Assembly: GCA_963665115.1 (NCBI GenBank)
Contig: OY762007.1
Coordinates: 3,680,001 to 3,744,000, forward strand
Length of the DNA stretch: 64,000 nt
DNA from: an uncultured Rivularia sp.
GTDB lineage: Bacteria > Cyanobacteriota > Cyanobacteriia > Cyanobacteriales > Nostocaceae
Direction: 5' to 3'
Under the pieces are notes generated by a model. That model saw only the letters and a list, made by a program, of their open reading frames with translations. It ran no database searches and was not told where the DNA came from. This document shows positions 1-64,000 of the stretch, piece by piece (position 1 is the stretch's first letter; every line of letters begins with the position of its first letter). The translations under genes were made by a program, and so were the position numbers.

Positions 1-176
1 ATATTTCCGAACGTGAAGATAGAGATACTGCTTTACATTTTGAATTATCTTACAACTATCCTGTAAATGATAATATTTCAATTACCCCCGGAGTTGTAAT
101 GATTACCAAACCGGAACATAATGCCGATAACGATACAATTTGGGTTGGGTTGATGAAGACTACTTTTAAGTTTTAA
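1..176 (+). CDS. 3' end of cyanobacterial carbohydrate-selective/iron-uptake porin (OprB/Som family), partial
   Basis: Manual translation of frame 3: ...DTALHFELSYNYPVNDNISITPGVVMITKPEHNADNDTIWVGLMKTTFKF*. The 'NDNISITPG...PEH...TTFxF' C-terminus with terminal Phe is typical of this family. Confidence 0.85.
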   Translation, partial: ISEREDRDTALHFELSYNYPVNDNISITPGVVMITKPEHNADNDTIWVGLMKTTFKF

Positions 177-260
177 TCAATTATCAATCATCAATTATCA
201 ATTACCAATTATTACTTGCCATAAAATGCAGGTGTATATCAATTGTTAGTTGGTGTTGCA

Positions 261-325
261 GAAACCGGGTTTCTTTTCAGCTAAGTATGCTAAATTCGTT
301 TTTTTACTAATAGAAACCCGGTTTC
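261..325. repeat. Small dispersed inverted repeat (GAAACCGGGTTTC...GAAACCCGGTTTC)
   Basis: The same motif recurs at about 41108-41173 and 44789-44802; it lies between convergent genes. Confidence 0.6.
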
Positions 326-388
326 TTATGTCTCAATGTTCGCTTTACAATTTTTAACAATCCCCAATGCCCAATCCCCAATCCCCAA

Positions 389-2966
389 TTATTCAGGTAT
401 TAACAAAAGCGTTGATTCATTCTTATCATCAATATCAATTTCATCTTCCCAAGGCATGGAATGATATTTAATATCCCGCCAAGGTTCAATCATATCGGTG
501 TAGTGGCGATTAAATGCGTGTCCCGATTGTCCGGTACTGTGGATTGCTTGCGAATTATCAAATTTTGCTAAGTCTACAATCATCCGTAATGAGGGAATAT
601 GGGTAACTTCAAAAGATGATTGGTTGGCTTTCCAACGATTGGCATTTATGGTTTCTCCATCTCCTGCTGCTTGGTATGTACCCCGATTAAATAGTTGTTC
701 AATCGCAGCTACCCCGGATTTTCCTAAAGTAACGTTACGAAAGTTTATTTTGTGTAGCTTTCCCCAAGTCCATTTTTCTGGGTTGTTACCTAAAGTATTT
801 TCGAGTTCATTTACTGCTTCTACAAAAGCTAGTTTGAATATTTGATCTCGATTTTCTACTGATGCTGTATTGCGATTATCCCACCACAAATTATTGGGTT
901 GTTCGACTAAGTTTTTCACCACAGCGTACCACCGATCGCTACCACCCGGATAATAATCTTCGGGTAGTTCGTCGTGAAATGTTACCGCTAGTAATTTTTT
1001 CCAGAATGTTTCAAAAATGGCGGATGCGGGTGATTCTATTTGCAGTTTAAAATCCCAATTCAATAATAATTGACGAGCATTTTCAATACGGGAATCATCG
1101 AAAGACATCGACTTTAAGATGGGCATCAAATCCCGTGCATTCAAATTGAGATTATCAGCTTGTATCAACTTAATATCGGCTAAAGTTAATGGCTGGTTTG
1201 CATTAGAAATTATTTCTTCAATACGTTTTGCACGATACCCGCGAACCCAATCTTTGGTAATCACGTAGGGATAACTTTCATCAACTACGGCATTATTTGC
1301 AGTAATAATATATCCTCGCGCTGGATTAAAACTGTGGGGTAATTCTTCAAAATCAATATAGCCTTGCCATTCATATTTATTATTCCAACCCGGTACCGGA
1401 TAGCGTCCATCTCCTTGTTGACGTATGGGAGTTTTACCGGGCATTTGATAGCCGATATTTCCATCAACGTCTGCGTATACTAAATTTTGAGCCGCAATAT
1501 CAAATTTACTCGCAGCAACGCGGAATTCTTGCCAATTTTGAGCGCGATTTATTTCTGGAAGGGCAGCGATTAATGTGGAAGGTTCTAAAGCAGTCCCAGC
1601 GCAAGGAAACGGCGTAATTACTAGGAATTTTAGTTGATGAATTTTCACCGAATTTTTCTAATGGGGGAAGAACATCAGAAAGAATCGGACCGTGTTTAGT
1701 GTAGCGGATAATTTGATTTACTGGTTCAGAAGAAGCAACTTGAATTTCTTCTTTCACAAGCTGCATATCAACCCATTTACCATTTACTTCATATTGATTG
1801 GGATTTTTGGGATTAATCTTTTCTACATACAAGTCCATCGTGTCAGACATCACGTTTGTTACACCCCAAGCAATGCGGTTGTTATGTCCGACAATTACCC
1901 CCGGCACCCCTGCAAAGGTAAAACCCGTGACGTTATAAGGGCAATCTTTATTTATTGAATTATTTATTGAATTATTTGTTGAATTGCCTGTTGAATTGCA
2001 GTGCAAACCTAACTCATACCAAATCGAAGGCATTTGCACGGCTAAATGTGGGTCATCAGCTACAATCGGTTTACCCGTACTAGTGCGTTTACCCGAAATT
2101 GTCCAACTGTTGGAACCCACGCCCATTCCCGTAGCACCAAGAATTTCTTCCATCGCAGTTACGTTACTGGCAATAGATTTTAAGGAAGGAGTAATATCTT
2201 GTAGAGCAAGTAAATTTCTATCTTCTGTTGTGTTATTTACTTCCTTTCCTGCAACTTGAAAATCAGGTACAATTACTGGGAATTCTTCGGGATAAAGTGG
2301 GAAAAGTTCATCTACCCGTGCTTGAGGAAAAGATTTTAAGAGAATACTACGTTCGATCTCATCACCAAGATTTGTACTGAGATCGTAAGCCATTACTTTA
2401 CCCCAAAGGATAGAGTGTATTGGCTGCCAAGGTTCCGGACGATAGTTGCGATTAAGAAGTTTTAATACAGCATATTCCAAACTCAAAGCGCTACCCTGAT
2501 GATTTGCTAAGTAAGCATTTACACCTTCTGCATAAGCTTGTAAATTATCTTTTGTGCGATCGTCCAAGGTTTCAGCAAATTCCTGCTGTGCCAACTTTTT
2601 CCAACCCATTGTCCGCAGAAACCGATCCTTGTCTAACTGGGACTCACCAAACATTTCTGACAATCTTCCAGCGCCGATATGTCGCCAAAAATCCATTTGC
2701 CAGAAACGATCTTGAGCGTGGACGTAACCTTCAGCTAAAAACAGATCGTGGGAAGAAGCAGCGTAGATTTGTGGGATTCCCCATTCATCTCGCTGGACTT
2801 TCACTTTACTTTCCAATCCCGGAATTGTAATAGTGCCGCTTTCTTGGGGAAAAGATTTTCTATAGGTATAAGTAGTCAATCCCGCTAAAGTTATAAATAA
2901 TATCAGAATTATTATTCCAATACTCTTAAATACGGCCCCAAGCCTACCTTTTTTCAAATGTTCCAT
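389..2966 (-). CDS. Penicillin acylase / AHL-acylase family Ntn-hydrolase, split by one +1 frameshift
   Basis: ORFs 1506-2966 and 389-1648 join (SLRW|TALEPST) if one C of CCC at 1595-1597 is removed. Motifs RDEWGIPQIYA, AQDRFWQMD, GSNSW nucleophile and GQSGH are present. Confidence 0.9.
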
Positions 2967-3086
2967 CTATTCCCCAGTGGCTGAAATTCCGGTTAAACAA
3001 ACGACATTATATAGCTTTGTGGGTGATGTTGAACGGGGAATTGAGATAGGGAGATGGGGAGATGGGGGAGAAAAAGAATTAATTAA

Positions 3087-3197
3087 TTATTTTCCTTTAG
3101 TGCTGAAGACTGTGGTGTACATCATTAACATTCCACCTAGAAAAATTAAGAAGGCGATTCCTGCTGTAACTAAGTCGAGAATGTTGGTATTTTCCAT
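3087..3197 (-). CDS. Putative 36-aa single-TM small protein (MENTNILDLVTAGIAFLIFLGGMLMMYTTVFSTKGK)
   Basis: Manual translation, below the ORF-track cutoff. Clean hydrophobic helix with a basic C-tail, co-oriented with its neighbours. Confidence 0.55.
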   Translation of the reverse strand: MENTNILDLVTAGIAFLIFLGGMLMMYTTVFSTKGK

Positions 3198-3307
3198 GAT
3201 TGGTTTTTTGGTGGTTTTTATTTTTGGTTGTTTGTTAATAGTTTATGGCTTGTTTCGCTTAAATAAACCCGGTTGTTATCAAAATTATGATTTGTTGATA
3301 ACAGCTA

Positions 3308-3397
3308 TTGGTGCGTTGCACTCCGTGACAACACACCCTACAACTAACAACTAACCACGCTCCAACTAACAACTAACTACTAATTACTAACTACTAA
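3308..3397. repeat. Small dispersed repeat GGTGCGTT...AACACACCCTAC followed by ACTAACA/ACTAACT heptamer tandem repeats
   Basis: The same dispersed motif occurs at about 24516-24550 and 34804-34836. Confidence 0.65.
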
Positions 3398-4534
3398 TTA
3401 AAAATCAACACCGCGCTTGGGTTCCACTCCATGATTAGCGTAATGTTTATGACAGTAGACTTCTGAGTGAACGCTGGCTAGTTCAAAGTATTCTGGCTGA
3501 TTTTGGCAGCGCCCGGTGATAATTACTTCTGTATGCCGAGGCTTGCGAAGTAATGCTTCTACTATTGGCTCTACTGGAAGTAATTCTAAATCTACTGTGG
3601 GATTAAGTTCGTCAAGAATAATTGTTTTATAGAGTCCCGAAGCTATGGCTGTCTTGGCTATTTCCCAACCTCTTTCGGCTTCTATATAGTCCAATTCTTG
3701 CCGAGAGTTTCGCCACACTATGGCATCTCCTCCGCAGCGTTGATGGTCTACTACTTCGGGATAAGATTGCTGTAATGCGGCGATCGCCTCATCTTCGGTG
3801 TATCCAGTACCACCTTTAAGCCACTGCATAATCAATACACGAGTGGAACCCGGATGGTTGATTCCTCTGCCTATGGCTTTTAAAGCTTTACCTAAAGCAC
3901 TGGTAGATTTTCCTTTACCCGATCCAGTATATATTTCAATACCTGATAAACCATGTAGTTCAGCACTGGAATGATGTTGGGGCTTCATCTCGGAATGCAA
4001 ATCAGCTATATCTAATAGCTCTTGTGGGGCACCTCTTCCGGTTGCAATAACTTCTAAATCTTGAGGTTTGGATTTTAAAGTTTTTACTACTTCATTAACT
4101 TCTAGCAAGCCCAAATCCAATACCGGGTTAATTTCATCCAATACAACCACTGAATACAACCCCGAAGCTATAGCACCTTTAGCAACATCCCAACCTCTGA
4201 TAGCTTCCTGTCTATCGAAAGTAATAACTTCATTCTTGTCAAAATATTCTGCCCTACCAGTACGTACCTGATCGATTAAATGAGGAAAACCTCTTTGCAA
4301 AGCTGCGATCGCGCCATCTTCGTCATAATCTCTTTCAGGCCCTTTTAGAAACCGTAGCAGCAAGACGCGGTTGTAATTATTTGAGTTCTTGATACCTAAA
4401 CCAATTGAACGTAAAACTACTCCCAAAGCCGCTTGAGACTTACCTTTACCCGCGCCATCATAAACGTGAATTTGACCTTTAAGCCTTACCGGACGCAATT
4501 GTGCCGTGCGAATACCGATGCCGTTCCTTGTCAT
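3398..4534 (-). CDS. cobO: Cob(I)yrinic acid a,c-diamide adenosyltransferase (CobO/BtuR), tandem two-domain form
   Basis: Two copies of the YxGxGKGKS...ALG, LDEIN/LDELN and TGR motifs. Confidence 0.9.
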   Translation of the reverse strand: MTRNGIGIRTAQLRPVRLKGQIHVYDGAGKGKSQAALGVVLRSIGLGIKNSNNYNRVLLLRFLKGPERDYDEDGAIAALQRGFPHLIDQVRTGRAEYFDKNEVITFDRQEAIRGWDVAKGAIASGLYSVVVLDEINPVLDLGLLEVNEVVKTLKSKPQDLEVIATGRGAPQELLDIADLHSEMKPQHHSSAELHGLSGIEIYTGSGKGKSTSALGKALKAIGRGINHPGSTRVLIMQWLKGGTGYTEDEAIAALQQSYPEVVDHQRCGGDAIVWRNSRQELDYIEAERGWEIAKTAIASGLYKTIILDELNPTVDLELLPVEPIVEALLRKPRHTEVIITGRCQNQPEYFELASVHSEVYCHKHYANHGVEPKRGVDF

Positions 4535-4643
4535 AAAAAATCTCGGTAGTTTGGATTAATGTTTTTAAAATTGAGAGTAAAAACGCGCTCATTATGGCAA
4601 TCTTTTATCTTACCCAAATGCAGGTACCATCAGGAAGAGATAT

Positions 4644-4762
4644 TCGTGAGTGGCAGCATCTTGCTCGCTGGCTGCAACGAGGGAGATGCTCGCACTTATT
4701 CCACGAGGGAGCAAAACGCGAGCGCTTCTTCCGCGAGGGAGCGAGACGCTGCCACTACGAAC
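4644..4762. repeat. Compound small dispersed palindromic repeat (GTAGTGGSAGCRTCTYGCTC family)
   Basis: Outer inverted repeat TTCGT(G)AGTGGCAGC...GCTGCCACTACGAA. Family members at about 11492, 14940, 49868, 56417 and 58159. Confidence 0.7.
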
Positions 4763-5152
4763 AATTTTTCCCGGTGTATCGTAAACATAAAAATTCTTCT
4801 TCCCCCTCTCCCCCCTCATAACTTAATGTAGCGGTGAATCTAGTTGACGGTGTAGGTTTATGAACGCGAAGGGGTTTTATTTGTGTAGTAGTAGTAATAA
4901 ACCGCCAGATAGTTTTAAAACATCCTCTTTTCCCGATTCCCGATTCTCCATTCTCCTGATACAGTGCGCTCTTGTAGATCAATTGTCATAAAACACCATA
5001 AGCTACCTTGCCTTTAAGAATTATTTACCTTTATGCTGATTCCAGTATAAAAAATGGTAAAAGACATAAATTCCGTTTAATATTATTTACTGCTAAAGAC
5101 TTTATATTACAAAGGTAGTACTCTAAAATACATTGAGTGGGGTAACAATCAG

Positions 5153-5731
5153 ATGCTAGATGGCTTAGACTTTTCCACGCCTTTCCGAGTTTTTCCTTTT
5201 GGTGTAATCTTATTTGACTTTCTATTTTTATTAGTAGCAATTCCAGTAGAGGCATTTATTCTAAATAAAAGATTGAAGTTCGATAAGAGAACTTGTTCTT
5301 TTTACGCTATTGCCATAAATCTCTTTTCCAATGTTATCGGTTGGGTCGTTTTCTTTATTTTGGAGCCAAATAATTTTTTTGGTTCTTACAAATCACAGTT
5401 GATTAATTTTTTGCTCTACAATCGCCTAAATAATCAAGTTTATGGTGCTATTGTGATGGCAGCATTTACCACTTTCTTTGGGACTTTGATGATAAAGTTT
5501 GCATTGTTAAAGCTCTTTGTTATAGCTTTAAGCAACCCTGGAGAAAAAAAGGCAGCACCGGAAACAGAAAATACTATATTGTTGCAGCGAAAATCGCGTC
5601 GGGGCAGTAGAAAAGGATTCCAAAGTACAAGCTTATTTACTACTATACTAATTGCTAATTCATTTAGCTATAGTGCAATTACTTTAGTCGTAATGTTTCG
5701 CATATTCGCTAGAACAACTAACGCTTTATAG
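5153..5731 (+). CDS. fraC: Filament integrity protein FraC
   Basis: 3-4 TM protein with LFLLVAIPVEAFIL...YAIAINLFSNVIGW; first gene of a fraC-fraD-fraE-like trio. Confidence 0.8.
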   Translation: MLDGLDFSTPFRVFPFGVILFDFLFLLVAIPVEAFILNKRLKFDKRTCSFYAIAINLFSNVIGWVVFFILEPNNFFGSYKSQLINFLLYNRLNNQVYGAIVMAAFTTFFGTLMIKFALLKLFVIALSNPGEKKAAPETENTILLQRKSRRGSRKGFQSTSLFTTILIANSFSYSAITLVVMFRIFARTTNAL

Positions 5732-5883
5732 TAGCTTTTTTAAGCATGGAAAATGGGAAGTTAGAAGAAATAAACATCAATGTGCTTGTGCAATAGATAA
5801 AGAATTTTTCTGCGCTTGCCCGACGATGAAAACTAATAATCTTCGTTCTTAGCTATTGAATAACAAAATTAATCGGAGGTAAA

Positions 5884-6943
5884 ATGGGCGTATTAAAGGA
5901 GACAGCAGATTTACTTGGCTTAGCATTTCTATTTGAGTTTCTAAAAGATGCTGTTGAAGGAATTAAAAAATTCTTCATACCGCCAAAAGCTTTTTCTTGG
6001 CAAACATTGATTTATCTTAGTTTATTTTCTTGGTTGATGTCATCTTTAGCCAATGATGGTCCAATCCAAGATATTATTGCATTTTTCGGTTGGGCATTTT
6101 TAATAGCAGGAACTTCCTGGTATACCACTGATAAACCTTTATACATCCCCGGTACTATTATGCCTGTTGGAGCAGTAATAACTGGAGGTATAGTCAGCGT
6201 TTTTGCTTTTCAGCAAGACGAAGAACTTATAACTAGAACCATTATTTTTTGGCCAACAATATCGGCTTTAATCACTGCTGTTCCCGAATTCTTTGAAGGA
6301 AGCGGTACCGATGTAAAAGCTCAGTTACCAGACTTAAATGACCGCGAGAGTGTCATAGTTTTAATTGGCTGCTGTATGTTGTTAAGTTGCTGGTTGAATC
6401 TCTACGGAGTTACAGATAGCTGGTTAAACGAATATCCCAGTGCAAAATATCCAATTTATAGAGATAATTCTCAACGCAACGATTTATTGACGGTAGTGGA
6501 ACCTGAAGAGAGAATTCCTCAAAACGGGGTGTTAATTCTCAACAAGCTTCAGTCAGCAGTAGAAACAGCATTAGATGGAAAATCTTGGTCTGAAGTTGAA
6601 TTATGGTTAAAAAACGCGAATCGAAAAGTTAGTCAGCTTGGTGAGAAAATTATAGAGATTAATCTGCTAAAGTTTGAAGAAAAAGATTTTTGGAAGATGG
6701 AAGCTAATGTGGAGAATATCATTCCAAAAGATATTAATTCTGGATACAAACTAGATTTATATAGTGTTTGGCAAGGGCCCCAGCGCGACAAAAGATGGAT
6801 ATTATCTCAGAAGAACCTGTCAAATTGAACCTATCGCAGAGCGTGATGAATCAATTGGCTCTAAAGGTGAACTAATAACTGTTGCAGAATTGGAGTGTTT
6901 GCCAAAAATTTCCTATATTGCAGGGCAACCTCCCCGAAATTAA
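5884..6943 (+). CDS. fraD: Septal junction protein FraD (DUF5357-like), +1 frameshift near 3' end
   Basis: N-terminal TM cluster (PPKAFSWQTLIYLSLFSW) then a soluble domain. Removing one C at 6778-6781 gives WQGPSATKDGYYLRRTCQIEP...VAELECLP...PPRN* ending at 6943. Confidence 0.8.
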
Positions 6944-7013
6944 AGTAAAAATTGACAATCAATAATTGATAAATCATAACTGAGAAGTGATCTTGACTAA
7001 CTTGTAAATCAAT

Positions 7014-7793
7014 ATGAATGTCAACAGAGTAATTGCGATCGCCAACAATTCTTTTCGAGAAGTAGTGCGCGATCGCATTTTGTATATTATCGGCTTTTAC
7101 GCAGTTATATTAGCTATTGCTGCTATGTTGCTACCACAGTTAGCAGCAGCAACGGAAGACAAAATGTTTTTAGACTTGGGTTTAGCGGTAATGAGCATCC
7201 TTAGTCTAATTATTGCAGTTTTTGTAGGTACGGGATTAGTTAGCAAAGAAATAGAGAAACGCACAATTTTGATGTTAATTGCTAAACCCATAAGTCGAAA
7301 TGAGTTTATTCTGGGTAAATATTTAGGCTTATCGACTGTTTTAGCTTTACTTGTCGTGGCGATGAGTGCAATTTATCTTATATTCTTACAAGTAAATAAT
7401 ATTAATTATTCAGCCACAAGTATTATAATCAATGCTGTTTTCCTAATTTTGCAGCTATCTTTAATTAGCGCTATAGCTATTGCCTTTGGTGTATTTACAG
7501 GTTCTATATTAGCAACTGCCTTAACATTTGCAGTCTATTTAATGGGAAATATAACCCAGGATTTACTTAAACTTGCTCAGGTTAACGAAAATCCTGGTTT
7601 GGAAAAAATAACCCAAGGTTTATATTTACTTTTACCGGATTTATCGCGTTTAGATTTAAAAAACGATGCTGTGTATGGTTTATCAGCATTACCCGATTCC
7701 ACTACACTATTTATAAATGCTGGCTACAGTTTAGTTTACAGTGCGATGCTTTTAGCTATAGCTGCGTTTATTTTTTCGCAAAAAGAGTTTTGA
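7014..7793 (+). CDS. fraE: FraE, ABC-2 type permease
   Basis: FREVVRDR and KEIEKRT...KPISRNEFILGKYLG motifs; position directly after fraCD. Confidence 0.8.
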   Translation: MNVNRVIAIANNSFREVVRDRILYIIGFYAVILAIAAMLLPQLAAATEDKMFLDLGLAVMSILSLIIAVFVGTGLVSKEIEKRTILMLIAKPISRNEFILGKYLGLSTVLALLVVAMSAIYLIFLQVNNINYSATSIIINAVFLILQLSLISAIAIAFGVFTGSILATALTFAVYLMGNITQDLLKLAQVNENPGLEKITQGLYLLLPDLSRLDLKNDAVYGLSALPDSTTLFINAGYSLVYSAMLLAIAAFIFSQKEF

Positions 7794-8062
7794 TGATAGC
7801 TAGGTTGCCGTTGATGAAAATTGTAATAGGGAATAGGGAGTAGGGATAAGGGTTTCAACTCAATTTACTTTCTGTTACAGAGTTGAGTTTATTTGTACCC
7901 ACTTACTTAGTGAGGAATTAGGAGTTAGGAGTTGAGAGTCGAAAATTACGAATTTAAAACAGCAATACGAAATACCCTATCTTATATAGTTGTTTAAATT
8001 TATTTTCGTATTGGTAGCTCTTTTCCCTATTCCCCGTATTCCCTATTCATAAATCCAAAATA

Positions 8063-8719
8063 TCAACTAAGGCAAAAAATTTGAACTAGTTTAATTTTAC
8101 CATCAGGCATAATTGCTCGATCTAAATTAGTATTTTGAAAGTTTGTACCCTGTAAATTTGCTTCTTTTAAATTTGCTTGCGTTAAATTAGCCCAGGCTAA
8201 ATCGGCATTAGTTAAATCTGCTTGATTCAAATTAGCTTCTAATAAATTCGCACCACATAATCTTGCTAATTGAAGATTCGCTTGGAACAAATTAGCTTCT
8301 ATTAAAGATGCTTCTATAAACTGGGCTTTTTTTAAGTTCGCTTTCTGCAAATTCGTATCGCACAATGAAGCTTCCTGTAAATTGCTATAAGAAAGGTTTG
8401 CGCCCGAACATATTGCACCACACAAAGAAGCTCTTGTTAAATCGGCATCGGTTAAATCGGCTTCTACTAAAGAGGCTTCATGCATATGTACTTCTCGCAA
8501 ACTAGCTCTAGCCAAATTTGCGCTATTTAATCTTGCATTAGTAAGAATTGCTCCGTCAAAGTTCGCATTACGCAAATCTGCTCCAGTAAAATTGATTCCA
8601 CTTAAATCGAGTTCTCTTAAATCAATTCCACTTAAACTGTATCCGCTAAAGTCTCTCGATCCAAAACGATCGGTAATTTGACTTAACACAAATTCTTGCT
8701 TGTCAGCACTATTAATCAT
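8063..8719 (-). CDS. fraF: Pentapeptide-repeat protein convergent with fraE (FraF position)
   Basis: A(N/D)Lxx repeats; ATG at 8719 with GAGG RBS. Symbol assigned by synteny with the Anabaena fraCDE/fraF arrangement. Confidence 0.65.
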   Translation of the reverse strand: MINSADKQEFVLSQITDRFGSRDFSGYSLSGIDLRELDLSGINFTGADLRNANFDGAILTNARLNSANLARASLREVHMHEASLVEADLTDADLTRASLCGAICSGANLSYSNLQEASLCDTNLQKANLKKAQFIEASLIEANLFQANLQLARLCGANLLEANLNQADLTNADLAWANLTQANLKEANLQGTNFQNTNLDRAIMPDGKIKLVQIFCLS

Positions 8720-8847
8720 AATTTTTTCCTCACTTTTGTAACATTTTTCAAATCGCCATCCTGACAATTACTGTATTTCGAGGTTACACCCTAAAAGCAA
8801 ATGATTACATTAATCAAATTTTAAATTTTTGCGAAAAAATGATTAAA

Positions 8848-8910
8848 GTAACCATAAGTACTAGATAACGGCTAGTTTACAGCAAACTTAATTGTCAAAA
8901 CATCCTGATA
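8848..8910 (-). promoter_or_regulatory. Candidate NtcA-like box (GTA-N8-TAC, 8848-8861) and NrrA-like inverted repeat (TGTCA-N8-TGATA, 8893-8910)
   Basis: Motif matches upstream of the fraF-like gene; short motifs in AT-rich DNA can arise by chance. Confidence 0.4.
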
Positions 8911-9236
8911 AAATCATCAAAACCTGATAAGAAAAGACATATAAATATAACAAGTCACAGGTTTATGACTTTTAAATGTTTACATTTTTACTTGTTCAAC
9001 TGAAGATTATGCTGTTGATTTAAAGTTAAAAGCAAAGAACCAAAAATATGTTTGTACTGTTATATTAATTTATCGGGATTATAATTACAATTTAATGTTT
9101 TATTAAACAACATAAATTGGATAAGTATCTTTACCTATCCTAATATCATCTTATTTCTCTGCTCCCTGTCCCCTCTTCTACGACTATTTAATGCCGCATA
9201 ACAATTACTATGGTCGTTTTTATTAAGATTGCCTAA

Positions 9237-10140
9237 TTAACTATCCTCACCCCAAGTCCGTAATTGAAAGTAAACTAACACCATTGCTATTGCTAATAAT
9301 ACGGTTGCTGCTGCTGCCGCGTAACCGAAATCAAATTGACCGAAAGCTTCTTGGTAAATGTAATAAACCAGCAAATTTGTAGAATTTAAAGGGCCACCAC
9401 CACTGATTACATAAACTTGTTCAAAACTACGTAAAGTGAAAATAACTGTGGTTATTGTCGAAAATATTAGAGTAGGGCGCAATCCCGGTAAAGTCACGAA
9501 CCAAAACTGCTCCCAACTGTTAGCACCGTCAAGTTCTGCTGCTTCATAACGACTAACTGGAATTGCCTGTAAACCAGCTAGAAAGACCACCATATTAAAA
9601 CCAAGCTGTTTCCAAATACTGAGTAAAATTATTACTGGCATTGCCCATACGGTACTGCTTAGCCAAGATATAGATTCAATTCCAACACTATTTAAAAGTG
9701 CGTTGACGGGACCTTCATTTTGAAATAGCCAGCGAAATCCCAAGCCAGCGGCTACTAAAGAAATAATTGAAGGTAGAAAATAGGAAGTTCGTAAAAATCC
9801 CCGCAAAATTATATTACTATTTAGTAAGACTGCTAATCCTAAAGGAATCACAATACTGGGTATAACCGTAGCAATTGTGAAATAAGCTGTATTCCACATC
9901 ACTTGTGAAAAATCAGGATTAAGTATCAAACGTAGATAATTTTTTAACCCTACCCAAGTTGTACCTTCTTTAGTAAAACTACCATTCGTGAAACTGAGGT
10001 AGAACAAATAACCAATGGGGCCCAATAACAAAAACTCCTAATAGAATGAGTGCCGGAGTTAGAAAAAACCAAGCTGCAAAGGTTTCGTTGTCTAATAGTT
10101 CTTTAAAAGACGAGTTGGAAGGTTTAGTGTTTTGCTGCAT
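9237..10140 (-). CDS. Carbohydrate ABC transporter permease, +1 frameshift near 5' end
   Basis: EAAELDGA motif. The N-terminus MQQNTKPS...AWFFLTPALILLGVFVIGP joins the main ORF after removing one base at GGGGCCC 10017-10023. Confidence 0.9.
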
Positions 10141-10365
10141 TAGATGCGGTGATATTTTGCGTACAGCTATTTTATCGAAATGTGGTCGGCAAACCCGAAT
10201 TCAACTTTTTTAAATAATCACTCTACAGATGGTTATAGTTGCATAATTATTAACCTATTTCTAAGCGGAAGGCAGCACTTACTACGAACTATTAAAATTA
10301 ACTTCGATGCAATACCATGCGTTGCAAAATTGGGGGATAATTTTTTAAATATCTTCTCCCCTCCC

Positions 10366-11229
10366 ATGATAGAACCCAAAATTATCGTAGATTCCCAACA
10401 CCACAACGCCGAGTGTCCTTTATGGCATCCCCAGCAGCAATGTCTTTACTGGACAGATATTCCTAGAGGAAAACTGTTTCGCTACTATCCACAGACAGAT
10501 ATTCATTCTGAAATTTATTCTGGTGAACCCGTTGGTGGCTTAACTTTGCAAAATGATGGTTCTTTACTGTTATTTAAAACCAAAGGAACTATCGAACGTT
10601 GGGAAGAAGGTAAAATTACGACATTAATTAATGAAATTCCCGCAGAAAGACATACTCGTTTTAACGATGCGATCGCAGATCCGATGGGACGAGTTTTTTC
10701 GGGAACAATGGCAACTTCAGAAGATAAAGGCAGACTCTACCGCATAGATACCGATGGTTCGATTCATGTAATTTTAGAAAAACTTTTGGTTCCCAACGGT
10801 ATGGGTTTTTCTCCAGATTTAAAATATTTTTATCTTACCGATTCGGACGCTCGTACTATCTACCGTTTTGACTACAACCAAGAAACAGGTGATATTACTA
10901 ATCAACAAAATCATATAGTTATCCCCGGAGGTGAAGGAGTTCCCGACGGAATGACGGTTGATGCTGAGGGCTACATTTGGTCGGCTCGTTGGGATGGAAG
11001 TCACTTATATCGTTATACTCCTGACGGTACCGAAGTTTTACGCATAGAGTTTCCGGCTTTAAAAGTTACCTGCATGACTTTCGGTGGCTCGGATTACAGC
11101 GAGATATTTGTTAGTACTGCTGGAGGTAATGAGCGCTCTACAGAAGGTGCTGGAGCCGGAGCAATGTTTCACTTTCAAGCTGATGTTAAAGGAGTGCCAG
11201 AATTTAAATCTCGGATCTTTATTGATTAG
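10366..11229 (+). CDS. SMP-30/gluconolactonase/LRE family protein
   Basis: ECPLW, LYWTDI, RFNDA, PNGMGFSPD and PDGMTVDAEG motifs; start moved to the ATG at 10366. Confidence 0.9.
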   Translation: MIEPKIIVDSQHHNAECPLWHPQQQCLYWTDIPRGKLFRYYPQTDIHSEIYSGEPVGGLTLQNDGSLLLFKTKGTIERWEEGKITTLINEIPAERHTRFNDAIADPMGRVFSGTMATSEDKGRLYRIDTDGSIHVILEKLLVPNGMGFSPDLKYFYLTDSDARTIYRFDYNQETGDITNQQNHIVIPGGEGVPDGMTVDAEGYIWSARWDGSHLYRYTPDGTEVLRIEFPALKVTCMTFGGSDYSEIFVSTAGGNERSTEGAGAGAMFHFQADVKGVPEFKSRIFID

Positions 11230-11263
11230 TGACGGAAACTCCTATAATTTTTTGAGGTATATT

Positions 11264-11952
11264 TTAAACTTTTAAACAATATTCCGTACATCCCCAATGC
11301 TGATTGTTGAGATTTCGAGAACCTTGCCATCCTAAAAGTCTTAATTCCTTAGCAATAAAGGTGTTTATTCCCCCATGAGCAATTAAAACAACAGAACCAT
11401 TATTGTGATATTCCTGTATTAAGCTGATGTGTAGCTAAATTATATAATGCGTTAGCGCAGCGTGTCCGAAGGACATAAAAGTGAAAGTATTGTAGTGCGA
11501 GCATCTTGCTCGCTAATATTATACAAATTAAGTGCGTAACAGCTTAGTAACTTTGCTGCTTGTTTGGCTCTCTGTCTGGTAGCAACTGGTGACTCAGCAA
11601 TGGGAGAAATTCTTAATTCCCATAGTAAGCGAGAAATAATTACCCAACCCAAAGCTGATAGTTTGATAGTTGTAGAAAAATTTCGCCAACAGTTTATTTC
11701 TCGGAAAATTGAATTACTTATTGGTTGAATTTGAGGCTGAAGAATTCTAGCTGAATCAATTGTACGATTTAAGTTACTGGTAAAAATTACGTTAGCTTTT
11801 TGTATGACTGTAATAAGATTTTCTGGTGGTACCGAATCGCTTGCTATCCCCGCAGCATCATAGCGCTTTAAAAACTCTAAGAATTGATTGCCGTTAAGCT
11901 TCTCCTGTAGAGAAACTGTTGGTTTTCCATGTCGTATAAGGTAGATGGTCAT
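11264..11952 (-). pseudogene. Histidine phosphatase family gene interrupted by a 123-bp insertion
   Basis: RHG motif at the N-terminus. The C-terminal part LIQEYHNNGSVVLIAHGGINTFIAKELRLLGW...HWGCTEYCLKV* resumes in frame after removing 11422-11544 plus one TA (188 codons in total). Confidence 0.85.
11420..11546. mobile_element. MITE-like element with imperfect terminal inverted repeats and TA target duplication
   Basis: TA|AGCTGATGTGTAGCTAAATTATATAAT ... ATTATACAAATTAAGTGCGTAACAGCT|TA; it interrupts a reading frame. Confidence 0.8.
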
Positions 11953-12051
11953 TTTTTATAGTTTACAAAATATTCCTATAGACTGATTTGCTTTGTCTAT
12001 AGTTATTATCGCGTTAACCTAATATTGAAAGCTCACCGAATTAAGGGAAAT

Positions 12052-13779
12052 ATGGCAGCAGAAGGACATAGCTTAATTTTGGATTTTACCAAAGTTTTGG
12101 GGGCATCGGCGCTGGGTGGATATATCGCTAATAAGCTCAAACAACCTGTTTTACTCGGCTATCTCGCTAGCGGATTGATTGTAGGTCCTTTCGGCTTAAA
12201 GTTATTGAATGATGCAGATTTAATTAAATCTTTGGCTGAGTTTGGAGTTGCTTTTCTGCTCTTTGCTTTGGGTGTAGAATTCTCATTAACCGAACTCAAA
12301 CGAGTCAAAGATATTGCTCTAAAGGGTAGTTTACTGCAAATTGGATTAACTACTACCCTCGTCACTCTAATTACAGTTATTTTTGGTTTGGCTTCGGGTT
12401 TTCCAGAAGGAATATTTTTAGGTGTAGTTTTTTCTCTTTCTTCTACAGCAGTAGTACTAAAAACACTCACCGACAAAGGAGAAACTTATACACTCCACGG
12501 TCAAATTATGTTGTCGATTTTAATCGTTCAAGATTTGGCTTTGGGTGTAATGTTAGCAATTTTGCCTGCGTTAAAACAACCAGAAAATATTGCTCCGGCT
12601 TTATTTTTGGCTTTAGTAAAAGTTGTTGGATTCGCGGCGATCGCCTTTATTTTAAGTCGTTATTTTGTCCAGCGTTTGATTCGTAGTATTGCCGAAACTG
12701 AAAGTGAAGAATTATTCTTATTAACGATAATAGCTTTATGTTTGGGAGTTGCTTTATTCACAGCTGCTCTGGGTCTTTCTATTGAAATGGGAGCGTTTGT
12801 AGCGGGGTTAATGATTTCGGAAATTGATTATGCAGACCATGCTTTAGCTAAAGTTTTACCGTTACGCGATACCTTTGCCAGTCTTTTCTTCGCTTCTATC
12901 GGAATGTTAATTGACCCAAATATTTTAATTAATAACTTTGGGTCAATTTTGGGATTGGTAACTTTAGTAATGATAGGTAAAGCAGCCATTATATTTCCGA
13001 TTGTACTAAAATTTGGTTACTCTGTAAAAACAGCAGTAATTACGGCTCTTGGTATCAATCAAATAGGTGAGTTTTCTTTTGTACTTGAATTAACTGGTTT
13101 AGCTTTAGGTTTAATTTCTGAAGATACTTATCTATTACTCTTAGGTACCACCGCAATCACTTTAATTGTTACTCCAATTTTATTAGAAAGAGCGCCCAAA
13201 ATAGCCAATCTTCTCACAAAAACGGCATTTTTTAGAAAATATCTTCAGCGATTTGAAAAACCAAAAAGCCTATCAATACCAGAAACCATCAATTCTCACG
13301 TAGTTGTAGGGGGTTACGGAAGAGTAGGACAAGTTCTAGTTAAAATTTTGCAAAGTCAAGGTTATCCAGTCATCGTTATGGATAACAGCGAAGCCGCAAT
13401 TCAAAGACTCAGAAGCAAAAATATACCTTATCTATTCGGCGATGCAGATTCCGAATTAGTTTTAGAAAAAGCCCATTTAGAAAAAGCCAAAGCCTTAGCA
13501 ATAGCCTTACCCGATCCAGCAAGCACAAGATTACTATTAGAGCGAGCTTTGTCAATAGCTCCCAAGTTAGATATTATAGTGCGATCGCACTCCGATAAAG
13601 AAATAGATGTTCTTACTCAAATGGGTGCAAAGGAAGTTGTGCAGCCAGAATTTGAAGCAGCATTAGAATTAGGAACTCATCTACTCAAAACTTTAGGCGA
13701 GCAAGAGCAGCAAATTCGCACCGTTATCAGCGATATTCGTATTGATAAATATATCAGTATTAGACCAGATAAGTTATGA
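12052..13779 (+). CDS. CPA2 cation:proton antiporter with C-terminal TrkA-N/RCK domain (Kef-type)
   Basis: SLSSTAVVLK, ILIVQDL, QIGEFSFVL, GYGRVG and FGDA motifs. Confidence 0.92.
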   Translation: MAAEGHSLILDFTKVLGASALGGYIANKLKQPVLLGYLASGLIVGPFGLKLLNDADLIKSLAEFGVAFLLFALGVEFSLTELKRVKDIALKGSLLQIGLTTTLVTLITVIFGLASGFPEGIFLGVVFSLSSTAVVLKTLTDKGETYTLHGQIMLSILIVQDLALGVMLAILPALKQPENIAPALFLALVKVVGFAAIAFILSRYFVQRLIRSIAETESEELFLLTIIALCLGVALFTAALGLSIEMGAFVAGLMISEIDYADHALAKVLPLRDTFASLFFASIGMLIDPNILINNFGSILGLVTLVMIGKAAIIFPIVLKFGYSVKTAVITALGINQIGEFSFVLELTGLALGLISEDTYLLLLGTTAITLIVTPILLERAPKIANLLTKTAFFRKYLQRFEKPKSLSIPETINSHVVVGGYGRVGQVLVKILQSQGYPVIVMDNSEAAIQRLRSKNIPYLFGDADSELVLEKAHLEKAKALAIALPDPASTRLLLERALSIAPKLDIIVRSHSDKEIDVLTQMGAKEVVQPEFEAALELGTHLLKTLGEQEQQIRTVISDIRIDKYISIRPDKL

Positions 13780-13870
13780 AGGAGAGGGGGGATGGGGAGA
13801 TTGAGGGACAAGGAGACAAGGGGAGGGGGAGAGGGGGTAGAGGGGGTAGAGGGGGTAGAATTTTTATTAT

Positions 13871-14002
13871 TAAGTACTTAGGCAAAATTAACTGTGTATT
13901 TGTCATTGCGAGTGGAACGAAGTGAAACGAAGCAATCGCAGCACTTTGCGATTACTTCGCTGTCGCTCGTAATGACACAAATAATTTTGCACACCCACTT
14001 AT
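13871..14002. mobile_element. MITE-like element carrying a TGTCATTGCGAG...CTCGTAATGACA hairpin
   Basis: Imperfect termini TAAGTACTTAGGCAAAATTA / TAATTTTGCACACCCACTTA; flanked by STRR tracts. Confidence 0.6.
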
Positions 14003-14120
14003 TAACTCCTAATTCTTTACTCACTACTTACTACTTACTACTCCTAACTCCTAACTCTCTCCGCTCCCTTACTTGAAAAACGATAAAATAATAACCAAGT
14101 CTTAAAAACAGGCGATTTTT

Positions 14121-14913
14121 ATGGCAACCCAAATTGATAAACCCAAATCTTCAACTGAACTGGTAATAACTTGGGAAGCTTTACCCGAAGATTTTCAGCT
14201 TGAGGATGAACCAGTGGAAAATACTGGACAACCGCTTTTGGCGGGTGCATTACGGGAAAGTTTAGAAATATTTGGGTTTATTCAACCCGAAATGTTGATT
14301 GCTTCAAATTTTGGACTTTGTGCGACAATCAACGGGCAATTTATCGCTAAAGCACCAGATTGGGTTTACGTTCCCTCAGTAAAATCGATTTTAGCAACCC
14401 GTAGAAGTTATACACCATTATTAGAAGGCGATATTCCTGCGGTGGTGATGGAATTTTTATCGGAAACTCAAGGTGAAGAATATTCCGTGAAGCGAAGTTA
14501 TCCACCAGGAAAATGGTTTTTTTACGAACAAATTTTAAAAGTACCCGTTTATATTATTTTTGACCCAAATGGGGGTTTGCTGGAATTTTATCAACTGGAA
14601 AACGGACGATACGAATTGCAACAGCCAAACCCAGATGGCCGTCATTTTATAACTGCGATAAACTTATTTTTAGGAACTTGGCAAGGTACAAAAGAAGCAA
14701 GAACCGGATATTGGTTGCGCTGGTGGGATGAAGCGGATAATCTGTTACCTTGGGCAGTCGAAATAATTGAACAAGAACGCCAACGCGCCGAACAGGAACA
14801 TCAACGCGCCGAACAAGAACATCAACGCGCCGAACAAGAAACGTCAGCAGAAAGAAAAGTTGGTTGCTTATTTATTGTCTCAAGGTATTGACCCAAATAA
14901 TTTACCTGATTGA
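14121..14913 (+). CDS. Uma2 family (DUF820) putative endonuclease, +1 frameshift in C-tail
   Basis: APDW, VMEFLS, YEQILKVPVYIIFDP and WLRWWD motifs with EQExQRA repeats. Removing one A at 14839-14841 gives EQERQQKEKLVAYLLSQGIDPNNLPD*. Confidence 0.9.
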
Positions 14914-14919
14914 TTCAGT

Positions 14920-15766
14920 TGTATTTTATGTAAATTATTCGTAGTGGGAGCGTCTCGCTCCCTGTTGGAAGCTAGCGAGCTTTCCGGCTCGCACTCCCCC
15001 CAACTCCGCAAAATTTATGTGTTCAAGTACTACTAATACATTTCATTAATTCCGATGGGATGTAGAGACGTAGCAGTGCTACGTCTCCCGACGTTAGGTC
15101 GAAAACGTACCCCTCAGAATTTATGCAAAGGACACTAGTAGTCCTTTTCATTTGTTCTGACGGGTAAAGATGGGGAGGGGGAAGAGGGGGAAGAGAGGGT
15201 AGAGGGGGTAGAATAATCTTTTATTTTTTCTATACACCCATCAGAATTAATGCAAAGGACTACTAGTAGTCCTTTTCATTAGTTCCGATGGGTTGTAGAG
15301 ACGTTATACATAACGTCTCCCGAAGGTTACGGGAAAAACGAACCATTCAGAATTTATGCAATCAACCACTACTACTTCACCACATTAATTCTGAGGGGTA
15401 CGTAGTTGCGCTTCAGCGCCTCATATTCCGGTATCCGGAGGCGCTGAAGCGCAACTACGAACAATTATTAACCCCGCAAAATTAATGTGGTGGAATACTA
15501 CTTCACCACATTAATTGTGCGGGGTAACATCAAATTTATTCATACTCGAATTAATTCTCTCTTCCCTCTTCCTCTGGGTACTCTGCGTACTCTGCGGTTT
15601 TTTTTAATCCGTTCATAACCCCGCAGAATTATCGTGGCGAAGTACTAATACTTTGTCAGATTAAATCTAATTGGTTTGCACTAAAGACTTTATTCCTTAG
15701 ATGAAGCGATAAATCACTTACTACTAACCATTAAAAATACAAAATGAAATATAAGAGAACACACTA
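14920..15766. mobile_element. Tandem stack of 6-7 inverted-repeat-bounded mini-elements joined at TA dinucleotides
   Basis: Junctions at about 15034, 15136, 15264, 15370, 15499 and 15646. Units start TAGTAGTCCTTTTCATTA.TTCYGAYGGG or TACTTCACCACATTAATT..G.GGGGT and end with the approximate reverse complement. Confidence 0.75.
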
Positions 15767-15933
15767 TTTGATAGAAACACCCAGGAACTAAAATTGTTTT
15801 CTCTAGAATTAAACGAAGAGGATTAATATCCAATAAAAATTAATTTTAGTTTGTAGATGACAAGCACTTAAGATTCACCAGTACGGTGTCTAAATGAAAA
15901 ATTAGATAAAAAGCACTACTGACATTGAACAAA

Positions 15934-16911
15934 TTAACTAGCCACTTTAACTAACGGCCTAGATGCTAACCACATATTAGCAACATCATATTTTACTAAG
16001 ACGGTTTCATGCTTGGCATTGCAAGACGCTTTGAGTGTCTTTGTCTTGCTATTATTTTTTATCAGTATAGCTTGGTAACTATAAACCGAACCGTTAGGTT
16101 TTTCTAAAGTTAACTCTGCTAATACATTACTCTTATCCGAACTTTCCTCAACAATTCTACCTGCTGCTTTAAAATTAAACCAATCCCATCCGTAGCGCAG
16201 TATTAATTCTCTTTCTACAATCTGAATCGATCTTGGTAAAATTCCCCAACCTCGATAAATATCTTTGAAACGCTTAATATCACCAGTATGAGTCAATATT
16301 GACTTAAATGATTCTTGGTCAAGATTGCCGTAGTATCTTCCTTGAGGCAAGTCTATCATTGTCGGTGCAAATCGATGTCCGCCAAAGTGACTGGATCTCC
16401 AGACACGTACATTATCCAAACCCAAACTTGAAATAGTATTACTAGCGTGAAAATAAAACGGATTTCCGTATCTCGCACAGCATTGATCGTGACTGCCATG
16501 AGTGCAAATTAATATATCTCTTTTGCTAGTTGCATCTATTTCATACTTGAGATTTTTTGCCCATAACCATTTTTTGATAGTCGGTGCTGCTTGTTCGATA
16601 CTTTTTAGCTTAAATTCTCTCTTGGAATACCCTTTACCTCCTCCTTCTTCTTGGTGATAAATCAAAAGAGTTGTTGAGTCTACTTTGTGCGAAAAATCGT
16701 TAGCAATTAATTGAAATCTAATCGGTAATTTCGCAAGCTTGGCTTCTTTCACTAACAATCGCAAATTGTCCGGAACCCATCTGGAATTGAAAGCATCCGA
16801 ATTCCAGGGAGGAGGACATTCTATCAAAACATAAGTTTGATTATTAGTCGCAGTACCAATGATATCTTCTGCTACTGCTCGTGAATTATCGGAACAAAAA
16901 TTTTTTTTCAT
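15934..16911 (-). CDS. Sucrase/ferredoxin-like (thioredoxin-fold 2Fe-2S) family protein
   Basis: ILICTHGSHDQCCARYG, WRSSHFGGHRFAPT and YRGW motifs. Confidence 0.9.
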   Translation of the reverse strand: MKKNFCSDNSRAVAEDIIGTATNNQTYVLIECPPPWNSDAFNSRWVPDNLRLLVKEAKLAKLPIRFQLIANDFSHKVDSTTLLIYHQEEGGGKGYSKREFKLKSIEQAAPTIKKWLWAKNLKYEIDATSKRDILICTHGSHDQCCARYGNPFYFHASNTISSLGLDNVRVWRSSHFGGHRFAPTMIDLPQGRYYGNLDQESFKSILTHTGDIKRFKDIYRGWGILPRSIQIVERELILRYGWDWFNFKAAGRIVEESSDKSNVLAELTLEKPNGSVYSYQAILIKNNSKTKTLKASCNAKHETVLVKYDVANMWLASRPLVKVAS

Positions 16912-17554
16912 CTAACTTACATGGGTAGTGTCTTTTTGCAAAAAGAATATTACGCATACAGATAGTTAAATCTACTATCAATTTCCCTAAGAATCCTGAT
17001 TACTACAAACATTTCTCAATCATAATTCCGTTGCAATACTTCTGGCTGAAGACAGAAAACACTTATTTAGCAACAAAATTTATTCAATTTTCAAAGCCTG
17101 ATAAACTTTTTATAACACTTTCCTTATTAAAAGTCTCTGACGCAAAAAAAAATGTTACTAATGGCTTAATTAGTTATACAAAATTAAGTTTTTACCTCTA
17201 AGGATAGTTATTAAAGCAGTAGTCTTATGTATTTGTTCCACGTTTATAGTTTGAGATTTAGGGTTTTTACTTAGAATTATGCTAATTATCTCAGGATTAT
17301 ATATCTGATATTTTATTCAATTTATACATATTACTATAGCTAGACAGAATTTATCTATACGCCTAATACTTAAGTACGCAAGCAAATTTTGAACAATATT
17401 ACTATCCAAACTCAAAGCATATGTAAATTGTTTATTACAACAGGAGTTAAAAAAGCTACTTAAGCTTTTACTTAATTTCCACATTTCTTATAATCCAGAT
17501 AATTTTGAACGGTTTTACGAGTCATACCCTTACTATATCTAATTTATCCCTAAT

Positions 17555-17573
17555 ATTGCAAATTATTCTCAAT
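17555..17573. promoter_or_regulatory. Candidate Fur-type box
   Basis: ATTGCAAAT-T-ATTCTCAAT 9-1-9 inverted repeat (7/9 match) in the 1.3-kb intergenic region upstream of the ferredoxin-like gene. Confidence 0.4.
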
Positions 17574-18220
17574 AAAAATACAAAAAAAGATTGGGTTAAG
17601 AATTCCTCTCAGAAAATAAAATTGAGACGAGTCTGTTGAGCCTTTTAGGCATTAATCTCAATTAGAAAACTTTACACAAAATCTTAAGTTGGATAAACAT
17701 CAAGAGTTTCCCATGAATACTTTTGCGATTATCACTTAAGCTTATGAGTTCCCATATTTTCCTGAGTGGGAGTTAAACTTTACATCAAAATTTAACCAAT
17801 GTGTATATAAACTGCAAGTATTTAATAATTTCTATAGCTTTGATCTATATACAGCGTACTTTGATCCGAATATGGATACAAGCAAGTTTCCGAAAATACA
17901 CTTAAACTAAATGACTATAGTATAAGCTTTTAAATAATCTTAAATGCTTATTTAACTGGGATATTACCATCTGTTTAACTTTTATTAAATATATTAAGAC
18001 TAAAACTAGATTACACCAAAACACCGCAATCCTTTGTTCTATGTAGATAGAGAATATTTATTTTATATATAATCAAGTTGGTTGCCGTTGAGAATCGCAA
18101 TCATGATTTTAGAGTCCGTAGTAGGTCGCTTTGCTGTATAAATAAGGATCTGAAGGCTATTTACACTTTGTTACATAGCTGCATTCGTTTCTGCTGAATT
18201 ACTTATATAAGCTTGCTCTT

Positions 18221-18883
18221 TCATTGAATATTTAATTGAGAATTAAGAAACGTCCATAACTGCAAATCTGCAAAATCGGAAATAGCCATAAAAGCACCAA
18301 ATTCTTTTAAAGCTTGTGGAGTTTGAGTGGAAGCCATACCGAAAGTGCGGATACCTGCGGTGAAAGCGGAACGAATTCCGGAAGCAGAGTCTTCTATGGC
18401 TATAGCTTGTTGAGCATCTACTCCTAATTTTTCTAAAGCGACTTTATAAGGTGTGGGGTCTGGTTTCGCTGCTGCCTCTTCTCCTGCTAAAATTATGATG
18501 TCGAAAACTTCTTTTAGTTGCAAAGCTTCCAGCATAAAATAGGCATTAAGTCTCGGAGCATTGGTAACTAAAGCGCATTTGAGGTGATGCTTTTTACTCC
18601 ATGCTAATAATTGTGCAAATCCATTTATAGGTTCGAGTGACAGAGCTTGAGTACGGAATCTCGCTTCTTTTTCTTCTGCAAATTGTTCCGTTTCTTCTGT
18701 CGATAGATGCGGCAATAAGTCTTGAATAATATCTGGATTTAACCTACCGCTAATATTAGATTTATATATTTCTTGATTAATTTCTACGTTGTATTCGAGT
18801 AGCATCTTTTGCCAAACTCGGTAATGTATTGGATCGGTGTTAACAATTGTTCCATCTAAATCGAATAATATTGCAGCCAACAT
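18221..18883 (-). CDS. HAD-superfamily phosphatase (beta-PGM/CbbY-like)
   Basis: FDLDGT, VTNA, KPDP and IEDS motifs. Confidence 0.92.
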   Translation of the reverse strand: MLAAILFDLDGTIVNTDPIHYRVWQKMLLEYNVEINQEIYKSNISGRLNPDIIQDLLPHLSTEETEQFAEEKEARFRTQALSLEPINGFAQLLAWSKKHHLKCALVTNAPRLNAYFMLEALQLKEVFDIIILAGEEAAAKPDPTPYKVALEKLGVDAQQAIAIEDSASGIRSAFTAGIRTFGMASTQTPQALKEFGAFMAISDFADLQLWTFLNSQLNIQ

Positions 18884-19208
18884 AATTTGATCTCGCTAAC
18901 TGTAAATAAATATAAAGTTTAATAAAATAGCTTACATTATTTTGTGCTTTTCCGTAACAATCGCTGCATTAAAGCCTAGAAAAAACTATAATCAAATCTT
19001 ATAAAATCTGACAACCTATGGTAACTAGCGCGTGTAGGTGTAGAATAAATAATCTATACCTACCCGTTTACTTAAGGAACAATATTGAAAAAGAATAGGC
19101 AATAATGTTGTACATTTGGCATAATGTCTCTTGTATAATGGGTATCACGAACTTTTTAACAAGACGTTTAACATAAAAAGTAATAAAGAATCAATTTTTT
19201 GTTCTCAA

Positions 19209-19991
19209 ATGTCAAACGGTAAAAAAGATTTTCGCGTTGATAGCTTAGAAGTTCAGATTTACAATTCAGAAGCTGAACTTGCTTTATCAACAGCAACTAT
19301 TGTTCAACAAGATTTACAGCAGATTCTTAAAACTCAGCAAACCGCTACAGTATTGTTTGCAACGGGTAATTCTCAACTCAAATTTTTAGATGCTTTAGTT
19401 AAATTAGATAATATTGATTGGTCGCGAGTGATATGCTTTCATCTAGATGAATATTTGGGTATATCCGCAAATCATCCTTCAAGCTTCCGATATTATCTAA
19501 GAGAACGTATAGAAAAGCCTATTTCACCACAGAAATTTCATTATTTAGAAGGTGATGCATTGCAACCTTTGCAAGAGTGCGATCGCTATTCTAAATTACT
19601 TGCAGCACAAGAGATTGACTTGTGTATGTTGGGAATAGGAGCAAATGGACATTTAGCTTTCAACGAGCCAGCTGTTGCAGATTTTAACGATGCCTACAAG
19701 GTAAAATTAGTAAAATTAGATTCAGTCAACCATCAGCAGCAAGTAACCCAAGGGCATTTTCCCAACTTAGAAAGCGTACCCAAATATGCTTTTACCCTCA
19801 CCATACCAATGATTTGTAGCGCAAAAAAAATAATTTGTCTCGCACCCGGAAAAAGTAAAGCTGAAATAGTCAAACAATTATTAGAAGGGGATATTACCGA
19901 AGAATTCCCAGCATCAATTCTCCGCAAACAACCACAAGCAAATCTATTATTAGATGCAGATGCTGCGGAACAATTAACAATTAACAGTTAA
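19209..19991 (+). CDS. Glucosamine-6-phosphate deaminase family protein (NagB-like)
   Basis: ATGNSQ, FHLDEY, LGIGANGHLAFNEP and FPASIL motifs; likely start at the ATG at 19209. Confidence 0.88.
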   Translation: MSNGKKDFRVDSLEVQIYNSEAELALSTATIVQQDLQQILKTQQTATVLFATGNSQLKFLDALVKLDNIDWSRVICFHLDEYLGISANHPSSFRYYLRERIEKPISPQKFHYLEGDALQPLQECDRYSKLLAAQEIDLCMLGIGANGHLAFNEPAVADFNDAYKVKLVKLDSVNHQQQVTQGHFPNLESVPKYAFTLTIPMICSAKKIICLAPGKSKAEIVKQLLEGDITEEFPASILRKQPQANLLLDADAAEQLTINS

Positions 19992-20151
19992 CAATTATCA
20001 GTTATCAGTTATCAGATAATTATAATATCGCATCAATACTAAATTTTGAAGTTCGTAGTAAGGAATTTATTCCTTATCTGAAGCGATAAATCCTCTACTA
20101 CGAACCAATAACTATTAATTAAATTATTGATAATTGATAATTGATAATTGA

Positions 20152-20952
20152 TTAATATCCGCTTAAAATTCCTTTTCGTTTTGCTTCTTTTTCTGCAACT
20201 CGAAATAGAAATAAACCGATTGTAAAATAAATAATTCCGTTAATAAAAGCAATGACTAAAGTTATTAAATTTAAAGGTTCACCTCGTGCCATTAAGCTAC
20301 GTAATAATCCAGCACCGGGACTCATTGGGATTAAAAATGCGATAAATTTAGGTGTGCCAGTCCAAGTTTCTGTAGGGATAGTCAGTAAAAATAGTAATGG
20401 AAATAGAAGTAAAGGTAGTATTTGCTGTACGCGCTTTAAAAGTAAAGCTATAGAACCTATCATAAAAGCAAAGCCGTATGCTCCTAATAAGACTGAGATA
20501 AAAGGTAAAACTAATATTGGTGGAAAAGATAAATTGCTACCTGTAATTAATATGATGATAAAAAGAATAAGAATAATCTTGAATATTTCTAAAGTTAAAT
20601 AAGCTAAGGCTCGCATTAAAAATACTTTTACCGCACCGTAACGCGAGAGAAATAATTGTTCTAAAGTACCAGTTTGGGCTTCGCGTTGCAATCCTCCGGC
20701 AATATTTGCCATGACAAAGTTGACTAAAACCCAAAGTACGTAGCCAATAATAATAGAATCTAATCTATCTCCTAATTTAAAACTAGAACCCGCAATATAA
20801 CCAGCCCCTACGAAAAGTCCATAAAATACCGCACAGGTAAATATAATTTGTGATATAGATTCGATTGGATAGCGACGTAATTGTATCCAGCTACAACGAA
20901 GTTCAGCAAAAAATAATTCAAGCATAGTTATTGTAATCTCTTCTGTTCCCAA
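20152..20952 (-). CDS. ABC-2 type transporter permease
   Basis: 6 TM segments, REAQTGTLEQL motif, adjacent to an ABC ATPase. Confidence 0.85.
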   Translation of the reverse strand: MGTEEITITMLELFFAELRCSWIQLRRYPIESISQIIFTCAVFYGLFVGAGYIAGSSFKLGDRLDSIIIGYVLWVLVNFVMANIAGGLQREAQTGTLEQLFLSRYGAVKVFLMRALAYLTLEIFKIILILFIIILITGSNLSFPPILVLPFISVLLGAYGFAFMIGSIALLLKRVQQILPLLLFPLLFLLTIPTETWTGTPKFIAFLIPMSPGAGLLRSLMARGEPLNLITLVIAFINGIIYFTIGLFLFRVAEKEAKRKGILSGY

Positions 20953-20970
20953 TTCCCCATCCCCAATTCT

Positions 20971-21888
20971 CTATTTACCTTCTTTCACTAACTTCAAAAA
21001 TATCTGTGTTAAATCGGCTTCCGATTTTTCTACAACTTTCAACTGTAAAGGTTCAAGTATATGAAAGATTTTATATATAAATTCTGGACGACTCACATAA
21101 ATAGTTCTTCTTTCTTTAACCTCTACACCCATTTTTTCTAACTCTAGAATTCTAACTTCATCCAATATAGATTCCATTTCAATTTTATAAGTTTTACCAG
21201 AAAACTTACGAATCAATTCATCAGTTGGTAATTCAGTGATAATTTCACCCTTTTGAATAATTGCAATATTATCGGCAAGTTGTTCGGCAATATCGAGTTG
21301 GTGAGTTGTTAATAAAATCGCGCAACCAGATGCGGCAATTTCTCGCACCAAAACTTTTACATCTTCTGTTGCTTCAACATCAAGCCCTAAAGTAGGTTCA
21401 TCTAATAATAATATTTCCGGTTGGTGAACTAATGCAACTGCAAAAGCTAATTTCTGCTGCATTCCTCGCGAAAGTTGTTGTACTGCGGTACGGCGTTTGT
21501 GCTGCAATCCAAATCTTTCTAAAAGTGCAATTCCCGATTTACGCGCTTGACTGTATGTAAGTCCTTTTAATACTCCAAAATATTCTAAATTTTCTTGAGG
21601 AGTCAATCGCCAATATACATTGCGATTTCCTTCTAAAACAGCACCAAGTTTTTCTAAGGCATTAGGGTTTTTGTGAGGATTGATTCCCGATATTTTTGTC
21701 CAACCGAGATCGGGTTTAATTAATCCTGCCATCATTTTGATGCTTGTAGTTTTACCCGCACCATTAGGACCTAAAAAAGCCATTACTTCCCCAGATGCAA
21801 TATTTAAAGAAACGTTTTTTACCGCTTCTACTATTTGATTATTAAATCGGTAGTTTTTTTTGAGGTTATAGGCTTCGAGAGCAATCAT
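20971..21888 (-). CDS. ABC transporter ATP-binding protein
   Basis: GPNGAGKT, LSRGMQQ, LLLDEPT and TTH motifs. Confidence 0.95.
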   Translation of the reverse strand: MIALEAYNLKKNYRFNNQIVEAVKNVSLNIASGEVMAFLGPNGAGKTTSIKMMAGLIKPDLGWTKISGINPHKNPNALEKLGAVLEGNRNVYWRLTPQENLEYFGVLKGLTYSQARKSGIALLERFGLQHKRRTAVQQLSRGMQQKLAFAVALVHQPEILLLDEPTLGLDVEATEDVKVLVREIAASGCAILLTTHQLDIAEQLADNIAIIQKGEIITELPTDELIRKFSGKTYKIEMESILDEVRILELEKMGVEVKERRTIYVSRPEFIYKIFHILEPLQLKVVEKSEADLTQIFLKLVKEGK

Positions 21889-22518
21889 ATAAGTCTACAA
21901 GGAGTAGGGAATAGGGAACGGGGAAAAGTTATAACAAGTAAATCAGGAAAACTGCAATTATACTTTGGAACTACGAGAATAAACCCAGTAGCACAATATA
22001 AGCAGCATAGCTGAACGCAAGCTGCTGAAAAGTCTGCATCTTTAATTGATTCAACAGCATCATCTACTGAAAATTAAATTCGATAAATATCTATTTATTC
22101 TGTTTCAACTCCATTCCAATTTTCAGCTTGTTACTTCACAAATCTTGCTACCAGTTCGTTTATTGTACCCCGACGAGTAGTACCAAGGATAACCGGGATA
22201 AATATATTACTTCTATTTACTGTAGTTATTAACGAACATAAAAAAAATATACTTAAATCAATTAAATAGAAATATTTGTTGATTTATTTTCATGTTTAAA
22301 TATCCGTTTTACTGCAATCATAAATATAATTACTTGCTCGATATTTTTTTCATTGGTATAAAAGATTAAGAGGTTAATGACCTCAAGATAAGTGCAAGTA
22401 AATTTTTTTTAACTTTCGACTCGCTTTTATACCCAATCTGTTTTATATTTTGATTTTTAAGACTGAAGATATAGTTTGCTCAACTACCCACCGTAAATTA
22501 TCTATAGGTTAGTACAAC

Positions 22519-23331
22519 ATGAATTCTTATTTAGCAGCTGCTATCCAAATGACTAGCGTGCCTGATTTACAGCAGAATTTGGCACAGGCTGAAGAATTGA
22601 TTGATGTAGCCGTGCGTAAAGGTGCCCAGTTAGTGGGTTTACCGGAAAATTTTTCGTTTATGGGAGAGGAAAAAGAAAAGCTTGTACAAGCCGAAGTCAT
22701 TGCTAAGGAGACTCAAATTTTTCTGAAAAAAATGGCACAGCGTTACCAAGTGAATATTATTGGTGGTGGTTATCCCGTACCTTCGGATGACGTTGACAAG
22801 GTTTTTAATACTGCTTCGCTGATAGATTCCAACGGCGAGGAATTATCGCACTATCGCAAAGTACATTTATTTGATGTGAATGTTCCTGACGGTAATACTT
22901 ATCGAGAATCTACTACGGTAATGGCTGGTAAAGAACTACCTCCTGTGTATTCCTCAAAACAATTAGGAAATATCGGACTTTCAGTTTGTTACGATGTTCG
23001 CTTCCCCGAAGTTTACAGACATCTGTCGCAAAAAGGTGCCGACGTAATGTTTGTTCCCGCTGCTTTTACCGCCTTTACTGGTAAAGATCATTGGCAAGTA
23101 TTATTACAAGCCCGCGCCATTGAAAACACTTGCTACATAATTGCTCCAGCCCAAACAGGCGTACATTATAACCGTCGTCAAACCCACGGACACGCCATGA
23201 TTATTGACCCTTGGGGAGTGATTTTAGCCGATGCTGGAGAAAAACCGGGAGTGGCGATCGCCGAAATAAATCCCGCCAGAATCGAGCAAGTCCGCCGTCA
23301 AATGCCCAGTTTAGAACATCGGGTATTTTAA
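22519..23331 (+). CDS. Carbon-nitrogen hydrolase (Nit1-like amidase)
   Basis: LPE, YRKVHLFD, VCYDVRFPE and ARAIEN motifs (E-K-C triad). Confidence 0.93.
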   Translation: MNSYLAAAIQMTSVPDLQQNLAQAEELIDVAVRKGAQLVGLPENFSFMGEEKEKLVQAEVIAKETQIFLKKMAQRYQVNIIGGGYPVPSDDVDKVFNTASLIDSNGEELSHYRKVHLFDVNVPDGNTYRESTTVMAGKELPPVYSSKQLGNIGLSVCYDVRFPEVYRHLSQKGADVMFVPAAFTAFTGKDHWQVLLQARAIENTCYIIAPAQTGVHYNRRQTHGHAMIIDPWGVILADAGEKPGVAIAEINPARIEQVRRQMPSLEHRVF

Positions 23332-23381
23332 TATTATCAACACAAAATAAATCATTTTTAACAGGAATTCAAGAGGGTGTA

Positions 23382-23501
23382 ATGCTTAATTCCGGTGCGA
23401 GTAAATCTTTAGTTTACAAAGGACAATCTTTAGTAGGTTATACACCCCGCCCGGTGCCTCATGCAGTTGCATTGATTGACAGCGAATCTGGTTGTAATTA
23501 A
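23382..23501 (+). CDS. Possible 39-aa small protein (MLNSGASKSLVYKGQSLVGYTPRPVPHAVALIDSESGCN)
   Basis: ATG preceded by AGAGGG; hairpin plus T-tract at about 23536-23564 downstream; no recognised family. Confidence 0.3.
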   Translation: MLNSGASKSLVYKGQSLVGYTPRPVPHAVALIDSESGCN

Positions 23502-23854
23502 GTTTTTTTGGCTTTTATTTTTCAATTTTTCTGTGAGACAGGCATTTATTGTCTGTCTTTTTTATCATGATTTTTCTATGAATAATTAGTTAACAAACGG
23601 TTATCGAATCATTTTGATAAAGTTAAAAATGGATTGCAACAAAATGTATATTTATGCTTGTATTAAACTAGTTACAAAGTACTTACTAAAACTGATGAGA
23701 ATAAACTTTGGAAGTTGTTTGCAGATACAATTACTCAAAAATATCACAATAAAATATCATTGAAAGTAAGTAATCAACTTGCATTATTCGTTAAGTCCGA
23801 AATCCCACCTTGAAATCGTCTTTATTACAAATAATCATCCGAACTTTTTCTGTT

Positions 23855-24388
23855 TCATTCTTCAATCACATTAGTGACAATGTTTCCTCCGGGCATAATA
23901 GTTTTACTCAGATAGCAAGTACATAAGGCACGCGAGCTATCTTCATCTGTAAGCACATTTCTAAGATTGCATTTGTAAAAAGATGTTTCATCCAAGAGAG
24001 TTCTTGTAAGGTTTGCACCTTCTAAATCAACGGTGTCCATACCAACTTCGATTAAGCTAGCCCCTTCAAAATTAACTCGCTTTAAATTGCAATTTCTTAA
24101 AGTGGCACCGTTCAGTTCGGCACCATTGAGATTAGCATCACTTAACTCAACATCCTCTAAAAGAATATCAAGGAAATTAACACCACTTAGATTTGCGTTA
24201 TTCAAGTTGATATTTTTCAAATGGGCATTGTACAAATCTGCACCACTAAGGTTGATGCCACTAAGATTGATTCCTTGCAAACTAATGCGCCTCAAACTGG
24301 CTTTACTAAAATCTCTTTCCCCAGCAGCATACTTTTCCAATAATTCTTCAGCATCTATAATCAATTTTTCACATTCTATCGGACGCAC
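23855..24388 (-). CDS. Pentapeptide-repeat protein
   Basis: ELLEKYAAGERDF start and MPGG end flanking pentapeptide repeats. Confidence 0.9.
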   Translation of the reverse strand: MRPIECEKLIIDAEELLEKYAAGERDFSKASLRRISLQGINLSGINLSGADLYNAHLKNINLNNANLSGVNFLDILLEDVELSDANLNGAELNGATLRNCNLKRVNFEGASLIEVGMDTVDLEGANLTRTLLDETSFYKCNLRNVLTDEDSSRALCTCYLSKTIMPGGNIVTNVIEE

Positions 24389-24721
24389 GGAACAAGCTTA
24401 ATCAACTTATATGATGGGATGATTTTCAGTCCCCTTTTAGAGGACTTTCGCTATTAGACTTAGGTTTGCAACTTAAAGCGAGTTAACGATTTATCCGACA
24501 ACTTTGCAGTCATGATGGTGCGTTACGCGCTCCGCGATAACACACCCTACTATTTATTATAAATTGGGCTACAACCAACAATTATCAACTAACCACCAAT
24601 ACAACAAAAAACCGGGGAACAATACTTACCCGGTTCGGTCATTTTATACAGAATCCTTAGTAAAGTTGGGACACGCTTATATGGTGTCCCTATTTACTTG
24701 CTAATTTTGAAGATTCTTAAA

Positions 24722-25801
24722 CTATACTTTCGCAGTAGATTTGGTTTTAGCAGAAAGTTCGCCACTAGCATACTTAGCTGCAAACTCATCTAAAGGAATT
24801 TGCTTGATCTTGCTAGCATGACCAGCAGTACCAAACGCTTCATAACGATCCAAACAAACCTGCTTCATGTACTTGATGGAAGGCTTGAGGAAGTGACGGG
24901 GGTCAAAGTTGGCTGGATCTTTTGCAGCAGCTTCGCGGAAAGCGGCGGTGATAGCCAAACGGTTATCGGTGTCGATGTTCACCTTACGTACACCACTCTT
25001 GATACCTTTCTGAATTTCTTCAACAGGTACACCGTAGGTTTCAGGAATCTTACCACCATACTTGTTAATCATATCCAACCACTCTTGAGGTACGGAAGAA
25101 GAACCGTGCATTACAAGGTGGGTGTTGGGTAGACGGTTGTGGATTTCTTCAATTCGGCTGATTGCCAAAACTTCACCAGTAGGCTTACGAGTAAACTTGT
25201 AAGCACCGTGGCTGGTTCCAATCGCAACTGCTAGCGCATCAACTTGAGTTCTTTCTACAAATTCAACAGCTTCATCGGGATCTGTTAAAAGTTGCTCTCT
25301 GCTGAGTTTTCCTTCAGCACCGTGTCCATCTTCAGCTTCACCCATTCCAGTTTCCAAAGAACCCAAACAACCGAGTTCTCCTTCAACACTGGCACCAACT
25401 GAGTGAGCAACTTTCACAACTTCAGCGGTAACGTTCACGTTGTACTCAAAGCTAGCTGGAGTCTTCGCATCAGCTTCCAAAGAACCATCCATCATTACGC
25501 TGGTGAAACCGTTACGAATTGCAGAATAGCAAGTAGTAGGGCTGTTACCGTGGTCTTGGTGCATAGCAATGGGAATATTTGGATGAGTTTCCACTGCTGC
25601 CAAAATCAGGTGGCGCAAGAAGTTTTCTCCTGCATACTTACGCGCACCGCGAGAAGCCTGTAAAATCACGGGGCTATCAGCTTCTACAGCAGCTTCCATG
25701 ATTGCCAGGATTTGCTCCATGTTATTGACATTGTAAGCTGGGATGCCGTAACCGTTCTCAGCAGCATGATCCAACAGCAGACGCATTGGTACGAGCGCCA
25801 T
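24722..25801 (-). CDS. fbaA: Class II fructose-bisphosphate aldolase
   Basis: [34 protein letters not shown] and KVNIDTD motifs. Confidence 0.98.
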
Positions 25802-26097
25802 ATATATTCCTCCTAATTTAGTTATTAGCTAATCTGTTTTAAGACAAGCGTAATTCTTACGTTAATCTTAATATTTTTTTCAACTTATAGGAAATTATAA
25901 CTATTTGTGCGTACCTATGTTTAAAAAGTTTCTAGCTAAAGGTTAAAGGTTAAAGGTCGAATCATTCTTAAATTTTGAAGAAACGCGAGCCGAAACTATT
26001 GAAAAATCAAAATCAAGAAAAAACCAAGGTCTTCCATTCCTTGAGATTTAATTTAAACCTTTGACCTTTAGGCTCTTACCTTTGACCTACATTTAAA

Positions 26098-26169
26098 TGG
26101 GTAGCCTGGGATTCGAACCCAGAACAAATCGGTTAAAAGCCGAGTACTCTACCGTTGAGCTAGCCACCC
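26098..26169 (-). tRNA. tRNA-Lys(UUU)
   Basis: Reverse complement GGGTGGCTAGCTCAACGGTAGAGTACTCGGCTTTTAACCGATTTGTTCTGGGTTCGAATCCCAGGCTACCCA: acceptor stem, D arm, TTT anticodon and GTTCGAATC T-loop; CCA not encoded. Confidence 0.97.
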
Positions 26170-26230
26170 ATCGCATTTTGTGCGACTTATGAATAATAGC
26201 ATAGAACCCTCTTATTTTGTAAAGGGGTTT

Positions 26231-27100
26231 TTAGAAAAAATTTGCGGTGAGACGAATCATTGCTGAATGACTAGCCCCAGGTTGCAGTACAGTCAAGTGT
26301 TCTGCGGTGTTCATGGCATTCCGTGGTCCGCTCCAAGGCTCCAAGCAATAAAAGTCTTTACCTTTGACCGCCCAAAATACCAAGGTTGAGAAATTATCAT
26401 CGTATTCCAGCGTCATTTTCAACTTACGACCTTTATCTGTAACGCTGGTAGATTTTGCACTTAGCTTTGTAAATGCAACATCAATCTCGTCTTTACTAAA
26501 GTCGAAATTACCGTTAAACGGGTGAACTTCCTTGCTATCTTTTTCTTGAAACTCGCTTGATGGGATGTCAAACTCTAGCTGGCTTTTATCATGGGTTAAG
26601 AAGTAAGGATGAAAACCCACCGAGAAAGGCATTGCTTCGGAAGAGTTATTCTTAAATTCTTGAAGTATGGTTAGTGTATTGCCATGCAGTTGATAAGTGA
26701 AATTCACCTGAAAATCAAAAGGATAAACAGATGCAGTTTGTTCGTTGCTGTTGAGATGCAGCTTGAGAGAAACATTATCTACAGTAACTTCTTCACCTAC
26801 TTCCCAGGGTAAGTTACGACCAAAACCATGTTGCTTGAGCGTAAATTTTTTATCGTTAACGGTGTAAGTATCGTTAGGTAAATTTCCGCAAATAGGAAAC
26901 AAAATCGGATTTCCACCTCTAATGCTCATTTCCGGATTCTTAAATCGTTCTTCATCAAGATAAAAAATTTCTTTACCGTCAATGCGCCACTTCGTAATAA
27001 TACCGCCACGTTTGGGTAGCACTTCCAACTGAGACTTAGCTTTCTCGTCAGTCAGGATATAAGTTTCGTACTGTTTTTGTTCAACGTTGATAGAAAACAT
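26231..27100 (-). CDS. Aldose 1-epimerase family protein
   Basis: RGGNPILFP, QHGFGR, GFHPYF and YCLEPW motifs. Confidence 0.92.
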   Translation of the reverse strand: MFSINVEQKQYETYILTDEKAKSQLEVLPKRGGIITKWRIDGKEIFYLDEERFKNPEMSIRGGNPILFPICGNLPNDTYTVNDKKFTLKQHGFGRNLPWEVGEEVTVDNVSLKLHLNSNEQTASVYPFDFQVNFTYQLHGNTLTILQEFKNNSSEAMPFSVGFHPYFLTHDKSQLEFDIPSSEFQEKDSKEVHPFNGNFDFSKDEIDVAFTKLSAKSTSVTDKGRKLKMTLEYDDNFSTLVFWAVKGKDFYCLEPWSGPRNAMNTAEHLTVLQPGASHSAMIRLTANFF

Positions 27101-27234
27101 AATTCAAACAAGTTAGTTGTTAGTTGTTAGTTGTTAGTTGTTAGTGGTTAGGAGTTAGGAGTTAGGAGTTTTAATTCTTTCTCCTTGTCTCCTTGTCCCC
27201 CTCTCCTACCTTTGACTTTTGACCTTTGACCTAA

Positions 27235-28269
27235 TTATTCATCTTCAGCAAAAATAAACCTGTGCAGCTCGCTTGGATCTGGCTCGGGACTGCTTTCGGC
27301 AAATTCTACTGCTTCGTCTACGGTTGCTTGAATTTTGCGCTCTATGTCTTTAAGTTCTTCTTGAGAAGCTAAGTTTTGTTCGACTAAATAAGCGGCAAAT
27401 TTCTTGATCGGATCGCGAGAGAACCAAAATTCTTTTTCTTCTTTACTACGCATTTCGTCTGGATCTGCTAATGAGTGACCCCGGAAACGGTAGGTAAGCG
27501 CTTCGATTAATGTTGGCCCTTCCCCAGCACGAGCGCGTAATACTGCCTCTTGAGCAACCGAACGAACTGCTAATACGTCCATTCCATCAACTTCTACTCC
27601 ATGCATACCGAATACGCTGGCTTTTTTGTAGATTTCTGGTTGAGAAGTAGCGCGTTCGTGGGACATTCCAATTGCCCACTTATTGTTTTCTACCACGAAA
27701 AGAATCGGCAGTTTCCATAAAGCAGCCATATTTAATGTTTCATAAAATTGACCGTTATTGCAGGCTCCATCGCCAAAAAAGCAGGCTGTAACTTGATCGG
27801 CGTTTTCATCTCCGAGAACTTCGCGACGGTACTTGGTTTGAAAAGCCGCTCCCGCAGCAACCGGAATACCTTCAGCAACGAATGCATAACCGCCTAACAA
27901 ACCATGTTCTTTGGAAAACATATGCATCGAACCACCGCGCCCTTTGCTGCAACCAGTGGCTTTACCAAATAACTCCGCCATTACTTGTTTTGCCGGAACT
28001 CCCGCACTCAGGGCATGAACGTGGTCGCGGTAAGTACTCGATACAAAATCTTCACCCGGTCGCATTGCTTTAATCACACCGCTAGAAACCGCTTCTTGAC
28101 CGTTGTACAGGTGAACAAAACCGAACATTTTGCCTCTGTAGTACATTTCGGCGCACTTGTCTTCAAAAAAACGCCCCAAAATCATGTCTTCATAGACTCG
28201 TAAACCTTCTTCCTTGGTTATTTGTGCGGTGGTCGCATTGAAATCGGGTAAAGTACGTTCTTGAATCAT
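27235..28269 (-). CDS. pdhA: Pyruvate dehydrogenase E1 alpha subunit
   Basis: [22 protein letters not shown]...ENN and TYRFRGHS motifs. Confidence 0.98.
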
Positions 28270-28969
28270 TATTTTTCCTATAAACTCCGTGGTAACACTT
28301 AAAGAGATAATTTTTGTAACAGGGACTCTATATTGCTAGATCGGCAGTCAAAGACCGTTGACGATACGCAATTTTTAATGGATTGGTTAATCCTGGTTTC
28401 TATAAGTACTTACACTGCCTCGACTCTTATAGATTACCGTTTCAGGATATCAATATTCTGCATTTTGATTAACAAATCACATTTAGACAGCAAATATCCG
28501 GAATATCTCTGTAGATATTTGTACTTAAATCCCAATTGTGATAATATCTTTTTCTCGTTTGGGAAAAAAAAATACAAGGGTTTGCTTAACTTTCTAGGGT
28601 TATAGGAAAAAGCCTTTATCTACCAATGCATTGTTCTTTATCGAACAAAAGTATTGTTGTGCAAGTACAGCATTTATATATAGGGTGTATTTAACAATGT
28701 AGTCCTGAAGAAGGGTAATATCTAAATTATGTCTTCTTAAAGACTTCTGTTACACTAAGCACATTTAATTAATGTAGGAGGTTGAAAATCCGCTTTAATT
28801 TACACTCATCGGCGACTAATTGACTCTATCTGAAGGGAGGTATAGGTAAAGATGTCGCGATACATACTTGTAGTGTGAAGTCACTGGGTTATTATTATGG
28901 CACGGTTTTACAAGCCCAAGAATATATTAAGAAAACTTTATCGATGAAGGCTGAGCGGGGAAGTAGACT

Positions 28970-31268
28970 GTGCAAATTCCGCTAGATTATTACCGAATTT
29001 TAGGAATTCCGATGGCGGCAAGTGATGAGCAGTTGCGTCAAGCATACAGCGATCGCATTGTCGGATTGCCGCGACGGGAATATTCCCATACAGCAATAGC
29101 ATATCGAAAAAAACTTATAGAAGAAGCATACGTGGTTTTATCAGATCCGAAAGAACGCTCCGAATACGATCGAGTTTATTTGACACACGCTTACACTCCG
29201 GAAGACGGGCGCGATAGCAGTGTGGCGGTTGCGAAACGGGCACCGGGCAGTCAAGCTGACATCGAATCTAAAACTCTAGGTATTGATATTTCCCAAGAAG
29301 AATTGATTGGCGCTTTGATGCTTTTGCAGGAGTTGGGAGAATACGAACAGGTTTTAAATTTAGGTCGTCCATACTTAGTTCGTCAAAATGGTAAAGTAGC
29401 GGAGCCTTCAGAACAAGCACAATTGAGCGCCGAACAAAACGCTCAGCGTCCCGATGTTGTTCTCACCGTTGCCCTTGCCTGTTTGGAACTCGGTCGCGAA
29501 CAATGGCAGCAAGCTCATTACGAAAATGCAGCTGTATCGTTAGAAACTGGTTTAGAACTGTTATCCAATGAAGGATTATTTCAAAACGTTCAAGCTGAAA
29601 TAGAAGCGGATCTAAATCGACTGCGACCCTTATCGCATTTTAGAATTGCTGGCATTACCACTAGAGAAAACTGCCGAACGACAACAAGGTTTACGGTTAT
29701 TACAAGAAGTACTACTTTCTCGTGGCGGAATTGATGGCACGGTTAAAGATGAATCCGGTTTAAACGTAGATGATTTTCTGCGATTTATTCAGCAATTGCG
29801 TCACTATTTAACGGTTGCAGAGCAACACAAGCTATTTGAACAAGAAAGCAAGCGTCCTTCTGCTGTCGCTACTTATTTAGCTGTATACGCTTTGATAGCA
29901 CGAGGATTTACTCAACGTCAACCTGCTTTAGTCCGTCAAGCAAAACAAATGTTGATTCATCTGGGTAAACGTCAAGACGTACATTTAGAACAATCTTTGT
30001 GTGCCTTAGTCTTAGGACAAACCCAAGAAGCAACTCGGGCTTTGGAATTAAGTCAGGAGTACGAAGCTTTAGCTTTTATTCGAGAAAATTCTCATGATTC
30101 TCCCGATTTGCTACCCGGACTGTGTTTATATTCAGAAACTTGGTTGCAAAGTGAGGTATTTCCTCATTTTCGGGATTTGAAAAATCGACAAGCTTCTTTA
30201 AAAGAATATTTTGCTGACGACCAAGTGCAGGCTTATTTGGAAGCATTACCCAGAGATAATCAAACAAATCGACAGTCGAATCCTCAACCTCAATCAAATA
30301 ATCAAAACAACCAAAATACTCAGAAGACTCAAAGTAAAAGCAATTCTAATGTTGTTTATCGACAATTTAATAACCACAGGCAAACACCACCAGGGTATGC
30401 TCAACAAACAAGTTCTAATGTTCCAGCTACAACCGATTCCTTAACACCTAACGAAACACCAGTATCAGTGGGACCGCTTCCTTATTCAGAACGCTTCCGG
30501 AACAACAACCGCGTTCAAAATGGTTCTGCAAGAGCGATGACAACGACTGGTGTATCTCCAACCAACGGCCGCAAAAGACGCAAGCAGACTGAAATTCCCA
30601 AATCAGGAGTTGCTGTGGATGGTACACCTCGCCCTAGAGTAACTAGACGACGTGCCGCTCCATCAAACTTGCAAAAAAGAACCCGTTTTATTTGGTTAAT
30701 TTTTGGTTCTTTATCGGGCTTATTAGTTTTATGGCTGTTGGTGGGTGCGGCTGTCGGATTATTACAAAATTTATTTTCTCCCGAACCAATGCAAGGGGAG
30801 CAGTTGAGCATACAGATAGATCAAGCACCTATAGAAATACCCACTGCTAATAGCGAACCTATTTCAGATAACGTTACTTTGACAAAAGGAACCGCAAAAG
30901 TAATAGTTGAAAATTGGCTATTAACTAAAGCAAGTGCCTTGGGAGAAAATCATAATATTGAAAGCTTAGATAATATCTTATTCGGTACCGCTCTTAATAG
31001 TTGGCGAATAGTAGCTCAACAAGTTAAAGCAAAGAACCGCTATAGAACCTTTGAGCATAACGTGAATATTGAATCAGTTGATACGATTCCTAATAATAAG
31101 AATCAAGCTGCGATTGAAGCGACAGTTACCGAACAAGCTCGCTTCTATGAAAACAGTCAAATAAACGAGCAAAGGTCTTATAACGATACTATTAGGGTTC
31201 GCTATATGGTGGTCAAAATTAATGGTAAATGGCGTATTAAGGATATGTCAGTTTTAAGTAAAAGATGA
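28970..31268 (+). CDS. ftn2: Cell division protein Ftn2/ZipN (ARC6 homologue), split by one +1 frameshift
   Basis: N-terminal J-like domain (IPLDYYRILG), DLLPGLCLY motif, TM helix and C-terminal DUF4101-like domain. The ORFs join as RLRPYRILELLALP on removing one C at 29627-29629. Confidence 0.92.
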
Positions 31269-31326
31269 TTTTTAGCGGTTAGCAGTAGGGTAGAAATTAC
31301 TTTTTGATATTTTATTTAAAACGATA

Positions 31327-31357
31327 ACACCTGGTAATTTATTGTTTCCCAGGTGTT
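31327..31357. terminator. Hairpin between convergent ftn2 and P450 genes
   Basis: AACACCTGG...CCAGGTGTT. Confidence 0.55.
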
Positions 31358-31415
31358 GCTGTTTTATAGTTAAAGACACCCATTTCATCCATTTAAAATT
31401 CTTTAATGCCAGCCA

Positions 31416-32654
31416 TTACCCCAACACCACAGGCAAACTCTTGTAGCGATGCCACAACGGCATATTTATCAATTCCAGCTCCGACGCATCTATCGCCAGA
31501 CGTAAATTAGGATTGCGTTTTATCAAGTTGGCGATCGCTATTCTAGTCTCCATCCTTGCTAACGGCGCACCTAAACAAGTATGAATACCGCTACCGAATC
31601 CGAGATGCTTGTTGTGTGGGCGTGCAATATCAAATACCTCTGGATTCTCAAATGCATCTGGATCGTGATTGGCTGCTCCTAGCAAGGGGAAAACCGCCGC
31701 TCCTTTGGGAATAGTTACACCATGCAACACTACATCTTCCAGTGCATAAGCTGGTTTTGTACCTTGCACGGGACCTCTATAACGCAGAATTTCTTCGACT
31801 GCTGAATTAATTAACTCAGGCTCAGAACGCAAACTTGCCAATTGATCGGGATGTTGCAAGAGAGTCAAAACGCTATTGATAATTAGATAAACAGTAGTTT
31901 CGTAGCCTGCAATAATCAGCAGAAATACCATAGCTACTACCTCATCTTCACTCAGCTTTTCTCCTTCCGTTTCTGCTTGAATCAATGCAGTTAAAATGTC
32001 TTCGGAGGGGTTAGAACGCTTGCGATCGATTAACTCGCGGATAAATTTTGATAAACGCGGCATATCCCAGAACAACGTGCGGAACAGGCTTAAGCCCGAA
32101 AAACCATCCGTCATTGCCTTCATACCGTTGTAAAACCGAGGCATATCTTCATCCGATGCACCCACCATCTCGCTAATCACCGTAACGGGAATCGGCAATG
32201 CATAAGCCTGCTTAAGATCCACCGTACCCTGTGGTTCTGCCTTATCAAGCAAATCGTTAGTTAATTGCTCAATTCGCCCTTCCATCTTTGCCAGTGTTTG
32301 TCGCGTAAATGCCTGATGTACTAAATCCCGTAAGCGGCGATGATCCGGCTCATCTTCGGTAATCATGCTGTTTGCCATTAAAGACACCGACTTAGGTAAA
32401 GGGAAAGGAAATCTACCTCCCCCCATCGCAGTGGTGCGATTGCGAACAAAACGCGGATCTTTGAGAAAATTAGCGCAGTCATCGTAGCGGGAAAGAAAAT
32501 AAGCATCCATCATACCGACTTTACCCTTACAGACAGGATAATCTTCTCGCAGCAGCTTGTAATACTCGTATTTATTCTCTGTAAACTCTTTTGAACTTAC
32601 ATTAATGGGTTCCTTGATTTCGATTTTGGTTTTTACTCGCTGTTCAATTATCAT
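31416..32654 (-). CDS. Cytochrome P450 (bacterial soluble type)
   Basis: AGYETT I-helix, EEILR and HLGFGSGIHTCLG heme-binding motifs. Confidence 0.97.
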   Translation of the reverse strand: MIIEQRVKTKIEIKEPINVSSKEFTENKYEYYKLLREDYPVCKGKVGMMDAYFLSRYDDCANFLKDPRFVRNRTTAMGGGRFPFPLPKSVSLMANSMITEDEPDHRRLRDLVHQAFTRQTLAKMEGRIEQLTNDLLDKAEPQGTVDLKQAYALPIPVTVISEMVGASDEDMPRFYNGMKAMTDGFSGLSLFRTLFWDMPRLSKFIRELIDRKRSNPSEDILTALIQAETEGEKLSEDEVVAMVFLLIIAGYETTVYLIINSVLTLLQHPDQLASLRSEPELINSAVEEILRYRGPVQGTKPAYALEDVVLHGVTIPKGAAVFPLLGAANHDPDAFENPEVFDIARPHNKHLGFGSGIHTCLGAPLARMETRIAIANLIKRNPNLRLAIDASELELINMPLWHRYKSLPVVLG

Positions 32655-32791
32655 TTTTACTCACCTTTATAGATCGCTCTAGAATGGACCATCTCTCTCT
32701 ATTTCTTACCTCAGCGCCCTCAGCGTCTCTGCGTTTTTTTAATCAGTAATCTTGAGACAACATAGAAGTAGCACATCAGTATCTTGAAAAT

Positions 32792-33451
32792 TCAAACCGC
32801 GATACTACCTTGAGACTGATTTCTAACTTCTTCCTCTAACTGCTCATTTCCTAAAACCAGCCCCAACTCGGAACGAATATCGCTAATCTGACGCGCCCAA
32901 TTTTCTTCAAAGCGATATGCCAGAAGACATTTAGCTTGCTTACCGAGTACTTTTCCCCTGCGATTATCGGCAAGTATTTTGTTAATTTGAGTCGGTTTAA
33001 TTATCAAAAAAAGCAACAATATTATGGGATAAACTATATTCAGCATTTTGGTATAGTTTTGTCCGACAGTGAAGGCAAACACGCCCATTTCACCGGGATA
33101 GCTGGTGTCAAATCCTAACAAAATATGAAATATGTCGTGGGTAACGATGTATCGCAGTGCAAAGGGATTGCTGTCAGCTTCTTCCTGTAAATCTTCGCTG
33201 ATTTCTAACGGTTGAATCCTACATCTTTTCATATGGTGGGCGTATTCGTAGCCCAATGTTCCTTCGGGTAGCTGACTAAGTTGTTCGAGATTTATTTCGG
33301 GATAGTAGCCTACGAAGTTTTTGAGTTTCGCTTCAACTTTAGGATTTAAACCTATGCCGTATAACTCAGATTCGAGTAACCCAATGTCTCCAGCTTTTCC
33401 TTCTATGAAGTAGTTTTTGAATGCTTTGATGTAGCGTTTGATGGTAGCCAT
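32792..33451 (-). CDS. Coq4-family protein (copy 2)
   Basis: LPEGTLGYEY and THDIFHILLGFDTSYPGE (HDxxH-x11-E) motifs; start moved to the ATG at 33451 (MATIKRY, GAGG RBS). Confidence 0.85.
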   Translation of the reverse strand: MATIKRYIKAFKNYFIEGKAGDIGLLESELYGIGLNPKVEAKLKNFVGYYPEINLEQLSQLPEGTLGYEYAHHMKRCRIQPLEISEDLQEEADSNPFALRYIVTHDIFHILLGFDTSYPGEMGVFAFTVGQNYTKMLNIVYPIILLLFLIIKPTQINKILADNRRGKVLGKQAKCLLAYRFEENWARQISDIRSELGLVLGNEQLEEEVRNQSQGSIAV

Positions 33452-33485
33452 TTGTGACCTCTTATATAGTGTGGATAAATTAAAT

Positions 33486-34139
33486 TCAAGCAGTAACGGT
33501 TTCTGGGGACTGACTTCCAAATTCTTCTAACTCGTCTTCTAAAATCAGCCCCAATTCGGAACGAATATCACTAATTGGACGCGCCCAATTCTCTTCAAAA
33601 CGATATACCAAAAGACATTTAGCCTGTTTCCCTAATGCTTTTCCTCTGCGAACATTGGCACGCATATGCTTGGTTTGATTGATGAAGATAAGCGGATACA
33701 CAGATGTAATCAAAGGCTCGAATGCGTTTATTGTCTTGCTGTAGTTTTGAGCGATAGTGAATGCAAAAACGCCAATTTCACCTGCGTAACTAGTGTTAAA
33801 TCCTAAAAGTACGTGAAATATGTCATGGGTGACGGTATATCGCAATGCAAAAAGATGATTATGAGCTTCTTCTCGTAAATCTTGGCTAATTTCTAATGGT
33901 TGAATCCCGTTTTTCTGCATATGCTGGGAGTATTCGTAACCCAATGTTCCTTGGGGTAGCTGACTGAGTTGTTCAAGATCGATTGATTGATAGTAACCTG
34001 CGAAATCTTGCAGTTGAGTCAAAACTTCTGGGTTTGCACCTAATCCGAAAATTTCAAACTTGAGAAACGCAATGTCTCCTACTTCTCCTTTAGTGAAATA
34101 ATCTTTGATTGCTTTGATAAAACGTTTGATAGTAGCCAT
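33486..34139 (-). CDS. Coq4-family protein (copy 1)
   Basis: LPQGTLGYEY, THDIFHVLLGFNTSYAGE and YRFEENW motifs; tandem paralog of the downstream gene. Confidence 0.85.
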   Translation of the reverse strand: MATIKRFIKAIKDYFTKGEVGDIAFLKFEIFGLGANPEVLTQLQDFAGYYQSIDLEQLSQLPQGTLGYEYSQHMQKNGIQPLEISQDLREEAHNHLFALRYTVTHDIFHVLLGFNTSYAGEIGVFAFTIAQNYSKTINAFEPLITSVYPLIFINQTKHMRANVRRGKALGKQAKCLLVYRFEENWARPISDIRSELGLILEDELEEFGSQSPETVTA

Positions 34140-34257
34140 AATGGCAAAACTCCTATGAATATTACTAATAAAGCGGTATTAAGTGTTTAAGCTTGACATC
34201 GCAGGCGATCGTTTTCCTATTTGGTATTAAAATTGCCTTGAGCGGAAGTTATTTTTT

Positions 34258-34320
34258 GTGACTGACACGTCATGTGACTTTATAGTCATAGTGTATAAAC
34301 AAGATTCCCTAGATGTCAAC
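34258..34320 (-). promoter_or_regulatory. Sigma70-like promoter (TTGACA-N18-TACACT) plus two tandem TGAC-N6-GTCA operators
   Basis: GTGACTGACACGTCAT GTGACTTTATAGTCAT lies just downstream of the -10; the same architecture occurs at 35612-35672. Confidence 0.75.
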
Positions 34321-34431
34321 CTATCTTAGGTTTTGCTTAGGATGTAACTATTTACTTAGGCTTAAATTCGCTTGCCTCTATCTTTGGAGATAAGAGTAAA
34401 AATTTTTAGATTAAATTAGCAGAGGTTATAA

Positions 34432-34466
34432 AAATAGCCCCAGGGTTAGATTCTGGGGCGTTTTTG
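34432..34466. terminator. Intrinsic terminator-like hairpin
   Basis: GCCCCAG...CTGGGGC with A/T tracts on both sides. Confidence 0.55.
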
Positions 34467-34495
34467 TTGAGGAGTTAGGATTGTTTTTGGATTTG

Positions 34496-34676
34496 TTCAT
34501 ATTTTGCACCATTTTCAAAACCGTTAGGGAATGCAATTCCCTAGCTAATAGCCTTCATTCCTCTGAAGAGGGCTATGTAAGATTTTCAGTCTACTTCAGT
34601 AGACTTGGGCTATTAGTCTCGGAATTGATTCCGAGGCGAGGGTGAAGGCATAAATGATAATGGTGCAAGAAGTTAA
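34496..34676. mobile_element. MITE-like element, TTGCACCA...TGGTGCAAGA family
   Basis: Terminal inverted repeat shared with 41084-41206 and 44767-44836; the internal segment resembles 24421-24480. Confidence 0.6.
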
Positions 34677-34921
34677 TATTACCGAAAAAATTCGTTTGAA
34701 TTATATTCTGTAGCCTTGCATTTCTGCAACTGGATTATTACGAAACATTTTCACCTTCATGTCTTAAATATATATACAGAAAAGTGCAATTAAATAGTGA
34801 TATGGTGCGTTAGGTCAAACCCATAACACACCCTACTCGTAAATTAGGCAAAATTTATATTTATTAATAATTAAGGTTAGTGAGATTTTGATTATTTAAA
34901 CAATATTGACTAACGATATTT

Positions 34922-35581
34922 TTACTTTTTACTACTCATACCTGTTTCTAAAACTTTCACCAAATCATCAAAAATCTTTTCAACTACCTGCATATCAATG
35001 TCCAAAGGTTCTTGTTTAGCTAACTTTTGGGGATCGATATTCAATTGCCCAAGAATAAATTTTCCTAACTCATTACCTAACAAAGTGCTGACAACGAATG
35101 CTGCTAAATCAGGGGAAATATTGCTGTTGATATCTCCTTGAGCTATCCCTTGATTAACTAATTCTTTTACATATTCTAATGAAATCTCTTGAGTACGTTT
35201 AACAGCTTCATCGCGAAACGGTAAATTGCCATATACAGCCCCGTTAATGATCCGGCTAATTTTGGGATGTGCTAAATCAAACTGAGCGCTTGCTCCAAGC
35301 AACCAGCGTAAATAACGGAAAAACCCTTGCTGTAATTCTGGTGGATCTGTACTGCGTAAAAAAGCAATCCTTTCCTGACTCGCTAATTCAACAAGATGCA
35401 AATAAAGGTCTTTTTTGTCCTGAAAATATTGATAAAAGCTACCTTTAGCAATCTTCGCATCCGCAACAATCCGGGAAATCGACGCGCTGTTATAGTCATA
35501 AGTTGCAAATTCGGCGATCGCAACTTCAGTCAGTTTTTTCCTTTTGTTCTCCGGCAGGTTAAAGAAGGTTTGATTCGGCAT
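34922..35581 (-). CDS. TetR/AcrR family transcriptional regulator
   Basis: MPNQTFFNLPENKR...SISRIVADAKIAKGSFYQYFQDKKDL HTH. Confidence 0.95.
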   Translation of the reverse strand: MPNQTFFNLPENKRKKLTEVAIAEFATYDYNSASISRIVADAKIAKGSFYQYFQDKKDLYLHLVELASQERIAFLRSTDPPELQQGFFRYLRWLLGASAQFDLAHPKISRIINGAVYGNLPFRDEAVKRTQEISLEYVKELVNQGIAQGDINSNISPDLAAFVVSTLLGNELGKFILGQLNIDPQKLAKQEPLDIDMQVVEKIFDDLVKVLETGMSSKK

Positions 35582-35611
35582 AACGGCGGCAATTCAACTC
35601 TTTTATCTATA

Positions 35612-35672
35612 GTGACTATTTAGTCATGTGACCTTTTAGTCACTATATTGGTAAATGCCTCATACTGTCAAC
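35612..35672 (-). promoter_or_regulatory. tetR promoter (TTGACA-N18-TATAGT) plus two tandem TGAC-N6-GTCA operators
   Basis: GTGACTATTTAGTCAT GTGACCTTTTAGTCAC overlapping the -10/+1 region. Confidence 0.75.
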
Positions 35673-35820
35673 CATTCTTGAGATAGAGAACGCTTTATGT
35701 AGTTAATCTTTCTTAGGATGGGAGGAGGGGGTAGAGGGGGAGAAGAATTATTCATTTACTACTTACTCCTAACTCTTCCAATTACCAATTACCAATTCTC
35801 AATGCCCAATGCCTAATTAC

Positions 35821-37566
35821 TTAATTCAAAGTGCGCTCATAAATCACATTGCCTTGAGCATCGTAAACAGTAAGGGGGACATCGGCGTTATCGCTGATTG
35901 CTTCTAAAGCTTGCTGTAAGGTTTGCAAGTGATTATTTACGCCATCAATAATACTAGTATCTCTTTGAGTGCTGGCTTCTATTAAACTATCTTGCAGGCT
36001 TTGCTCGTAGGCGGGACTTATCCGCACGGTAATTCCTTGACTACCCATGATGTAAGTACAAACGGGAATTTCGTCGGAACAGGTTCGCTCTAAATCGGAA
36101 CGGGTTTTTTGTATTCGGGTGGCAACTCGTAATTTTTCTCGCGCTTGTTGGAGAGATACAGTTGCTGGTGCAATTAATTTCTCAGCTTCGACGCTATAAA
36201 GACTGCTAGTAGCAATTTGTCTGGCCGAACTTAATGCTGTTTGCCAATTTCCAACTGCTGCCGTCCACTGGTTTTGTCGTTCGTAACGTTTGGCAAGGGA
36301 TACGGCGTTGACTGCTTGTCTATAGGTTTTGGCTGCCATCAATTCTCTTGTGTTGCGATTCTTTACTGCTAATAATCGGGGTTTATATTCGGATATCAGT
36401 TTTTGTGCGTCGGAATATGCCGGACTTTTGGCAGGAATCGAGATTAATGCATTTACAGCTACTTGCCAAGTTGCTTCAACTTTTTGCCAGTTTTCTAAAG
36501 TGTTGGCGGTTGCTTGTCGTTTTTCGGCGACGATAGCCACAGCTTTAGCTGAAGTGATTCTTCTTGTATATTTATCTTCTTTCTGCAATAGAGCATTGAC
36601 TGCTTGTAAGCTAGCACGGTAGCTGGCAATTTTTTCTTGTGCTAATTGGTAAAGTTCGCGATCGCGATCGATTGCTTCTAAAGGTGAAATTGCTTGTCGC
36701 CACAATCGTCGTCTATCTTGTAATTGTTTTAAGTTTAAGGCAGGAGTTTTGCTTTTTTGCTCGGCTATCTGGGCTGCTTGAAAAGCTGTAAATACCTGCT
36801 GAATTTCTTCTGACTTTTGGGACAAGCTGAGAGAAAGTTGTTGCGATTGTTGGGAATAAGGGGATAAACCGGGAATTTGACGTAAATTTATTCTTGCTAA
36901 ATCAATTTTACGTTGTAATCGAGCTAAATCTTGGTCTGAGTTGATTTGATCGACTAATTCTCCATAAGAACTATTTAGATACTGTGCGGTTTTTAGTTGA
37001 TTGCACTTGGTTATCAAACAAGGGCGAGTTGCAACGTATGCACCACCTAAAGTTGCTGAAACTATTACCCCAATAACAGCAAGCACCATTAGTTTGATAT
37101 TAAAACTTGCTGGCTTTGGTTGTGGATTATCAGGTAAACCAGGTATTTCAACCAGATTAGATGAATCCGAATCAACTTCCGAAATCGGCGAATAAGTCAA
37201 AGCTGAAGAATCGGGTACAGAAAAATCCTCCTCTACTTGCTTGATATTTTCACCATCGTAGTGTTTTTCCAGAGTTAAGGAACGTTTAGCGTAAGGAAGC
37301 TTGACTCCAACTACTCGTAAGAAAATATCTATTTTTTCTTGTTGGTACTCGCGGGAATTATTAGAAAGCGCTTCTTTAAGAACTGTAAAAATATTTTCGG
37401 TATCGACTGCCACACCCTGGGGGTGCTGAGCTAAAATCATTAGCTGGTAATTTTTTACAGCACACCGAACCTCAAAAAATTCTCCAGATGGAACGTCTGC
37501 ACGCAAGTGTTCCTGCAAATTATTCGCTAAAAGTTGTAAATTATCCGCACGAGTCGCTACTGTCAT
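35821..37566 (-). CDS. Hypothetical membrane-anchored protein with helical W-xx-A repeats
   Basis: 581-aa ORF, single TM (LMVLAVIGVIVSATLGG), TRPC motif, repeated WQxAxxxLxxIP helices. Confidence 0.75.
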   Translation of the reverse strand: MTVATRADNLQLLANNLQEHLRADVPSGEFFEVRCAVKNYQLMILAQHPQGVAVDTENIFTVLKEALSNNSREYQQEKIDIFLRVVGVKLPYAKRSLTLEKHYDGENIKQVEEDFSVPDSSALTYSPISEVDSDSSNLVEIPGLPDNPQPKPASFNIKLMVLAVIGVIVSATLGGAYVATRPCLITKCNQLKTAQYLNSSYGELVDQINSDQDLARLQRKIDLARINLRQIPGLSPYSQQSQQLSLSLSQKSEEIQQVFTAFQAAQIAEQKSKTPALNLKQLQDRRRLWRQAISPLEAIDRDRELYQLAQEKIASYRASLQAVNALLQKEDKYTRRITSAKAVAIVAEKRQATANTLENWQKVEATWQVAVNALISIPAKSPAYSDAQKLISEYKPRLLAVKNRNTRELMAAKTYRQAVNAVSLAKRYERQNQWTAAVGNWQTALSSARQIATSSLYSVEAEKLIAPATVSLQQAREKLRVATRIQKTRSDLERTCSDEIPVCTYIMGSQGITVRISPAYEQSLQDSLIEASTQRDTSIIDGVNNHLQTLQQALEAISDNADVPLTVYDAQGNVIYERTLN

Positions 37567-38275
37567 AAAGCCCTGTTCCGTTCCGTATATTTTCAGAGAT
37601 TAAAGTATATTCAAGTGAGCCAAACTAATTTTTGATTAACTAGTTACAATATAAAATCCGAACGTACATTTTTTTAACACAACAAATGAGTTTTTACAAA
37701 AAGTCTCAATCTGCAAGTAAATTTATATTTATAAGTAATTCTAAGCATAACGACCTCGATTTTGATTGCAGGGTAAATACGTAATTATCTAATTTTTGTC
37801 GAAAATTATTAACCTGATAATTTTTTTTCTATGGATATGATAATTTTTGGCTCAATAGTGGGAAACATAAGATTTTTAACGTATCGCGATCGCAGCATAA
37901 ATTGTTTCAAAATTAACTAATAACTAGCAGAAGCAATTGAATTTATTCTCGATTGTTTACCTCTGTTTTTTAGGGGTGTTCACCGAAATACTTTGTACAT
38001 CAGATGTATCGCCACTCGGTAGCGGAAATTGCTGAGAATAAAAAGTGTAAGCATTTTTACTGATAATATGAATTACCTCATATAAAGTAATAAGATCGGA
38101 GAATGGCTTTTTTATTTACCACTACTACGCTATTGGATAAAATTAGTAACAGAAAATAACTGGTTTTTAACAGCTTGTTTTTAACGGCTTTAAATCGAAG
38201 ATTGATTATTAAGGTGCTTGCTAGATGTTTTAGACAGCACCGCAGTAATCCTCCACAAGTTGCAACAAAAGGTGT

Positions 38276-39508
38276 GTGTCAATGGAATTATTAGAGTATC
38301 AAGTAAAAGAATGGTTTGGAAAAATAGGTATTCCTGTATTACCTTCCCAAACAATTGACCATCCCACCGACTTAAAACGTTTGAAAATCAAGTACCCAAT
38401 TGTTTTGAAGTCTCAAATTTACGGAGGAGGACGCGCAAAAGTCGGTGGTGTAAGGTTTGTAGAAACCACAATCGATGCGATCGCCACCGCGCAAAATATT
38501 TTTAATCAGGCGATTTATGGGGAACTACCCGAAGTGTTGCTGGCAGAAACAAAATATAACATTGAGCAAGAGTTATATTTAGCTATTGTTTTAGATACTG
38601 CTGTATGTCGTCCGATTTTGCTGGGTTGCAATGAAGCGGATATCGATTGGGAAGAAGCTGGGGAGAAAATGCAGCACGTTGTGGTAGAGGAACAATTTTC
38701 TCCTTTTTACGCTCGGAGACTGGCCTTAAAGATGGGTTTGCAAGGTGCCTTGATGCAGTCTGTAAGCAAGGTGATCGAAAATATGTACCGATTATTTGTA
38801 GAGAAAGACCTGGATTTGGTAGAGATTAATCCATTGGGGGTAAATTCTTCGGGACAGGTAATGGCTTTGAATGGAAACGTCAGTATCAATGAAAGAGCAG
38901 TTCTTCGTCATCAAGAGATTGCTGTAATTGCTCGCAAAATAGTTAGCCGTAACATATCGAAAGATACAAATGGCAAATTAGGCAAATGGGATGGGATAGA
39001 AATGAATGGTAGGATAGGCGTTTTGGGAAACGGCGCTGGTTCCGTCATGGCGACTTTAGACTTGGTTGTAAGCAATGGTGGCAAACCTGGAGTATGCCTT
39101 AATTTGCGACACGCATTTCTAACCGATACTACGCCAACTACTTTTAATACTCGTTTTGAAAAAGCTTTACAAATTTTAGCTGCCGATCGAAGTATTCAAG
39201 TGATACTGATTAACTTTTTGGGTAGTATTCCTCAAGCAGGAGAGGTTGCAGAGGTAATTGGAAACTTTATTCAAGAGCAATCGGGTTCTAGTTCGGAAGA
39301 GTTTGTTTCAAATAGTACTAGAAATCGTCGGGGAGGCTTTTCTACTCCTAGATTAGTTATTCGTTTGGCTGGTTCCGATTTAGATACAGCTAAAAAATAC
39401 CTATCAGATTTAGAAAATTTTGGAGATAATTCTATATTGCTAGTAGAAAGTTTAGATGAGGCAGTCGCACAAGCAGTTAAGTTGACAAAAACTAAGACTA
39501 AAAAATAA
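38276..39508 (+). CDS. sucC: Succinyl-CoA synthetase beta subunit-like
   Basis: LLEYQVKE, KSQ..GGRAKVGGV, VEINPL and NGAG motifs; divergent from canonical SucC. Confidence 0.85.
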   Translation: MSMELLEYQVKEWFGKIGIPVLPSQTIDHPTDLKRLKIKYPIVLKSQIYGGGRAKVGGVRFVETTIDAIATAQNIFNQAIYGELPEVLLAETKYNIEQELYLAIVLDTAVCRPILLGCNEADIDWEEAGEKMQHVVVEEQFSPFYARRLALKMGLQGALMQSVSKVIENMYRLFVEKDLDLVEINPLGVNSSGQVMALNGNVSINERAVLRHQEIAVIARKIVSRNISKDTNGKLGKWDGIEMNGRIGVLGNGAGSVMATLDLVVSNGGKPGVCLNLRHAFLTDTTPTTFNTRFEKALQILAADRSIQVILINFLGSIPQAGEVAEVIGNFIQEQSGSSSEEFVSNSTRNRRGGFSTPRLVIRLAGSDLDTAKKYLSDLENFGDNSILLVESLDEAVAQAVKLTKTKTKK

Positions 39509-40143
39509 TAACAATATCATAAAAACAGGTGTTTTTTATATATTGAAGTATATTGGTCTAAAAGTTTATTCTTTTTAACATCAGCGGCCTTCTTTAATCG
39601 TTACCGAAGTCCATTTAGCAAGGTATGATTTTTGTAGGCATAAATAATTCTTTGCTTATTTATATAAGCAGAGAATAAATACAATGGGCTTTATGTTTAA
39701 TCGCAAATTGATCGAGCGATAAAGCTAAATTTATTAATTTGTAAGTAACTAAAATCGCACTTGTAACCGAAAACTTTTATGACATAAATCCTTAGAGATG
39801 CTTCCTCCAAGAACAACCCAAAAGCTTTCTTAAATATGTTCTCACACAGAAGCTGAATGTTGACACGGTTAGCTTAAAGCTTGGTAATACTCACTCAAAG
39901 ATAAAACTTTGAATACTTAACTGTAAAAATAGAAGTTTAATCTCTCGACCATTTTATCTTAACCTATATGTTCTTTTTCTTTTTTTGAAAATTTCAGTTT
40001 GCTTTTATCTCAACTTATTTGCGATACGCTTTCACGAACTGTTCTCTGAAAGGTAGAGCGTATGACAAATTAGATAAAACCGTGTTTTCGTTTTTATTAA
40101 TGACTTCAAAGGCTAAGTCCTCCTTAAAATTTTATGCTTTTTT

Positions 40144-41025
40144 ATGAATTTAACGCCAGATAGTAAAGTAATCGTTCAAGGCTTCAGCGAGTTTATTTCA
40201 GAAACTCACATTTCTCAAATGAAAGCATACGGTACAAACTTAATTGCAGGAGTTGAACCGGGATGTGGGGGAAGCAAGCAGTATGGTTTGCCAGTATTTG
40301 ATTTAGTTGAAGAAGTAGTAAAGAAATTCGGGGTTATCCATACCACAATAATTTGCGTGCATCCTTATCAAGTATTAGATGCAGCATTGGAAGCAATGGG
40401 TTCTGGTATAGGTCAAATTATTATCATCTCTCCTGGAGTACCCCCATTAGACATGGTAAATTTATTTCGCCGTGCCGAAGCCGAAGAAACTATTATCGTA
40501 GGGCCAAATAGCCCAGGGATTATTGTACCGGGGAAAATTTTGTTAGGTACTCATCCAAGCGAATTTTATCAACCGGGAGAGGTAGGAATAGTTAGTCGCA
40601 GCACTACATTAACCTATGAAATTGCTTGGGAATTAACACAAGTTGGTTTGGGGCAATCAATTAGTGTAAGCATTGGTAGTGATGGAATTGTGGGTTCTTC
40701 GTTTATCCAGTGGCTGCAAATTTTGGATGAAGACGAAAATACTCAAGCCATAGTTTTAGTTGGGCAACCTGGTGGAGGGCGTGAAGAAGCCGCAGCAGGC
40801 TATATATCCGAGATGATTGATAAACCAGTGATTGCTTACATTGCTGGAGTACACGCTCCACCAGCAAAACATTGGCGACAAACAGGTACATTAGCAGCAG
40901 TGATCGGACGAGATCCAGAGTTTGGGACTGCAAAAAGTAAACTAGAAGCTTTTAAGGAAGCGAAAATACCTGTAGCGCAACGCCCTTCTCAAGTTGCAGA
41001 ATTAGTTAAGAAGGTGCTGCATTGA
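40144..41025 (+). CDS. sucD: Succinyl-CoA synthetase alpha subunit-like
   Basis: YGTNLIAGV, IVGPNSPGII, SRSTTLTYE and GLGQS motifs; the GHAG phospho-His loop is not conserved. Confidence 0.85.
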   Translation: MNLTPDSKVIVQGFSEFISETHISQMKAYGTNLIAGVEPGCGGSKQYGLPVFDLVEEVVKKFGVIHTTIICVHPYQVLDAALEAMGSGIGQIIIISPGVPPLDMVNLFRRAEAEETIIVGPNSPGIIVPGKILLGTHPSEFYQPGEVGIVSRSTTLTYEIAWELTQVGLGQSISVSIGSDGIVGSSFIQWLQILDEDENTQAIVLVGQPGGGREEAAAGYISEMIDKPVIAYIAGVHAPPAKHWRQTGTLAAVIGRDPEFGTAKSKLEAFKEAKIPVAQRPSQVAELVKKVLH

Positions 41026-41083
41026 GAGTTAGGAGTGGGAGTAGGGAGTAGGGAGTTAGGAGTAACTCCTAAATTTTGTTTTA

Positions 41084-41206
41084 CTCACATCTTGCACCAG
41101 TTTCCGCAAACCCGGTTTCTTTTTGTGAAAACATGAATATTTCGTTATGAAATCAACAAGAAACCGGGTTTCTTTGGGCTTCTTGAGAATGGTGCAAGAT
41201 ATCAGG
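41084..41206. mobile_element. MITE-like element ATCTTGCACCA...TGGTGCAAGAT with AAACCCGGTTTC/GAAACCGGGTTT cargo
   Basis: 11-bp perfect terminal inverted repeat with a nested inverted repeat. Confidence 0.65.
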
Positions 41207-41250
41207 TTTTATAAAATTTAGCTGCACATCAACTGATTAATTGCTGCTCA

Positions 41251-42948
41251 CTACTTACTGTTTGCAAATAGTGCTTTAGTTGCAGATTCACCTGCCGATT
41301 TAACTTGCTTTACTAAATACCAATTCAACAGTGCTGCAATAGCTAATTGGCAAAGGAATACAGGAAAAACTGTGCTAACAGTAGAATGCTTTATACCGTA
41401 CCAAAAACCACTTGTAAATAACCATAAGAGGTTGCTTATATTATCTTCCCTTGATGCATAAACATTTAGAATCGATAAAATAAACACCGGTATAATTATT
41501 GCTGCACCAGTTGTTCCCATTGCCCATAAATTACGTTTTGAGTTTTTCAACATCAACATAATTTGAGCAGTTGTAGCGTAAATTATTGTCGAACTGATAA
41601 ACAATAACACGCCCAAACATCCAATAATTTGGTAGTTATCCTTGAAAACATTCGTCTCTACATTCAGAATCAGAACAAAAAAGGCGCTTGCAGCAATTAA
41701 TAAGTTGATGGCAATTGCTAAAATAGCCGGACTTTTTTCACCTGCAATCAATTCTGAAAGCAAAGATTTATTAACTGAATCGGCACTATTTGCAACTTTC
41801 TGATACCTAAACCTTGCCCAATCTTGTACGGCTTGTCTGGGAGGTAAAATGATTGCGAATAATCCGATAAACAGTAACAAATTCCATGCGTATAAACCTT
41901 GAACGATACGAAATAAACTGTGTCTACCTGTATAATTCTCTGACAGCAAAAATCCTGAAATAATTATTTCAAAATTTGTGACAATCAAGTAACTTTGCTG
42001 TTTGCTGAAAATAGTAGCATTAGGATTACGAAAACAACGTTTTAATCCTTGCCAAGCCCAATAAGTCCAAATAGCATAATTTAACAAATGTATTGCTACC
42101 AGAGCCACAATATTTTTTCCTAAAGGCAAACTAAAAAACTTTAATTTTTCTAGTTCTGGAATACCTTTATAGAATAAATTAGGAAATAAATAATCTGTTA
42201 TGCTCAGGGGACTAAATAATCGAAAAAAGGCAGTACTCTCTTCATATTGACTGCTCTGATTCATTGCTACTGTAATCATTAAAAACAGCAAAACTAAACC
42301 GCTGGCTAGCCAAGGTTTAAAACCACTAAGCGCCGAGCCACCAAATATACCGAATAGCAGAGCAATACTATAAAAGCAAATACAGCTAGCAGTAAGTATT
42401 AAGTAGAAGCATGAGATATGGCTCAAAGCAATATTTGCCAATTTTCCAGTAACAACATGAAAAGGAATTGCTGCAAGAACTACCAGATAAATTAAAACTG
42501 GAACTCCGATCAGTTTTCCGGTAAAAATACTTATTTCCGATTGCGGGCTAAGACGAATAAAATTCAGCGTACCTCGACGTTCTTCTTGCGATAAATCGTT
42601 AACTATTAAATAAGTTCCTGCTACTAACAGTGTAAAAATTAAAATTACACTAAGAGATAGAAACATATATTCCCAATGATCTCGCCACCACAATTGCATA
42701 TCAATTTGATCTGTAGGGCAATATCTCAACTCTGGATTTAATTTTCTTAAATTTCTTACCTTGCAATATTTACTGTAAGTTCTAAAATTATCACCAGGAA
42801 ATTCTCGCAACTGATATAGAAATATGACCAATTGAGTAGCTAGAGATGTAGCTAAAGCAATAAGAACTGGAAACGGTTTTAAACGACCTTTTAATTCCCT
42901 GAAAAGTTGTGGATTCCAATCACCAATTTTATCAATGTAACTAAGCAT
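41251..42948 (-). CDS. Large multi-pass membrane protein (cyanobacterial ABC-2 permease-like)
   Basis: WNPQLFRELKGRL and DLSQEERRGTLNFIRLSPQS...GKLIGVP motifs; many TM segments. Confidence 0.8.
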   Translation of the reverse strand: MLSYIDKIGDWNPQLFRELKGRLKPFPVLIALATSLATQLVIFLYQLREFPGDNFRTYSKYCKVRNLRKLNPELRYCPTDQIDMQLWWRDHWEYMFLSLSVILIFTLLVAGTYLIVNDLSQEERRGTLNFIRLSPQSEISIFTGKLIGVPVLIYLVVLAAIPFHVVTGKLANIALSHISCFYLILTASCICFYSIALLFGIFGGSALSGFKPWLASGLVLLFLMITVAMNQSSQYEESTAFFRLFSPLSITDYLFPNLFYKGIPELEKLKFFSLPLGKNIVALVAIHLLNYAIWTYWAWQGLKRCFRNPNATIFSKQQSYLIVTNFEIIISGFLLSENYTGRHSLFRIVQGLYAWNLLLFIGLFAIILPPRQAVQDWARFRYQKVANSADSVNKSLLSELIAGEKSPAILAIAINLLIAASAFFVLILNVETNVFKDNYQIIGCLGVLLFISSTIIYATTAQIMLMLKNSKRNLWAMGTTGAAIIIPVFILSILNVYASREDNISNLLWLFTSGFWYGIKHSTVSTVFPVFLCQLAIAALLNWYLVKQVKSAGESATKALFANSK

Positions 42949-43006
42949 GATAGTTGTTAGTTGTTAATTGTTAGGAGTTATAACTCTAAACCTTTGACTT
43001 TAAAAC

Positions 43007-43187
43007 CTAAGATGTTTGTTTCTTACCAAGTTTAAGGAAAGGGTTCTTCTGCTGCTGCTAACATCCGGATCGGTAATGTTTTCCCAGCACCGTTTGGCTT
43101 GATGAGTCCCCGTCGGTATTCACCTCCACCTATTTCTAAATCAACCTTATATAACTCACTGCTACGAATGGCTAATTTTTTTACCAT
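43007..43187 (-). pseudogene. Internally deleted ABC ATPase remnant
   Basis: Manual translation MVKKLAIRS...VDLEIGGGE..GLIKPNGAGKTLPIRMLAAAEEP (Walker A) is fused directly to an out-of-frame FLKLG...QTS* C-terminus. Confidence 0.7.
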
Positions 43188-43421
43188 TATTCTGGAAGTC
43201 AGGCTGACATTTTCGTATAACCCAGATTCCGCACCCTACAACTTCGATCCGAATAGTTTCGGATATTAATACGTATCCTTAACAAAACTTGATATTTTAT
43301 TTGATTAATATAGTAAGAAGGTTCTACGTGCCGCGATTTGTTACTCGATCTAAAGACAGGCATTCCAGTCAGATTTGGTTTGCTATGATAACAAAAATAT
43401 TAATCAAGCATTTATCAGTTA

Positions 43422-43514
43422 TAGGAGTTACGCAGCAATAACGGAAAATATAGTGTTTCAGACATCTCAGATCCCCCCAACCCCCCTTTTAAAGGGGGGC
43501 TTGCGTAAGTCCTA
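43422..43514. mobile_element. MITE-like element TAGGA[G/C]TTACGCA...TGCGTAAGTCCTA
   Basis: TA-flanked inverted termini, also seen at 53929-54081; cargo CCCCCCTTTTAAAGGGGGG palindrome. Confidence 0.65.
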
Positions 43515-43608
43515 AGTTATTGTCCCCAGTCTCAGGATCAATACTGTATTTTGAAGTATGTTATTTACATAGAAACAAGTGAATCTACCATAAACCAGAA
43601 AGAAGCCC

Positions 43609-44529
43609 GTGAAAAACGAAGCTAACGAATCGGCTGAGACAGTAAATCAAAGCTCGGAATCCAACCAAGCAGAAATTCAGCAGCAAAGTATTCGAGACAA
43701 AATAATCGATGAAGTTGTCAAAGGTGGAAATCCTGGCAGTCTAAATTTAATCTTCGCCGATTTAAAGGAAGCACAGTTAATTGGTGTCAATCTTAACCAA
43801 ATGTATTTAAGTGGTGTTGAATTAAACAATGCAAATTTAACAGGTGCCCAATTGATAGAAGTTGATTTAAGCGAAGCGGATTTAAGCGATGCAAGATTAG
43901 TAGATGCTCAATTAGTAGGCGCTAATCTTAATAGCATAAAATTAATTGGAGCTAATCTTAATAATGCTAATTTACAAGATAGCAATCTTAGTACTGCTAA
44001 GCTGAATAATGCTTGCTTAATCGGTGCAAATTTAATTGGTGCAAATTTAAGCGGTGCCCAATTACTCAATGCCAATTTGAATAATACTCAACTTAATAAA
44101 ATTTATTTATGGAATGCTAACCTTAATAATGCTCAGTTAGCCAATGCTGACTTAACTGGTGCCTATATGAATAATGTCAAACTTAATAGTGCTAACTTGA
44201 CTCGTGCGATTATCAAAGATGCTCAACTTGCTGAAGCCAAGTTGAAAAACGCTAATTTAGAATGGGTTGATTTGAGCGGTGCCCAATTAGATAACGCTAA
44301 CTTGAGAAATGCTAACTTAAGCGGAGCTAGTTTAGAAAACGCTAACTTATTAAATGCAAATTTTGAAGAAACTATTCTGTATAACACAGACTTTAGAAAA
44401 GCGAACTTAACCAATACCAACTTTATTAATGCAAAAGTTACAAATGCTCGCTTTGGTTGGAATCTAGGCATTAGCGAAGATGTCAAACTTTATTTAAAGC
44501 GACTAGGAGCAATTTTTGATGATGAGTAA
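43609..44529 (+). CDS. Pentapeptide-repeat protein
   Basis: Long A(N/Q)Lxx array; C-terminal NLGISE...LKRLGAIF cap. Confidence 0.92.
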   Translation: MKNEANESAETVNQSSESNQAEIQQQSIRDKIIDEVVKGGNPGSLNLIFADLKEAQLIGVNLNQMYLSGVELNNANLTGAQLIEVDLSEADLSDARLVDAQLVGANLNSIKLIGANLNNANLQDSNLSTAKLNNACLIGANLIGANLSGAQLLNANLNNTQLNKIYLWNANLNNAQLANADLTGAYMNNVKLNSANLTRAIIKDAQLAEAKLKNANLEWVDLSGAQLDNANLRNANLSGASLENANLLNANFEETILYNTDFRKANLTNTNFINAKVTNARFGWNLGISEDVKLYLKRLGAIFDDE

Positions 44530-44540
44530 TTATCTCTCTT

Positions 44541-44720
44541 CTAAGAAACTAAAGTAATCAAGTGAGAAAAAGCTTCTGTTGCATCTGCTATCGCTTTAGT
44601 TTGAAATACAAATTCGCTATAGTCAGCCAAATTATCCAACCCAACCAGATTTAACATTACTTCTGTCGTTGCCCACGCAGAAGTTTCAACAAATAGTTTG
44701 CGCCATCGTACTTTTTTCAT
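44541..44720 (-). CDS. 59-aa small hypothetical protein (MKKVRWRKLFVETSAWATTEVMLNLVGLDNLADYSEFVFQTK...)
   Basis: Manual translation; GAGG RBS. I recognise the WxxxExxLNxxGLDxLADYSEF pattern from small cyanobacterial hypotheticals. Confidence 0.75.
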   Translation of the reverse strand: MKKVRWRKLFVETSAWATTEVMLNLVGLDNLADYSEFVFQTKAIADATEAFSHLITLVS

Positions 44721-45044
44721 GTTCGTTTCCTCATCTCAAATATCATTTACAAAGAAATTGATTAATCTTGCATCTTGCATCGGTGTCAGAAACCGGGTTT
44801 CTAAAGGCTCGTTGAGAATAGTGCAAGATATCAGTTAATTAAATTTTATATCTTTGTTAAAAAATGTAAATGATTTTGATAGTCGATTACAATACCTCAA
44901 CTGGATAAGTGAGGTAGTGATTTTACTTCTGAAAGAGATGGCAATCACCAATTGACGAATATTGCACTTAGTCTAGAAGGCTGGTGCTACAAAAACAAAG
45001 CCCGTCTGCACGGGCTAGAAATTGATTGTAAAACCTGGTAACTG

Positions 45045-46418
45045 TTAACTGTTCACTGTCAACAGTTGCACAGCATCCGCTTGTGTAGGTAAAGCCGCTG
45101 TCAAAACTTCACTACCATTCTCTGTAACTAAAACATCATCTTCGATGCGGATTCCTCGTACATCTGCAAATTGAGTTAGACGTTCCCAATTCACCGATTT
45201 ATTAAACTGTTCGCGTACTTCAGCACTATCTAAGATCGCCGGTACTTGATAAAAACCAGGTTCAATTGTAACCACCATGCCAGTACGTAAAGGTCGATTC
45301 AAGCGCAAATAACCTAAACCAAAACGCCCGCTTCTTTCTCTTCGGGGTTCGTATCCTGCTAAGTCTCCCAAATCTTCCATGTCATGCACGTCTAAGCCTA
45401 ATAAATGACCTATTCCGTGGGGAAAAAACAAGGCATGAGCGTCTATCTCGACTAATTCTTCAGAATTACCTTGCAAAATTCCTAAATTTACCAAACCTTC
45501 GGTAATAATCCTACAAGCACAAAGATGAATGTCTTCGTATTCAACACCAGCACTAATTTTATCAATGCAGGCATCATGTGCTGCTAAAACAACATCATAA
45601 ATATCCCTTTGAGTCGATGAAAATTTACCGCTAACTGGCCAGGTGCGAGTCACATCAGCAGCCCAACCCATAGAAGTTTCTGCACCGACATCAGCAAGTA
45701 ACAAGTCATTCTGATTCAGGGAGTTTTGATAATTTTCGTTGTGCAAGACTTCCCCGCGCACGGTAACAATACTGTTATAAGATGTTGTCATATTGCGAGC
45801 AATGATAACCGATTCCATCGCCGCTCGCACTTGGGCTTCTGTTTTCGCTTTAATAGTTGCCGCCATCCCAGCGAGGTGCGCTTCCACAGTAACGCCAACA
45901 GCTTGACGTATTTCACTTAAAGCTGCTTCGTCATGAGTAAGCCGCAATTCAACAACTGCTTTAGCTAACTCCAAATCTAGATTTTCTGGCGCACGTTGCG
46001 GTAAAACCCATCTATCCAGTAATTGTGACTGTTGCGTCCATGAGCCTGCATCTTGTACCGCAATAGTTGCCACACCTTCTAAATGCGATTCTAATTCTGC
46101 CATCGAGTAAGCTTCATCGGCTCCGATTTGTTCAGCAATTCGATCGCGAGATGGCGTTTCTCCATGCCAAAGAGCGCTACTTGCTCCGGGATTATCCATG
46201 AATAACTGCAACTTACCTGCTTCCAAGCGAATCGCTGCATTTTTTAAAGGTAATCCTGCGAAATAGAGAAAATGACTGCTAGGGCGATGAGGAAAAATAT
46301 TTGCAGCAAAATTTCGCGGGCTAGGACTTCCAGACCAAAATATTGCGGGAAAATCGATTATTTTAGCTAACTTTTCTCGTCTTTGACGTAGAATTTCTGT
46401 AAGATTTGAGGTAGTCAT
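45045..46418 (-). CDS. pepP: Xaa-Pro aminopeptidase (M24)
   Basis: LLADVG, ADVTRTWP, HGIGHLLGLDVHD, TIEPGFY and GIRIEDD motifs. Confidence 0.95.
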   Translation of the reverse strand: MTTSNLTEILRQRREKLAKIIDFPAIFWSGSPSPRNFAANIFPHRPSSHFLYFAGLPLKNAAIRLEAGKLQLFMDNPGASSALWHGETPSRDRIAEQIGADEAYSMAELESHLEGVATIAVQDAGSWTQQSQLLDRWVLPQRAPENLDLELAKAVVELRLTHDEAALSEIRQAVGVTVEAHLAGMAATIKAKTEAQVRAAMESVIIARNMTTSYNSIVTVRGEVLHNENYQNSLNQNDLLLADVGAETSMGWAADVTRTWPVSGKFSSTQRDIYDVVLAAHDACIDKISAGVEYEDIHLCACRIITEGLVNLGILQGNSEELVEIDAHALFFPHGIGHLLGLDVHDMEDLGDLAGYEPRRERSGRFGLGYLRLNRPLRTGMVVTIEPGFYQVPAILDSAEVREQFNKSVNWERLTQFADVRGIRIEDDVLVTENGSEVLTAALPTQADAVQLLTVNS

Positions 46419-46429
46419 GGTTTGGGGAT

Positions 46430-46598
46430 GAGGGAGAGGGGGAAGAGGGGGAAGAGGGGGTAGAGGGGGTAGAGGGGGAAGAGGGGGTAGAATTTAGGTG
46501 GTAACAAGTTACTGATAACTGATAACTGATAACTGATAACTGATAACTGATAACTGATAACTGATAACTGATAACTGATAACTGATAACTGATAACTG
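46430..46598. repeat. STRR tracts: (GAGGGGGWA)n then about 12x ACTGATA
   Basis: Directly visible tandem 9-mers and 7-mers in the divergent intergenic region. Confidence 0.9.
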
Positions 46599-46610
46599 TT
46601 CACTGTAAAA

Positions 46611-47045
46611 ATGTTTCCTAAACCGAAAGCTAAGCTGAGTGGTATTAAAGAGAAAAACTGGGCGATTGAAGAATTACCGGGATTAAAGCAGGATGAAATT
46701 GATAACTTGAAAAGTAAGGGTTTTACAAGTACTTTAAGTCTGGTGAAACAAGGAAGAAATTTACAAGAAAAGTTGATACTGGCACAAAAACTACAGGTTC
46801 ATGTCCAGTATGTTAATAAATGGGTTGCTTTAGCCGATTTGGCTCGAATTCCTGCTGTAGGTACTGAATATTGTGGATTGTTGCTTCATGCTGGTATTGC
46901 TTCGGTGATACAGTTGACGACTACTCCTCCCCATCGCTTGCACAAACAAATTTTACGTTTGCAAGTTGCAACTCTACAGAGAAGAGATTTATGTCCTGCT
47001 GTTGAACTTGTACAACAATGGGTTCAAGATGCGAAAAAGTTATGA
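46611..47045 (+). CDS. DUF4332-like helix-hairpin-helix protein
   Basis: IEELPG and KWVALADLARIPAVG..YCGLLLHAGI motifs. Confidence 0.85.
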   Translation: MFPKPKAKLSGIKEKNWAIEELPGLKQDEIDNLKSKGFTSTLSLVKQGRNLQEKLILAQKLQVHVQYVNKWVALADLARIPAVGTEYCGLLLHAGIASVIQLTTTPPHRLHKQILRLQVATLQRRDLCPAVELVQQWVQDAKKL

Positions 47046-47206
47046 GTTAAGAGTTATGAATTATGAGTTATGAATTATGAGTTATGAATTACGGGTTATC
47101 AAACTTACATCTTGTGTACGAAATGTATTAAGTGTTTGAAAATTGATTTTAAATTCTAGATTTTTAATTCTTCATTCTTAACTTTAACTCTTAACTTTTA
47201 ACCCAA

Positions 47207-47818
47207 TTATTCTTTTTCCAAAACGCCGTTAAGAAATATGTCAGCTAATCCTTCTGCCATTTTTTGTTTTTCTTGGGGAGAAGCATCTGGTTCCATAAGG
47301 GTTTCGTGGGAAAAGCCTGCTACGGCAAACATTCCTAAAAATACCTGTGCGACGAGTTTCGCATCTGTCTTGCGATAGATTCCTCTATCCATTGCTGTTT
47401 GAAAGAAGCCTTCGGCGACATGAGTCATTTTATCGATCACTTCTTTTTGAATGCGATCGCGCAAGTCGGGATGAAATTGCGCTTCCATAAAACAAACTTT
47501 CATCATGTCGGCATTTTTTTGTAAATTCCACATCCGACGACGCATGACTTGGGCTACGGCTTTGTAGCTGCCCATTTCGCTCAATTCGGTGAGTAAATCT
47601 GTGAGAATATCTACCCAACCTGCGGTTGCAACTTCGACTAAAATTGCTTTTTTATTAGAGAAATGACGGAACAAGGTTCCTTCTGCAACCCCTGCTTTTT
47701 GTGCTAAGTCGCGGGTAGTAGTACCGTCAAACCCTTTAGAAGCAAATAGTTTTTGTGCCGCTTGTAAAATGCGATCGCGTGTTTGTATTTCTGGGGGAGG
47801 AGATTTAAAAGCTCGCAT
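47207..47818 (-). CDS. TetR/AcrR family regulator
   Basis: GFDGTTTRDLAQKAGVAEGTLFRHF HTH. Confidence 0.95.
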   Translation of the reverse strand: MRAFKSPPPEIQTRDRILQAAQKLFASKGFDGTTTRDLAQKAGVAEGTLFRHFSNKKAILVEVATAGWVDILTDLLTELSEMGSYKAVAQVMRRRMWNLQKNADMMKVCFMEAQFHPDLRDRIQKEVIDKMTHVAEGFFQTAMDRGIYRKTDAKLVAQVFLGMFAVAGFSHETLMEPDASPQEKQKMAEGLADIFLNGVLEKE

Positions 47819-48160
47819 AATATTGGTTTTAGTGATTCTGGAACTGCATATGTAGCATTATTGTCTAACGTTAAGTACCATAACCTGCAAATCTTTAATA
47901 TAAGATTAAGCGTTGAGAATTGATATTTATTGGTGAGTTTAAATTTACTCAGAAGATAGCACGATAATTGGTAATTTGTAATACGTTGCTTGATCTCATC
48001 GCGAGTTGCTCCCATTCAAAATATAGGGGATGAAGATATATGGCGATAAGGTGAAATCCTGCTTACAGGTTCATCCCGTTGTTTTTAAACGTCAGAGATG
48101 TCAAAATGTTCAATCCTGTTTATATTGCTTGCAAAGGTTACACAATTTAAAAGGAAAATT

Positions 48161-49726
48161 ATGGGAAATTTCTCACGTCGGCTATTCGCACTTTTTTTGG
48201 CATTAGTTTTTTGGTGGGAGTTTCTGCCCCTATTTGCATTTGCTCAAACTCCCTCTAAAACCCCAAGCGCCGAGTCAAATGAATTTTCAATTCAACCTTA
48301 CTTAAATCGGGTTGTTGAAAATTTGACGGAGTTCAAATTAGACAATGGTATGAAGTTCATTGTTTTACGACGAACTCAAGCACCCGTAGTTTCTTTTGTT
48401 ACTTATGCTGATGTTGGCGGCGTGGATGAACCAGAGGGAAAGACTGGTGTTGCACACTTTCTAGAACATTTGGCTTTTAAAGGTACGGATAGAATTGGGA
48501 CTACGAATTACGCAAGAGAAAAAAGGTTGCTGGATAGATTAGATCGAGTAGCAGCCCAAATTCAACAAGCGCAAGCAGCTGGACAAAAAGATAAAGTTGC
48601 TCAATTACAAGCTAGGTTTAAGAAGATAGAAACCCAAGCTCGTGAAACCGTAAACCAAAATGAGTTAGGCAGAATTGTCGAACAAGCGGGGGGTGTGGGT
48701 TTAAATGCCACAACTTCCACAGAAGCTACCAAATATTTTTACAGTTTTCCTGCCAATAAATTAGAACTTTGGATGTCTTTGGAATCGGAGCGTTTTCTTA
48801 ATCCCGTGTTGCGACGCGAGTTTTTTAAGGAAAAAGACGTAATTCTTGAAGAAAGACGGATGCGGGTAGATAATTCCCCCATCGGACAAATGATTGAAAA
48901 GTTCAACGATACTGCTTTTGAAAAACATCCTTACAAACGTCCGGTGATAGGTTATGACAAAGATATTCGCAATTTAACCACGCAAGACGTACAGCAATTT
49001 TTCGAGACATATTATGTACCGAGCAATCTTACAGTTGCTGTTGTTGGAGATGTCAAGCCTGCTGAAGTCAAGAAAATGGCAGAAGCTTATTTTGGTCGTT
49101 ATGAAGCCAAACCCAAACCAGAGCAAAAACTTCCGGTAGAGCCAAAACAAACTAAAGAAAAAGAATTTACCTTAAATCTACCTTCTCAACCTTGGTATTT
49201 AGAAGGTTATCATCGTCCAAGTATCAATGACGCAGATAATGCAGTTTACGACATCATCGGTAGTTTGCTCAGCGACGGACGTACTTCGCGGCTATATAAA
49301 TCTTTAGTAGAAGAGAAGCAATTAGCACTCGCAGCCCAAGGTTTTAGCGGCTTTCCCGGAGATAAATATCCGAACCTAATGCTATTCTACGCTTTGACTG
49401 CACCTGGACGTAGCGTTGATGAAGTAGCAGCAGCCTTAACAGAGCAAATTGAACTTTTAAAAACACAGCCAGTTTCTGCTCAAGAATTAGAAAGAGTAAA
49501 AACCAACGCTCGCGCCGGATTATTGCGCTCCCTCGATTCCAATATGGGTATGGCGCAGCAGTTATTAGAATATGAAGTCAAAACTGGTTCTTGGAAGAAC
49601 TTGTTTGCACAGTTAGAAAAAATTGAAGCAGTTACCGCCCAAGATATTATGCGCGTAGCCAAAGAAACTTTCGTTGCAGAAAATCGCACCGTCGGTAAAT
49701 TGTTGCCGAAGAAGCCAGGTAGTTAA
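48161..49726 (+). CDS. M16 family zinc peptidase (active subunit), secreted
   Basis: Signal peptide; HFLEH inverted zincin; NATTS and EERRMR motifs; start uncertain (48098 or 48161). Confidence 0.93.
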   Translation: MGNFSRRLFALFLALVFWWEFLPLFAFAQTPSKTPSAESNEFSIQPYLNRVVENLTEFKLDNGMKFIVLRRTQAPVVSFVTYADVGGVDEPEGKTGVAHFLEHLAFKGTDRIGTTNYAREKRLLDRLDRVAAQIQQAQAAGQKDKVAQLQARFKKIETQARETVNQNELGRIVEQAGGVGLNATTSTEATKYFYSFPANKLELWMSLESERFLNPVLRREFFKEKDVILEERRMRVDNSPIGQMIEKFNDTAFEKHPYKRPVIGYDKDIRNLTTQDVQQFFETYYVPSNLTVAVVGDVKPAEVKKMAEAYFGRYEAKPKPEQKLPVEPKQTKEKEFTLNLPSQPWYLEGYHRPSINDADNAVYDIIGSLLSDGRTSRLYKSLVEEKQLALAAQGFSGFPGDKYPNLMLFYALTAPGRSVDEVAAALTEQIELLKTQPVSAQELERVKTNARAGLLRSLDSNMGMAQQLLEYEVKTGSWKNLFAQLEKIEAVTAQDIMRVAKETFVAENRTVGKLLPKKPGS

Positions 49727-50003
49727 GAGACAAGGTGACAAGAAGACAAGGGAAGAAGGAGACAAGGAGACAAGGAGACAAGGGGACAAGGAGACAAGGG
49801 GACAAGGAGACAAGGGGACAAGGAGACAAGGAGAAGGGGACAAGGGGAGAGAAAAATGTTTGGTAGCTAGGGAGCAAGATGCTCCCACTACTATTTTTTT
49901 TATAACTCCCTACTCCCTACTTACTACTCTTAACTCCTTACTCTTTACTCTTAACTCCTAACTCCCAATTCCCAATTCCCAATCCCCAATTCCCAATTCC
50001 CAA
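49726..50003. repeat. STRR tracts (GACAAGGA/GACAAGGGG; ACTCCTA/ACTCTTA; CCCAATT) around a dispersed palindrome
   Basis: Directly visible; the reverse complement of the same tract is at about 56455-56545. Confidence 0.85.
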
Positions 50004-50015
50004 CAAGGAGAGAGA

Positions 50016-51536
50016 ATGAAGATTAAAAGAATAAGGTACAACAAGAAAGTGAAAAGATTGCTTTACTCGTTACTGGTTTGTTTGGCTTTTGTGCTGGTAA
50101 GTTTTAACTTTTCTGGTGCAATGGCACAGCAAGTAACGCCTAAATATACACCAAAGCATTATACTGATTTGGAATTCAAGCCGGTAGGCGAAATCAAGTT
50201 ACCCGAATACGAACGGTACCAACTTGAGAACGGCATGATAGTTTATTTGATGGAGAATCACGAGTTACCGTTGGTTAATGGTAGTGCATTTATTCGTACT
50301 GGCTCTCGCTTTGAACCTGCCTCGGAAGTTGGTTTAGCTGAGTTAACAGGTGGAGTCATGCGTACTGGGGGAACTGTGCAACATCCTCCCGATAAACTCA
50401 ATCAAATGTTGGAGCAAAGAGCAGCTTCGGTAGAAACTAATATTGGTGATACTTCAGGTAGTGCTGGTTTTCAATCGCTCAGCGAAGATGTAGATACAGT
50501 TTTTGGGTTATTTGCTGAAGTATTGCAACAACCAGCGTTTTCCGAGAATCAGTTGGAGTTAGCAAAAACCCAGATGAAGGGTGGTATTGCGCGTCGTAAC
50601 GATAGCCCAGATCAAATTGCAGGAAGGGAATTCAAAAAGTTAATTTACGGTGAAAATAGCCCTTATGCCCGCATCCCCGAATATTCATCGCTAAATAATA
50701 TTACTCGCGAGGATTTAGTAAAGTTCTATCAGCAGTATTATTATCCCAATAATATGATTTTGGGAATCGAAGGGGATTTTGATTCTGCCAAAATGAAATC
50801 CTTAATTCAGCAAACACTTGGTAAATGGAAAGCTAATCCCAACTTCAAGAAGCCCGCATTACCAGAAGTTTCTCAAGCTAAAACCGGCGGAGTATTTTTT
50901 GTCAATCAACCGCAGTTAACCCAAAGTAACGTACTTATCGGACATATCGGCGATAAATTTGCTAGCCCCGACTATCCCGAATTGGATGTAATGAATGGGG
51001 TGATGAATGGCTTCGGTGGCAGATTATTTAATGAAGTGCGATCGCGCCAAGGTTTAGCATATTCGGTATACGGTTATTGGAGTCCCCGCTTTGATTATCC
51101 TGGTATGTTTATTGCAGGCGGGCAAACACGTAGTGATGCTACAGTACAGTTTGTCAAAGCTGTAGAGGAAGAAATCAAGCGGATTCAAACTCAACCTGTA
51201 ACTCCTCAAGAATTAGCGTTTGCTAAAGAGTCTACTTTGAATTCTTTCGTATTCAACTTCCAAGATCCCGCTCAAACTTTATCACGATTGATACGCTACG
51301 AATATTACGGTTATCCTAAAGATTTCTTGTTTACCTATCAAAAGCAGGTAGAAAACACTACGGTAGCAGATGTACAGCGAGTTGCTAAAGAACATCTAAA
51401 ACTGGATAAATTAGTATTTTTGGTAGTAGGAAATCAAACCGCGATTAATCCACCACTTACACAACTGGCATCGCAGGTAACGCCAATAGATGTAACCATT
51501 CCCGGTACGCCAAAACCGCAAGCGAGTCAACAATAG
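50016..51536 (+). CDS. M16 family peptidase, non-catalytic partner subunit
   Basis: LENGM and GRLFNEVRSRQGLAYSV (R/Y pair) motifs; no HxxEH. Confidence 0.9.
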   Translation: MKIKRIRYNKKVKRLLYSLLVCLAFVLVSFNFSGAMAQQVTPKYTPKHYTDLEFKPVGEIKLPEYERYQLENGMIVYLMENHELPLVNGSAFIRTGSRFEPASEVGLAELTGGVMRTGGTVQHPPDKLNQMLEQRAASVETNIGDTSGSAGFQSLSEDVDTVFGLFAEVLQQPAFSENQLELAKTQMKGGIARRNDSPDQIAGREFKKLIYGENSPYARIPEYSSLNNITREDLVKFYQQYYYPNNMILGIEGDFDSAKMKSLIQQTLGKWKANPNFKKPALPEVSQAKTGGVFFVNQPQLTQSNVLIGHIGDKFASPDYPELDVMNGVMNGFGGRLFNEVRSRQGLAYSVYGYWSPRFDYPGMFIAGGQTRSDATVQFVKAVEEEIKRIQTQPVTPQELAFAKESTLNSFVFNFQDPAQTLSRLIRYEYYGYPKDFLFTYQKQVENTTVADVQRVAKEHLKLDKLVFLVVGNQTAINPPLTQLASQVTPIDVTIPGTPKPQASQQ

Positions 51537-51556
51537 TTTTCTTTTCTAAATAGATG

Positions 51557-51591
51557 AAAAACCCGGTTTATTGATTAAGCCGGGTTTTTTT
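51557..51591 (+). terminator. Rho-independent terminator
   Basis: AAAAACCCGGTTTA-TTGAT-TAAGCCGGGTTTTTT. Confidence 0.8.
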
Positions 51592-52040
51592 ATGCTTTTT
51601 TATTTCTTTCTTTGAAAAAATTATAGTTTTATTTTTTAATTTAAACCGCTTTACTCGAAATATTGGCTCCTCCGAAGCAATAAATTACGATTGATATGTG
51701 CCGTATCGGGAATATTCCGGAATACAAGTATAAATTTTAATTTGTATTCACAGTAGCTTTACCATGTATCCGTATTTATAGTTTAGTATTATTACTTAAG
51801 TGTTGTTGTAATAAAGTATTGGGTGTTTCGGCTTAAGTCTGGGGCTTTTACGGGCTTGGAACTATACTTTCTGTAAAAAAAATCTTTTGCAGAAACTACA
51901 TATTATCTATCCGTTTGACAATATTTGGGTGAGACTTTCTCTTGCCAAAAGTTTTATTTGCTGCGGATATTAGCTGACTGCTAACTGATTGAGTAAGTCA
52001 GCCAAATTAATAATGCAATTTTTTTTCTTTAGAAAATAAG

Positions 52041-52838
52041 ATGAACAAAAACCTCAAATTAATTCAAAACTTTTTTTTAGTTGCTGCTCCAATTTTAGCT
52101 AGCTCTGTTTTAGGTGTTTCACCTAGTAAAGCTGCTACTTTTGCTTATTCTGAAGGAAATTTCTTCTTTTCAGAATTTAGTCAAAATCCATCAAACGTTG
52201 CAACTATTACAGATACATTAGCCATAGGCGAAGAGCTTATGGTTGACGCTATAGCTTTAGCAGAAGCTGAGTTTATTGTTACACCACCCCAAGCATCAAA
52301 TTCATCTTTGAGTGTAGCTTTTGGTGAAAGCCAAGATTATTTAGTAGTTGCAGAAAGTGAAGCTTCGGTTATCGGTAATTTCGATATAGATGCAAATACA
52401 AATTTTTCTTTCAATTTTTCAGGCGATTTAGAGCTTGCCACATCAATAGACAATCCTCCAAAAGAGAATGCAAGAGCTAGTGGAGATATATCTTTTGCAC
52501 TTATCGATATCCAAAACAGTAATGTCTTAGAATTCTTCAATCTTGTAGGAAACATTGCAACGGAAGGAGATAACGATTTTGTGACGTTACAAAAAAGCGA
52601 TAATATTACTTTAAGTGAAAAATTAATTGCACCTGGTTTTGGCGGTTTGCAAGAATTTCTAGCGGTATCTGTTGAAGGTTCTTTTGAAAGCCATTTTGCG
52701 AAGGAAACAACTTTAGCGTTAGTAGAAGTTAAGCGAAATCGAGCCGAAGTTAAAGCCGTACCCGAAGCTTCAAGTAGTCTGGCTTTGCTCGTATCTAGCG
52801 GCCTTATTGGTGTAGTATTAAAACGCAGACGTAAGTAA
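52041..52838 (+). CDS. PEP-CTERM-type (exosortase-sorted) surface protein
   Basis: Signal peptide ending PSKAAT; C-terminal VPEASSSLALLVSSGLIGVVLKRRRK. Confidence 0.88.
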   Translation: MNKNLKLIQNFFLVAAPILASSVLGVSPSKAATFAYSEGNFFFSEFSQNPSNVATITDTLAIGEELMVDAIALAEAEFIVTPPQASNSSLSVAFGESQDYLVVAESEASVIGNFDIDANTNFSFNFSGDLELATSIDNPPKENARASGDISFALIDIQNSNVLEFFNLVGNIATEGDNDFVTLQKSDNITLSEKLIAPGFGGLQEFLAVSVEGSFESHFAKETTLALVEVKRNRAEVKAVPEASSSLALLVSSGLIGVVLKRRRK

Positions 52839-53104
52839 AAGATTTTACCCATACTCCTAACTTATTGACAGTTTGGGGTAAGTAGGCAAGCGTAATTGAA
52901 TGTAAGATGTCATTGTTTGAACGCAATGTTGCTTAGAAAGGGAAAGTGCGGTTTATCGCAATGAAGAAGTATATTGTATTTCTTTATACCCACTTACTTG
53001 TTCAAGCTTATAGAAATTTGAAACCGGAATTAATGTAACTTCTTGACGCATCCTCTAATTACATTTTTGTAATTCTGGGATGCTTCTTTATTTAAGCAAA
53101 GAAA

Positions 53105-53215
53105 CTAGTACCGCTGCGCGGAAGTAAAAAGTCAAAAGTAAGAAGTAAAAAGTATTATATAATAAGGCTTTCAAACTTTTTAAATGGGTGCTTTATTTAC
53201 GCCGTACTGTACTAG
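53105..53215. mobile_element. MITE-like element CTAGTAC...GTACTAG carrying AAAAGTM heptamers
   Basis: Imperfect terminal inverted repeats of about 25 bp. Confidence 0.55.
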
Positions 53216-53390
53216 ATTTAAATTAAAATTGATTAGTTTTTATTTCTTTAATTAAAGTAAATTCATAAATAAAATTTAGCTTTAACTATAATTCAGTTTT
53301 AAAAAAAAATAATCACAAAATTTTAACTTATTGTATTATTGCTTATATGTTTAGTACAATCTAATAAGTAGTTTTTTAATAGTTAAAAAA

Positions 53391-53690
53391 ATGAGAATTA
53401 TTGATTTAAAATCTTCAGAACTAGTAGAAGTTCAAGAGAACATTATGGGCGGCGTATATAGTTATGCTTATGCTCAAACATATGCTTCATCAAACGTGGG
53501 TTTGGCACAAGCTAATGCAGCTGCTGTTGGAGAGGAAGCTTACACCTCTACAAATACTTCTACTGCTATTTATAACAGTTCTAATTCTACAATTACAGAT
53601 TCTTATGCAAGCGCAAATGCTTATGCGAAGAAAAATAAAAGCTACTCAAGTTCTTCTCACAACAGTATTTCCTTCTCTATATTTACTTAA
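53391..53690 (+). CDS. Small secreted protein with double-glycine leader (MRIIDLKSSELVEVQENIMGG|), Ser/Ala/Tyr/Asn-rich core
   Basis: Leader resembles those at 54463 and 54947; a C39-ABC exporter is nearby. Confidence 0.8.
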   Translation: MRIIDLKSSELVEVQENIMGGVYSYAYAQTYASSNVGLAQANAAAVGEEAYTSTNTSTAIYNSSNSTITDSYASANAYAKKNKSYSSSSHNSISFSIFT

Positions 53691-53928
53691 TAGTTTATAT
53701 ATTCCAATTTTTTCAAAGTTCCCCTCCACTTAGAGTCCAGTATTCTCAATATTTTTCTATTGTATGAACGCTGGTTTTTAACTATTTATAACGCCCCTTT
53801 TTGGAAGAGAAGGGGTTATCTAATTAATACAGCGATAGAACCTACAGAAAATCCTCCCCGAAGTTTGGGGAGGGTGCGGGTAGTAGATATGGGTTTATAA
53901 CGGTAGCTTACCCGCATTTTAATATGAA

Positions 53929-54081
53929 TAGGACTTACGCAAAAGCAACGTAACTGCGTCATTACGAGCGACAGCGACGTATATGTCCTATCGGACACGC
54001 TCCGCTAACGCAAAAACCCTGCGATTGCTTCCCTACACTGCGTACCGATCGCAATGACAAATCTCCATAGCGTAAGTCCTG
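53929..54081. mobile_element. MITE-like element AGGACTTACGC...GCGTAAGTCCT
   Basis: 11-bp perfect inverted termini. The cargo shares GTCATT.CGAG with 13871-14002 and ATGTCCT.TCGGACACGCT.CGCTAACGC with 11449-11477. Confidence 0.7.
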
Positions 54082-54156
54082 ATGAAGTATTTTGAGTTTT
54101 ATTATGCTCAAAACACCCAGTTTATCAGGACGGCTTATTATCTACATTGGCATCTT

Positions 54157-54351
54157 CTATTTACTAGAACAACTAGAACTCGATGTTGAAGAACTATTGT
54201 CATTATTACTTGTAGAAACATTAACAGAAACAGTTTGACTAGTTTTAGCTTCCTTATCGTCACTAGAGACTTTAGCTATACTTATTGCCTCTGCAAAACT
54301 GTTTCCTTTACGCGATATCATACGTTTCATTCTTGCTTGATACCGAACCAT
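54157..54351 (-). CDS. 64-aa Ser-rich small protein without GG leader
   Basis: AAAAGGGT RBS-like motif as on the upstream gene. NSFAEAISIA...SSSTSSSS resembles the core of 54947-55207. Confidence 0.6.
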   Translation of the reverse strand: MVRYQARMKRMISRKGNSFAEAISIAKVSSDDKEAKTSQTVSVNVSTSNNDNSSSTSSSSCSSK

Positions 54352-54462
54352 ATTTTTAACCCTTTTTTCGCAAATTATTAAAAAAAGCTATTAAGAAACT
54401 ATCTGCTTCTACTTAATAGCTATTTTTTGATAAACCCAAGCTAAAAAAACTGAATTGAACAG

Positions 54463-54783
54463 CTATAAAATTTGAGCGCTGTATGCAAAAGACCTCGCAA
54501 CTTTACTATCGCTATATTCACTACTTTGTAAAGTAGCAGCTACAGTCAAGCTATTCTCCGTTTTATTAGACATCATGATTCCAGTAGCACCTGTTTCTTT
54601 GTCTTCGATGAATTGTGTCTTATATCCACTATTTATATCTAACAATGTCTCATCCTGTATCCCTAAATAATAAGAAGGACGTAATATTAGACGGGAATAT
54701 ATCAACATTCCACCTTGCACGCTTCGTTCATCCTGAAGCTCTGTATCACAAAAACTAAGATCCGAAATTTTTAATCTTTTCAT
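54463..54783 (-). CDS. Small protein with double-glycine leader (MKRLKISDLSFCDTELQDERSVQGG|)
   Basis: I-x-D-L...V-x-GG leader; ATG at 54783 with AAAAGGGTG upstream. Confidence 0.75.
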   Translation of the reverse strand: MKRLKISDLSFCDTELQDERSVQGGMLIYSRLILRPSYYLGIQDETLLDINSGYKTQFIEDKETGATGIMMSNKTENSLTVAATLQSSEYSDSKVARSFAYSAQIL

Positions 54784-54946
54784 AAACACCCTTTTGGCAA
54801 AAGTTATATCGCCAAAAGCTTCTAGAATAAAGCTTTCAGCGATATGAACGATATTCTTTTTTTTTTAATCAATCTACTTCACATACAGACTAAAAAGAAT
54901 AAGAGTTAAACGAGTTTGTAGAAGCCTCGTTTAACCCAAACAGGTA

Positions 54947-55207
54947 CTAGTCTACAGCTGCGAATGAACCAGAACTAGAACCGGAAGAGTGATTGTCAGC
55001 ATATGTGTCAGTGAAAGTCTTTGTGAAAGACTTCCTGCCGAATGCTCTAGAATCTGCAAAAGCTTCAGCAGAATTATCTTCTAAGTCTATTTTGGTTTTT
55101 ACATTGAGCTTCACGAAATCGTTTTGATAGTAAGAGTAGAAGCCAAAACCACCAACAACTTCAGTTCCTTCAACAGCTTCCAAGTGATTTAAATCTAAAA
55201 TATTCAT
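54947..55207 (-). CDS. Small protein with double-glycine leader (MNILDLNHLEAVEGTEVVGG|), alternating Ala/Thr/Ser core
   Basis: Strong AGGAG RBS, its own promoter candidate, first gene after the exporter operon. Confidence 0.85.
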   Translation of the reverse strand: MNILDLNHLEAVEGTEVVGGFGFYSYYQNDFVKLNVKTKIDLEDNSAEAFADSRAFGRKSFTKTFTDTYADNHSSGSSSGSFAAVD

Positions 55208-55281
55208 GAGATTCTCCTGGGAATTAATTAATGTTTTCTGGGAATTAATGTAAGCGTTTTTGTTTGCTGCTTACATTTATA

Positions 55282-55310
55282 AATATAGATATTTTTTTAG
55301 AGTAAGTCAA
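55282..55310 (-). promoter_or_regulatory. Sigma70-like promoter TTGACT-N17-TATATT for the GG-protein genes
   Basis: Near-consensus hexamers with 17-bp spacing, followed by a 5' hairpin at 55247-55277. Confidence 0.6.
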
Positions 55311-55569
55311 GCTTTTTCTATTTATTTCATATTACTTAATACTAGTATTGTTTTGTATTATTGAGCAGCACGAATTGAGCATCATTAATTTATGCTCGTA
55401 ATAAATTATTCGTCATATAAAATGATTTAACGTCTAATTTCGATATAAAGCATATAAGAATCTAAATTTTGTTCATTTATTAATCAAATTTATTTTGAGG
55501 AATGTAACTAATAACTTGACTGTCAAATACTCGATCCTGTACTTTACAAATTGTTTTTCTATATGTAAC

Positions 55570-56355
55570 TTAAGCCTGTTTGATAATCTCTTTGTTCAAT
55601 GAAATATTAACAAGATTATCTTCTAGTTGAGCATTAATTTGCAGATGTTGAATTTGTTGCTTCAACCAACCATTAAATAAATCTGAAATAATTTGCTCCC
55701 GTAGCTGTTCATCTAATTTGGGTTGAATAATTTCTTCAACCCAAATTAAATAAACACCTTTAGGACTTACAATTGGCTTAATAATTTCCGGTGGAGTAGC
55801 AGCAAATACACTACTCGCAATTTCCGGACGAAAATCTTTGCGCCGTTGAATTCCCTGATATCCACCAGCACGACGCAATTCTGGAATTGGAATATATTCG
55901 CGAGCAATTTCCGGGAAAGTCAATTCATTTTCTTGCAGCGCGTAAAACAGTTCCAAAGCCAAGTCATAATTATCAAAAATGACTTCATAGGTAACAGCTT
56001 TTACGAAATCAAGTTGATTTTGATAAAAGAATGCTTCGACTTTATCGGTAAATAAGTGATGTGCTACTTTCTTGGCAAGCACGTTGTTATAAACTAATTC
56101 TTCAAACTCATCGATAGAAAGATGATGAGCTTTCAACCATGCCCAAGTATCAGCTGCTTTGACAAGTTTTTTCGCGAATCTCAGCCTATCTCCTTCTTGC
56201 TGTAATTCTTCATCATCAACTGTAATACCTGCTGTACTAGCAACATCAGCAATAATTTTTCGAGTCGCTATCCCCTCTACTATGTGAGGAATCTGGCAAG
56301 ACATCTTCAAATGATGGATTACGTCTTTAGATGATATGGATAAAGTATTTTTCAT
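55570..56355 (-). CDS. PpiC/parvulin-like peptidylprolyl isomerase or chaperone associated with type I secretion
   Basis: FPEIAREY...RAGGYQG...PEIASSVF...PIVSPKGVYLI rotamase-like fold; follows hlyD. Confidence 0.85.
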   Translation of the reverse strand: MKNTLSISSKDVIHHLKMSCQIPHIVEGIATRKIIADVASTAGITVDDEELQQEGDRLRFAKKLVKAADTWAWLKAHHLSIDEFEELVYNNVLAKKVAHHLFTDKVEAFFYQNQLDFVKAVTYEVIFDNYDLALELFYALQENELTFPEIAREYIPIPELRRAGGYQGIQRRKDFRPEIASSVFAATPPEIIKPIVSPKGVYLIWVEEIIQPKLDEQLREQIISDLFNGWLKQQIQHLQINAQLEDNLVNISLNKEIIKQA

Positions 56356-56550
56356 AATTGGTAATTGTTAATTGGTAATTGGTAATTGGGAATAGTTAAG
56401 AGTTGTAAAACAATGAGTAGTGGGAGCATCTTGCTCCCTGCCTACCCCCTCTCCTTATCTCCTTGTCTCCTTGTCTCCTTGTCTTCTTGTCTTCTTGTCT
56501 TCTTGTCTTCTTGTCTCCTTGTCTCCTTGTCTCCTTATCTCCCTGCTCTC

Positions 56551-58104
56551 TCAAACCTCCAATCCTCCTTTTTGCAATTTCTTAAATGGATCTAACAGAA
56601 AATCAATTAAGCGCCGCTGACGAACAATCACCTCAGCATTTGCAGTTTGCCCAGGGGTTAGGGGAATGCGTCGCGATCCATTTTCGATATACGGCTTATC
56701 AAGTGTGATTCTTAATTCATAAATTTCTGCACTACCTGGGGTTGTTGCTTCAACTTTTGAATCTGGGGAAATCCAACTGACTTTACCCGGTAAAACTCCA
56801 TACTCTTGGAAAGGGTAGGCATCAAACTTCACTTTTACCGGCATTCCCGTTTTCAATAAGCCGGTTTCCTTAACTGGCATTTGAGCTTTCAAAACAAAAC
56901 CGCTATCTTTGGGGGCAATTCTGGCAATTCTTTGTCCGGGTTGTAACACTTCTCCCGGCTTGGATACGGGTAACTCAAAAACTATGCCATCAATTGGCGA
57001 TCGCACTATTCGCTGTTGTATCTGAATGTTTAAAGAAGTTATCTCGCTTTTGGTTTGAGCAATTTCCGATTTCGTAGAATTTATTTGCCTTTGCAAATCT
57101 TTTAGTTGCTCTTGAGTCTTTAACAGAGTGAGCTTTCCGGCATTGACTGCACTTTGATAACTGCTCTGTTGCTCAGATAAACGCAGTTTTGCTTGTTCAA
57201 TATCAGACTGCAACTGATTCATTGTTGTCTGATAGCGATTTGTTTCTTCAGCTAAACGGAATTGAGCTTGCTTAATGTCCGATTCAGTTTTCTCGTAAGC
57301 TCGCTTGCTTTCTTGTCGTTGTTTTCTTAGCCGATCGATTTGGGCAGCGGAAACAGCACCATCTTGCAAAAGTTTGCTGTAGCGCTCTACTTGTTTTCGA
57401 TCTATCCCTAAACTCACTGCTGCCGATTTACGTTCGTCTTCTAAAGTTTGAATCTGCTGTTTAGCTTGATTTACTAATGCTTGTTTCTCTAAATTTTGTA
57501 GTTTATAGGTACTCTGCTTGGCATTTAAATCTTGAATAGCTTGATTAACCTGAGCTTTTTTCTCCAAAGCTTGAGACTGGTTTTGTTGCTCTTGGGTGCT
57601 AGCTGTCAACTCTATTTGCTTCTTGAGCAGTTCTAATTGCGATACCTGATTTTGAAACCCCGCCAACTTTTCCTTTGTCCGTTCCAACTCTGACTTAACT
57701 GTATCGTTATCTAGTTGTAAAAGAATTTGTCCGGCTCTAACTTTATCTCCTTCTTTTACCTTCACAGCAGTAACACTACCGCCAGCGATACTGTCTAATT
57801 TGCGAATCGATCCTAATGGTTCTATCCTTCCTCTAGCGCTACCAGTTTCATCAACAGTAGAAACCATCGACCAAGGCAATCCAACAGCAAGAAAGCCAAC
57901 AAAAACATAGATTAAAGAACGGCTCCAGACTTTTGGTAAAGCATCTAGAAGTTCCTCGGTACCATAGTGTAAATTTTCGGATGTTTCTACAACCTCTGGC
58001 GATGATTGCTCCTTTGTATCTTCCTCATAGGGAGGCGATGGAGTGTAAGCAAGATATTCATCCTTCCTCGCCAGAGATGATGAATTGTGGTGTGCGTGCG
58101 GCAT
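56551..58104 (-). CDS. HlyD family membrane fusion protein
   Basis: Single TM, VKEGDKVRAGQ, long coiled coil, RSPIDG and KFDAYPFQEYG motifs. Confidence 0.95.
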   Translation of the reverse strand: MPHAHHNSSSLARKDEYLAYTPSPPYEEDTKEQSSPEVVETSENLHYGTEELLDALPKVWSRSLIYVFVGFLAVGLPWSMVSTVDETGSARGRIEPLGSIRKLDSIAGGSVTAVKVKEGDKVRAGQILLQLDNDTVKSELERTKEKLAGFQNQVSQLELLKKQIELTASTQEQQNQSQALEKKAQVNQAIQDLNAKQSTYKLQNLEKQALVNQAKQQIQTLEDERKSAAVSLGIDRKQVERYSKLLQDGAVSAAQIDRLRKQRQESKRAYEKTESDIKQAQFRLAEETNRYQTTMNQLQSDIEQAKLRLSEQQSSYQSAVNAGKLTLLKTQEQLKDLQRQINSTKSEIAQTKSEITSLNIQIQQRIVRSPIDGIVFELPVSKPGEVLQPGQRIARIAPKDSGFVLKAQMPVKETGLLKTGMPVKVKFDAYPFQEYGVLPGKVSWISPDSKVEATTPGSAEIYELRITLDKPYIENGSRRIPLTPGQTANAEVIVRQRRLIDFLLDPFKKLQKGGLEV

Positions 58105-58213
58105 AATCAGTTACCAATTATCAGTTATCAATTATCAGTTAAGAGTTAGAAACCATTTGTAGTGGGAGCATCTTGCTCCCTAGCTGCTTTTTAATGCCCA
58201 ATGCCCAATCCAT

Positions 58214-61200
58214 CTACCCCACATTTGCTAATTGCTGCTGGTTAAGATAGTAGTAATGACCTTTTTTGGCAATCAATTCGTCGTGTGTACCACTTTCTAT
58301 CAATATGCCTTTATCCAAAACTAGGATTAAATCGGCATTGCGTACTGTAGAAAGACGGTGAGCAATGATTAAGCTAGTACGTCCTTTAAGAATTGTTTTT
58401 AAATTGTTTTGAATTATACGTTCGGTTTCGGCATCTAAACTACTGGTTGCTTCGTCGAAAATTAATAATTGAGGATTACCTAACAAAGCACGAGCGATTA
58501 CGAGACGTTGCCGTTGTCCTCCAGATAACATTCCCCCACCTTCACCGATTTCATTTTCGTAACCCATCGGTAATTGCTGGATAAATTCATCTGCTCCGGC
58601 CAAACGCGCTGCTTCGACAATTTCTTCTAAAGCAGCTTCCGGGTGAGCAACACTAATGTTTTCTCGGATGGTTCCGCCAAATAAGAAGGTATTTTGGTCT
58701 ACTACACCTACTTGACGACGCAGGGATTTTAAGGCAATTTTCGATACATCATGACCGTCAATTAAAACCTTGCCTTCTGTTGGAGGATATAAGCCTAAAA
58801 TTAGCTTTGACAGTGTAGTTTTCCCAGAACCGCTACGTCCTACTACTGCGATGGTTTGCTCTGGTAGAATTTCAAAGCTGAGATTCTCTAAAACGTTAAC
58901 TTCGCTTTCCGGATGATAGCGGAAGCTAACGTTATCAAAGCGAATATTACCGCGAAGTTTAGATATATGTTTGCGGGGGGATGCAAGCAAATTTTCTTCT
59001 GCTTCAGCTTCTAAGACATCATTAATCCGTTCGGTAGAAATCATAATTTCTTGGAATTGATTCCATACTCCCGAAAGTCGCTTAAAAGGACTGAGAACGT
59101 TGCCCATCAACATATTGAAGGCAATTAATTGTCCGATGGTAAGTTGATTTTGAATCACTAAATAAGCGCCAAACCACAACAGAACCGTACTGCTTATGGT
59201 ATCGATACTGCCGCTAATAATTTGTAATCTTGTACCAATTATCTTGGCTCGAAAGCTTTTTTTGATGACATTATTTAATAATTCTTCCCACTTCCAGCGC
59301 ACTGTATCTTCGATCGCCATACTCCGCACGGAACGAATACCCGTCAGAGATTGAATTAAATAGCTGTTTTGTTCGGCACTAGCATTAAAAATCTCTCTTG
59401 ACATTTTTCGGAGAATGCTGGTACTCGCCAGCGCCAAAATAAAAAATGGCGGCACTATCAAAAGTACTAACAATGTTAGCTGCACGTTGTACCAAAACAT
59501 CACAGCTAAATAAACAACTATCGTAATTAAATCGAGAACTATTGATAGTGTTTCGCCAGTCAAAAAACTCTGAATCTTGCTATTTTCTTGAATTCGGGAA
59601 GTTATATCGCCGACGTAACGTGACTCGAAGTAAGACAAAGGCAAGCTAAAAGTATGTTTGAGAAACCCTACCAGCATAGCGACGCTAATCCGGTTGGCGG
59701 TGTGATACAGCAAATACGAACGCACCGCATTAACCGCGATGCTGAAGAAACCAAAGATTAATAACCCCAAACCAACCGCGTTTAGAGTAGATATACTACC
59801 TTGAACAATTACTTTGTCTAATAAAAATTGCGTAAATAGCGGCGTAATCAACCCAAATACTTGCAGCAATATCGAAGCCATGAATACTTCAAACAGTACC
59901 GCATAATGAGGTTTGATTAATTCATAAAACCTCCAAACGCCACCTATCTCTTCTTGGGCTTCTTTGAGTCTAAGTGTCGGTTGCAACAACAATGCATAAC
60001 CAGTCCACTTGTCTTTAAACTCTGCATGAGGAATACTGCGTTGCCCAATGGCTGGATCGCAAACTATAACGTGTTTTTTATTGATTTCGTAGACAACAAT
60101 ATAATGCTTGCTTTCCCAGTGAGCAATTGCCGGTAAAGACTGTTGCGCCAATTTATCAAAGCTGGCTTTTACGGGTTTGCTCGCAAAGCCGATACTTTCG
60201 GCAGCAGCAGCCAAACTCCGCAAGGATGCACCACTGCGGTTGACATTGGCAATATCTCGCACGCGATTAACAGCCAACCGTCTACCCCAATGTCTGGCAA
60301 TCATTACCAAACAAGCGCAACCACAGTCGGAAGCACTTTGTTGGGCAAAGAAAGTATATTGCTTGCTAAAGCGTTCCCATATATGTTTAGCCTTGGTTTT
60401 AGGGCTGGGGAAGTAGGGTTTAGCTTTTTTCTGGGCTGAGGAAGAAGGGAATGGGATAACTTTCCGATTGCTAGCAATTTGCTCAGTTTGAGGAAATGTC
60501 TTATTATTCTGGTTCCTAGAACGAAATTCACGGGGTGAAAATTGCTCTGATGGATTGATCCAGGCTCGCAACTCGTTCCATTCTTCCAGAGCTAATTGCA
60601 AGTTAGAATTTTTAAGACTATAAACAATAGTTGGTTGCGTTACTTCCCATTTTCCATCGGTATCTTTATCTGTATAAATATTTCCTGGAGTTAAAATTCT
60701 ATTTGCGGCGTTTTTTATCTCTCCTCGTCGTAACAGCAATAATTTATTATCCTCAAATAGTTGAAGAGTACTTCCCCCAACTTCAATACGATACCGCTCA
60801 CATAAATAGAGAGCCTTGAATATTTCCTCCGTGGAGGAACTAAGCGGTAGTTGTGAATTCTGACGGCACAGTAGCAATATGTCCCAAAATTCTGCACGTC
60901 TGTAGAAACGCTCTCGAATTTGAGGATGCTTTTCCATTAAGCCATATAACGCTTCACCGCTGATAAAGCAAAGTTTCAAAGAAGTTGAAGCCCTTGCAGT
61001 CAAGTTAATAAAATTTTGTTCGCCAAACAAACTCTGTTCGCCAAAGGATGCACCACAAGAAACGGTTGCGATTAAATTATCCGAATCATCAAGAAGTCGA
61101 ACTTTACCCGCAAGCACTATAAAAATACCGGGTTTTGCTTCGGGCGATCGCCAAAATAACTTTGCTACTTTCGGTTCGATGATTTCTATTTTCTTCAAGC

Positions 61201-61291
61201 AGCTTTGTATATCTTGCTCTGTCAGGCTTTCACCCAAAGTTGCGATAATTGTATGACATAGCTGCTCTTGAGATAATACATCTTGCATCAT
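58214..61291 (-). CDS. Peptidase-containing ABC transporter (cNMP-binding-like + C39 peptidase + ABC; HlyB/HetC-like)
   Basis: GIFIVLAGKVRL..FGE (cNMP-like); QQSASDCG, HWESKHYIVV and CDPA (C39 Cys-His-Asp); GRSGSGKT, LSGGQ and FDEAT. Confidence 0.96.
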   Translation of the reverse strand: MMQDVLSQEQLCHTIIATLGESLTEQDIQSCLKKIEIIEPKVAKLFWRSPEAKPGIFIVLAGKVRLLDDSDNLIATVSCGASFGEQSLFGEQNFINLTARASTSLKLCFISGEALYGLMEKHPQIRERFYRRAEFWDILLLCRQNSQLPLSSSTEEIFKALYLCERYRIEVGGSTLQLFEDNKLLLLRRGEIKNAANRILTPGNIYTDKDTDGKWEVTQPTIVYSLKNSNLQLALEEWNELRAWINPSEQFSPREFRSRNQNNKTFPQTEQIASNRKVIPFPSSSAQKKAKPYFPSPKTKAKHIWERFSKQYTFFAQQSASDCGCACLVMIARHWGRRLAVNRVRDIANVNRSGASLRSLAAAAESIGFASKPVKASFDKLAQQSLPAIAHWESKHYIVVYEINKKHVIVCDPAIGQRSIPHAEFKDKWTGYALLLQPTLRLKEAQEEIGGVWRFYELIKPHYAVLFEVFMASILLQVFGLITPLFTQFLLDKVIVQGSISTLNAVGLGLLIFGFFSIAVNAVRSYLLYHTANRISVAMLVGFLKHTFSLPLSYFESRYVGDITSRIQENSKIQSFLTGETLSIVLDLITIVVYLAVMFWYNVQLTLLVLLIVPPFFILALASTSILRKMSREIFNASAEQNSYLIQSLTGIRSVRSMAIEDTVRWKWEELLNNVIKKSFRAKIIGTRLQIISGSIDTISSTVLLWFGAYLVIQNQLTIGQLIAFNMLMGNVLSPFKRLSGVWNQFQEIMISTERINDVLEAEAEENLLASPRKHISKLRGNIRFDNVSFRYHPESEVNVLENLSFEILPEQTIAVVGRSGSGKTTLSKLILGLYPPTEGKVLIDGHDVSKIALKSLRRQVGVVDQNTFLFGGTIRENISVAHPEAALEEIVEAARLAGADEFIQQLPMGYENEIGEGGGMLSGGQRQRLVIARALLGNPQLLIFDEATSSLDAETERIIQNNLKTILKGRTSLIIAHRLSTVRNADLILVLDKGILIESGTHDELIAKKGHYYYLNQQQLANVG

Positions 61292-61785
61292 TTCCCTACC
61301 TCTACCACAGCGTATTCAACTGCTTGCAATTCGCAGATGTATTGCTCCCTGTCTAAAAGTTTCAATTTTTGGGATAAATATTTACATGACAATACAACTA
61401 TGTAAGTGTCAAATATATAACAATCACCGTAGTAGCTCGAAAGCTGAGGTAGAAGCTTTATTAACCATTGAATAGATTGATAATTAAAATCCTTGAGTGT
61501 ACCAATTGAAAGATGACACAATTTACAAGTTAGAGCAAAATACGCCCAAGTGTTGCAACAGAAGGACATCTGCTGGAAAAATATTAGTTTTTTACAGATT
61601 TGAGTTTGAAATTTACTCATACTCATATCTGTCTGCAACATAATTTCAATTTGCCGAGAATATTCTACCCGTAAACTCGGAGGTAAACTTTTTAACAAAT
61701 TCTTCAGCCTACAAGTACTTAATAACTTGTATTGCAAGGAACAGAATCCTGCAAAAACTTGTAGGAAACTAAATTGATGTGACAT
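61288..61785 (-). CDS. Hypothetical Cys-rich 165-aa protein coupled to the ABC transporter
   Basis: Long ORF in AT-rich DNA; its stop overlaps the transporter start (ATGA); no recognised domain. Confidence 0.45.
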   Translation of the reverse strand: MSHQFSFLQVFAGFCSLQYKLLSTCRLKNLLKSLPPSLRVEYSRQIEIMLQTDMSMSKFQTQICKKLIFFQQMSFCCNTWAYFALTCKLCHLSIGTLKDFNYQSIQWLIKLLPQLSSYYGDCYIFDTYIVVLSCKYLSQKLKLLDREQYICELQAVEYAVVEVGK

Positions 61786-63421
61786 AATTTGTATATGTTG
61801 CTGTCAGTAGTAACGCATCGCTGTAGGTTATATCCCCGCCAAGGTTCTACAGCTATGCATAATTTGCTTTTACGATGTGCGACTAACCTCGGGAGCTTTC
61901 CCTCTAACTTTGCAAGAGTTTAGGGGGATTATCCTCTGGTTGATATAAATAATTACATTTCATAGTTTTCTCATAAAAACGATTTCCTCATTTGAATAAT
62001 GAATTTTTACAGTACTTGAGTTCTGACAAACTTCGATCGTCTAATAAGCATTGTACGGTTGCTTATCATTACTTGTTAAGCTTTTCTCTTAAAGTTTTGT
62101 ATCTTACCAAGCTTAATTAAAAAGAAAATCTTCATAATTAAAGCCTGCAAAGTTAGTTTCGATCGAGAAGAGTCTGAACCTTTGCGCTTGAAGCTTAGAG
62201 CAATAGTATTAAGCAACCTTAAGCATTTCAAGCTCCCTTACAAATATATGGGTACTTTTTAATTTATTTATGCAATATGCTTCTAATCTATGATGTTTTG
62301 CACCATTTGCATAAGCCTGTAAAACGCTAGAGATATAAAGGTTCTAGAGACTAAAAAGATGTTTGATATCTTAAGTTAAATTTAAACTCTGGATCGAGTA
62401 GAAGTTCTTAAACAGTCAAAATAATACAAAGCAAACAGTTTTATCCTGCTTAGAAACAATCATTTTTCTTATATGCATAGGCAATAATCTATGGTTTGCA
62501 GCCAAGCTATATCAGTCATTAATCAATGTTATTTCTGACTTCTGCAAAAGGAAGGTGATAGGTTTGCGAAGATATCCCAAACTATATTCATGTCTTTCTC
62601 GAATTGCTGAAAACACGGGTAGCTAGAGCCAAATGCTACTACCGCAAATTTTTCATTTTCAAATTATCACTTATCCAAGGCTTCCAAAGCAGCAGTTCAA
62701 ACTTGAAAGTGAAAAATTAACATATATTTACGGTCAAAAACCATAAATATGCTCCATCTAAAGAAAGACTGCAATCGACTTTTACAGAACTTGCCTATGA
62801 GTCAGGGGATTAATGTCCAATTACTTTCTATAGTCTAGAAACCGCGCAAAAGGCAGTTTTCTTGGAGAATAGTAGTCCCCCACACCTTTTCGATACCAAT
62901 ATCTTTAATAGTAGATTACTGAACGCCATGTCAAGAGTTTATCATAAAAAAAAACCAGACATCATACAAAAACTACAGTATCTTCATGAAAACTTTAAAT
63001 AAACCAAACCTTAATTTATTATTAAAAACGATAGCTGTTCTATTAACCTAAAAACACAAAATTAACTTAGTTAATAAATCATTCTAATAAAGCTATCAAA
63101 ATAATTAATATACAGGCAAAAAGTTATTAAACTTAATAGTCGAAAGGGATAATTTTCGTCCTAATGATACATAGCAAAAAAGGATAAAATAGACATCTAT
63201 CAATAGACACATTAATGCTATTCAAAGTGACTTATACAATATAGAATATGACATCTATCATAAGTAACAAATTTGTAAAAGGTTCAAAAAGTATGTAAAG
63301 TGTGTCAGTAATATAAAAGATTTAGTCTTGTTTGTAAACGTTTATTACTGTACTTAGAGCAATACCACATATATATATTTTTTTTTATTTTTTTAATTAA
63401 TAATGTTGGTTATTCACTACA

Positions 63422-63646
63422 TATAGCAATCCGAATTTAAACGTGAGAAAACACGTAAATGTAGGATTGAAATAATAAGTAAAATTTTATTCATGCCTGG
63501 CGACTATAAGTCGCGGCTACACAGACAAAACCTGCCCTGCGCGGGTTATTTGATTAAGTCCACGCAGGTGGACTTAGTTTGTGTAGTAGCGGTTTCAACC
63601 GCCAGCTAATTTATCAATTTCTCACAAATCATTTAGGATTGCTATA
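63422..63646. mobile_element. MITE-like element TATAGCAATCC...GGATTGCTATA with long internal hairpin
   Basis: Imperfect TIR of about 28 bp. Internal CTGGCG...CTACACAGAC...AAGTCCAC GCAG GTGGACTT...GTTTGTGTAG...CGCCAG nested palindrome. Confidence 0.7.
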
Positions 63647-64000
63647 GTATGCTTAAAAATGATTTGAATAAGGGAACAGGGAACAGAAGAAAAAGACTCT
63701 ATAAGTAAATGATTTTATGATTAAAACTCATGACACTTATATATCAGGGCTTTACAAAGCTTTTTACCAGATACTAATTGCTAAAGAGCCATGAATTTTT
63801 AAATATTAATATAAAAGCGAGACAAAGTAATTGAATTGTACCTTCATATTGGGGTAGGACAAACACTTATAAATATGTGAAAAAAATCTGAGTTCCAATT
63901 CGGCAACCTCAGTATAAATTTCAAACTTGTTTTACCCTAACTTTACCAAATATGTTTATAAGCACCTTAGTATTGTGGTGTAAGGTATGTTTTTTATGAA

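Follow-up and report, generated by a model that had tools for sequence, protein, structure and literature searches.

Small proteins of a cyanobacterial 'group II bacteriocin' cluster as candidate subunits of an extracellular cross-beta fibre

The window, a stretch of 64,000 nucleotides from an uncultured Rivularia sp., encodes two small proteins (types A and B; Table 1) whose sequence families point to an exported, self-assembling beta polymer, a reading that we regard as probable. With only marginally less confidence, we propose that both types are cleaved, exported and polymerise into an extracellular two-sheet cross-beta fibre in which Ala/Thr/Ser faces would zip together. Their genes form part of a conserved cNMP-C39-ABC/HlyD/PpiC/HetP cluster that has been published as a 'group II bacteriocin' cluster.

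Results

A one-face small-residue pattern in two small-protein families

A sequence-only reading of the window had suggested that three small proteins share beta-strands with one face of small residues, able to stack as in functional amyloids, and all the segments that it quoted were found in place. We compared the period-2 contrast in G/A/S/T of each ORF with 5000 shuffles. The contrast is significant in 53391 (type B, P=0.0012) and in 54947 (type A, P=0.0046; G/A/S alone P=0.11), and not significant in 54157 (type C, P=0.08) or in a fourth small ORF, 54463 (type D, P=0.37), the core of which carries no period-2 signal. The shared strand signature is therefore present in types A and B, but type C has a weak version only. 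The literal motif A-x-A-x-A-x-x-x-A-x-G, offered as common to the three, occurs in 54947 alone; 53391 has [AS]x[AS]x[AS]x[AS]xG together with TxTxTxT, and 54157 has SxSxS only.

The one-face pattern is much stronger at the level of families than in single ORFs. The type A set comprised 412 distinct sequences (hits of at most 165 aa and at least 35 bits that cover the core); one database search contributed 120 of 292 hits and another 150 of 345, and alignment A6 drew on 150 of the sequences. Among 134 type A sequences, three sets of columns (47, 49, 51, 53, 55 and 57; 60, 62, 64, 66, 68 and 70; 75, 77, 79, 81 and 83) all lie within the range of 67-100% G/A/S/T, and most of the columns interleaved between them vary. 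Across the 412 sequences, the small face of the three strands, each of about 11 residues, is 93% G/A/S/T and 0% D/E/K/R, and the opposite face is 21% charged and 39% hydrophobic. The type B family has five small-faced strands. Judged from these alignments, the idea of stackable beta-strands with one small-residue face appears sound for types A and B; that all three proteins are alike does not extend to type C.

Types A and B are homologous (HHalign 97%, E 3e-11), and the aligned region takes in the leader, whereas type C shows no homology to type A (HHalign 0.4%). By its sequences type C is an unrelated family, a member of the cluster without the A/B fold signature; it has a Val/Ile face and a poly-Ser tail, and a GG leader is found in none of its 43 distinct homologues. 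A GG-type leader is present in 395 of the 412 type A sequences, with G19 invariant and Gly or Ala at position 20 (134 rows). Leaderless relatives of about 300 aa, which carry an insert of about 200 aa between b2 and b3, begin at the residue after GG, that is, at the predicted mature N-terminus. One relative has an SdrD-B domain fused to the core, and in four a Sec-like signal precedes a GG-type pro-leader; a plasmid match, sought for one Sec-signal relative and one paralogue, was found for neither. Four tandem type A paralogues lie about 20 kb beyond the window end, and the three small ORFs (53391, 54157 and 54947) show no differences in the covering contigs of three public runs.

Searches for known families returned little. 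No Pfam or NCBIfam family matched the small window proteins, none of 39 members had a curlin Pfam match, and CTB was represented neither by an NCBIfam match among the window proteins nor by a CTB-named match among 150 type A members. CTB (cyanobacterial tandem bacteriocin, PF28158) appeared only in the ESM Atlas, as a weak look-alike (0.88 and 0.77) beside unnamed cyanobacterial clusters. Searching PDB sequences with profiles of type A, type B and the PEP domain gave nothing significant. BLAST probes with type D and with the Ser-rich RTX N-terminus each matched 0 of 58 loci, and neither entered the conservation counts. Type B homologues were found misnamed as 'TonB-dependent receptor'.

Table 1 Features of the window discussed in the text
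Feature	Position	Strand	Remarks
Type A subunit, 86 aa	54947..55207	-	GG-type leader, N-terminal arm, three small-faced strands; predicted main fibre subunit
Type A leader, residues 1-20, ends GG	55148..55207	-	consensus MIISDLNYLE-x8-GG; predicted C39 cleavage site
Type A N-terminal arm, residues 24-43	55079..55138	-	alternating V/I face
Type A strand b1, residues 45-56, Ala face	55040..55075	-	invariant Gly57 directly after
Type A strand b2, residues 59-71, Thr face	54995..55033	-	
Type A strand b3, residues 74-85, Ser face	54953..54988	-	
Type B protein, 99 aa	53391..53690	+	GG leader, five small-faced strands; predicted minor subunit or cap
Type C protein, 64 aa	54157..54351	-	leaderless; conserved RIVSPDGKxxAEAKS family, poly-Ser tail
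Type D protein	54463..54783	-	GG-type leader; core poorly conserved
PpiC/SurA-like rotamase-domain protein	55570..56355	-	PF00639 above cut-off; TIGR04500 and PF13145 matches
HlyD type I secretion adaptor	56551..58104	-	TIGR01843 above cut-off
Long PCAT: cNMP-binding, C39 peptidase and ABC exporter	58214..61291	-	Cys323 and His396 present
Signal-peptide, PEP-CTERM-like surface protein	52041..52838	+	PEP-CTERM matches weak, below cut-off; candidate anchor

Couplings probably between copies of type A

The six strongest couplings in type A, alike in mean-field and pseudo-likelihood DCA, are 60-75, 62-77, 64-79, 66-81, 68-83 and 70-85, all of them i/i+15 pairs between strands b2 and b3, and the coupled states are Thr-Ser versus Ala-Ala. 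Kinship was addressed with 206 disjoint sister pairs from a tree for which the small-face columns had been left out. For the six pairs, joint changes agreed in direction in 23/24, 19/20, 15/15, 12/12, 15/18 and 6/6 cases, and when 115 column pairs were compared, five of the six lowest P values belonged to i+15 pairs. When only supported branches were used, with 4-8 independent pairs per column pair, 68-83 alone among the i+15 results listed reached P<0.05. None of the six pairs is a contact in any of three monomer models. Because the couplings survived the tree-based test and fit none of these monomer topologies, they likely mark contacts between copies and lend indirect support, in the case of type A, to the self-assembly that had been suggested.

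Two further ladders appear to run between chains, one from b1 to b2 at i+15, four times weaker than the b2-b3 ladder, and one from b1 to b3 with positions summing to 130. Residues of the N-terminal arm couple to the outer face of the strands, in rows (46,61,84), (48,63,82) and (50,65,80) (best-row score 72.5 versus 53-61), and to the arm itself at i+4 (mean z 2.9 versus 0.4 inside strands; 2.3 in 272 gap-free arms), a signal that may come in part from quasi-repeats in the arm. The type B couplings (Neff 32) are too shallow to fix its lattice.

Proposed packing of the subunits

These couplings are best described by a lattice in which arch-plus-hairpin subunits build a two-sheet cross-beta ribbon, a model whose chances we consider evenly balanced and which was formulated post hoc, after the couplings had been seen. 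Of the inter-strand pairs, it turns 19 of the 20 strongest and 25 of the 30 strongest into contacts, and its AUC is 0.88 versus 0.80-0.82 for three alternatives; plain lattices capture 17-18 of the top 20. The outer-face ladders, whose coupling signals are modest (mean z about 3), choose the arch-hairpin lattice in 60/60 cluster bootstraps, and it is favoured in 30/30 split halves with the turn pair omitted. Since both procedures reuse the same sequences, they speak to stability and are not independent proof. Another lattice, H', was dropped for a slot clash, its valid form being H''. The earlier picture of stackable beta-hairpins is retained as far as stacking strands are concerned, but the likely subunit combines an arch with a hairpin and would not be an element of a stack made of hairpins alone. 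The AF2 model of type B, for its part, speaks for hairpins.

With the biology otherwise the same, each subunit may instead be a flat antiparallel meander, or a curli-like two-sheet solenoid of 1.5 coils, and meanders would be stacked face to face as ribbons or sheets. We think this unlikely, if the most serious of the alternatives, and it takes its share from within the probability given to the fibre rather than adding to it. In its favour is the AF2 model of the type B core (pLDDT 93-98; strands 23-33, 36-46, 49-62, 67-81 and 84-98; disordered leader; no helix), which apparently forms a flat five-stranded meander, in conflict with the arch; at the link equivalent to b1-b2 it has a 2-residue gap and appears to make a hairpin, and its best structural alignments are flat antiparallel sheets. 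G57-N/K is, moreover, a textbook type II' hairpin sequence, and meander and solenoid predict the same six ladder classes; among the top 20 pairs they capture 18 and 17. What speaks against both is that couplings in the b1-b2 hairpin register are nil (outer face mean z 0.1-0.5, compared with 3.1 for the parallel register), that the positions touched by arm residues 36-42, namely 46, 61 and 84, form one row in the arch-hairpin lattice only, and that these lattices won 0/60 bootstraps and 0/30 halves.

For the type B model, Foldseek gave no match at E<=0.001, and the VIA fold search gave a best Z of 4.7, with none of at least 5 among 48,161 chains and no beta-solenoid listed; these nulls show neither a new fold nor a family. 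The AF2 monomer of type A was of low confidence (pLDDT 45) and was left out of the fold search, and a four-copy complex prediction of type A residues 21-86 scored 0.16 against a mark of 0.42, in a setting where the controls were not folded.

A conserved export cluster

Across 36 long loci, PpiC is present in 34, HlyD in 32, C39 in 30, types B and C in 21 each and HetP-like genes in 20. In 18 of the 36, type A is present in 2-5 copies, and type B is usually single, a gene dosage that fits the suggested major and minor subunits. In the window, the long PCAT (58214-61291) matches PF00027, PF03412, PF00664 and PF00005, all above cut-off, and the PpiC/SurA-like protein is a predicted export chaperone. 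A putative HetP-like ORF (L002:14837-15307; no Pfam match) lies in a sister cluster, outside the cluster of the window, and we take two ORFs at 48098-51536 to resemble M16 peptidases. The domain of about 210 aa in the PEP-CTERM-like surface protein is found in 12/36 long loci and also N-terminal to RTX repeats in such clusters; it has short Ala-alternating strands, and its homology to the A and B cores was considered and rejected (HHalign 3.9% and 0.5%). Group II clusters occur in about 30% of the genomes sampled from this cyanobacterial order.

The HetP-like genes and the HetC-type exporter would also suit a role for type A as a soluble scaffold or signal, for example in differentiation, in closed dimers or small oligomers only or in pairs with B or C, and the number of subunits is not countable from couplings alone. 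We nevertheless consider this quite improbable, given that the three inter-chain ladders require neighbours on both sides (offsets +1 and -1), that an axial translation is implied by the i+4 ladder of the arm, and that tandem near-identical copies suggest bulk demand.

Discussion

The cluster shares with the group II cyanobacterial 'bacteriocin' gene clusters of Wang, Fewer and Sivonen 2011 (PMC3140520) a long PCAT with a cNMP (CAP_ED) domain, HlyD and a SurA/rotamase protein and, with the sister cluster counted, a putative HetP-like gene; the KIxDLxYLEx10GG motif of HetP in that work matches the leader here. The letters of our leader had no match in its searched supplements, and members may be among its 58 'other' group II precursors. 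There, precursors were listed without function or structure and their cores were called unconserved, whereas here the cores fall into conserved families, show the one-face pattern and carry likely inter-chain couplings. A GG leader with a PCAT is the classical export route of bacteriocins (PMC3140520), and the products may conceivably be bacteriocins or microcins that kill competitors, for instance as oligomeric membrane beta-barrels, with amyloid as a form for storage or a secondary state; types C and D might in that case be immunity-like genes. Microcins of Acinetobacter are reported to combine antibacterial activity with amyloid formation (PMC13188072), and the best, weak fold matches of type B are pore-forming protein sheets (Z 4.7 and 4.2). 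Z below 5 is, however, background for such sheets. The cores are hydrophilic, with a 19-residue hydropathy of at least 1.6 in 7/412 type A and 0/59 type B sequences, and mostly acidic or neutral, and the 21% charge of the outer face is unlike a membrane barrel; hydropathy and charge counts thus revealed no hydrophobic or cationic membrane-active core of the kind seen in class II bacteriocins and microcins. Nor has the core diversified: it is conserved in many genera and accommodates inserts of 200 aa as well as fusions to adhesin domains. A killing function is, in our view, slightly less probable still than small oligomers. Least probable by a further step is that the i+15 signal arises within a single chain or as an artefact, from a beta-helix of 15 residues per turn or correlated drift of internal repeats: the three strands do lie at 15-residue spacing and repeat proteins can yield spurious i+period couplings, yet the coupled states are T-S and not identical residues, mid-strand Pro is absent and Gly at most 22%, with clear turn sites at 44, 57 and 72, cross-core pairs within each 15-mer are weak (11/12 with z below 2), and the b1-b2 and b2-b3 ladders differ fourfold although both join repeat neighbours.

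Very tight sheet packing through Ala/Ser/Gly faces is found in the Rhagium antifreeze protein and in the cross-beta silk of lacewing egg stalks, both eukaryotic and without a leader/PCAT system; the antifreeze protein turns its Thr rows outward, whereas Thr in type A couples with a buried Ser row. The Asn/Gln repeat motifs of curli and Fap, QxGxxNxA and NQQxN, occur in no type A, B or C sequence. With curli (CsgA/B) and Fap (FapB/C, FapD) the proteins would share small secreted subunits, predicted cross-beta structure and major and minor components, but the core here is Ala/Thr/Ser rather than Asn/Gln ladders, with three strands per subunit plus an arm, and export would be type I rather than through CsgG/FapF. 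Among class II microcins, MccE492 is an amyloid. Another, MccAB1, is described as a small secreted protein whose self-assembling fibres promote biofilm (PMC13188072). Class II microcin amyloids are reported to kill by inner-membrane permeabilisation and to have immunity proteins, while the cores here have no membrane-spanning stretch. The CT pilus (MrpC) of Microcystis is an extracellular filament of double-layer antiparallel beta-sheets with glycosylated Ser/Thr and an O-GlcNAc transferase nearby (PMC12397347). It has a nearby glycosyltransferase in common with our system, where the second cluster carries a GT41-TPR gene, and differs in that its pilin carries a signal peptide and folds as a helix-turn-helix with two long hairpins that lie almost parallel to the axis. 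The type A and B profiles found no sequence match in the PDB, and the AF2 model of type B has no helix.

The EbfG1-4/PteB system of Synechococcus elongatus has several GG-leader proteins of about 9-10 kDa encoded beside a C39 exporter and HlyD; they are secreted, and EbfG1-3 form amyloid and are needed for biofilm (PMC4997328, PMC9981879). The GG leader and the adjacent C39 exporter are shared with these matrix proteins, and Fap secretion needs a C39 peptidase too (PMC5557850); the four relatives with a Sec-like signal before the pro-leader add to the likeness with curli and Fap. The S. elongatus cluster has been likened to Anabaena alr5139-5148 (PMC12267927), which has a short exporter and served Wang as the example of group III. 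No homologues of mature EbfG have been reported from other cyanobacteria, and its hotspot A[FIQ]NI[GS] is found in 0/412 type A, 0/59 type B and 0/43 type C sequences. In function, EbfG and the microcin amyloids would be the closest precedents, although the proteins here lack their motifs.

We return to the two-sheet cross-beta fibre as the preferred reading; as a prediction, the fibre idea of the sequence-only reading is borne out in large part. The genes, the conservation of their cluster, the one-sided strand pattern and the ladders of couplings are observed, and the steps below are inferred. The PCAT would remove residues 1-20 and export the core through HlyD, the PpiC-like protein probably keeping it unfolded during export. 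In the preferred lattice, b1 would arch over the b2-b3 hairpin, and each next subunit would be turned by 180 degrees and shifted by about 7 A (idealised geometry), so that b2 Thr would meet b3 Ser of the neighbour. Parallel to the fibre axis, the N-terminal arms would cover the hydrophobic outer rows with a stagger of about 4 residues. Most of the fibre would consist of type A, with type B as a cap or minor component. Cargo would be displayed by long variants that carry domains within the b2-b3 loop or fused to one end or the other, and PEP-CTERM/RTX neighbours might anchor the fibre. A role in the sheath or biofilm matrix, as for EbfG, is likely by analogy.

More tentatively, and with somewhat less confidence than we have in the lattice, group II clusters may constitute a dedicated pathway for an undescribed two-sheet Ala/Thr/Ser ribbon with axial arms, caps, cargo variants and anchors. 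On this reading, relatives exported by Sec would probably be found outside cyanobacteria as well. Such clusters have stood in listings as cryptic bacteriocins without a product since 2011, and few of the proteins that make up cyanobacterial sheaths, mats and soil crusts have been identified; the present work names concrete candidates of 6-8 kDa and residue-level contacts, Thr62-Ser77 and Thr68-Ser83. It is also relevant to the substrates of HetC-type exporters, that of HetC itself being not known (PMC10986499). A fibre in which nature already places 200-residue inserts in a loop would serve well for display. If the proposal is true, HetC-type exporters would gain their first structural substrates, and a widespread cluster long filed under 'bacteriocin' would make matrix fibres.

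Conservation of the one-face strand pattern

The sequence-only reading attributed one alternating small-residue strand signature to three small ORFs, here types A, B and C (see the table). The stretches that it quoted are present in the sequence, with agreement among the contigs of three runs, and period-2 alternation exceeds that of shuffles in type B (P=0.0012) and in type A (P=0.0046, Thr counted), whereas types C (P=0.08) and D (P=0.37) show no significant excess. Types A and B are homologous, and the one-face feature is real, conserved and family-wide for this pair; type C stands apart, in a family of 43 sequences that lack the leader and combine a Val/Ile face with a poly-Ser tail. The small face of type A is 93% G/A/S/T with zero charged residues, while the opposite side is of mixed composition with 21% charged residues, a pattern that speaks against a membrane barrel.

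Location of the features of the cluster, its relatives and the type-A protein (L numbers, fetched loci; other coordinates, window)
Feature	Location	Remarks
Type A	54947..55207 (-)	86 aa
Type B	53391..53690 (+)	99 aa
Type C	54157..54351 (-)	64 aa
Type D	54463..54783 (-)	fourth small ORF; GG-type leader
PEP-CTERM-like gene	52041-52838	one flank of types A, B and C
Putative M16-like genes (two)	48098-51536	
Tandem repeats	49600-49960, 56360-56550, 58110-58200	
Type-A N-terminal arm	residues 24-43	after GG; alternating V/I face
Type-A strands b1, b2, b3	residues 45-56, 59-71, 74-85	Ala, Thr and Ser rows
Type-A turn residues	44, 57, 72	
Four tandem near-identical type-A genes	L002:1240-2761 = G000:C1:3763240-3764761	sister cluster
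Split PCAT	L002:6424-9512	sister cluster
HetP-like protein	L002:14837-15307	sister cluster
RTX protein with ~210-aa domain	L001:10621-11847	
Leaderless ~300-aa split-core proteins	L167:4112-5050, L168:4519-5415, L169:4222-5181	also in L170, L171

Gene neighbourhood and distribution

The source genome is cyanobacterial (8.69 Mb). On their other flank the three ORFs adjoin a PpiC-like gene, HlyD and a cNMP-C39-ABC exporter that retains its catalytic Cys and His. The sister cluster, about 20 kb beyond the window end, holds the type-A paralogues together with two PpiC genes, HlyD, two C39-peptidase exporters (PCATs), a HetP-like gene, RTX proteins and TPR-glycosyltransferases (GT41), the last suggesting that the Ser/Thr-rich products may be glycosylated. 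One PCAT there is split into three ORFs; at both breaks the contigs of two public runs (X1 and X3) are one base shorter, which makes assembly errors the probable cause. Within the HetP-like protein the leader motif recurs internally (IKDLAYLE...GG), and with respect to the exporter this protein might be a decoy, a regulator or a substrate; a leader motif inside HetP was already noted by Wang et al. 2011 (PMC3140520).

It is linkage that ties type C, type D and the PEP-CTERM protein to the system. A ~210-aa domain that belongs to no known family occurs in two settings, in the PEP-CTERM protein together with a signal peptide and a PEP-CTERM-like tail, and N-terminal to RTX repeats, so that the same domain uses two export routes. 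Between the export genes lie short tandem repeats of heptamers and nonamers, a kind typical of filamentous cyanobacteria; they produced high depth and false joints in the comparison with run contigs. Two putative M16-like peptidase genes sit immediately beside the cluster, both in this genome and in close relatives; Wang et al. tie such peptidases to group II clusters.

Among 301 genomes sampled across the phylum, 32 gave a match to the type-A profile, and a deeper profile matched 121 of 401 genomes of the order, although for some weak matches the leader may be the sole basis; type B was matched in 14 of 41 relatives. Of the 58 loci fetched, 36 span 14 kb or more; in these, type A occurs with PpiC (34), HlyD (32), C39 (30), type B (21), type C (21), HetP-like (20), RTX (18) and the PEP/RTX-linked domain (12), and is present in 2-5 copies in 18; as kin are not independent, these counts are descriptive. 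Large neighbours in L016, L020, L021, L023, L025, L029 and L032, several of them cut at the locus edge, start with segments in which Ser/Ala/Thr alternate, continue into Pro-Thr/Pro-Ala linkers and may be fibre-tethered adhesins. Among the seven to nine close type-B homologues (P0267-P0275), five of ~105 aa are labelled 'TonB-dependent receptor' in public databases, a propagated misannotation.

Core variants

The leaderless split-core relatives start exactly at the expected mature-core start and carry ~200 residues inserted between strands 2 and 3; a Pfam scan of the three from L167-L169 found no family. Other variants have a domain fused at either end of the core, in one case SdrD-B. In L162-L165, type-A and B-like cores with a different leader adjoin a short PCAT and a presumably AraC-like regulator, so cores have moved between exporter classes. 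Four of 412 type-A sequences (P0173, P0210, P0253, P0261) combine a Sec-like signal with a GG-type pro-leader, resembling the periplasmic C39 (Fap-like) route.

Couplings, probably between copies, and the choice of lattice

Two DCA methods (412 sequences, Neff 294) gave the same six top couplings, 60-75, 62-77, 64-79, 66-81, 68-83 and 70-85, which alternate between T-S and A-A states. Joint changes in 206 disjoint sister pairs run in the same direction (23/24, 19/20, 15/15, 12/12, 15/18, 6/6), and a stricter test on supported branches kept the same diagonal with only 4-8 pairs each. A single-chain 15-residue beta-helix is unlikely, lacking mid-strand turn residues and cross-core couplings. By geometry, a four-residue link does not allow two straight 11-residue strands to be parallel neighbours within one chain, and none of the six pairs is a contact in three monomer models; these contacts are therefore likely to lie between copies.

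Six coupling ladders (i+15 twice, i+30, sums 115, 130 and 145) are all compatible with a two-sheet ribbon with a 2-fold screw, and four topologies differ only in which ladders are within-sheet. Strands adjacent within a sheet are expected to couple through both of their faces; the outer-face z values (b1-b2 parallel, 3.1 vs 0.1; b2-b3 hairpin, 3.4 vs 0.7; b3-b1 antiparallel, 3.5 vs 0.2) indicate an arch followed by a hairpin. This arch-hairpin lattice, put forward after the coupling result was seen and supported later by the same sequences, fits best overall (AUC 0.88 vs 0.80-0.82) and wins 60/60 bootstraps and 30/30 split halves without the turn pair. Arm couplings, not used for choosing, map to its rows (72.5 vs 53-61), and the arm i+4 ladder is consistent with a ~14 Å same-side repeat. 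Against it, AF2 confidently predicts type B as five strands with 2-4-residue gaps, its best weak fold matches being flat antiparallel sheets, which would make the homologous link a hairpin. For type B the couplings lack the depth to arbitrate, and the monomer model of type A is of poor quality.

Relation to known systems and proposed function

Curli repeats, RiAFP, lacewing silk and turn types served as comparisons. In its gene layout the system corresponds to the 'group II bacteriocin cluster' defined by Wang et al., whose accessible text assigns it no product; the grouping recurs in PMC4558948. EbfG1-4 are GG-leader, C39-exported proteins required for biofilm, EbfG1-3 forming amyloid (PMC4997328, PMC9981879), and their hotspot motif is absent from the cores here. 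Fap requires a C39 peptidase (PMC5557850), microcins form amyloids (PMC13188072), the HetC substrate is given as unknown (PMC10986499), the Anabaena candidates printed in PMC12267927 appear by eye to be other families, and the CT pilus (PMC12397347) is a different cyanobacterial double-sheet filament. Full-text searches, from which subscription journals were largely missing, returned no paper on these cores or this lattice, which leaves absence unproven.

The idea of stackable, amyloid-like hairpins has partial support: the family feature is best read as that of probable subunits of a secreted beta-sheet fibre, in line with couplings that likely lie between copies, but the AF2 model of type B conflicts with the proposed lattice, and the full case for a specific new architecture falls somewhat short of even odds. 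The proteins would probably be cleaved after GG, undergo type I export and polymerise extracellularly to form a zipper-like cross-beta fibre. In it, type B is a putative cap or minor subunit, and the variants that bear cargo may be decorations; such a fibre would likely add to the sheath or biofilm.
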